In this document: positions 1-353 of the stretch, one piece after another | Numbering within the stretch: the stretch's first letter is position 1 | How the letters are laid out: each line of letters begins with the position of its first letter | DNA from: Escherichia coli | GTDB lineage: Bacteria > Pseudomonadota > Gammaproteobacteria > Enterobacterales > Enterobacteriaceae | Assembly: GCF_003334255.1 (NCBI RefSeq) | Contig: NZ_QOWU01000255.1 | Reading direction: 5' to 3' (one strand) | Length of the DNA: 353 nt | Program-made: the position numbers and the translations under genes | Notes under the pieces: generated by a model | Database searches by the model: none | The model's input: the letters and a program-made list of their open reading frames with translations, nothing else | Told to the model about the DNA's origin: nothing

Positions 1-12
1 GTCGCGGTTTTC

Positions 13-153
13 CTACTGCTTACACTGTAAGAACGCCGCAAACTCCGCTCCCCACAAATTCAGCCGGAACTCACACAGCGAACCGTGTAACATCCAGATG
101 GTGAAGATTACCGTCATGCAAATTGTGACGGTGATAAGCGATTTTTGCGACAT
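13..153 (-). CDS. Hok/Gef-family type I toxin (small host-killing membrane peptide, HokA-like), 46 aa
   Basis: Minus-strand ORF from ATG (plus 153-151) to TAG (plus 15-13), translating to MSQKSLITVTICMTVIFTIWMLHGSLCEFRLNLWGAEFAAFLQCKQ. It has the Hok/Gef hallmarks: a short polar N-terminus, one hydrophobic transmembrane stretch (LITVTICMTVIFTIWML), the conserved SLCE motif, and an E-x-AAF C-terminal motif with a Cys near the end. From memory it aligns best with E. coli HokA (...FTWMIRDSLCELHIKQESYELAAFLACKLKE); I cannot assign a specific paralog, so no symbol is given. AGGAGG sits 8 nt upstream of the ATG. Confidence 0.9.
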   Translation of the reverse strand: MSQKSLITVTICMTVIFTIWMLHGSLCEFRLNLWGAEFAAFLQCKQ

Positions 154-158
154 AGCGC

Positions 159-187
159 TTGCCTCCTGAGTGGAGAGGCGCTAACCT
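159..187 (+). promoter_or_regulatory. Candidate promoter for the Sok-like antisense RNA (-35 TTGCCT, -10 TAACCT)
   Basis: Plus strand has TTGCCT at 159-164, a 17-nt spacer, and TAACCT at 182-187, which would start transcription near 194. The -10 matches consensus only at the conserved T1, A2 and T6 positions. It is the best-placed candidate upstream of the 213-250 hairpin, but weak. Confidence 0.25.
162..167 (-). promoter_or_regulatory. Shine-Dalgarno sequence (AGGAGG) of the hok-family toxin gene
   Basis: Plus-strand CCTCCT at 162-167 is AGGAGG on the minus strand, followed by 8 nt (CAAGCGCT) and then the ATG at 153-151. This is a perfect core SD with a canonical spacer. Confidence 0.8.
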
Positions 188-193
188 TCTACT

Positions 194-253
194 TGTCAAG
201 GAAAGAAGTGTCAGGGCCTCGGGTTAACGTTAAAGTTGACTCGGGGCCTTTCC
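194..253 (+). ncRNA. Candidate Sok-like antisense RNA (type I antitoxin), about 60 nt
   Basis: Plus-strand transcript antisense to the toxin leader: a ~19-nt 5' tail (194-212), then a 16-bp hairpin (213-228 paired with 235-250, loop GTTAAA), then TTTCC. The helix has 12 Watson-Crick and 4 G:U pairs on the plus-strand RNA; on the minus strand those 4 positions are C-A mismatches. Size and shape (single-stranded tail plus one terminal hairpin) match the roughly 64-nt Sok RNA of plasmid R1. The 5' end is inferred from a weak promoter and the U-tract is short, so both ends are uncertain. Confidence 0.4.
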
Positions 254-307
254 ACATCAGGCCTTCAGGTTCACCTTCCAGCCATCAGCCGAAAGGCACC
301 CGCGCAT

Positions 308-336
308 AATCTACGATTTTTGCCCTGCACGGGCAA
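308..336 (-). promoter_or_regulatory. Candidate sigma70 promoter for the hok-type mRNA (-35 TTGCCC, -10 TAGATT)
   Basis: On the minus strand, -35 TTGCCC (plus 336-331) and -10 TAGATT (plus 313-308) are separated by 17 nt, with a T6 run just upstream. The predicted start at about plus 300-301 gives a leader of ~150 nt, similar to hok of R1. The downstream RNA would begin GGGUGCCUUUCGGCUGAUGG, which resembles the R1 hok mRNA 5' end as I recall it (GGCGCUUGAGGCUUUCUGCCUCAUGACGUGAAGGUGG). Hexamer matches are only moderate. Confidence 0.35.
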
Positions 337-353
337 CAAAAAACCCGCCATCA

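Follow-up and report, generated by a model that had tools for sequence, protein, structure and literature searches.

The 353-nt stretch of Escherichia coli DNA analysed here (the window) encodes on its minus strand a 46-aa product, MSQKSLITVTICMTVIFTIWMLHGSLCEFRLNLWGAEFAAFLQCKQ, as read directly from the sequence. The peptide begins with MSQK, continues into one hydrophobic segment at approximately residues 5-22 (hydrophobic stretch SLITVTICMTVIFTIWML) and ends in a polar tail that contains the SLCE motif, Cys27 and Cys44. Profile searches placed it in the Hok/Gef toxin family, far beyond chance. Pfam HOK_GEF (PF01848) matched residues 8-44 on positions 6-42 of its 42 (i-E 4.7e-8, 33 bits), and PHROG 251, "MokW-like host killing" of the category moron, matched residues 1-46 on 2-49 of 50 (E 2.8e-24). 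The NCBIfam HokA equivalog (NF007290) gave E 9e-10, with 38.4 bits against a curated cutoff of 89 that was thus missed, and the NCBIfam Hok subfamily (NF007279) was likewise missed, with 22.7 bits against a cutoff of 73. Since both scores lie under the cutoffs, the product is not HokA and not a curated member of NF007279, but is nonetheless a Hok-family protein. Indeed, RefSeq names the ORF "Hok/Gef family protein" (WP_000078907.1), and most of the 46-aa homologues carry PF01848 as a precomputed annotation. All 33 homologues collected are 46-47 aa long and have 22 invariant or near-invariant positions in common. A logo of 1264 Hok peptides, shown in the preprint of Escalera-Maurer et al. (bioRxiv 10.1101/2025.08.07.668861), gives M1, C16, T18, L30, C31, E32 and E41 as conserved in more than 80% each; by direct reading and alignment with HokA, the counterparts of all seven are present here, as M1, C12, T14, L26, C27, E28 and E37. 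The original prediction, made from the letters alone, had recognised a Hok/Gef toxin and proposed a Pfam profile search, which gave the significant match above; it had also confined the locus to positions 13-301, limits that proved accurate because they span the stop codon to the predicted +1 of the mRNA (Table 1).

Table 1. Features of the cassette in the window, with those assigned by prediction marked as such
Feature	Positions	Strand	Details
Start of the hok 3' UTR	1-12	minus	bases 3-1 (GAC) open the 3' hairpin, which is cut by the window end
hok-type toxin gene	13-153	minus	46 codons + TAG; profile matches, homologues, RefSeq annotation
Predicted hairpin sequestering the hok ribosome-binding site	153-183	minus	stem UAGCGC/GCGCUA; A3 helices 7 and 8
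Predicted Sok promoter	159-187	plus	-35 TTGCCT (159-164), 17-nt spacer, -10 TAACCT (182-187)
Predicted long-range helix with the 3' UTR, 5' strand UCCUUGACAAGUAG	189-202	minus	partner at L001 9979-9967, outside the window
Predicted Sok-like antisense RNA, ~59 nt	194-252	plus	tail 194-212, hairpin 213-250, then UUUCC
Predicted 5' end of the hok mRNA, tac GGGUGCC...CGGCUGA	267-301	minus	predicted +1 about G301
Predicted hok promoter	308-336	minus	-35 TTGCCC (336-331), 17-nt spacer, -10 TAGATT (313-308)
lom intrinsic terminator, 3' half	338-353	minus	GGCGGG + T6 run; 5' arm outside the window

The exact peptide is entry 72_1589 of the Hok catalogue in the same preprint, which placed it behind an arabinose promoter (plasmid LRP157) to test its toxicity; in essence, others have thereby already made the check put forward with the original prediction. 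According to that preprint, 42 of the 45 homologues tested were toxic; its text names 19_179, 60_1482 and 69_1540 as non-toxic and does not name 72_1589 there, so that the 46-aa peptide is reportedly toxic, by the summary statement of this one preprint. A search of the literature for the peptide string gave no match in main texts and found it only in the supplementary files of the Hok catalogue.

We then assigned the promoters and the transcript ends by homology and conservation. A simple scan of the window for promoters and terminators called nothing, at a promoter threshold of 9/12; the hok promoter scores 8/12 and the Sok promoter 7/12, both weak by consensus. Both were retained as predictions because they are homologous to those of hokW and sokW in position and sequence and are conserved among the homologues. 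Thus, the hok -10 box is kept among the cassettes as TAGATT, TAAATT, TAGAAT or TACATT, and hokW carries TAGAAT at the same offset from GGGTGC. The terminator-like site of the preceding gene, lom, consists of AACCCGCTGTGATGGCGGGTT+TTTTGTTG, at 10362-10342 of L001, the locus that carries the window allele. The window holds only part of the unit, in that the hok promoter lies beyond 13-301 and the 3' hairpin is cut at position 1; the fbi element lies 36-53 nt past the left edge of the window (L001 9965-9948). In the 933W-like setting, fbi is not followed by a terminator and shares bases with the start codon of the adjoining ORF; the actual 3' end may therefore lie elsewhere than in the model.

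On the opposite strand, a Sok-type antisense RNA gene is predicted inside the hok leader. The hexamers and spacing of its promoter are those of sokW in 933W/Sp5 (CC TTGCCT TTCGGCACGTAAGAGGC TAACC), and the 12 homologues retain them as TTGCNN, TTGACT or TTTACT, 17 nt, then TAACCT or TATCCT. In sokW, the -10 box was mutated in a "pro-less" construct, which lost antitoxin activity (Takada et al. 2021, PMC8621323). We placed the start of the RNA at 194/195 by analogy with the annotated sokW, at the seventh nucleotide after the -10 box. The RNA thus delimited would comprise a 19-nt unstructured 5' tail and a 16-bp GC-rich hairpin (-30.8 kcal/mol, z -5.2), and the tail, the hairpin and the U-rich end are kept in 12 of the 12 homologues, with differing inner stems. 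Pairing of the predicted Sok with the leader would span the region 41-100 nt before the start codon of hok and leave the hok Shine-Dalgarno (SD) sequence uncovered.

The leader of hok was also matched by the Rfam family RF01794 (sok / hok leader) at 142-301 on the minus strand, over the full model 1-157 (E 4.6e-8), with 41 bits against a gathering score of 59, which was thus missed. The match is in the sense orientation of hok, with its end at the AUG, and so marks the hok leader and not the Sok-producing strand. Further weak Rfam matches, to CRISPR-DR12, Hrs1 and P9, were set aside as chance (E 5.6-6.6). When folded as a single sequence, the full-length RNA, modelled as L001 10301 to 9940, gave a z of -5.98, and its minimum free energy (MFE) structure closes the 5' GGGUGCC..CGGCUGA onto the 3' UCAGCCG..GGCACCC. 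For a comparative fold, we applied RNAalifold to 12 homologues (alignment A3), which afforded 82 pairs, 18 of them with compensatory changes. In this alignment 95.9% of the cells are paired, versus 37-43% when the partners are slid by 1-3 columns, and none of the 500 shuffles reached the observed covariation score. Compensatory changes argue for selection on the RNA fold, and the covariation support is good but not independent, because it comes from 12 sequences only and from the very alignment that yielded the structure.

The closing helix of tac and fbi has compensatory changes at A3 columns 10-12/353-355. A 35-nt 5' hairpin formed by tac is the mutually exclusive alternative to this duplex, and both 5' folds are kept in 12 of the 12 homologues, at -16.7 to -19.6 kcal/mol for the hairpin and -22.9 to -30.7 kcal/mol for the 5'-3' duplex; the 3'-truncated RNA is predicted to fold into the 5' hairpin. 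A switch between a 5' hairpin and a 5'-3' duplex, as in all 12 homologues, was described for R1 hok (PMC9841398). The second long-range helix (A3 helix 6, columns 103-116 with 333-346) has 11 pairs, 5 of them compensatory, with 91.7% of the cells paired, and its 5' strand covers part of the stretch targeted by the predicted Sok 5' tail. In the hairpin around the ribosome-binding site, the SD AGGAGG (167-162) faces an anti-SD CCUCUCC (178-172), and the last base of the stem is the A of the start codon; the two helices involved have 100% and 88.9% of their cells paired. Within the coding region, A3 helix 9 joins hok codons 2-5 to codons 36-41, which accounts for the near-invariance of those codons at the nucleotide level. 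The 3' hairpin, GACGGGGAC-GAAA-GUCCCCGUC with a GNRA loop (L001 10003-9982, A3 helix 14), has 9 pairs, 5 compensatory, and 99.1% paired cells. Altogether the models give good support to the view that the hok mRNA architecture, including the tac/fbi switch, is conserved among the 12 homologues.

The genomic setting of the cassette is a prophage. The window is 100% identical in 8 complete E. coli chromosomes, and 1553 of the 5426 complete E. coli genomes contain relatives, at 1977 places, 1960 of which are chromosomal. In strains EC2 and G1/2, it lies in a prophage late region as the downstream neighbour of an Ail/Lom gene, with small ORFs and then a giant LPD38-domain protein on its other side. 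The loci L001 and L002 show this prophage late region, with lom annotated directly upstream, and the same position after lom was found in the phages P27, P13771, 933W and VT2-Sakai. Matching phage records numbered 198, mostly of Stx-converting Sepvirinae, and label the product "small toxic polypeptide", "prophage host toxic membrane protein" or "MokW-like host killing"; in IMG/VR, 248 viral contigs have a relative. A toxin with exactly these 46 residues is encoded by 933W and VT2-Sakai (Sp5) in the ~430 bp that separate lom from the following ORF, a gap left unannotated in the reference records of the two phages (NC_000924.1 and NC_000902.1). Since mokW, hokW and sokW are annotated near the right end of 933W and VT2-Sakai too, there are two hok/sok loci per phage. 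The lom-side locus (L020 3661-3801, 45660-45800 of the 933W record) is neither the same locus as hokW-sokW nor its orthologue, given the separate positions in 933W (hokW at 58460-58615 of the record) and 37% identity.

Besides the position after lom in 933W-like phages, the cassette occurs in P2-like prophages, at their extreme end and behind ogr, a setting that makes up the majority of the E. coli matches, downstream of gpJ in a lambdoid prophage, and in prophages of Salmonella, where tandem copies are sometimes seen. When 13 loci that represent three phage types and two genera were aligned as DNA, they proved similar from the hok -10 box/GGGTGCC to GGCACCC, limits that are exactly the ends expected of the hok mRNA. 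The cassette is thus a mobile, self-contained prophage moron, in Shiga-toxin-type and other E. coli prophages, and hok genes in general are enriched in prophages according to the Hok catalogue preprint (bioRxiv 10.1101/2025.08.07.668861). We rejected a plasmid origin: only 34 plasmid records match, none at more than 95% identity, and some of them are megabase-sized. As a side observation, some relatives are decayed; L014 is devoid of tac and of the promoter, and the fbi of SMBL is degenerate.

From these data, the window very probably represents most of a hok/sok-type type I toxin-antitoxin cassette, a moron of a 933W-like (Sepvirinae) prophage located between lom and a gene of unassigned function. 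The minus strand would yield a hok mRNA of ~354 nt from its own promoter. In the full-length RNA, the 5' tac would pair with the 3' fbi outside the window, the second long-range helix would mask the region recognised by the Sok tail, and a local hairpin would enclose both the SD and the start codon of hok, so that this RNA is expected to be inert as well as stable. If R1 hok is a guide, the 3' end would be trimmed slowly as far as the conserved GNRA hairpin, with loss of both long-range helices, upon which the 5' end would snap into its own hairpin and the RNA would open up to ribosomes and Sok alike. The SD hairpin is, however, present in the MFE structures of the full-length and the 3'-truncated RNA alike, which counts against this explanation. 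The plus strand would meanwhile give a short, unstable Sok-like RNA of ~59 nt from TTGCCT-17-TAACCT, the pairing of which with the leader would lead to RNase III decay, by analogy with other hok/sok systems. Once Sok synthesis stops, the 46-aa membrane peptide would be made and would damage the inner membrane.

We compared the cassette with the named systems. The closest named Hok is HokA of E. coli K-12 (b4455), with 45% identity, a common M-x-QK start, WM..SLCE core and AAFL.CK tail; HokA is also the best NCBIfam model. It differs in its 50 aa, in its fixed chromosomal site beside cspA, in the annotated mokA pseudogene and in its disruption by IS150. The hokW-sokW locus of 933W/Sp5 resides in the same phages, belongs to the same family, and shares the Sok promoter TTGCCT-17-TAACCT, the Sok hairpin in the leader, the GGGUGC 5' end of the mRNA and its GCACCC 3' complement. 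HokW, in contrast, has 51 aa with 37% identity over 35 residues, its locus is located towards the right end of the phage instead of behind lom, and it has a 169-nt leader with an in-frame mokW, the start of which is 57 nt upstream and preceded by a GAGG SD, whereas the 46-aa cassette is without a conserved mok. The R1 hok/sok system has in common with it the tac/fbi closing helix, the alternative 5' tac hairpin, the protective 3' hairpin, a Sok RNA with a single-stranded 5' tail and a hairpin, and a small SLCE membrane toxin. It differs in that Hok-R1 is only 30% identical, the host is a plasmid instead of a prophage, and mok is mandatory in R1. The catalogue of Escalera-Maurer et al. (bioRxiv 10.1101/2025.08.07.668861) lists a peptide identical in 46 of 46 residues in the high-abundance Hok cluster 72; by its own statement, mok, Sok and the mRNA, which are covered here, lie outside that analysis.

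With regard to its biological role, the cassette might serve as an accessory of phage lysis and release rather than for addiction or stabilisation. Hok would then be made at induction, as Sok vanishes or late read-through swamps it, and would permeabilise the membrane before holin and endolysin act. In the sister system hokW-sokW, the Sok RNA was gone after mitomycin C, and HokW appeared ~1 h before endolysin; deletion of hokW-sokW halved Sp5 phage release, and the locus sped up lysis and doubled release after induction (PMC8621323). The cassette also sits within the late region on the side of the tail genes, and the late gene that follows is not separated from it by a terminator. By contrast, the cassette of P2-like and of some Salmonella prophages occupies the extreme end of the prophage with its own terminator, outside the late operons. 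On balance, we regard a lysis function in place of stabilisation as possible but rather doubtful. Being about function and not mechanism, it is compatible with the type I toxin-antitoxin cassette preferred above. By analogy with hokW-sokW, a role at prophage induction is plausible, and especially so because in 933W-like phages the terminator is lacking and fbi and the start codon of the following late gene overlap; the position at the edge of P2-like prophages, with its own terminator, would fit a selfish or stabilising moron. The two roles are not mutually exclusive.

We then searched the leaders for a mok reading frame. An in-frame upstream start was found in 0 of the 12 homologues and in 0 of 52 distinct IMG/VR viral cassettes. 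A leader ORF starting with ATG, GTG or TTG in any frame and reading into the hok start was absent in 7 of the 12 homologues and in 32 of the 52 viral cassettes; the other 5 homologues and the remaining viral cassettes have candidate leader ORFs at differing, non-homologous positions. As a positive control, the same script recovered mokW, in-frame and 57 nt upstream of hokW behind GAGG. The leaders measure 145-149 nt in the 46-aa subfamily versus 169 nt in hokW. We also rejected as leader peptide a 22-codon ORF (257-189, minus strand, GAAGG upstream), the ATG of which is missing in 5 of the 12 homologues and which meets an immediate stop in SMBL. On the sequence comparison, we conclude that a conserved mok is absent from the 46-aa subfamily.

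The window allele itself does contain a 42-codon ORF with a TTG start (71-199, minus strand, starting at 199, 46 nt upstream of the hok AUG), and the window could accordingly be read as a canonical mok-dependent hok/sok, in which translation of this ORF opens the hok ribosome-binding site and Sok blocks that translation. In R1, translation of mok up to the hok SD is indeed mandatory for translation of hok, and Sok blocks this step (PMC9841398). The TTG ORF is in the same relative frame as R1 mok, is present in the window, in P27 and in 6 of the 52 distinct IMG/VR cassettes, and starts a few nucleotides inside the predicted Sok-complementary region, like the mokW start for sokW. However, it has no purine-rich SD upstream (ACACUUCUUUCC), and it is missing in 933W and VT2-Sakai, which encode the same toxin and in which CCTTAAGC replaces CCTTGAC. 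Together with the lack of any such ORF in most homologues and viral cassettes, and of homology among those found in the other 5 homologues, this makes the mok-dependent reading unlikely. With no conserved mok to block, Sok probably works via decay of the mRNA or via its structure and refolding instead of via mok translation. We consider the chances about even that the 46-aa "cluster 72" cassettes form a mok-less branch of hok/sok, with a leader that falls ~20 nt short of the hokW leader, a lost mok start codon and a Sok that still targets the former mok region; hok would then be controlled without translational coupling, for example by RNase III decay or by blocked refolding of the SD hairpin.

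The cassette could alternatively serve the lysogen as an abortive-infection module, in that an invading phage stops host transcription, Sok decays, and Hok kills the cell first, and prophage morons often carry defence functions. R1 hok/sok on a high-copy plasmid reduced T4 plating, as cited in PMC8621323, but the Hok catalogue preprint gives no enrichment of hok near defence systems (bioRxiv 10.1101/2025.08.07.668861). PADLOC returned no match for the locus, and an anti-phage role appears unlikely. A decaying copy that is no longer expressed or toxic would accord with the frequent inactivation of chromosomal hok loci, with the disruption of K-12 hokA/mokA by IS150 and with the visible decay of the relatives L014 and SMBL, but is very improbable here in view of the intact ORF, the 46-aa length kept in the 33 homologues, the intact promoters, SD, tac, fbi and 3' hairpin of the window/L001 allele, the compensatory changes that indicate selection on the RNA fold, and the toxicity reported in the preprint for the identical peptide.

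The cassette thus agrees with the original prediction in several respects. The toxin is divergent as claimed, with identities of 45% to HokA, 37% to HokW and 30% to Hok-R1 and scores under the curated thresholds of NCBIfam and Rfam. Of the expected leader organisation, the promoters, tac, the Sok hairpin and the SD hairpin are in place, whereas a conserved mok reading frame is missing. The plasmid role mentioned there for such loci gives way to a prophage setting upon inspection of the flanks, which had been proposed along with it, and upon the 1960 chromosomal places out of 1977 in E. coli. The view that only the divergence is new could not be upheld either: the exact peptide is WP_000078907.1, is encoded by 933W and VT2-Sakai and is catalogued as 72_1589, and as it is reportedly toxic as well, the identification is correct but not new. 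The toxin is already known, since it is called in RefSeq, grouped in PHROGs and included in the recent Hok catalogue, and the locus is accordingly of little consequence for genome annotation. What may be undescribed is the lack of a conserved mok in the 46-aa subfamily and, possibly, the second, unannotated hok/sok locus in reference Stx2 phages.

To our knowledge, the sole functional study of a prophage hok/sok is that of hokW-sokW in Sp5. The deletion made there removed one of two hok loci, and the second locus is thus a candidate for redundancy behind the two-fold effect on release and could explain why the phenotypes of the hokW-sokW deletion were merely partial. The 46-aa subfamily offers a natural test of whether hok/sok regulation can work without mok, which is regarded as essential in the R1 paradigm. 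Finally, the plus-strand ORFs of the window (54 aa at 145-309, 23 aa and 22 aa) were discarded as antisense by-products, as 933W has different ones there.

The Rfam model search placed the RF01794 'sok' match at 142-301 of the window on the minus strand, that is, in the hok sense. Since the RF01794 consensus thus lies on the hok-sense strand, with its 3' end (...AAAUG) at the hok start region, RF01794 matches mark the hok mRNA leader and do not indicate the strand that gives rise to Sok. Several short ORFs also run over the cassette on both strands. Their set is not conserved, because the corresponding stretch of 933W contains others, and they resemble side effects of a leader that is GC-rich and structured.

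Codons 2-5 (window 136-150) and 36-41 (window 31-45) of hok are near-invariant in nucleotides across E. coli and Salmonella. In the mRNA fold based on A3, an alignment of 12 homologues, these two segments pair with each other (columns 155-168 with 258-271), which accounts for their near-invariance. The stretches MSQKS and GAEFAAF of the Hok peptide are thus doubly constrained.

In the 933W-like phages, the cassette is followed by a 133-aa ORF. The ATG of this ORF lies inside fbi, the 3' pairing element of the hok mRNA (9965-9948 in the E. coli prophage locus L001), and its GAGG falls within the second long-range helix of the same mRNA. No terminator lies between hok and the 133-aa ORF in these phages, and a terminator-like hairpin is located within the ORF; the P2-like copies, in contrast, carry an ordinary terminator after fbi.

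The 46-aa peptide of the window is encoded identically in 933W and VT2-Sakai, while the ORF is unannotated in both of these reference Stx2 phage records. In the Sp5 (VT2-Sakai) study of hokW-sokW, the other, annotated hok/sok locus, the deletion covered only hokW-sokW, and hence the second hok/sok was still present in the deleted phage.

In Salmonella contigs, the cassette also occurs as a tandem pair, about 490 bp apart, and is adjoined by other toxin genes. Decay is evident in some copies of the cassette: in L014 (2301-2500), the promoter and tac (mRNA 5' end) region is lost and unrelated sequence stands in its place, and fbi is degenerate in the lambdoid SMBL copy (L008 3350-3375; GGCTCC versus GGCACCC). 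Finally, nine of the contigs from IMG/VR stop precisely 3 nt past the hok stop codon, placing the cassette at the extreme edge of the predicted viral region, with the 3' UTR and fbi excluded from the viral-region call.

Coordinates of features in and around the cassette and its relatives
Feature	Location	Remark
133-aa ORF, phrog_610	L001 9555-9956	unknown function; just left of window, downstream of hok
Terminator-like hairpin	L001 9848-9831	
hok ORF, 933W	L020 3661-3801	record 45660-45800
hok ORF, VT2-Sakai	L101 1102-1242	record 44701-44841
Ibs-type type I toxin ORF	L013 2881-2940	240 nt downstream of cassette, S. diarizonae
YafO toxin gene	L011/L012 1845-2228	upstream of cassette, two other Salmonella contigs
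Tandem copies, Salmonella	L010 2501-2641, 2991-3131	
Tandem copies, Salmonella	L011 2501-2641, 2995-3135	
Short overlapping ORFs	window 145-309 (+), 98-169 (+), 271-351 (-)	longest 54 aa
Contigs ending after hok stop	L063, L068, L071, L080, L082, L087, L094, L096, L097	IMG/VR

Follow-up and report, generated by a model that had tools for sequence, protein, structure and literature searches.

A prophage-borne hok/sok-type locus of Escherichia coli that probably functions without a mok reading frame

The window, the stretch of 353 bp that was analysed at its full length, carries a prophage-borne type I toxin-antitoxin locus of the hok/sok type on its minus strand. The earlier note on this DNA had identified it as such, and this identification is right. 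The assigned features are listed in Table 1. The toxin ORF, which starts with the ATG at 153-151, matches the Pfam family HOK_GEF (PF01848, E = 4.7e-8) as well as PHROG 251 (E = 2.8e-24), and RefSeq annotates its product as "Hok/Gef family protein" (WP_000078907.1). The label "MokW-like host killing" is merely the name of PHROG 251 and is attached to the Hok ORF. Among the known toxins, HokA is closest (43% identity) and also provides the best NCBIfam match, but the score of 38.4 bits does not reach the cut-off of 89 set for the HokA equivalog (NF007290). At the place of the hok Shine-Dalgarno sequence (SD), relatives have AAGGAG, AGGAGA or AAGGAGT.

Table 1. Coordinates of the features assigned in the 353-bp window, with the basis of each assignment.
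Feature	Position	Strand	Basis
Hok toxin ORF, 46 aa (MSQKSLITVTICMTVIFTIWMLHGSLCEFRLNLWGAEFAAFLQCKQ), stop TAG at 15-13	13..153	-	ORF list
hok SD (AGGAGG), 8 nt upstream of the ATG	162..167	-	read from the sequence
GCCUC box, counterpart of R1 dcb; can pair with GAGGC (220-216) or with the hok SD	175..179	-	invariant in 59 sequences; constrained folds
Hypervariable Sok-target cassette, loop of the GAGGC:GCCUC stem; holds the candidate CTG and TTG	194..213	-	alignment columns 90-108
GAGGC box, positional homologue of the R1 mok SD, no start codon after it	216..220	-	leader comparison with R1, hokB and hokC; clade-invariant
ucb-like box (GGAAAGGCCCC), complementary to the 5' end (tac)	243..253	-	invariant columns; stem with tac in predicted folds of truncated mRNAs
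Predicted hok mRNA 5' end and tac (GGGUGCCUUUCGGCUGA)	285..301	-	Rfam sok model starts at 301; consensus fold
Putative hok promoter: TTGCCC (336-331), 17-nt spacer, TAGATT (313-308)	308..336	-	hexamers recognised in the sequence
Putative sok promoter: TTGCCT (159-164), 17-nt spacer, TAACCT (182-187)	159..187	+	analogy with R1
Predicted Sok antisense RNA: single-stranded 5' tail of about 15 nt, 16-bp hairpin (213-228/235-250), UUU	194..253	+	fold; ends inferred
Upstream 22-codon ORF, ATG 257-255 to TAG 191-189, not conserved	189..257	-	ORF list
Claimed mok-like frame, 50 sense codons and TGA, judged not to be a gene	71..223	-	translation, chance tests, orthologues
3' half of the terminator of the upstream lom/Ail gene (GGCGGGTTTTTTG)	335..353	-	sequence; lom/Ail CDS ends just upstream in locus copy L001

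The complete window is found with 100% identity in eight complete E. coli genomes. Of 5426 complete E. coli genomes, 1553 (29%) have homologues with an identity of about 80% or higher, in 1977 places altogether; a genome has up to seven of these places, and nearly all of them are chromosomal. In strain G1/2, the window lies inside a prophage, where it is flanked by an Ail/Lom outer-membrane gene and small hypothetical genes, with tail-fibre genes upstream of the locus. The locus adjoins lom in 933W/Stx-like prophages, and relatives are found in P2-like prophages. It is also carried by 198 phage records, mostly from Stx-converting phages (933W included), together with P2-like Xuanwuvirus such as P88.

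The Rfam sok model (RF01794) matches positions 301..142 of the minus strand, which is the hok-sense strand, over the full length of the model (E = 4.6e-8); the window scores 41.0 bits and does not reach the gathering score of 59. The tac element at the predicted mRNA 5' end pairs with fbi, an element that lies beyond the window, about 60 nt downstream of the hok stop (it was seen in locus copy L001). The -10 position of the putative hok promoter reads TAGATT, TAGAAT or TAGAGT in E. coli, E. albertii and Citrobacter. The sok promoter of R1 has the hexamers TTGCGC and TATCCT, separated by 17 nt. The putative sok promoter of the window sits at the corresponding place, and the reverse complement of its -10 box (AGGTTA) is invariant in the clade, but it falls below the threshold of the strict scanner. 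A strict consensus scan of the window for promoters and terminators found nothing, so that both promoters were assigned solely by position and conservation. On the plus strand, the region 193-258 is predicted to have the architecture of Sok, a tail followed by a terminator hairpin. It folds with -30.7 kcal/mol (z = -5.68), and none of 200 shuffled sequences was as stable.

A consensus fold was computed from 59 unique full-length mRNAs. The 5'-3' pairing (tac-fbi) joins columns 1-21 with columns 348-375. Changes in this pairing are mostly one-sided and of the G-U type, and pair 18:351 is altered on both sides in three sequences. Compensatory changes are seen in the 3' hairpin, where 26-27 sequences differ on both sides at two pairs. 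For the GAGGC:GCCUC and the anti-SD:SD helices, the columns are invariant or show only G-U changes; covariation is therefore silent and speaks neither for nor against these two helices.

In the consensus fold, the stem GAGGC-CUAAC/GUUAG-GCCUC encloses a variable cassette as its loop. This cassette, the stretch between GAGGCCCT and AAGT, occurs in 28 distinct versions of 15-19 nt. In 25 of the 28, a YUNR motif is found at the same place near the 3' end of the cassette. The motif of the window is UUGA (199-196), while relatives have UUAA, UUAG, UUCG, UUCA, CUAG or CUCG. The 1999 work of Franch et al., cited in PMC1635323, reportedly identified YUNR U-turn loops as the recognition feature of antisense targets in hok mRNAs.

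The earlier note had likened the locus to degenerate chromosomal hok copies. This does not fit a prophage-borne locus with the spread described above. The RNA elements tac, fbi, ucb, the 3' hairpin and Sok are kept from E. coli to Citrobacter. Judged from the dN/dS of 0.14-0.41 that the Hok frame shows against divergent relatives (types sharing 39-76% amino acid identity), Hok is under purifying selection. Because of this selection and of the retained RNA elements, the locus does not look degenerate. We consider it unlikely that the locus is a decaying, non-functional hok remnant that has lost mok and no longer expresses Hok. Some relatives do have frameshifts in the G run near the Hok C-terminus, the consensus promoter scans were empty, and hok loci on the K-12 chromosome are known to be inactivated (PMC1635323). 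Hok is, however, intact in nearly all variants, the 3' hairpin is compensated, the locus has copies in more than a quarter of the complete genomes of E. coli as well as in numerous phages of the Stx and P2-like kinds, and its Sok-target cassette diversifies yet keeps the YUNR motif.

The main point of the earlier note was a mok-like frame that overlaps the toxin start. Translation of 229..71 (minus strand) yields R, a stop (TAA, 226-224), 50 sense codons (223..74) and a second stop (TGA, 73-71). The frame had thus been placed correctly, its 51 codons including the stop codon. The hok ATG does lie in phase 2-3-1 of this frame (...CGC TAT GTC...), and upstream of hok the frame has neither ATG nor GTG, only a CTG (214-212) and a TTG (199-197). 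The phase that had been given for R1 is right as well: 58 nt separate the ATG of mok (116) from that of hok (174) in an intact R1-type copy, in agreement with PMC9841398. K-12 mokB and hokB have the same out-of-frame phase, again with ATGs 58 nt apart. K-12 mokC and mokA, in turn, are in frame with their hok. Of the three possible phases, two or more occur in this family, and since it has no single fixed phase, the phase match, which had been named as the main support for the frame, carries little weight.

The length of the frame is no stronger an argument. It had been given a chance of roughly 9% of occurring at random, a figure that is too low and overstates its rarity. When the 148-nt leader was shuffled with its dinucleotides preserved, the upstream half (at least 23 codons) had no stop in 37% of trials; when Hok was recoded at random with synonymous codons, the half inside hok (at least 27 codons) had none in 92%. 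The open frame is no longer than chance allows. Within hok, a stop in this phase requires a codon ending in T followed by a codon beginning with AA, AG or GA. Such stops are few because the codons with these beginnings (Asn, Lys, Ser, Arg, Asp and Glu) are scarce in the hydrophobic Hok. Upstream, the two other frames are closed by TAG 191-189 and TAG 183-181, at the predicted Sok start and -10 box, so that the claimed frame is the only one that is able to span this block. The open frame is probably a by-product of both circumstances, the TAGs that close the other frames at the Sok start and -10 box and the hydrophobic codons of Hok that rarely yield stops. The frame product matched none of the NCBIfam and PHROG families, and the possibility that it is a known protein was rejected on this basis.

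When the leader is compared with those of R1, hokB and hokC, the position of the mok ATG is found to be substituted in the window. The triplet 7 nt after GAGG, the place of the R1 mok ATG, reads ACT, and the codon 58 nt upstream of the hok ATG, which is the R1/mokB distance, is ACA. Conservation of the frame was checked in 96 orthologous loci with 62 unique leader variants, which were obtained from two IMG/VR scans as well as from phage and E. coli records and span several Hok subtypes with identities down to 39%. The first IMG/VR scan was keyed on the Hok coding motif and is hence blind to the leader; the second was keyed on conserved leader blocks. Stops and frameshifts turned out to be frequent in the claimed frame, the outcome that the earlier note had said would refute it. 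In 34 of the 62 variants (56 loci), a stop in the claimed phase lies between the GAGG box and the hok ATG, among others a TAA at -46 (14 variants), a TAG at -31 (11 variants) or a TGA at -19 (four variants). Only six variants (eight loci), the window type included, are open back to GAGG without an ATG or GTG. The phase is open to an ATG or GTG 100-130 nt upstream in the remaining 22 variants (32 loci). This share is about the one-third that would be expected if indels were random, but translation across the leader is conceivable in some of these relatives.

An in-phase ATG or GTG after GAGG was found in none of the 62 unique leader variants. The spacing between GAGGCCCT and the hok ATG varies from 56 to 61 nt among them, and every residue modulo 3 is represented. 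In L038, a relative with 99.7% identity to the window, the claimed frame carries a 1-nt deletion, and the common 933W type has two 1-nt insertions together with the TAG at -31. More distant copies were sought in a scan of one genome per species, keyed on AGGTTAGCGCCTC...GGAG, a block downstream of the GAGG box and of the disputed region. Six of the 87 loci obtained are true homologues (from Escherichia, Citrobacter and a few MAG contigs), the rest being mostly chance matches. The copies from E. albertii and Citrobacter likewise have no in-phase ATG or GTG after GAGG.

It had been suggested that mok might use a non-canonical start. In that case, this allele would have a real mok that starts at CTG 214-212 or TTG 199-197, and ribosomes would open the hok initiation region as they do in R1. 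In its favour are the conservation of the GAGG box and the frame itself, which runs without a stop from 223 across the hok start and has the phase of R1 and mokB; in R1, moreover, translation has to proceed as far as the hok SD (PMC9841398). Neither codon makes a convincing start, however. The CTG follows GAGG after just 2 nt, and its position (alignment column 91) reads CTA in 50 of the 59 aligned sequences. The TTG has no purine-rich site upstream; it is the UUG of the YUNR motif, and the triplet at its place in relatives is TAA in 14 variants, TAG in two and something else in others. Most orthologues, the common 933W type among them, moreover have a closed frame, and the openness of the frame in the window is at chance level. 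A non-canonical start of mok is thus unsupported, and we regard this explanation as very unlikely.

The 22-codon ORF further upstream offers another way of coupling hok to translation of the leader. Preceded by a weak AAGG site, it could encode a leader peptide, and termination about 36 nt before the hok ATG would unfold the anti-SD and so activate hok without any overlap. Its ATG is invariant in the 59 aligned Escherichia-type sequences, but it adjoins the ucb box, so that this invariance may reflect a structural constraint on ucb, and the position reads AAG in Citrobacter braakii. The ORF crosses the Sok target, which means that Sok could block it, and it reads into hok in 11 of 59 variants. 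Across the 59 relatives, however, the place of its stop varies between -81 and +134, counted from the hok ATG, and in the 933W type the stop comes after eight codons, inside the hairpin loop. A role as leader peptide seems improbable to us.

The data agree with the other alternative named in the earlier note, namely that there is no coupling to mok and that the toxin relies on an AGGAGG site of its own. This alternative was explored by partition-function folding. The truncated mRNA was taken to end immediately past the 3' hairpin, and this end, like those of Sok, was set by analogy with R1. As a mean over the 59 mRNAs, the probability that the hok SD is unpaired is 0.007 in the full-length form, 0.108 in the truncated form and 0.006 in the truncated form with a blocked Sok target. 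The mean probability of the GAGGC:GCCUC helix is 0.003 in the full-length and 0.60 in the truncated form. The corresponding values for the window itself are 0.01, 0.10 and 0.00 for the SD, and 0.02 and 0.52 for the helix. The values change in the same direction in 59 of 59 mRNAs, which does not amount to 59 independent tests since the sequences are closely related. The predicted accessibility of the SD is low even in the active form (0.10 for the window), and the minimum free energy (MFE) fold of the window keeps the SD paired. A tac-ucb stem appears in the MFE folds of truncated mRNAs, and the GCCUC-SD pairing appears in constrained folds. An intact R1-type copy served as control, an R1-type plasmid copy cut by IS150 being left out. 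In this control, blocking the Sok target changes nothing (0.25 for the SD in both states), and the hok ATG is fully paired (0.00). This result fits the known dependence of R1 on mok (PMC9841398).

The folding models suggest that the hok SD is controlled directly, without mok, and that no leader ORF is needed. In the full-length mRNA, the tac-fbi pairing would bury GAGGC, and GCCUC would then sequester the hok SD. After 3' trimming, tac would pair with ucb, and GAGGC with GCCUC, so that the variable YUNR loop would be presented. In truncated R1 mRNA, the GAGGC:GCCUC stem has a counterpart in the mok SD/dcb stem (PMC9841398). The hok SD would become partly accessible upon trimming, and Hok would be translated from its own AGGAGG site. 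When Sok binds the loop and the GAGGC arm, GCCUC would return to the SD; subsequent cleavage by RNase III is presumed by analogy with R1. GAGGC would be an arm of the complement to the Sok terminator stem, with either ucb or GCCUC as its partner.

In our view, the window probably represents a functional prophage type I toxin-antitoxin locus of the hok/sok type that has no mok, and in which Hok is controlled by RNA folding and Sok alone. Toxin, antisense RNA and mRNA architecture place it in the hok/sok family, and one defining feature of the R1 paradigm, the mok frame, is missing. As part of this explanation as a whole, the GAGG box has probably been retained as an element of RNA structure and not as a ribosome binding site. 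In this allele, the frame is open, and the lack of a conserved ORF does not prove the absence of translation, for instance from the CTG or the TTG. For practical purposes, the open frame at 71..223 (minus strand) should not be annotated as a gene.

The hok/sok system is the textbook case of antisense control that acts indirectly, through the leader ORF mok. It is tempting to speculate that the whole clade from Stx/933W-like and P2-like prophages, with a presence in about 29% of complete E. coli genomes, is devoid of mok. The GAGGC box would then have been re-used as an anti-anti-SD, 3' trimming and Sok would switch the hok SD directly via a GAGGC/GCCUC/SD relay, and the cassette of 15-19 nt might diversify so as to keep co-resident Sok RNAs specific for their targets. 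We put this forward as a tentative proposal. If it is true, translational coupling is not obligatory to the design of the hok/sok family, and the conserved "mok SD" box is primarily a structural switch element. It would affect the annotation of hok homologues, where the "MokW-like" label now sits on the Hok ORF, and the action of Sok-mimicking or anti-Sok agents on the prophage copies of EHEC, and it would bear on the evolution of type I toxin-antitoxin regulation. A literature search returned no account of mok-less hok loci or of this Hok protein, the older leader alignments (Pedersen and Gerdes 1999; Gultyaev et al. 1997) being outside its coverage. According to a 2026 preprint survey, Mok prediction in homologues is "not trivial", and it was left aside there.

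The locus shares with hok/mok/sok (parB) of R1 a Hok/Gef toxin, the tac/fbi 5'-3' pairing, a ucb box, a GCCUC (dcb-like) box, a GAGG box that precedes the hok ATG by about 63-65 nt, and a cis-antisense Sok with 5' tail and terminator hairpin, which is predicted here. The claimed frame also has the 2-3-1 phase of mok. In R1, GAGG is located at 105-108 and is followed after 7 nt by the mok ATG at 116 (PMC9841398). R1 has a mok of 70 codons, the translation of which up to the hok SD is required (PMC9841398), whereas the window has no start after GAGG and its frame is unconserved. In the folding models, blocking of the Sok target lowers the accessibility of the hok SD in the clade of the window but not in R1. 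The Hok proteins differ as well, with 52 aa in R1 and 46 aa here, at 28% identity.

The K-12 loci hokB/mokB/sokB, hokC/mokC/sokC and hokA/mokA belong to the same family and have the same leader layout. They differ from the window in that they have annotated mok frames and an ATG after the GAGG box, and in that the clade of the window is prophage-borne. The leader of K-12 hokE likewise has no annotated mok; an in-frame ATG is seen by eye 39 nt upstream of hokE.

Another prophage-borne hok/sok locus, from the same kind of Stx phage, is hokW-sokW of the Stx2 prophage Sp5 (PMC8621323). [quoted passage not shown] 2021, PMC8621323). HokW of Sp5 has 51 aa, is hokC-like and starts with MKQQKAM, and according to the published primers its leader begins with GCGGGTGCTTGAGGC. 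Identity of the window locus with hokW was considered and rejected: the published primers lead to a hokC-like hokW of 51 aa (ATGAAGCAGCAAAAGGCGATG; leader GCGGGTGCTTGAGGCTATCTGCC).

Direct sequestration of the SD is common in other type I systems, so that a mok-less hok locus is not very surprising. A system of this kind without a leader ORF is aapA/IsoA of Helicobacter pylori, which has been contrasted with R1 (PMC9841398). Its toxin and RNA sequences are unrelated to those of the window, and the likeness is one of mechanism only, as we infer it for the window locus: the full-length mRNA is inert and 5'-3'-paired, 3' trimming activates it, and the SD of the toxin is sequestered directly.

The 5' tail of Sok and the Sok-target loop in the hok leader are one and the same segment (see the table below). 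This segment is a hypervariable cassette. Across the 96 loci compared (IMG/VR, phage and E. coli records), it is rich in indels and occurs in 28 versions, while the sequence that flanks it is invariant. The cassettes are found in mosaic combinations with differing leaders and Hok types. A genome carries up to seven copies of the hok/sok locus. From this comparison, cassette diversification looks like a means of keeping every Sok specific for its target. On one IMG/VR contig (L066), a pair of hok/sok loci lies in tandem at a spacing of about 720 bp; both code for an identical Hok protein, yet their Sok-target cassettes differ (AACCCATCTACCTCGC vs AACACTTCCTACCGTGAC).

Coordinates of the features discussed in the text
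Feature	Position	Strand	Description	Basis
Sok-target loop	window 194-213; alignment A2, columns 90-108	(-)	hypervariable cassette	sequence comparison
TAG 191-189 and TAG 183-181	window 181-191	(-)	shut both other frames directly upstream of the hok SD	
Tandem hok/sok loci	L066 about 4318-4671 and 5040-5395			

Two TAG codons are positioned at the predicted Sok start and within its predicted -10 box; the one at 183-181 is invariant. Because of these codons, a ribosome in either of the two other frames would halt short of the hok SD.

Three of the related loci (L046, L056 and L142) have one additional G in a GTGGGGAG run in the vicinity of the Hok C-terminus (homologous to about 66-72 of the window), and the resulting frameshift turns the end of Hok into ...WGGGVCGVLTV. 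No full-length Hok ORF was found in L100 or L124, where the sole ORF found begins at an internal Met and continues past the usual hok stop. All five loci may be pseudogenes or slippage variants. In L001, a copy of the locus with its flanking sequence, the next gene after hok codes for a 133-aa hypothetical protein (WP_016232705.1). Its annotated start is an ATG within the fbi element (CCGATATGGCACCC) at position 3956, about 57 nt past the hok stop and beyond the window. Either the 3' end of the hok mRNA overlaps the start of this gene, or the start has been mis-called.

The match to Rfam RF01794 ("sok") is on the hok-sense strand (window 142-301, (-)), and the model consensus terminates in the hok AUG; in practice, RF01794 models the hok leader, not the antisense RNA. 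In three phage records (L003, L004 and L005), the 46-aa Hok ORF is labeled "MokW-like host killing", the name of PHROG 251. The label implies a Mok protein, but the ORF encodes the Hok toxin. The lom/Ail terminator has its tail at window 335-353. A weak Rfam "Hrs1" match to this stretch (13 bits, E 5.6) is spurious, merely reflecting the A-run of the terminator and CCCGCC.

In K-12, the hokE leader (L010) lacks an annotated mok, and its GGGG box is not followed by an ATG. By eye, an in-frame ATG (GGATGGTAG...) is seen 39 nt upstream of hokE. The presence of mok may be generally uneven across the hok family.

Follow-up and report, generated by a model that had tools for sequence, protein, structure and literature searches.

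The present analysis suggests, on the basis of predicted RNA folds, that the toxin mRNA of a hok-type locus of Escherichia coli carries a local hairpin that locks the hok Shine-Dalgarno (SD) sequence, shares the dcb box with the hok refolding switch, toggles with this switch and, since mok is lacking, gates hok translation directly. We hold this reading with moderate confidence. The mRNA is encoded by the minus strand of the window, i.e., the whole stretch of 353 nucleotides analyzed here, which contains its 5′ two-thirds and ends 12 nt past the hok stop codon. The hok/sok type to which this locus belongs is a textbook type I toxin-antitoxin system. The hairpin and its parts are the following (window coordinates):

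153-183, minus strand: bipartite SD-sequestering hairpin of 31 nt (hok mRNA positions 119-149; MFE -15.0 kcal/mol)
183-178 (UAGCGC) with 158-153 (GCGCUA), minus strand: outer stem of the predicted fold
176-172 (UCUCC) with 166-162 (GGAGG, SD), minus strand: inner stem of the predicted fold
177 (C), 171-167 (ACUCA) and 161-159 (CAA), minus strand: unpaired C, loop and 3-nt bulge of the predicted fold
162-166, minus strand: hok SD GGAGG, from sequence and alignment (GGAG in most homologues)
161-179, minus strand: 6-bp hairpin, a minor alternative register

The GGAGG sequence sits 8 nt upstream of the hok AUG (153-151). The 3′ half of the hairpin comprises this SD (166-162) and the A of the AUG, and its 5′ half, UAGCGCCUCUCC (183-172), includes the dcb box. 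None of 200 dinucleotide shuffles was as stable as the bipartite hairpin (z = -3.39), whose probability (P) is about 0.97 in the 360-nt full-length transcript, the flanks beyond the window being taken from a 100%-identical genome. The toxin RBS is predicted to be locked in this local RNA hairpin in the full-length mRNA.

The first-pass annotation had proposed that the SD is buried in a shorter hairpin, in which GCCUCU pairs with GGAGGC around a 7-nt loop. All six pairs can form (G179:C161, C178:G162, C177:G163, U176:A164, C175:G165 and U174.G166, with the loop CCACUCA at 173-167) and this helix is the MFE structure of the isolated 19-mer, but its register and extent are wrong and the bipartite hairpin is favoured. 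Alone, the 6-bp hairpin reaches -7.5 kcal/mol (z = -1.74), a stability equalled by 16 of 200 dinucleotide shuffles. In a 35-nt context, the bipartite hairpin is more stable by 6 kcal/mol (-15.0 versus -9.0 kcal/mol), and each pair of the 6-bp hairpin has a P of about 0.01 in the full-length transcript. Across 20 homologues, this register is 78% paired, with pair 177:163 broken in 15 of them (most carry GGAG followed by C and not GGAGGC), shows no compensatory change and does no better than column shuffles. That this exact helix would be the functional anti-SD structure is highly improbable. The qualitative claim of sequestration of the SD by the adjacent pyrimidine tract nevertheless holds, since per-sequence partition functions place the SD in the local hairpin with P of at least 0.98 in 21 of 22 full-length homologues. 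Furthermore, the anti-SD sequence that had been proposed shares bases with the known dcb box, which can alternatively pair with the GAGGC at 220-216, and this overlap provides a mechanistic link between the SD hairpin and the refolding of the mRNA.

The locus and the elements of its mRNA

The window carries an uncharacterised hok/sok-type toxin locus with a 46-aa product, which adjoins lom in lambdoid and Stx prophages. Its 153-13 ORF encodes a small hydrophobic toxin of the Hok/Gef family; this ORF and the presence of tac, ucb, GAGGC, dcb and fbi elements bear out the earlier assignment to the hok type. The elements that matter for the switch, for its antisense RNA and for their expression are:

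13-153, minus strand: hok-family toxin ORF, 46 aa (PF01848 in homologues; PHROG 251, E = 2.8e-24; Hok/Gef family protein in RefSeq)
308-336, minus strand: putative hok promoter (-35 TTGCCC 336-331, 17-nt spacer, -10 TAGATT 313-308)
295-301, minus strand: tac GGGUGCC, at the putative 5′ end of the hok mRNA (301 is also where the Rfam model starts)
242-248, minus strand: ucb GGCCCCG; predicted partners GAGGC (closed) and tac (open)
216-220, minus strand: GAGGC, positional homologue of the R1 mok SD, with no start codon behind it; predicted partners ucb (closed) and dcb (open)
175-179, minus strand: dcb GCCUC, invariant in 23 sequences; the RF01794 consensus pairs dcb with the upstream GAGGC
175-220, minus strand: predicted Sok-target hairpin of the open state (220-216 with 179-175, 214-210 with 185-181, 208-204 with 190-186)
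159-187, plus strand: putative Sok promoter (-35 TTGCCT 159-164, 17-nt spacer, -10 TAACCT 182-187)
194-256, plus strand: candidate Sok RNA (14-nt single-stranded 5′ tail, long stem-loop, UUU; 3′ end approximate)

The tac, ucb, GAGGC and dcb elements were assigned by position and sequence following the R1 definitions (PMC9841398), whereas homology served to place the 5′ end of the transcript and both of its 3′ ends, full-length and processed. The putative hok promoter was read from the sequence and is conserved in the alignment; the corresponding transcription start would be located around position 301. The tac partner fbi (GGCACCC) is found 46-52 nt beyond window position 1 (L001 3400-3406). 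The two boxes are perfectly complementary; their pairing is conserved, with G.U variants, in 23 sequences and is predicted by RNAalifold. The extended tac/ucb stem displays compensatory swaps (U-A to C-G and C-G to G-C). The GAGG box is predicted to alternate between ucb and dcb, with tac:ucb pairing in the open state, and dcb takes part in two predicted structures, the closed-state SD hairpin, through its 5′ arm, and the open-state helix with GAGGC. The Sok-target hairpin is the MFE fold of the window as well as the RNAalifold consensus of both the fragment and the truncated transcripts; its GAGGC:GCCUC helix with extension is paired in 95% of cells and almost invariant.

On the antisense side, the first-pass annotation correctly noticed that the -35 box of a candidate promoter overlaps the SD. 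This putative promoter, located in the hok TIR, has the same hexamers and spacing as those deduced for sokW: in phage 933W, TAACCT precedes the annotated 5′ end of sokW by 7 nt and TTGCCT is found 17 nt further upstream, and the sokW promoter has been validated by mutation (PMC8621323). A generic promoter/terminator scan of the window did not bring either the hok or the Sok promoter to its threshold. The start of the candidate Sok RNA was positioned by homology with sokW; its predicted fold reaches -30.7 kcal/mol (z = -5.39), with a stem of 16 bp in the MFE structure (213-250).

E. coli chromosomes contain the window at 100% identity, within a lambdoid prophage and directly downstream of a lom-like gene. 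Copies related at 68-97% identity occur in most Stx-converting phages, in P2-like phages, on plasmids and in Salmonella chromosomes, and, of 5,426 complete E. coli genomes, about 1,500 carry the subfamily. Rfam RF01794 matches the minus strand at 301-142 (41 bits, E = 4.6e-8, below the gathering score of 59), and the 3′ hairpin of the model fits the locus poorly. Although named "sok antitoxin", this model is built on the sense strand of the hok mRNA and its consensus ends in the hok AUG; therefore, the match marks the hok leader and not the Sok-encoding strand. The nearest NCBIfam family is the HokA equivalog NF007290, yet the toxin scores 38.4 bits, far below the cutoff of 89. The hokA leader of K-12, disrupted by IS150 and rearranged, is unusable as a comparator.

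Several features of the surroundings should also be mentioned. At positions 334-353 (L001 2992-3020), the window begins inside the intrinsic terminator (stem plus T-run) of the upstream lom-like gene, and the putative hok promoter (-35 at 336-331) starts directly after this terminator. At the other side, the annotated start codon of a downstream hypothetical gene (ATGGCACCC; L001 3398-3406) overlaps fbi; in other phage records, the annotated start of the same gene is 26 nt further on. In some Salmonella genomes, two copies of this hok subfamily stand in tandem, about 350-500 nt from each other (L024, L025, L041 and L042), and the copy L023 adjoins an Ibs type I toxin gene.

Conservation of the SD hairpin

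The homologue set comprised 44 loci with 29 distinct upstream regions, and local folding recovered the bipartite shape in all 29. A weak hairpin (-5.8 kcal/mol) was only found in decayed copies (the L021 group, including L036). Among the 23 sequences with computed pairing probabilities, the SD is paired with P of at least 0.93 in every intact copy, lower values being restricted to decayed copies with a mutated SD. The decayed copies L014, L021 and L036 have lost the SD (AGAG or CGAG), and L014 also has an early in-frame stop. Their weak hairpin is consistent with a joint decay of the toxin and of the lock.

The loop of the hairpin is hypervariable with its length kept, and the stems and spacing are conserved. 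In the outer helix, 98.3% of cells are paired. Pair 180:156 changes from C-G to U.G and then to U-A, which is the sole compensatory change, and two other pairs vary only to G.U. This tolerance of G.U is specific to the strand of the hok mRNA, which argues against a purely DNA-level or promoter explanation, even if the putative Sok promoter on the same DNA explains part of the conservation. Furthermore, the bases A182, G181, G179 and C178, which have two alternative partners, are invariant, while the variable bases have a closed-state partner only. In a shuffle control of the outer stem, the observed score was reached in 9 of 500 runs. It should be emphasized that the covariation is thin: it amounts to one double change at low divergence and lies within what related sequences give without structure. 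A profile scan of genome contigs retrieved only seven loci, all from the same subfamily, and thus no deeper divergence for covariation, and extra Salmonella loci did not bring any new hairpin variant. In four homologues (L015, L019, L020 and L026), a U-to-A change at window position 184 (mRNA position 118) adds one pair to the outer stem; there, the helix reaches the U of the hok AUG and two of the three bases of the start codon lie inside it.

State dependence of the switch and absence of mok

In the mechanism that we propose, the 5′ tac of the closed, full-length mRNA would pair with the 3′ fbi, and ucb with the upstream GAGGC, so that the dcb arm would be left free to fold back on the SD and lock the RBS. 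Once fbi is removed by 3′ trimming, tac would capture ucb, and the freed GAGGC would capture dcb and its neighbours, forming the Sok-target hairpin; the SD hairpin, stripped of its 5′ arm, would leave the SD only weakly structured. Pairing of Sok at its target would re-sequester GAGGC and allow the SD hairpin to re-form, and Sok may also trigger cleavage of the duplex. The hairpin would thereby be a direct translational gate of the toxin and not an obstacle cleared by an upstream translating ribosome, because the subfamily is devoid of a conserved mok reading frame.

Folding of the full-length and 3′-truncated mRNAs, as had been suggested in the first-pass annotation, predicts that removal of the 3′ end loosens the SD. 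The 3′ processing was simulated by cutting the transcript after the 3′ stem-loop. With 21 aligned whole transcripts and no structure supplied, RNAalifold returned tac:fbi, ucb:GAGGC and the outer SD stem for the full-length form. For the same 21 transcripts once truncated, it returned tac:ucb and GAGGC:dcb with the SD stem dissolved, and a fragment lacking ucb gave the open helix. At the level of individual sequences, GAGGC:dcb reaches P of at least 0.7 in 13 of the 22 truncated forms, in which the occupancy of the SD hairpin falls, and 8-9 of the 22 homologues are still predicted to be closed after truncation. The median cost of exposing the RBS is 14.1 kcal/mol for the full-length form, 9.9 kcal/mol for the truncated form and 13.2 kcal/mol for the truncated form with a blocked Sok target, with shifts in the same direction in 21 of 21 homologues; the "open" RBS still costs about 10 kcal/mol to expose. 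Blocking the Sok target brings the SD hairpin back to P of at least 0.98. Equilibrium folding of nascent prefixes gave mixed populations, which by itself is no proof of co-transcriptional locking. These predictions of states are fallible, since ViennaRNA misses the experimentally established open state of R1 (P = 0.02 for mok SD:dcb in the truncated 1-361 form of L029). In this truncated R1 form, the opening cost of the mok RBS drops by 8.5 kcal/mol despite the missing mok SD:dcb helix. Overall, the in silico data suggest that both competing helices exist, are conserved and depend on the state of the mRNA, whereas the 3′ processing, the actual translation output and the independence from mok are inferred.

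A conserved mok leader ORF overlapping hok and coupled to it is not found in the 22 homologues. None of them has a canonical start (AUG, GUG or UUG) 4-12 nt after GAGG, and in at least 12 of the 22 both overlapping frames are free of AUG, GUG and UUG. Many homologues have stops 5-9 codons ahead of the hok AUG, at positions that differ between copies. In the common Stx-phage type (L003 and L004), the stretch from GAGG to the hairpin is free of start-like codons, the only one, a CUG, being inside the hairpin, and L024 is entirely devoid of them. A 22-aa ORF on the minus strand (257-189; AUG, GAAGG SD), which spans ucb and GAGGC, was considered as a leader and is probably spurious, since it is not conserved (its second codon is a stop in L011, and the Salmonella copies lack the AUG). 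A 3-codon mini-ORF (GUG/AUG, AUA/AAA, GGU, UAG) is present at window positions 192-181 in about half of the homologues (L005-L013, L017, L023 and L027), a count over the 22 homologues giving 11. Its stop codon is exactly the conserved UAG at the base of the SD hairpin, and its termination could be coupled to hairpin opening in some copies; the window has GUA, which is not a start codon, at the position of its start. Since there is no conserved mok, the hairpin probably gates hok translation directly, unlike in R1 and hokW, and a direct SD gate becomes more relevant in this subfamily, not less.

We also propose, more tentatively, that this subfamily of prophages and Salmonella lost mok and that the ancestral pair formed by the mok SD and dcb was turned into an anti-anti-SD/anti-SD relay. 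In such a three-helix switch (ucb:GAGGC, GAGGC:dcb and dcb-arm:SD), 3′ processing and Sok would directly control the toxin SD, and Sok would repress allosterically, via the re-formation of a hairpin located about 30 nt downstream of its binding site, and not by blocking a leader ORF.

The established mechanism of R1 (PMC9841398; PMC11228461) offers another explanation, and reviews expect the R1 principle to apply to homologues (PMC5668327). According to it, the SD hairpin would be constitutive in all states and only opened by ribosomes that translate, or terminate on, a cryptic ORF located upstream. This ORF would be a mok equivalent that starts at a non-canonical codon or the mini-ORF ending at UAG 183-181, and Sok would act on it. 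The in-frame UUG 199-197, which has no SD, and the CUG 214-212, 2 nt after GAGG, in the mok-like frame of the window could serve such a purpose, as could the mini-ORF that leads to the hairpin base in half of the homologues, and the SD is mostly paired even in truncated transcripts. However, no start codon is conserved in position or in frame, the common Stx-phage type (L003, L004 and L047) and L024 lack any start before the hairpin, and stops break both frames at varying positions. The perfect conservation of the GAGGC box, which would fit this logic, is explained by its two pairing partners. We therefore regard this R1-type logic as unlikely for the subfamily.

The hairpin could also be a by-product without any regulatory role, as dcb, having to be complementary to GAGG, automatically matches any SD and the flanks would be conserved for the putative Sok promoter, whose -35 (159-164) and -10 (182-187) overlap the hairpin; the weak covariation statistics and the failure of the 6-bp helix to do better than chance go in this direction. 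Yet the arms of the outer stem (GCGC 181-178 and GCGC 158-155) are conserved though they lie outside both hexamers, their changes are G.U-compatible only on the hok-mRNA strand, with one compensatory, and the loop keeps its length despite its hypervariability. The z-score of the bipartite hairpin (-3.4) and the prediction of a homologous hairpin between the dcb arm and the TIR in the distant hokW argue in the same sense, so that a hairpin devoid of function seems quite improbable to us. The direct gate thus remains the reading that we prefer.

Comparison with known systems and biological meaning

The locus shares with R1 hok/mok/sok (parB; PMC9841398; PMC11228461) a Hok/Gef toxin and, as predicted, the tac:fbi lock, the alternation of ucb and dcb on GAGG(C), a Sok-target hairpin closed by GAGGC:GCCUC and an inaccessible hok SD; its putative antisense promoter would, as in R1, lie inside the hok TIR. 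It differs from R1, whose 70-codon mok starts 7 nt after GAGG and whose switch operates on the mok RBS, by the lack of a conserved mok. The target of refolding in R1 is the mok SD, and the hok SD, constitutively inaccessible, becomes available when mok is translated (PMC9841398, PMC11228461). The general statement of the first-pass annotation that Hok-family mRNAs keep the toxin TIR structured until 3′ processing is therefore not directly transferable: such a behaviour is predicted here, but it is the mok SD that refolding controls in the R1 paradigm. Predicted opening costs for R1, whose sequence was verified at 100% identity, agree with this literature (PMC11228461; PMC9841398), as the hok RBS hardly responds to truncation (17.7 to 16.5) compared to the mok RBS (16.2 to 7.7). 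In both forms of R1, the hok TIR is predicted to be engaged in long-range pairing with the 3′ part of the coding region. By comparison, the hairpin predicted to hold the SD of the window locus is short and local, with a 5′ arm overlapping dcb, and truncation and Sok blocking are both predicted to affect the hok RBS itself. Four unexplained loss-of-function changes near the hok SD of R1 (A159G, A163G, A166G and A169G in L029) all generate a GAGG or GGGG motif that matches the CCUC of dcb; their predicted effects on dcb trapping were no different from those of control A-to-G changes.

The hokW/mokW/sokW system of phages 933W and Sp5, whose toxin-antitoxin function has been shown experimentally (PMC8621323), is carried by the same phages and has identical putative Sok promoter hexamers and spacing. 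Its full-length fold is predicted to contain a homologous local hairpin, formed between the dcb arm (UAGCCUCUU) and the nucleotides immediately preceding the hok AUG. The two are nevertheless different loci and not orthologues: hokW is found at about 59 kb, compared to about 46 kb for the present locus in phage PA5, i.e., about 13 kb away in the same phages, HokW has 51 aa instead of 46, and hokW is accompanied by an annotated, canonical mokW (GAGG, 8 nt, AUG). The hokW SD is located in an internal loop and not in a stem as in the window locus, and the main switch concerns mokW (opening cost from 15.7 to 8.8, compared to 10.7 to 8.1 for hokW). The hairpin scaffold is therefore probably ancestral, and what is particular to the window locus is that the SD itself lies within the stem. 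Stx-converting phages carry two different hok loci (e.g., KP682373, 46304-46685 and 59269-59421; L037), hokW/mokW/sokW near one end and the 46-aa mok-less locus next to lom.

Sequestration of a toxin SD by anti-SD elements, in structures that succeed or exclude one another, is also known for aapA3/IsoA3 of Helicobacter pylori and for timP, and systems of the aapA3/IsoA3 type are activated after 3′ processing without any leader peptide (PMC9841398, PMC11228461). The toxins and RNA folds of aapA3/IsoA3 and timP are unrelated to those of the hok-type locus. The window locus appears to apply an aapA3-like logic on a hok-type scaffold, with the ancestral mok-SD and dcb boxes put to a new use.

Occlusion of the toxin SD has already been established for hok as well as for further type I toxins, and the advance made here is therefore incremental. 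However, the regulation of hok/sok has been assumed to proceed via a mok leader in all homologues, and control without mok would mean that this RNA switch is more modular. If true, the locus would be a natural example of antisense repression by induced refolding. Since recent surveys explicitly skipped Mok and mRNA structure (preprint 10.1101/2025.08.07.668861), taking both into account would aid the annotation of Hok loci. The subfamily is widespread, in E. coli genomes, most Stx phages, P2-like phages and Salmonella, and the finding concerns Shiga-toxin prophages, in which the paralogous hokW influences phage release.

Follow-up and report, generated by a model that had tools for sequence, protein, structure and literature searches.

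A prophage-borne hok locus

The window considered here is a stretch of 353 nucleotides from Escherichia coli (contig NZ_QOWU01000255.1 of assembly GCF_003334255.1), and all coordinates refer to this stretch unless another record is named. It is 100% identical to E. coli chromosomes, in which it lies within a lambdoid prophage, between the Ail/Lom gene and unnamed genes and near the tail-fibre genes. The minus strand carries the coding sequence of a 46-residue toxin (13–153, minus; MSQKSL...QCKQ), an open reading frame that RefSeq annotates as a 'Hok/Gef family protein' (WP_000078907.1), and this toxin gene is all that is annotated at the hok locus of the matching E. coli chromosomes, with no RNA gene recorded there. 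The NCBIfam model nearest to the peptide is HokA, which scores 38 bits and thus falls below its cutoff. An identical peptide has been catalogued as entry 72_1589 in a preprint (10.1101/2025.08.07.668861), where it is among the 45 homologues tested and absent from the three that were reported to be non-toxic upon over-expression. Toxicity of the identical Hok, as reported, implies that such a locus needs an antitoxin. The same coding sequence is labelled 'MokW-like host killing' in phage P27 (NC_049925.1, positions 2511–2651 of our record L128), and in other phage records it is either a 'small toxic polypeptide' or unannotated, the naming being inconsistent.

Relatives of the locus are widespread. 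They were found in 1,553 of 5,426 complete E. coli genomes (~28%), with as many as 7 sites in a single genome; O157:H7 is one strain that carries the prophage (NZ_CP062774.1, around 1,586,030–1,586,400). Phage records with a relative number 198, and most belong to Stx2a-converting phages. Copies with ~82–85% identity adjoin ogr in P2-like prophages, and a few copies reside on plasmids.

Upstream of the toxin gene, a Shine–Dalgarno sequence (AGGAGG; 162–167, minus) stands 8 nt before the ATG, and in the predicted fold of the full-length mRNA it is paired with CCUCUCC (approximately 177–171) in a pairing of the CCUCUCC/GGAGAGG type. The 5' leader of the hok mRNA (142–301, minus) is delimited by a match to the full length (model positions 1–157) of the Rfam covariance model RF01794. 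Further upstream lies a candidate promoter for this mRNA (308–336, minus), comprising a -35 element TTGCCC (336–331), a 17-nt spacer and a -10 element TAGATT (313–308); transcription would begin near G301, which coincides with position 1 of the RF01794 model. We modelled a 360-nt hok mRNA from the flank-extended sequence (L001 6301–5942) with an assumed 3' end, and in its minimum free energy (MFE) structure nt 1–17 pair in silico with nt 337–354, in the manner of the tac–fbi closure, while the Shine–Dalgarno sequence is paired. The sequence at the mRNA 3' end (CAGCCGAUAUGGCACCC, L001 5942–5966, outside the window) is complementary to that at the 5' end (GGGUGCCUUUCGGCUG, window 301–285). With its promoter, leader, sequestered Shine–Dalgarno sequence, Hok reading frame and 5'–3' closure all intact, the hok module looks functional.

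The remaining edge of the window (337–353, minus) cuts through an intrinsic terminator that belongs to the upstream lom/ail gene, so that its 3' half is included; in the extended record this region (L001 6336–6359) reads CCCGCTGTGATGGCGGGTTTTTTG and is situated just 3' of the Ail/Lom coding sequence. A weak Hrs1 match at 335–353 is this same terminator read from the opposite strand. Separately, in strain NCTC11121 the Rfam family STnc540 has a match of 41.3 bits (gathering score 38) between ihfA and the hok locus (L004 2651–2795), which is unrelated to the module.

The hairpin and the predicted antisense RNA

The first-pass annotation of this DNA had drawn attention to an inverted repeat within the leader region that would form a full helix only as plus-strand RNA, and had taken this asymmetry to mark a probable Sok-like antisense RNA. 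Its description of the repeat is accurate. On the plus strand, 213-AGGGCCTCGGGTTAAC-228 can be read directly from the sequence as pairing with 235-GTTGACTCGGGGCCTT-250 over 16 consecutive positions, closing a 6-nt loop (229–234, GTTAAA), and the helix consists of 12 Watson–Crick pairs together with 4 wobbles (G214:U249, U219:G244, G222:U241 and U225:G238). Each of the four wobbles is a C·A mismatch on the minus strand. Equal stability of the two strands had been named as an outcome that would speak against the proposal; the strands are unequal, with 213–250 folding at -26.4 kcal/mol on the plus strand vs -12.2 kcal/mol on the minus strand (ViennaRNA). The plus-strand value corresponds to z = -6.97, with none of 200 shuffles as good, and the minus-strand value to z = -2.89. 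Longer segments behave similarly: 194–253 folds at -27.1 vs -14.5 kcal/mol, and 194–260 at -31.9 vs -18.0 kcal/mol, with all 16 pairs present in the plus-strand MFE structure.

The hairpin (213–250, plus) would constitute both the body and the presumed terminator of a Sok-like RNA, as judged from folding and from the comparative pairing described below. Its characterization as a weak terminator was fair, for after the helix there follow only U251, C252 and C253; the U run occupies 249–251, and two of its three U's sit within the helix itself. A generic terminator scan of the window made no call at the hairpin.

From its fold, and from its alignment with two curated antisense RNAs of E. coli K-12, SokC and SokB, we predict a Sok-like antisense (antitoxin) RNA of ~63 nt that would extend from 195 to 257 on the plus strand. 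Homology, position and shape all support the original identification of a Sok-like antitoxin RNA, the ends of which are corrected here by homology, the 5' end being G195 and not 194, and the 3' end being ~257 and not 253. G195 was mapped through RF01794, in which model position 106 corresponds to the 5' end of SokC and to window position 195. The 3' end was placed at ~257 from SokB and SokC, the ends of which lie 9–10 nt beyond the stem, and this end is uncertain because UUU followed by CC makes a poorer U tract than that of either K-12 RNA. Over 195–257 the window is identical to curated K-12 SokC at 43 of 64 positions and to curated SokB at 36 of 64, and the three sequences have in common the core GGCCTCGG...CGGGGC. 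The segment lies, as had been suggested, in an antisense position, on the plus strand opposite hok (153–13, minus), within the leader match (301–142) and upstream of the hok Shine–Dalgarno sequence.

The tail-plus-hairpin shape that had been described is likewise recovered in the fold of 195–257, which comprises a 13-nt free tail, the 16-bp hairpin and a short 3' tail, and the predicted folds of SokC and SokB are alike. This segment folds at -30.7 kcal/mol on the plus strand (z -6.2) vs -16.4 kcal/mol on the minus strand; the corresponding values are -21.6 vs -10.9 kcal/mol for SokC, and -22.2 vs -11.8 kcal/mol for SokB. The single-stranded 5' tail (195–212, plus) is presumed to be the region that recognizes the hok mRNA; its nt 1–13 (195–207) are unpaired in the MFE structure, and SokB and SokC are predicted to have free 5' tails of 12 nt each.

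A candidate promoter precedes the predicted RNA. Its -35 hexamer, TTGCCT (159–164, plus), occupies the place that TTGCCG takes in SokB and TTGACC in SokC and is set 17 nt upstream of a candidate -10 hexamer, TAACCT (182–187, plus), which itself lies 7 nt upstream of G195, just as TAAGAT does before the curated 5' end of SokB. The spacing of the candidate is identical to that of the SokB promoter (TTGCCT-17-TAACCT-7-G195 in the window and TTGCCG-17-TAAGAT-7-5' G in SokB). Among the 77 homologous loci introduced below, 75 carry the TAACCT -10 element, and nearly all have a TTGNNN or TGACTC hexamer as -35 element, at a spacing of 17–18 nt. The candidate matches the consensus at 7 of 12 positions, the -10 element alone at 3 of 6, and was not called by a generic promoter scan of the window. 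We consider the null results of the promoter and terminator scans to reflect a limit of threshold and not an absence of signals, because the curated SokB and SokC signals are equally non-consensus. The conservation of the -10 element and of part of the spacer is confounded, because a stem that is itself conserved in the hok mRNA (AGGUUAGCGCCUC) covers the same bases.

The strand of the Rfam model and the comparison across homologues

A search with the Rfam sok covariance model had been recommended as a check on the antisense RNA. Upon running it, RF01794 was found to match the window along the full model, at 301–142 on the minus strand and below threshold, with 41 bits (E = 4.6e-08) against a gathering score of 59. 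On a literal reading, the strand of this match would speak against a Sok RNA on the plus strand. None of five related loci of the clade reached that gathering score, and RefSeq carries no Sok-like RNA because the clade falls below it. The K-12 loci serve as controls for how the strand of such a match is to be read. Curated sokC (L005 653–711) and sokB (L007 820–876) are both ~58 nt and both lie opposite the hok strand, and RF01794 matches these loci on the hok strand (sokC with 118 bits, L005 754–602; sokB with 110 bits, L007 918–767), each match spanning ~155 nt and ending at the hok ATG. RF01794, listed as 'sok antitoxin (CssrC)', is a description of the hok mRNA leader and not of the ~60-nt antisense RNA, and its strand calls are inverted relative to the antitoxin. 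A literature search for 'CssrC' as the origin of the model returned only unrelated papers. Since the controls match on the hok strand, the minus-strand match in the window is therefore no evidence against a plus-strand Sok RNA. The idea that the strand of a covariance match could be used to reject the antisense RNA does not survive these controls, as it would mislead and yield a false refutation.

Homologous loci were gathered from viral contigs and E. coli records by exact matching of a 16-mer that covers the start codon of hok, which yielded 77 loci after ~8 unique matches attributable to chance had been filtered out. In all 46 of the 46 unique variants of the clade the plus-strand 66-mer has a lower folding energy than its reverse complement, with means of -28.5 vs -18.8 kcal/mol. 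A formal count of pairs was confined to the lower 10 pairs of the stem, in 37 distinct sequences, among them the curated SokB and SokC, because in the upper stem MAFFT sets the two main types of hairpin out of register by one column; for the hairpin as a whole we relied on folding, which needs no alignment. Of the cells in these lower 10 pairs, 99.2% are standard-paired, as compared to at most 77% in a control in which the partner was slid by one column. G:U pairs occur at 7 of the 10 lower-stem positions (88 cells), whereas A·C is absent throughout (0 cells; sign test, p = 0.016). An A·C in the plus strand would be a pair on the mRNA strand only. Double changes are seen at 215:248 (G:C to A:U) and at 220:243 (C:G to A:U). 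Covariation is modest, however, with both sides changing in only 2 of the 10 pairs, a count that is reached by 103 of 500 shuffles. As such, the support for a Sok-type assignment is comparative in nature, and homology and the one-sided occurrence of G:U weigh more in it than covariation does.

Within the locus, conservation is lowest in the 5' tail and the hairpin loop, with a column identity of ~0.70–0.73 among 49 unique variants (a mean of 0.70 over 201–209), as against a column identity of at least 0.9 at the base of the stem. Variability confined in this manner to tail and loop (195–212 and 229–234) fits what might be expected of a locus-specific recognition sequence, and it would fit antisense specificities that have diversified among hok/sok copies resident in one genome.

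Individual viral contigs depart from the common arrangement. In one (L127) the whole hok/Sok-like module is present twice, as diverged copies that differ in their Hok sequences, tails and upper stems. Two others (L101 and L053) have a frameshifted hok with an altered C-terminus (…LNLWGGGVCGVLTV and …LNLWGRSLRRSYSVSSRKTAT, respectively) and retain both the Sok-like hairpin and its promoter; in these the toxin may have decayed and the antitoxin may have been kept.

Interpretation and relation to known hok/sok systems

Taken together, we believe that the plus strand of 195–257 probably encodes a Sok-type cis-antisense RNA, the antitoxin of a prophage-borne type I module of the hok family, and we would assign this reading a probability of about 0.85 from the sequence comparisons. 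The hairpin could instead belong to the hok mRNA alone, as a structure of its leader with no antisense RNA involved, the greater stability of the plus strand being a by-product of C·A mismatches that weaken the mRNA hairpin so that it may refold. On the mRNA strand, the Rfam leader model does have a hairpin in precisely this position, the minus strand still beats its shuffles (z -2.9), and the conservation of the promoter is confounded with mRNA structure. Nevertheless, we consider such an explanation improbable, given that the curated SokB and SokC RNAs arise from homologous segments with the same asymmetry, that the TTG of the -35 element falls in the spacer between the hok Shine–Dalgarno sequence and the ATG, where there is little structural reason in the mRNA to preserve it, and yet is kept at 17 nt, and that an active toxin devoid of an antitoxin would be lethal.

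About as improbable, and if anything marginally more so, is the notion that the Sok-like sequence is an inherited relic in decay, its promoter or the whole module having lost function as in several hok loci of K-12. It would accord with a promoter and terminator that are weak by consensus, with the absence of mok and with the frameshifted hok genes of some relatives (the L101 and L053 loci mentioned above). It is difficult to reconcile with the Hok reading frame, Shine–Dalgarno sequence, hok promoter, 5'–3' closure and Sok elements, which are intact here and in most of the 77 loci, with the reported toxicity of the identical Hok (10.1101/2025.08.07.668861), or with the persistence of the module in ~1,550 of the 5,426 complete genomes of E. 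coli and in 198 phage records. We attach the least credence, very little indeed, to a hairpin that has nothing to do with hok, be it the terminator of some other plus-strand transcript or a palindrome serving as a site for protein binding or recombination. A terminator of that kind would have a stable stem rich in GC with a few U's after it, as is seen here, but the U tract is poor and no plus-strand gene that the hairpin could serve lies nearby, the annotated neighbours being without exception on the minus strand. Furthermore, every occurrence of the element lies within a hok leader and can be aligned with Sok RNAs, and its G:U pairs point to a constraint acting at the level of RNA rather than DNA.

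For the Sok-type antisense RNA, the sequences show a hairpin with a conserved strand asymmetry, homology with SokB and SokC, a promoter-like layout and an intact hok module. We can outline how such an RNA might operate, taking its transcription, ends, instability, RNase III dependence and repression of hok by analogy from work on plasmid R1, the K-12 loci and sokW. A constitutive sigma-70 promoter (TTGCCT-17-TAACCT) situated inside the hok translation-initiation region would fire away from hok and give a product of ~63 nt that bears an unpaired 5' tail and a single, very stable 16-bp hairpin, the latter serving to protect the RNA and to end its transcription at the weak U tract. This RNA would be perfectly complementary to the hok mRNA leader, ~30–90 nt upstream of the hok Shine–Dalgarno sequence. 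Its variable 5' tail may nucleate pairing with the predicted apical loop of a leader hairpin (~209–186, minus), from where the duplex would extend to a full ~60 bp; the duplex might then be cut by RNase III, or the leader and its anti-Shine–Dalgarno stem might be fixed in an untranslatable state, or both, and in either event no Hok would be made. The four G:U pairs would allow the antisense RNA to fold tightly and, as C·A mismatches in the mRNA, would leave the corresponding mRNA segment weak and accessible.

The point at which the locus may depart from the established scheme is mok. The first-pass annotation had situated the hairpin just upstream of where the mok start should be, an expectation that the homologues do not back: a usable start codon (an ATG, GTG or TTG that follows the GAGG, precedes the hok Shine–Dalgarno sequence and is in a frame open through to hok) occurs in only 8 of 48 unique leader variants, the window included. 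In the window, a TTG (199–197, minus) opens a 42-codon frame that overlaps hok and is 17 nt from the sole SD-like GAGG (220–217), and in loci that encode the identical Hok (e.g. the L111 variant, in 8 loci) there are stops in all three frames. An upstream reading frame (ATG at 257–255, 22 aa) was considered as a substitute for mok and dismissed, since close relatives have a 1-nt indel that disrupts it. Complementarity of the antisense RNA to a mok translation-initiation region, by which a Sok RNA might be recognized, does not hold for the clade. In plasmid R1, translation of mok up to the hok Shine–Dalgarno sequence is required for expression of hok and is blocked by Sok (PMC9841398). As mok is not conserved, this repression step of R1 therefore cannot be transferred directly to the clade. 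It is tempting to suggest that the prophage clade (Hok cluster '72' of the preprint cited above) does without mok altogether and that its Sok-like RNA silences hok by a route other than mok coupling, a suggestion we advance tentatively and at somewhat less than even odds. Candidate routes would include purely RNase III-triggered decay, locking of the anti-Shine–Dalgarno stem, or a block of a ribosome standby or unfolding site. Were it true, the clade would represent a mechanistic variant within a paradigm type I system, and the lack of a conserved mok frame is the sole feature of the locus that is of possible mechanistic interest. The biology is otherwise what would be expected, in that a toxic Hok needs an antisense partner, and the practical value of the present analysis lies mainly in annotation: RefSeq holds only the toxin coding sequence, RF01794 misses the clade at its threshold, and in reporting the strand of the toxin mRNA the model can mislead an automated assignment of the antitoxin strand.

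The hok/sok systems are the best-studied family of type I toxin–antitoxin modules, and the locus described here may be set against its chromosomal, plasmid and prophage members. SokC and SokB, of the K-12 hokC/mokC/sokC and hokB/mokB/sokB loci, are also cis-antisense RNAs in a hok leader, with lengths of 57–59 nt vs ~63 nt here. They resemble the window in the core GGCCUCGG...CGGGGC, in having G:U pairs at the same two stem positions, and in a gap of ~10–14 kcal/mol between plus- and minus-strand folding. They differ from it in the upper stem and loop and in a U tract that is weaker in the window; the tail of the window is unrelated in sequence to the tails of SokC and SokB, which suggests locus-specific recognition. 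A YUNR/U-turn motif in the target loop was considered and judged too permissive to carry any weight. At the K-12 hokB and hokC loci the annotated mok frames overlap the 5' end of Sok by 9–11 nt, whereas the clade of the window has no conserved frame, and the Hok of the window has HokA, rather than HokB or HokC, as its nearest match.

Sok of plasmid R1 (hok/mok/sok, parB) follows the same logic, being a short, unstable antisense RNA transcribed from a promoter inside the toxin leader. The R1 hok mRNA is closed by pairing of its 5' and 3' ends, and its duplex with Sok is removed by RNase III (PMC9841398). The two differ in their setting, for the R1 module is borne on a plasmid and effects post-segregational killing, whereas the module in the window resides in prophages beside lom or ogr. 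Also prophage-borne is hokW–sokW of the Stx2 prophage Sp5, a module of EHEC Stx2a phages in which sokW has its own promoter and neutralises HokW in a manner that depends partly on RNase III and Hfq (PMC8621323). Identity of the locus with hokW–sokW of Sp5 was considered and rejected, as HokW begins with MKQQKAM (from primer YO-357) and is 51 aa in length vs the 46-aa peptide beginning with MSQKSL found here. No prior description of the antisense RNA of this clade was found; it is unannotated in RefSeq and lies below the Rfam threshold. The toxin of the clade has already been catalogued and tested, and its antisense RNA is very probably an unannotated but ordinary member of the family.

Follow-up and report, generated by a model that had tools for sequence, protein, structure and literature searches.

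[quoted passage not shown] The R1 target loop is a U-turn that is bound by Sok, and the resulting duplex is cut by RNase III (PMC5668327). Toxicity of the peptide, its neutralization by the antisense RNA, and cleavage of the duplex by RNase III have been established for only two systems, R1 hok/sok and hokW-sokW (PMC1635323, PMC8621323). The latter, found in prophage 5 of strain Sakai, is a hok/sok-type cassette of Stx-type lambdoid prophages (PMC8621323). HokW is 51 aa long, starts with MKQQKAM (the start being taken from primer YO-357), and is 44% identical to R1 Hok (PMC8621323).

Two further antitoxins, SokC (59 nt) and SokB (57 nt) of E. coli K-12, are present in RefSeq as ncRNAs and share with the RNA predicted here a free 5′ tail (12 nt in both), a single hairpin, and a short 3′ tail (about 10 nt). 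A plasmid of R1 type, with a Hok that is 100% identical to the R1 Hok sequence, encodes a Sok with a 5′ tail of about 12 nt and one hairpin as well.

The window, a 353-nt stretch of E. coli DNA analyzed here at its full length, is a hok/sok-type type I toxin-antitoxin cassette. This follows from a Hok/Gef ORF, a leader that matches Rfam RF01794, and pairing of the mRNA ends; the earlier note had already assigned the locus to this family, and the ORF together with the full-length leader match bears it out. The toxin side of the cassette lies on the minus strand:

13..153, minus strand: hok-like toxin gene, 46 aa (MSQKSL...FLQCKQ), from the ORF list, family matches, and the RefSeq annotation Hok/Gef family protein.
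308..336, minus strand: putative hok mRNA promoter, TTGCCC (336-331), 17 nt, TAGATT (313-308), with +1 at about G301, a reading of the sequence.
243..301, minus strand: hok mRNA 5′ domain, GGGUGCCU (301-294) with AGGCCCC (249-243), from the Rfam alignment, the centroid fold, and inverted repeat I3.
174..222, minus strand: hok mRNA target hairpin with a 13-nt loop (203-191), in agreement with the Rfam consensus structure.

The toxin ORF (153..13, minus strand) has the full 46-aa translation MSQKSLITVTICMTVIFTIWMLHGSLCEFRLNLWGAEFAAFLQCKQ and is the small hydrophobic Hok/Gef toxin that characterizes the hok/sok family. Its close relatives carry Pfam PF01848 and are named Hok/Gef, and it matches phrog_251 with an E value of 2.8e-24. 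Among NCBIfam models, it reaches 38 bits with HokA (curated cut-off 89) and 23 bits with Hok (cut-off 73). Compared with R1 Hok, which has 52 aa, the window toxin is 30% identical and has 46 aa; SokB and SokC, for their part, accompany HokB- and HokC-type toxins.

Eight E. coli chromosome records contain the whole window at 100% identity, and matching sequence is present in about 29% of the complete E. coli genomes (1553 of 5426). Many Stx-converting phages carry it with 94-96% identity. Strain EC2 has it inside a prophage, flanked by an Ail/Lom gene and tail-region genes, and every neighboring gene is on the same strand as hok. The cassette adjoins lom in an E. coli Stx-type lambdoid prophage, whereas that of R1 resides on a plasmid. 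Identity of the locus with hokW was considered and rejected, since the window toxin has 46 aa, starts with MSQKSL and not with the MKQQKAM of primer YO-357, is 30% identical to R1 Hok, and adjoins lom. In the literature searched, no experimental work on the lom-adjacent cassette of the window was found.

Several observations concern the surroundings and occurrence of the cassette. Positions 338-353 of the minus strand, continuing to 6360 in the identical locus L001, form the end of an intrinsic terminator (cccgc-tgtgatg-gcggg and then tttttt) that serves the upstream lom gene and has only its 3′ half inside the window. Viral contig L057 has two hok/sok cassettes in tandem; the second (128-169 on the minus strand, 229-369 on the plus strand) has a Sok-type hairpin scoring 49.8 bits and a 46-aa Hok ORF (MPQKTIIV...FLQCKQ) about 470 bp upstream of the first. 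Toxins from unrelated taxa were also encountered: one from Xanthomonas pisi (L002) is 100% identical to the window toxin over residues 1-43, and those of a Planococcaceae MAG (L003) and a Collinsella MAG (L005) are 74-76% identical to it. All three stand on short contigs (857-4211 bp), and these occurrences are likely contamination or mis-binning of Enterobacteriaceae DNA.

The leader of the window is aligned by RF01794 over all 157 model positions (minus strand, 301..142; E 4.6e-8), with model position 1 falling on 301, the putative +1 of the hok mRNA. The score of 41 bits stays below the gathering score of 59. Although the model is named “sok”, its alignment is to the strand in hok sense and extends from the beginning of the mRNA to the region of the hok start, a span of 157 nt, so that the model describes the hok leader and not the antisense RNA of about 60 nt. 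The model and the window agree in having a hairpin at the same spot; they differ in that the window falls short of the threshold and in the strand described.

On the mRNA, two helices are of consequence. The target hairpin (minus strand, 222-174) folds with −19.8 kcal/mol (z −3.76), and its base is formed by GAGGC (220-216) with GCCUC (179-175) and by CUGAC (214-210) with GUUAG (185-181). These base pairs are kept in all 22 variants. The pairing within the 5′ domain occupies the lower 5′-side arm of an inverted repeat at 213-250 on the mRNA strand. In both the Rfam consensus and the centroid fold, the lower arms of this repeat are used by other mRNA helices, and a weak upper hairpin is left. 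Covariation did not discriminate between the two mRNA folds, i.e., one long hairpin or the 5′ stem plus the base of the target hairpin, as there is hardly any variation in the columns concerned. A 9-nt inverted repeat (317-325/331-339) overlaps the −35 box of the putative hok promoter.

In the hok/sok family, pairing of the tac/fbi type between the two ends of the full-length hok mRNA keeps the latter inert. Such 5′-3′ pairing is found in the identical locus L001, outside the window, where CAGCCGAUAUGGCACCCG (5964-5947, minus strand) complements the mRNA 5′ end CGGGUGCC...CGGCUG. In L001, a stable hairpin, gacggggacgaaagtccccgtc, precedes the 3′ element CAGCCGAUAUGGCACCCG that takes part in this fbi/tac-type end pairing.

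The most probable reading of the inverted repeat at 213-250 is that a Sok-like antisense antitoxin RNA has its one stable stem-loop here. The corresponding features are as follows:

159..187, plus strand: putative promoter of the Sok-like RNA, TTGCCT (159-164), 17 nt, TAACCT (182-187), then 7 nt to G195.
195..213, plus strand: predicted 5′ tail of the Sok-like RNA, with 195-204 left single-stranded by the fold and able to pair with the target loop of the mRNA.
214..249, plus strand: stem-loop of the predicted Sok-like antisense RNA, 15 pairs (214-228 with 235-249), coinciding with the inverted repeat.
229..234, plus strand: hairpin loop GUUAAA, variable among relatives.
250..259, plus strand: presumed 3′ tail of the Sok-like RNA, UUUCCACAUC, placed by analogy with SokB and SokC, which end about 10 nt past the stem.
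224..233, no strand: perfect 10-bp palindrome TTAACGTTAA, made up of the top of the 5′ arm (224-228) and the first five loop bases (229-233).

The long imperfect inverted repeat reported in the earlier note is real. As plus-strand RNA, it folds into a hairpin of 15 contiguous pairs with −26.4 kcal/mol (z −6.97), and none of 200 shuffles folds as well. Four of its pairs are G·U (214·249, 219·244, 222·241, and 225·238), and A213-U250 can be added as an optional pair. As DNA, the repeat has four imperfections, and each of them is a G·U pair once the plus strand is read as RNA; on the minus strand they become C·A mismatches, and therefore the version in the hok mRNA attains only −12.2 kcal/mol (z −2.9). 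On its plus strand, the window attains 58.1 bits with the hairpin covariance model. That the repeat is a product of chance devoid of function can be considered refuted, with a probability that is close to nil: in its favor is nothing beyond the short length of the window, and against it are the z value of about −7 and the persistence of the helix, with compensatory changes, in loci of Escherichia, Salmonella, and plasmids.

Conservation was assessed on 27 distinct hairpins from genomes, viral contigs, one plasmid, and K-12. Plain MAFFT misaligned the bulged stems of hairpin type C, and the hairpins were realigned with a covariance model. A scan of viral contigs for the pattern GGCCTCGG...CGGGGCYTT gave 123 matches, 14 of them adjoining a hok-like ORF and the others unrelated, and contributed few new variants. 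In the 27 hairpins, 91.5% of the helix cells are paired, a percentage lowered by the still imperfect alignment of the type C upper stem, compared with 67-69% or less in slid controls. Both sides have changed at 6 of the 15 pairs, and none of 500 shuffles attains the observed values, with an alignment that was fitted to the structure. The lower stem is almost invariant, so most of the covariation is contributed by the upper stem and by a few clades. Conservation of the helix among homologs, for which the earlier note had proposed covariation as the check, is thus borne out. The loop, in turn, has a mean column entropy of 1.17 bits versus 0.24 for the arms.

The two strands are not equivalent in this respect. 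Watson-Crick pairs fill 274 cells over the 15 helix positions of the 27 hairpins; a further 94 are G·U only when read as antisense RNA and 1 only when read as mRNA, counts that are not phylogenetically independent of each other. In every one of the 27 variants, SokB, SokC, and the R1-type Sok among them, the antisense-sense fold is the more stable (means of −23.2 versus −12.4 kcal/mol), and the minimum-energy folds of the mRNA sense contain no G·U pair. In one relative (L084), the sole lower-stem change, C247 to U, leaves a G·U pair in the antisense RNA but disrupts the pairings of the mRNA. Because the same asymmetry recurs in all 27 hairpins, at 94 cells versus 1, the repeat is best read as the body stem-loop of a Sok-like antisense RNA. 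Selection on the helix, as judged from these sequences, appears to act on the plus-strand RNA and not on the hok leader.

The asymmetry bears directly on the possibility that the helix instead has its function on the minus strand, in the leader of the hok mRNA, as a conserved hairpin recognized by Sok. A hairpin is indeed present at this place in the hok-sense Rfam consensus, to which the window aligns; the centroid fold of the leader retains the upper hairpin, and the region is part of the leader sequence with which the antisense RNA can pair. Nevertheless, a role in the leader is unlikely. The mRNA helix, with its −12.2 kcal/mol and four C·A mismatches, is the weaker one in 27 of 27 variants, the G·U pairs favor the other strand 94 to 1, and the lower parts of its arms pair elsewhere, in the 5′ stem and at the base of the target hairpin (the latter kept in 22 of 22 variants). 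Moreover, recognition as published for the family proceeds from the Sok 5′ tail to the target loop (PMC1635323, PMC5668327), and at this locus the free tail matches the neighboring loop at 191-204.

The palindrome TTAACGTTAA, although perfect and correctly located at 224-233, is a chance by-product. At least one perfect 10-bp palindrome occurs in 27% of 5000 dinucleotide-preserving shuffles of the window (mean 0.32). In close relatives, it is lost with the helix kept, either through G229A (L014, L036) or through other loop changes (L015, L052, L057), and it is absent from hairpin types B and C, the apexes of which differ from that of the window. The earlier note had placed it at the apex of the repeat, but its axis (228.5) is offset by 3 bp from that of the repeat (231.5). 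Neither is GTTAAC its core, as had been proposed: the core is AACGTT, and GTTAAC at 223-228 merely overlaps the left end. Being composed of the top of the 5′ arm and five loop bases, the palindrome is unable to fold into a hairpin nested in the larger one. Such a nested structure, like self-pairing between loops by way of the palindrome, was rejected on the grounds that no room is left for a loop and the sequence is not conserved.

A DNA-level role, whether as the binding site of a dimeric protein or as a restriction/modification target (AACGTT, GTTAAC), is correspondingly most improbable. The perfect 10-bp palindrome is present, as such a site would have it, yet it does not exceed chance, and natural variants disrupt it without loss of the RNA helix. 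The arms of the repeat, too, are imperfect as DNA and perfect as plus-strand RNA by virtue of G·U pairs, which would not be selected at a DNA site. The protein-binding site that the earlier note had offered as a less likely alternative is without support because the palindrome is not conserved.

Direct repeats had also been reported, and they are where they were said to be (CTCGGG at 218-223 and 240-245, GGGCC at 214-218 and 244-248). They do not constitute an independent feature. CUCGGG pairs antiparallel with CUCGGG by means of two G·U pairs, and GGCC is self-complementary, so that a wobble-containing stem necessarily reads as direct repeats. CTCGGG is in essence a G·U self-complementary stem segment that is conserved family-wide.

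For the plus-strand RNA, the putative promoter within the hok leader has the position and geometry of its counterparts in R1-type sok (TTGCGC-17-TATCCT) and sokB (TTGCCG-17-TAAGAT-7-G). In the hok/sok family, the antisense promoter overlaps the region of hok to which the ribosome binds. Its −10 box, TAACCT, is invariant across 43 distinct leaders, although this invariance could instead reflect an mRNA helix (GGUUAG/CUAAC) over the same bases. A consensus promoter scan of both strands of the window flagged none, including TTGCCT-17-TAACCT and the hok promoter; both promoters are therefore assigned by homology only, and, judged against the consensus, the putative Sok-like promoter is weak. G195 is taken as the start by analogy with the annotated sokB, where 7 nt likewise separate the −10 box from +1. 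By this model, the Sok-like RNA is predicted to span about 195 to 255 on the plus strand. A plus-strand RNA of 195-259 folds with −31.9 kcal/mol (z −6.4) into a free tail (195-204) plus the hairpin, and this predicted fold has the architecture of Sok-type RNAs, i.e., a 5′ tail and one stable stem-loop in about 55-70 nt.

The 3′ end invites the reading that the hairpin is mainly an intrinsic terminator of the antisense transcript and has no other role. The G+C-rich base of the stem is followed by UUU, and SokB and SokC end about 10 nt past the equivalent stem, both of which accord with this idea. However, a scan of the window for intrinsic terminators found no terminator-like site, as the stem is followed by UUUCCACAUC with only 3 U (at least 5 U being the criterion), and the Sok stem-loop has been described as the structural body of the RNA (PMC1635323). 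An exclusively terminating function is thus very unlikely, but this reading overlaps with that of a Sok stem-loop, and the two are not mutually exclusive; by analogy with SokB and SokC, transcription may well end at the hairpin. With three U after the stem and the failed terminator scan, the position of the 3′ end is a guess.

Comparison with known Sok RNAs supports the assignment of the stem-loop. A lower stem, GCCUCGG...(C)UCGGGGC, is common to SokC, SokB, R1-type Sok, and the window. In SokB and SokC, the base of the stem is nearly identical to that of the window (GGCCUCGG(G)UUGAU...CUCGGGGC), and sokB has the same distance from the −10 box to +1; the upper stem, loop, and tail are different. 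As in the window, the known hairpins are more stable than their complements, with −21.6, −22.2, and −23.0 kcal/mol for SokC, SokB, and R1-type Sok versus −10.9, −11.8, and −14.7 kcal/mol. R1 Sok resembles the window RNA in its lower stem (CCUCG.GGGUUAA.../...CGGGG) and in the apex arms GUUAAU/AUUAAC at the homologous position. The latter, GUUAAU...AUUAAC, had been named in the earlier note as an R1 element; it does exist, and on the R1-type plasmid it occurs at the place homologous to the window hairpin. Further likenesses to R1 are the G·U pairs on the Sok strand, an adjacent mRNA target hairpin, and 5′-3′ end pairing (PMC1635323). Tail and target sequences, in contrast, are unrelated between R1 and the window.

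The predicted tail and the target loop of the window complement each other. Tail bases 195-204 are exactly complementary to the target loop (duplex −14.4 kcal/mol), and the loop (203-191) contains UUGA and CUUG, which are of the YUNR type at the level of sequence. The full duplex of the Sok-like RNA with the mRNA is calculated at −156 kcal/mol, compared with −32 and −52 kcal/mol for the separate folds. By analogy with R1, recognition would be made by the tail (195-204) and the loop (191-203), adjacent to but outside the stem-loop. The earlier note had regarded the repeat as probably the conserved antisense recognition stem-loop; conservation of the helix holds, while the stem-loop itself appears to be the scaffold of the antisense RNA, with recognition at the neighboring 191-204.

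With the repeat read as the Sok stem-loop, the following course of events can be proposed. The plus-strand promoter within the hok leader (159-187) would start an RNA of about 60 nt near G195, which, once expressed, would fold into a free 5′ tail (195 to about 204-213), a hairpin of 15-16 bp (214-249), and a short U-rich 3′ tail. The tail would contact the loop (203-191) of the hok mRNA target hairpin, and pairing would spread over the entire complementary stretch, opening the Sok hairpin and the weaker mRNA hairpin to give a long perfect duplex. This duplex would block translation of the toxin and, as in R1, may serve as a substrate for RNase III. The stem-loop would act as a scaffold that holds the tail single-stranded, protects the 3′ end, and probably aids the end of transcription. 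Its four G·U pairs would make the helix strong in the antisense RNA and, as C·A, weak in the mRNA. There, the lower arms would instead take part in two other helices, one with the 5′ end of the mRNA (249-243 with 301-294) and one that closes the target hairpin (220-216 with 179-175).

One difference from R1 concerns translation of the leader: R1 Sok acts through mok, an overlapping frame that is translationally coupled to hok and that Sok blocks, whereas in the window no conserved mok frame is evident starting in the tail-target region. On its minus strand, a mok-like frame is split into a 22-aa ORF (257..189, ATG 257) and a 42-aa ORF (199..71, TTG 199) in a different frame. Among 50 distinct relatives, 8 have an uninterrupted ORF of 61-79 aa that leads from the same ATG via the hairpin and the target region into hok; one relative with such an ORF (L032) differs by 1 nt near 195. 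The commonest relatives have a mok-like frame that stops after 8-15 codons. A conserved upstream ORF, or mok, from ATG 257 was therefore rejected as a conserved coding frame, a 1-nt difference in loop length being sufficient to cut it to 8 codons in the commonest relatives.

Variation among the leaders is unevenly distributed. The segment 196-212, which comprises the tail and target loop, is the most variable part, and the lower stem of the hairpin is nearly invariant. The tail types and the hairpin types (two or three) are found in different combinations, a pattern in the sequences that suggests recombination between cassettes. A variable tail and target, a constant lower stem, and the mixed combinations fit a constant scaffold with a variable address. 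It is conceivable, if rather doubtful at present, that the lom-adjacent cassette with the 46-aa toxin is modular, with a near-constant Sok hairpin scaffold, a hypervariable “address” in the tail and target loop that is swapped by recombination, and a G·U-rich stem that frees the mRNA bases. Up to seven such places occur in one genome, and cassettes are sometimes in tandem. If true, a modular address would let the cassettes of co-resident prophages avoid cross-talk. Likewise, the G·U-rich stem would let one DNA sequence encode a strong antitoxin hairpin with the same bases free for alternative helices of the toxin mRNA.

As a whole, the element is an ordinary, family-typical part of a well-understood system, and its importance beyond annotation is little. 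What is new is an unannotated Sok-like gene belonging to a widespread and apparently unstudied second hok cassette in Stx-type prophages. Also new is that the curated RF01794 misses the subfamily of the window at its threshold and is hok-sense; annotation based on this model would yield the wrong strand and the wrong extent for the Sok RNA. Counting G·U versus C·A pairs provides a simple general test of which strand of a cis-antisense pair owns a helix. The analysis assigns an unannotated antitoxin RNA gene, with its strand, to a Hok/Gef gene of about 29% of complete E. coli genomes and of many Stx phages. A second hok/sok cassette beside hokW-sokW could matter for the timing of Stx phage lysis or for prophage retention.

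Follow-up and report, generated by a model that had tools for sequence, protein, structure and literature searches.

The hok mRNA of R1 is described by a model in which tac/fbi, tac/ucb and SD/dcb pairings are combined with a metastable tac hairpin (PMC9841398). Another described system, hokW-sokW, comes from the Stx2 prophage Sp5; HokW is 51 aa long and starts MKQQKAM, and its leader is GCGGGTGCTTGAGGCTATCTGCCTC (Takada et al., 2021; PMC8621323). The enrichment of hok in prophages is already known. A recent Hok survey catalogued the peptides and explicitly excluded Mok, Sok and the mRNA structure, and recent surveys cover the present cluster at the protein level only. The RNA elements of this cluster are unannotated, and the one feature by which it could be a variant is the apparent absence of mok. 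For comparison, an R1-type locus was folded with the same scripts as the present one. The GAGGC-UUUCU-GCCUC hairpin, which a first-pass annotation of the present DNA had named for the 5' end of R1, was indeed found in the first 22 nt of the R1-type hok mRNA as a nascent structure, and nt 1-7 paired with AAGCGCC in the 3' UTR.

Identity of the locus and its toxin gene

The window, by which we mean the whole 353-nt stretch of Escherichia coli DNA that was analysed, contains in its list of open reading frames a hok-type toxin CDS of 46 aa on the minus strand (13..153, read from 153 to 13; MSQKSLITVTICMTVIFTIWMLHGSLCEFRLNLWGAEFAAFLQCKQ; WP_000078907.1). RefSeq names the product 'Hok/Gef family protein', Hok/Gef is also the name of 56/56 database relatives, and Pfam PF01848 (HOK_GEF) matches residues 8-44 with an E-value of 4.7e-8. 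The toxin scores under the cut-offs of the NCBIfam models. The best NCBIfam match is HokA of E. coli K-12 (NF007290), with 38 bits versus a curated cut-off of 89, and the toxin is no HokA equivalog. The C-terminal AAFLxCK motif is presumably common to HokA and the present toxin.

Several E. coli strains have a chromosomal locus that matches the window with 100% identity, and ~1,550 of 5,426 complete E. coli genomes contain a relative. In strain G1/2, the locus is flanked by an Ail/Lom gene (lom) and further phage genes, and many Stx-converting phages carry loci 95-97% identical to the window. The window is a lambdoid prophage locus that adjoins lom and encodes a hok-family type I toxin. It is like hokW-sokW in being a prophage-borne hok-type type I toxin-antitoxin locus of Stx-converting lambdoid phages. 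However, its toxin has 46 aa, begins with MSQKSLITV and adjoins lom, and is a different paralog. The published primers and the published description (51 aa, MKQQKAM, another leader) rule out that the present locus is hokW itself. Records label the present locus 'MokW-like host killing'.

Predicted promoter and start of the toxin mRNA

Positions in the mRNA are numbered from the presumed start (+1 at window 301), and a window position equals 302 minus the mRNA position. With this numbering, window 255-304 (minus strand) corresponds to the first ~47 nt of the predicted toxin mRNA. The first-pass annotation had placed the 5' end of the mRNA in the same interval, and the assignment is supported by the conserved -10 element, by position 1 of RF01794 and by the onset of similarity at the -35 element. 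The predicted -10 element is TAGATT (308..313, minus strand), at conserved spacing to GGGTG; its variants are TAGATT, TAAATT and, in Salmonella, TAGAAT, and in the E. coli and Salmonella homologs its end always lies 6 nt before GGGTG. The predicted -35 element is TTGCCC (331..336, minus strand). In the E. coli homologs, TTGCCN is found ~17 nt upstream of the -10 element, and at loci with unrelated flanks the similarity starts exactly at the predicted -35. Position 1 of the Rfam model RF01794 aligns with window 301 and with the equivalent base in 7-8 diverse homolog copies. A scan of the window for sigma-70 and terminator consensus sequences listed nothing; it was too strict for the -35 element and missed both the hok -35 and the antisense promoter, and both promoters were deduced from conservation among homologs.

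The hok promoter directly follows the intrinsic terminator of the upstream gene lom, which consists of AACCCGCTGTGATGGCGGGTT and a T-run at window 342-353 (minus strand), is truncated by the window end and continues into L001 5992-6012. An inverted repeat, TTGCCCGTGCAGGGCAA, at window 320-336 overlaps the predicted hok -35 in loci of the Stx-phage type only. It could be an operator or an extra terminator structure.

Predicted alternative partners of the mRNA 5' end

Pairings, stability, conservation and covariation were computed for the hok leader. They make it likely that the mRNA 5' end (~17 nt) is a tac-like element with three mutually exclusive partners, belonging to a prophage hok-type switch. 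The element is GGGUGCCUUUCGGCUGA (mRNA nt 1-17; 285..301, minus strand), and its first base is the one that aligns with RF01794 position 1. Its partners are nt 19-35 in nascent RNA, nt 47-59 when the 3' end is missing, and a 3' UTR box in the minimum free energy (MFE) structure of the full-length RNA.

The local hairpin, of the metastable type, has a core of nt 5-15 paired with 19-29 and an extension of nt 1-4 paired with 32-35 (267..301, minus strand), as judged from folding and conservation. It is the MFE structure of every prefix of 28-52 nt. The 11-bp core in mRNA nt 1-30 folds at -15.0 kcal/mol (z -4.9), and core plus extension in nt 1-36 fold at -18.7 kcal/mol (z -5.0); in both cases 0/200 shuffles were as good. 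Purine box 1, CUGGAAGG (274..281, minus strand), forms the 3' arm and pairs with CCUUUCGG of the 5' end. In nascent RNA, tac is modelled to pair immediately downstream, as a metastable hairpin would.

Once nt 56-60 are present, the MFE structure has nt 1-14 paired with GGAAAGGCCCC at nt 47-59. This tac-ucb stem gives nt 1-60 an energy of -31.9 kcal/mol (z -5.0; 0/200 shuffles as good). The plus-strand RNA of the same region has a z of -1.4 and folds no better than shuffles. The ucb-like box, GUGGAAAGGCCCC (mRNA 47-59; 243..255, minus strand), takes up nt 1-14 without the 3' box; when the full-length RNA is folded, its partner is GAGGCC... (nt 82-94). The box also shows complementarity to the predicted antisense terminator, in its 3' arm and its tail. 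The barrier between the local hairpin and the tac-ucb stem is ~10 kcal/mol by a direct-path heuristic. Both alternative folds are retained in 25/26 distinct homolog 5' ends, despite indels and differing loops. The modelled alternative, in which tac pairs with ucb once fbi is removed, is a prediction.

Predicted pairing between the 5' end and the 3' UTR

The first-pass annotation had suggested fetching the 3' UTR and checking it for complementarity to 255-304. The 3' UTR box is UCAGCCGAUAUGGCACCC, located in the flank of the window (L001 6389-6406), and its pairing box CAGCCGAUAUGGCACCC is strongly complementary to the 5' region. The 15-bp bipartite duplex has an energy of -29.2 kcal/mol, compared with -14.2±2.9 kcal/mol for shuffled partners (0/200), and among all segments downstream of nt 60 the box is the one that pairs best with the 5' end. 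In the full-length MFE structure (-154.3 kcal/mol, z -6.1), nt 1-7 pair with 348-354 and nt 10-17 with 337-344. The 5' end (tac) is complementary to a 3' UTR element (fbi), which is the opposite of the refuting outcome that the first-pass annotation had named, a 3' UTR lacking such complementarity. Among 59 homologs, the pairing is found at -21 to -29 kcal/mol in 31/32 distinct 5'/3' combinations, the exception being the decayed copy L056, and RNAalifold keeps the outer 5'/3' helix in 57-59/59 alignment rows. The 3' box is conserved within the hok module despite unrelated flanks, and lineage-specific extensions of the 5'/3' helix differ in sequence (UGA/UCA versus GCUG/UGGC).

Just past the stop codon in L001 lies the stem-loop GACGGGGAC-GAAA-GUCCCCGUC, and at columns 321-344 RNAalifold reports two pairs with both sides changed in 29/59 rows. 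According to the model, this stable post-stop stem-loop would protect the trimmed mRNA. No canonical terminator was found directly after the 3' box in the window's own context, where a downstream ORF starts. In the contexts of E. coli type-2 and Salmonella copies, a strong hairpin is found 15-25 nt downstream of the 3' box. The downstream hypothetical ORF has its annotated ATG (L001 6398) within the 3' box, and a better combination of SD and ATG lies at ~6423.

Covariation among homologs

Joint changes are seen at positions 13, 21 and 341. The E. coli types have G at position 13, and L070 and every Salmonella copy have A there; A13 occurs in 13/37 distinct sequences, always with U at both 21 (local hairpin) and 341 (3' box). 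G-U intermediates occur among these positions, and A·C never does. In the local hairpin, where G13-C21 compensates to A-U, 93.1% of cells are paired versus 30-66% in slid registers, and in the 5'/3' helix 94.7% are paired versus 26-44% in slid registers (register-corrected alignment); such pair counts come from hand-registered alignments with N as gap placeholder and lean towards the tested structures. The covariation score is 0.190 for the local hairpin versus 0.146±0.013 (0/500 shuffles as high) and 0.122 for the 5'/3' helix versus 0.094±0.009 (1/500 as high), with phylogeny ignored in both shuffles. Phylogeny is likewise ignored in the permutation of partners, by which each of the three helices is more stable with its cognate partner than with a permuted one (0/5000, 6/5000 and 0/5000). 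The homologs are close relatives with few independent substitutions, and each helix has one clearly compensated pair.

In the MAFFT alignment (A2), the Salmonella rows are one column off on both arms. The 'both sides changed' counts that RNAalifold gives for columns 23-27 are artefactual because of this offset, which also wrecks the consensus of short 5' segments. Since the MAFFT columns are unreliable for the 5' arm, we relied on alignment-free tests and hand-registered alignments.

Repeated motifs and the 3-bp hairpin

The first-pass annotation had drawn attention to short motifs in 255-304, and their coordinates proved exact: on the plus strand, CATCAG lies at 255-260 and 283-288, CCTTCAGG at 262-269 is followed by CCTTCCAG at 274-281, and GCC-GAAA-GGC lies at 288-297. 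When 255-304 was shuffled 2000 times with its dinucleotides preserved, 22% of the shuffles contained a direct repeat that was exact over at least 6 nt, 23% contained as many or more pairs of 8-mers with up to 2 mismatches, and 34% contained at least one hairpin of 3 bp with a 4-nt loop. Taken alone, the motifs and the 3-bp hairpin are within chance expectation.

In the mRNA, the 3-bp hairpin is GCC-UUUC-GGC (nt 5-14; 288..297, minus strand), a transient MFE structure. In isolation, it has an energy of -2.5 kcal/mol, equalled by 35/200 shuffles. When growing prefixes were folded, it was the MFE structure only at a nascent length of 16-20 nt (-3.7 kcal/mol), and its pairing probability is ~0 once the RNA is 36 nt long and likewise ~0 in the full-length molecule. 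Its middle pair, C6-G13, is C·A in 9/21 distinct homolog 5' ends without compensation (hand-registered alignment); the change G13->A, which is matched in the longer helices, breaks it. The likeness of this hairpin to the R1 5' hairpin, as pointed out earlier, does not extend to a conserved counterpart, and the longer conserved hairpin (5-15/19-29) wins over it. The 3-bp hairpin is more probably just a short-lived seed from which the local 5' hairpin starts to form.

The repeats did not hold up as functional repeats either. They fall into boxes and loops of the alternative folds, and beyond the closest relatives the repeat is no longer exact. CUGAUG copy 1 (mRNA 14-19; 283..288, minus strand) forms the top pairs and loop of the local hairpin and is replaced by GCUG or UUUCCG in Salmonella homologs. 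Copy 2 (mRNA 42-47; 255..260, minus strand) lies opposite copy 1 where the tac-ucb stem has a 4x4 internal loop. E. coli type-2 loci have CCAGAUG or CCGGAUG in its place, and Salmonella lacks copy 2. Purine box 1 corresponds to CCTTCCAG on the plus strand, and purine box 2, CCUGAAGG (262..269, minus strand), corresponds to CCTTCAGG. In the tac-ucb fold, purine box 2 lies in an apical hairpin of nt 19-42, where its CCU pairs with AGG (26-28) and GGCC with GGCU (19-22). The AAGGCC in this region is nearly invariant. The folds suggest that some of the 'repeats' are purine boxes rivalling for the 5' end (CCUUUC) and that the others are the facing sides of an internal loop. Purine box 2 (GAAGG) was also considered as a rival partner of the 5' end and rejected: forcing the 5' end onto it gave -12.4 kcal/mol versus -18.7 kcal/mol for the local hairpin, and this weaker pairing was never the MFE structure.

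Predicted switch at the hok ribosome-binding site

Three further boxes take part in the predicted switch. The GAGGC box (mRNA 82-86; 216..220, minus strand), equivalent to the R1 'mok SD' box, is nearly invariant and is predicted to pair with ucb in the closed form and with GCCUC (nt 123-127) in the open form. The dcb/anti-SD box, GCCUCUCC (mRNA 123-130; 172..179, minus strand), would be paired to the hok SD while the leader is closed and to GAGGC once it is open. The hok Shine-Dalgarno sequence, GGAGG (mRNA 136-140; 162..166, minus strand), forms five pairs with nt 126-130 in the full-length and local-hairpin states.

In the MFE structures with the 3' end intact or the local hairpin enforced, GGAAAGGCCCC pairs with nt 82-94 and GCCUCUCC covers the hok SD. 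With at least 7 nt removed from the 3' end, nt 1-15 shift from fbi to ucb (47-59) and GAGGC shifts from ucb to GCCUC; the pairing of the hok SD is reduced or rearranged, with 3 anti-SD pairs left. Closed and open forms of this kind are those of the published R1 model (PMC9841398). The MFE switching is non-monotonic: 3' ends at nt 347, 336, 330 and 300 give the tac-ucb stem, and a 3' end at nt 322 gives the local hairpin.

Beyond the computed pairings, we infer where the transcript starts and stops, how its 3' end is processed, how translation is controlled, that an antisense RNA is made and in which order these events follow. In the nascent RNA, the 5' end would be caught by the adjacent segment in an 11-15 bp hairpin that uses CUGGAAGG. 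With the 5' end held locally, the downstream leader would stay closed and keep the ribosome-binding site of hok sequestered. Once the transcript is complete, the 5' end may move onto the bipartite 3' UTR box (337-344 + 348-354, 'fbi') and lock the closed form. Trimming of the 3' end would then let the 5' end move to GGAAAGGCCCC (47-59, 'ucb'). The tac-ucb stem would free GAGGC for GCCUC, loosen the anti-SD/SD hairpin and expose the target of the Sok-like RNA.

Upstream reading frames and a predicted antisense RNA

No conserved mok frame was found by two criteria: 34/59 homologs have no upstream ORF running into the hok SD or start, and the upstream ORFs of the remaining homologs are inconsistent and non-homologous, with 1-nt indels breaking the frames (window 60-199, minus strand). 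Since no mok frame is conserved, the downstream logic cannot equal that of R1. On sequence grounds, the subfamily apparently is 'mok-less', with the hok SD (162-166) opposite the anti-SD box. The homolog appears hok-like at its 5' and 3' ends, yet it does not appear to be a canonical three-gene hok/mok/sok unit. A 22-codon uORF is present at window 189-257 (minus strand), whose AUG (257-255) lies inside CUGAUG copy 2, 4 nt after GAAGG. Its AUG is conserved in the E. coli copies, its frame length is not, and it is missing from Salmonella. The start codon and the SD-like box of this uORF are both paired in the predicted folds.

On the plus strand, conservation points to a Sok-like antisense promoter, TTGCCT (159-164) and TAACCT (182-187) separated by 17 nt (159..187). 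It is conserved in all homologs, with the variants TTGACT/TTGCTC and TATCCT. The R1 antisense promoter has the same layout. The predicted Sok-like RNA (195..253, plus strand), drawn from sequence and conservation, has ~59 nt, with a variable 5' part, a terminator-like hairpin at 215-248 and UUUCC. It would stop at ~253, just outside 255-304. Loci that are >94% identical elsewhere are hypervariable in ~20 nt at window 195-214 (mRNA 88-107). The predicted 5' recognition part of the Sok-like RNA and its target lie there, and the variability suggests that antitoxin specificity is diversifying between co-resident prophage copies.

Alternative explanations

Three other explanations of the region were weighed against the tac-like switch. 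The 3-bp hairpin could correspond in function to the 5' hairpin of R1, and CATCAG and CCTTC(C)AGG could be repeats with a function, for example as binding sites. The motifs are real, the 3-bp hairpin exists and is the MFE structure of the first 16-20 nt, and R1 has a hairpin with a UUUCU loop in the same place. However, the stability of this hairpin is reached by 35/200 shuffles, its probability is ~0 from 36 nt on, and C6-G13 is broken, uncompensated, in 9/21 variants; the repeats are at chance level, and only the closest relatives have CUGAUG as an exact repeat. We therefore consider this explanation very unlikely. That the stretch is coding, either for the 54-aa plus-strand ORF (145-309) or for the 26-aa minus-strand ORF (271-351), or is a DNA site such as a direct-repeat operator, is extremely improbable. 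Both ORFs appear in the mechanical listing, and the inverted repeat at window 320-336 overlaps the -35. Against this stand the 1-nt indels that break the 145-309 frame among near-identical homologs, and the extension of the 271-351 ORF into flanks that are unrelated at other loci; a protein-coding potential of the two ORFs was rejected on these indels and non-conserved flanks. The CATCAG repeat is not kept in the Salmonella homologs, and the plus-strand RNA folds in a shuffle-like manner (z -1.4).

The region might also be merely a conserved 5' UTR or initial transcribed sequence, where GC richness and the close relationship of the sequences produce the helices as by-products and no switching takes place. 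Almost no variation is seen in the first 7 nt or in the GGCACCC box, which leaves helix 1 mostly uninformative; the homologs are closely related, and the shuffle controls ignore phylogeny. By-products would, however, be hard to reconcile with z values of about -5 to -6 against dinucleotide shuffles, with a 3' box that travels with the module across unrelated flanks, and with G13, C21 and C341 changing jointly via G-U intermediates and never to A·C. The lineage-specific extensions of the 5'/3' helix, with their differing sequences, and an architecture that is that of an experimentally established family speak against it as well. We judge such a by-product origin unlikely and prefer the tac-like element with its three partners.

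Relation to R1 hok, RF01794 and other prophage modules

The architecture is that of a classic hok mRNA, with tac, fbi, ucb and a metastable hairpin, in an undescribed subfamily that falls under the Rfam threshold and is distinct from hokW. The likeness to R1 hok comprises the Hok/Gef ORF, a G-rich 5' end that pairs locally, with a segment ~50-70 nt downstream or with the 3' UTR, an open form with a GAGGC...GCCUC hairpin, a stem-loop right past the stop and, as a prediction, an antisense promoter in the leader. Run through identical scripts, the R1-type locus behaved in the same manner. There are also differences. The local hairpin has 11-15 bp and -15 to -18.7 kcal/mol here, compared with 5-9 bp and -7.6 to -13.7 kcal/mol in R1, and UUUC is in its stem rather than in a loop. 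The 3' box is bipartite with 15 nt paired, compared with ~7-9 in R1, and in the window's context no terminator directly follows it. No mok frame is conserved here, and the SD controlled by the predicted gate is that of hok itself.

The 157-position RF01794 model aligns over its full length with window 301..142 (E 4.6e-8), and the tac-ucb stem, antisense-terminator hairpin, GAGGC hairpin and SD region follow one another as they do in the model. The score is 41 bits against a gathering threshold of 59, and 8/8 homolog copies score 35-53 bits. The threshold is missed, yet the E-values of 4.6e-8 to 4e-5 indicate homology. Many inner pairs of the tac stem are non-canonical in the alignment to RF01794, because the apical part is built differently in this subfamily. 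RF01794 is named 'sok antitoxin', and its consensus ends in the hok AUG on the toxin-sense strand (window 142-301, minus strand). Annotation based on RF01794 will mislabel the hok leader as Sok.

As a tentative extension, which we hold possible but somewhat doubtful, the lom-adjacent subfamily, which is found in E. coli Stx/lambdoid prophages and in Salmonella prophages, P2-like and other, could represent a hok variant without mok, in which a long bipartite clamp and a strong trap gate the SD via GCCUCUCC and bypass a leader ORF. In Stx phages, the overlap of the 3' box with the start of the next ORF might make activation depend on transcription or processing of the phage instead of a dedicated terminator.

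The multi-state folding programme of R1 hok is recognisable, and co-evolving, in a prophage Hok cluster that the Rfam threshold misses. The understanding of how hok systems work is unchanged by this. The coordinates can be used to annotate the RNA parts in roughly 1,500 E. coli genomes' worth of loci, and G13/C21/C341, UUU versus UU and the hairpin loops are natural variants for co-transcriptional RNA trapping. For Stx phages, a second hok-type module stands beside hokW, and its control is now testable.

Several copies differ in arrangement or state. Many Salmonella hok copies are found at the ends of P2-like prophages, beside Ogr/Delta genes. The entire hok module is tandemly duplicated in Salmonella locus L085 (203-343 and 701-841), and tandem modules are also present in the Salmonella loci L091 (701-841 and 1195-1335) and L092 (701-841 and 1191-1331). 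In L017 and L087, the first ~40 nt of the leader are swapped for unrelated sequence, as in decayed or recombinant copies. L056 is a decayed copy with a mutated 5' end (GGACACC) and a mutated ucb, in which all three pairings are lost and the ORF is kept.

Follow-up and report, generated by a model that had tools for sequence, protein, structure and literature searches.

The right edge of a hok toxin locus in Stx prophages of Escherichia coli: a predicted intrinsic terminator of lom adjoining the hok promoter

What is the symmetrical sequence at the right edge of a 353-nt stretch of Escherichia coli DNA (hereafter the window, meaning the whole stretch analysed), where on the plus strand (314-353, ...cgaTTTTTGCCCTGCACGGGCAACAAAAAACCCGCCATCA) a run of T, an inverted repeat and a run of A follow one another shortly before the sequence breaks off? 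A sequence-only reading of the window had placed T5 at 317-321, TTGCCC at 320-325, TGCAC at 326-330, GGGCAA at 331-336 and A6 at 338-343, with coordinates and sequences that are all exact, and had treated the whole as one element, possibly the truncated terminator of a neighbouring gene. Part of the answer lies beyond position 353, in the genomes that carry the window.

The window has an exact match (100% identity) in 8 E. coli chromosomes, and relatives were found in 1553 of 5426 complete genomes. In the identical genomes the site belongs to a 933W/Sp5-like Stx prophage and lies directly downstream of lom; all of the annotated neighbouring genes are on the minus strand, and the hok/sok-type locus of the window has been left without annotation in these prophages. 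The gene order is tail-tip fibre, two hypothetical genes, Ail/Lom, hok, several hypothetical genes and a very large LPD38-domain protein. The lom-hok junction is common to about 200 phage records, the majority of which are Stx-converting, among them the EDL933 Stx phage and VT2-Sakai (Sp5). The reference record of VT2-Sakai (NC_000902.1) has 430 nt without annotation between lom and orf66, and this gap (44469-44897, corresponding to L166 1063-1491) encodes an identical 46-aa Hok protein and the same junction. In wastewater strains an IS1 is inserted upstream of lom, between it and the preceding hypothetical gene (L003 5233-5930), and the lom-hok junction is unaltered. Window positions are used throughout and correspond to the coordinates of the L001 locus minus 4000.

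The minus strand of the window opens with TGATGGCGGG-TTTTTT (in the longer stretch, TGATGGCGGGTTTTTT), which had been interpreted as the 3' arm and the U-tract of an intrinsic terminator; arm and U-tract are indeed there, but the leading TGA(T) is loop and not stem. Beyond position 353 the minus strand (L001) reads ...ctgaaattcTGA gtaatacccgacaacatgtcat AACCCGCU GUGAU GGCGGGUU UUUUGUUG..., and the extension completes a full hairpin. Its 5' arm, AACCCGCU, occupies 362..355, outside the window, as seen in the extended sequences L001-L003; the loop, GUGAU (354..350), is cut by the window edge, with 353..350 inside and 354 outside; the 3' arm, GGCGGGUU, lies at 349..342, inside the window, and is followed by the U-tract (338..343, T6 on the minus strand and A6 on the plus strand) and then GUUG. 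A complementary arm had been expected past position 353 and is present 2-9 nt beyond the edge (355-362), although its sequence is not the anticipated CCCGCCA but AACCCGCU, which makes one G·U pair. The stem consists of 8 bp (7 Watson-Crick pairs, 5 of them G-C, and 1 G·U) closed by a 5-nt loop, the first two U of the U-tract pair with the AA of the 5' arm, and the tail that follows (343..334, minus strand) is UUUUUUGUUG. In ViennaRNA the hairpin has a folding energy of -12.2 kcal/mol (z -3.35), matched by 1 of 200 shuffles, and a terminator scan of the extended sequence reports a match at 4362..4342 on the minus strand only. A promoter/terminator scan of the window alone had found nothing, the terminator being cut by the edge and the promoter discussed below reaching only 8/12 consensus.

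The upstream minus-strand gene that a truncated terminator called for is the co-directional Ail/Lom gene, whose product matches the Rck/OmpX (Ail/Lom) family profiles and whose stop codon, at 385-387, is separated from the hairpin by a 22-nt linker. Taken together, these observations indicate that positions 338-353, with 354-362 outside the window, are very probably (we would put it at roughly 0.88) the Rho-independent terminator of lom, with the hok promoter immediately downstream. This terminator is without annotation in the records examined.

The conservation of the junction was evaluated in 50 copies (27 haplotypes) of the lom context, drawn from E. coli genomes and IMG/VR contigs, by counting the variable alignment columns of each segment. 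The terminator stem-loop varies in 1 of 21 columns and the rest of the U-tract in 0 of 4, the U-tract as a whole being invariant in 27/27 haplotypes, while the linker between the stop codon and the terminator varies in 13 of 22 (59%) and the 3' coding region of lom in 39 of 113. On the other side of the terminator, variable columns number 1/6 in the -35 hexamer, 1/6 in the GGGCAA arm and 1/5 in the loop of the 320-336 palindrome, 2/6 in the rest of the spacer, 1/6 in the -10 hexamer, 34/148 in the hok leader and 54/141 in the hok coding sequence. Terminator and tail together (1/25) are thus less variable than the linker (Fisher p = 5e-5), the lom 3' coding region (p = 0.001) and the hok leader (p = 0.03). 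Searches with patterns that leave free either the terminator or the 320-336 hairpin yielded no compensatory pairs; the terminator stem is invariant, and part of this conservation could come from shared ancestry. A terminator of different sequence at the same site was also sought among diverged lom 3' ends: the full-length matches all belong to the same junction family, and the weakest ones cover the lom coding sequence only.

The same signal is found once outside this setting. In a scan for the 24-mer ACCCGCTGTGATGGCGGGTTTTTT, an identical terminator appeared in one contig (L165, IMGVR_UViG_3300047994_000027) at 6800-6823, after an unrelated ORF of 153 aa and ahead of a helicase-like one of 442 aa, and the homology of this contig to the window ends right after TTTTTTGTT, past the T-tract. 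This shows the terminator to be self-contained and able to occur apart from hok, and its reuse suggests, from these sequences, that the lom-type terminator is passed from one phage genome to another as a short unit. Just upstream of the terminator, L165 has a partial direct repeat, CGCTGTGATG.

What follows the terminator is a predicted promoter. Past the U-tract the minus strand continues G TTGCCC gtgcagggcaaaaatcg TAGATT atgcgc GGGTGCC..., that is, a -35 hexamer TTGCCC (336..331), a 17-nt spacer with an A-tract (317..321, the T5 of the plus strand), a -10 hexamer TAGATT (313..308) and 6 nt to position 301, with one base only between the U-tract and the -35. These signals match the consensus in 8/12 positions, under the 9/12 threshold of the scan tool, and would make a promoter of moderate sigma-70 type. 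Their use is supported by a comparison anchored on the conserved hok 5' end, in which 157 copies supplied 44 distinct upstream sequences, located after lom, after ogr/Delta in P2-like prophages and in a few other contexts, several of them unrelated. The -10 is TAGATT, TAGAAT or TAAATT, at a fixed position, in 42 of the 44; a TTGnnn -35 stands 17 or 18 nt from it in nearly all; and an A-run of at least 5 is present in the spacer of 38. The -35 of the toxin promoter had been proposed to overlap the edge hairpin, and it does so, TTGCCC being also the 5' arm of the minus-strand 320-336 hairpin, at a position that is kept across hok contexts. The T-tract of the terminator was considered as an UP-like element for this promoter, an idea that finds no support, the other contexts having no A/T-rich sequence upstream at the corresponding place. 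Conservation among the hok contexts sets in at 301, which is also where the Rfam alignment starts and where the tac/fbi pairing described below ends; from these three limits we infer that hok transcription starts at about 301.

The transcript predicted to start there resembles a hok mRNA in several respects. The ORF at 13..153 (minus strand) encodes a hydrophobic protein of 46 aa, a putative toxin named Hok/Gef family protein in RefSeq (WP_000078907.1), which scores under the cut-off of both NCBIfam models, HokA (38.4 bits, cut-off 89) and Hok family (22.7 bits, cut-off 73). Rfam RF01794 aligns over its full length to 301..142 of the minus strand with 41 bits and E = 4.6e-8, a score that does not reach the gathering score of 59; 317-353 is outside this alignment. 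The model is named 'sok antitoxin', and its match (142-301) is on the strand of hok, between the 5' end of the mRNA and the start codon of the toxin, and not on the antisense strand, which would encode Sok. At the 5' end, the tac-like sequence GGGUGCCUUUCGGCUG lies at 286..301 (minus strand), and GGGUGCCuuuCGGCUG is complementary to CAGCCGAuauGGCACCC downstream of hok, the pairing with this fbi-like element ending at 301. In R1 hok/sok, the exact 5' end of the mRNA pairs with a 3' element, and this 5'-3' (tac/fbi) fold-back is typical of hok mRNAs. The fbi-like CAGCCGAuauGGCACCC is past the left edge of the window, at about -53 to -37 (L001 3947-3963, minus strand), and overlaps the annotated ATG (L001 3956) of the next gene, a 133-aa hypothetical protein without NCBIfam match; the 3' region of the hok mRNA and the start of the downstream gene therefore share sequence.

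Other elements of the locus were noted along the way. A mok-like ORF (199..71, minus strand) overlaps the start of hok. A probable Sok antisense RNA, recognised by eye, covers about 160-252 on the plus strand, with TTGCCT (160-165) as a -35-like and TAACCT (183-188) as a -10-like hexamer; it would finish near 252 with TTTCC, after an imperfect hairpin, GGCCTCGGGTTAAC...GTTGACTCGGGGCC. A further hairpin, TGACGGGGAC-TTTC-GTCCCCGTCG, is cut by the left edge of the window (1-14; L001 3981-4004) and has CGGTTTTCCT after it; placed just past the hok stop and antisense to hok, it has a terminator-like score on the plus strand; a copy from a P2-like prophage (L007 943..918) retains it with a different stem top and loop (GGGGAAG-TTGC-CTTCCCC).

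The same hok family is widespread outside the lom context. Most of the approximately 1150 E. coli copies at 80-90% identity directly follow an ogr/Delta zinc-finger gene at the ends of P2-like prophages (L007-L010), which are inserted at different chromosomal sites. The BLAST homology of these copies to the window stops at 321, inside the 320-336 hairpin, and their promoter is TTGCCG-gagtaacaaaaaagcga-TAGATT, with a -35 that starts 10 nt past the ogr stop; this context has neither the terminator nor the hairpin arm. Insulation by a terminator is therefore not required by this hok family. Within Sp5 itself, the hok of the window is, by its sequence, a different paralogue from that of the experimentally studied hokW-sokW (Takada et al., 2021; PMC8621323), whose Hok sequence, as given by primer YO-357, is MKQQKAM.... 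That study discusses neither lom nor a terminator, and recent preprints on Hok diversity and on Pas/prophage sRNAs do not mention the lom-hok junction element.

With the terminator and the promoter in place, it can be asked whether the inverted repeat at the window edge is anything more than parts of these. In TTGCCC-N5-GGGCAA (320..336), the -35 hexamer makes one arm, and the first 11 nt of the spacer supply the loop and the other arm. No other perfect hairpin in the window reaches a 6-bp stem with a loop between 3 and 8 nt, but one or more of this kind turn up in 35.6% of 2000 dinucleotide-preserving shuffles (mean 0.53), and the folding energy is modestly lower than in shuffles, by about 2 sd (plus strand, -8.9 kcal/mol, z -2.2; minus strand, -11.3 kcal/mol, z -1.95). 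Taken alone, this hairpin is not above chance. The GGGCAA arm is found in the lom context only and is absent from the P2-type and from all the other contexts that share the promoter and the hok 5' end; the lom-context variants TTGTCC and GGGTAA are single changes in the stem, neither of them compensated; and the variability of loop and 3' arm (2/11) is no different from that of the hok leader (p = 1.0). Because of these three observations, we conclude that the palindrome is most probably incidental, a product of the -35 hexamer and of the spacer sequence next to it. As a second, tandem terminator it was discarded, as no U-tract follows the hairpin on either strand. A function for it, as the operator of a dimeric regulator over the hok -35 or as an RNA hairpin (with a stem extended by the U and A runs) in a lom-hok read-through transcript, has some points in its favour: the perfect 6-5-6 repeat overlaps the -35, the hairpin is part of the MFE structure of the 89-nt junction RNA, the two main haplotypes of the junction differ in the loop but not in the stem, and both substitutions would preserve G·U pairs in the minus-strand RNA. 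However, two transitions would both keep G·U with a chance of about 0.25, the -35 hexamer already constrains one half of the palindrome, and the 36% of shuffles with a similar hairpin, the missing arm in contexts with the same promoter and the leader-like variability all weigh against such a role, which we regard as quite unlikely. The T-run, hairpin and A-run, earlier taken as one unit, are two adjacent ordinary elements: the U-tract of the terminator, and a promoter with its conserved spacer A-tract.

Alternatives to the terminator reading itself concern its direction and its reality. The edge hairpin could be a bidirectional terminator that also stops plus-strand transcription (Sok-sense, antisense to hok) before it reaches lom, since the stem folds equally well on that strand (-11.0 kcal/mol, z -4.3) and the A6 tract precedes it there, as in many bidirectional terminators. 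On the plus strand, however, the stem is followed by UUAUGACAUGUUG (tail UUAUGACAUG), with no U-tract, the scan reports a terminator here for the minus strand alone, and the probable Sok RNA has its own hairpin and UUUCC ending near 252, about 90 nt earlier; a bidirectional function thus appears highly improbable. Similarly, the resemblance to a terminator could be coincidental, so that no termination takes place and lom and hok are co-transcribed. It is true that pattern matches alone are weak, the loose terminator pattern occurring 5 times in 1.8 kb against 1.8 expected. Nevertheless, a chance match would have to combine a stable GC-rich stem and U6 tail, the canonical position 22 nt past a stop codon, the strong conservation beside a hypervariable linker and the reuse of the same 24-mer after an unrelated gene (L165), and we give this explanation very little credence.

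If the hairpin is a terminator of lom, RNA polymerase leaving lom would transcribe the GC-rich 8-bp hairpin and its U-rich tail and release the transcript, and one base later the sigma-70-type promoter would start the hok mRNA at about 301. In the lysogen the terminator would keep lom transcription out of hok, and the hok mRNA would thereby begin at its own 5' end, which is needed for the 5'-3' fold-back pairing. Such insulation of hok is plausible: shielding the hok promoter from read-through would be a reasonable benefit because hok mRNAs rely on the pairing of an exact 5' end with a 3' element. Nonetheless, the terminator is most sensibly assigned to lom itself, in the style of a moron, with the insulation of hok as a by-product, and the back-to-back arrangement with the hok promoter is routine punctuation made of ordinary signals, with nothing new in kind.

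A more elaborate role can be imagined, in which the terminator is a conditional insulator. It would shield hok in the lysogen, and after induction Q-antiterminated late transcription, whose direction is that of every gene in this block, would read through it across hok/sok, collide with the convergent Sok promoter and generate 5'-extended hok RNAs, tipping the balance toward Hok and helping lysis; the read-through RNA might gain further structure from the palindrome of -35 and spacer and from the U and A runs beside it. We consider this scenario unlikely. If true, a type I toxin would be coupled to phage induction by way of transcription interference, in parallel to the unexplained RecA-dependent loss of sokW RNA that has been reported for the other hok locus of Sp5, hokW-sokW (PMC8621323).

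The importance of the preferred reading, termination of lom followed by an independent hok promoter, is small, and it settles the anatomy of the right edge as, in all likelihood, the end of the lom transcription unit and then the hok promoter. It also has a practical side, as Sp5 carries a second hok locus besides the published hokW-sokW, and work on type I toxins of Stx phages should count two hok loci per phage.

Compared with known systems, the predicted lom terminator resembles the intrinsic terminators of E. coli and its phages in the 8-bp GC-rich stem, the 5-nt loop and the U6 directly after the stem, as well as in its position shortly past a stop codon and its direction on one strand, and shows no notable difference from them except that it is one base from the -35 of the next promoter. 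The arrangement is likewise that of the lysogenic-conversion genes (morons) of the lambda lom/bor type, where an Ail/Lom family gene ends the tail gene block and is followed by its own terminator, although the phage is here a short-tailed Sepvirinae Stx phage rather than lambda. Finally, the locus shares with hok/sok-type loci the tac/fbi complementarity and a conserved promoter immediately ahead of the 5' end, which is conserved as well. It resembles them in a small hydrophobic ORF, classed by RefSeq in the Hok/Gef family, and in a leader that aligns with the Rfam model of the hok/sok region at a score below gathering, and it differs from the known ones in its location after lom in the late region of an Stx phage and in a 46-aa protein that remains under the NCBIfam HokA and Hok cut-offs.
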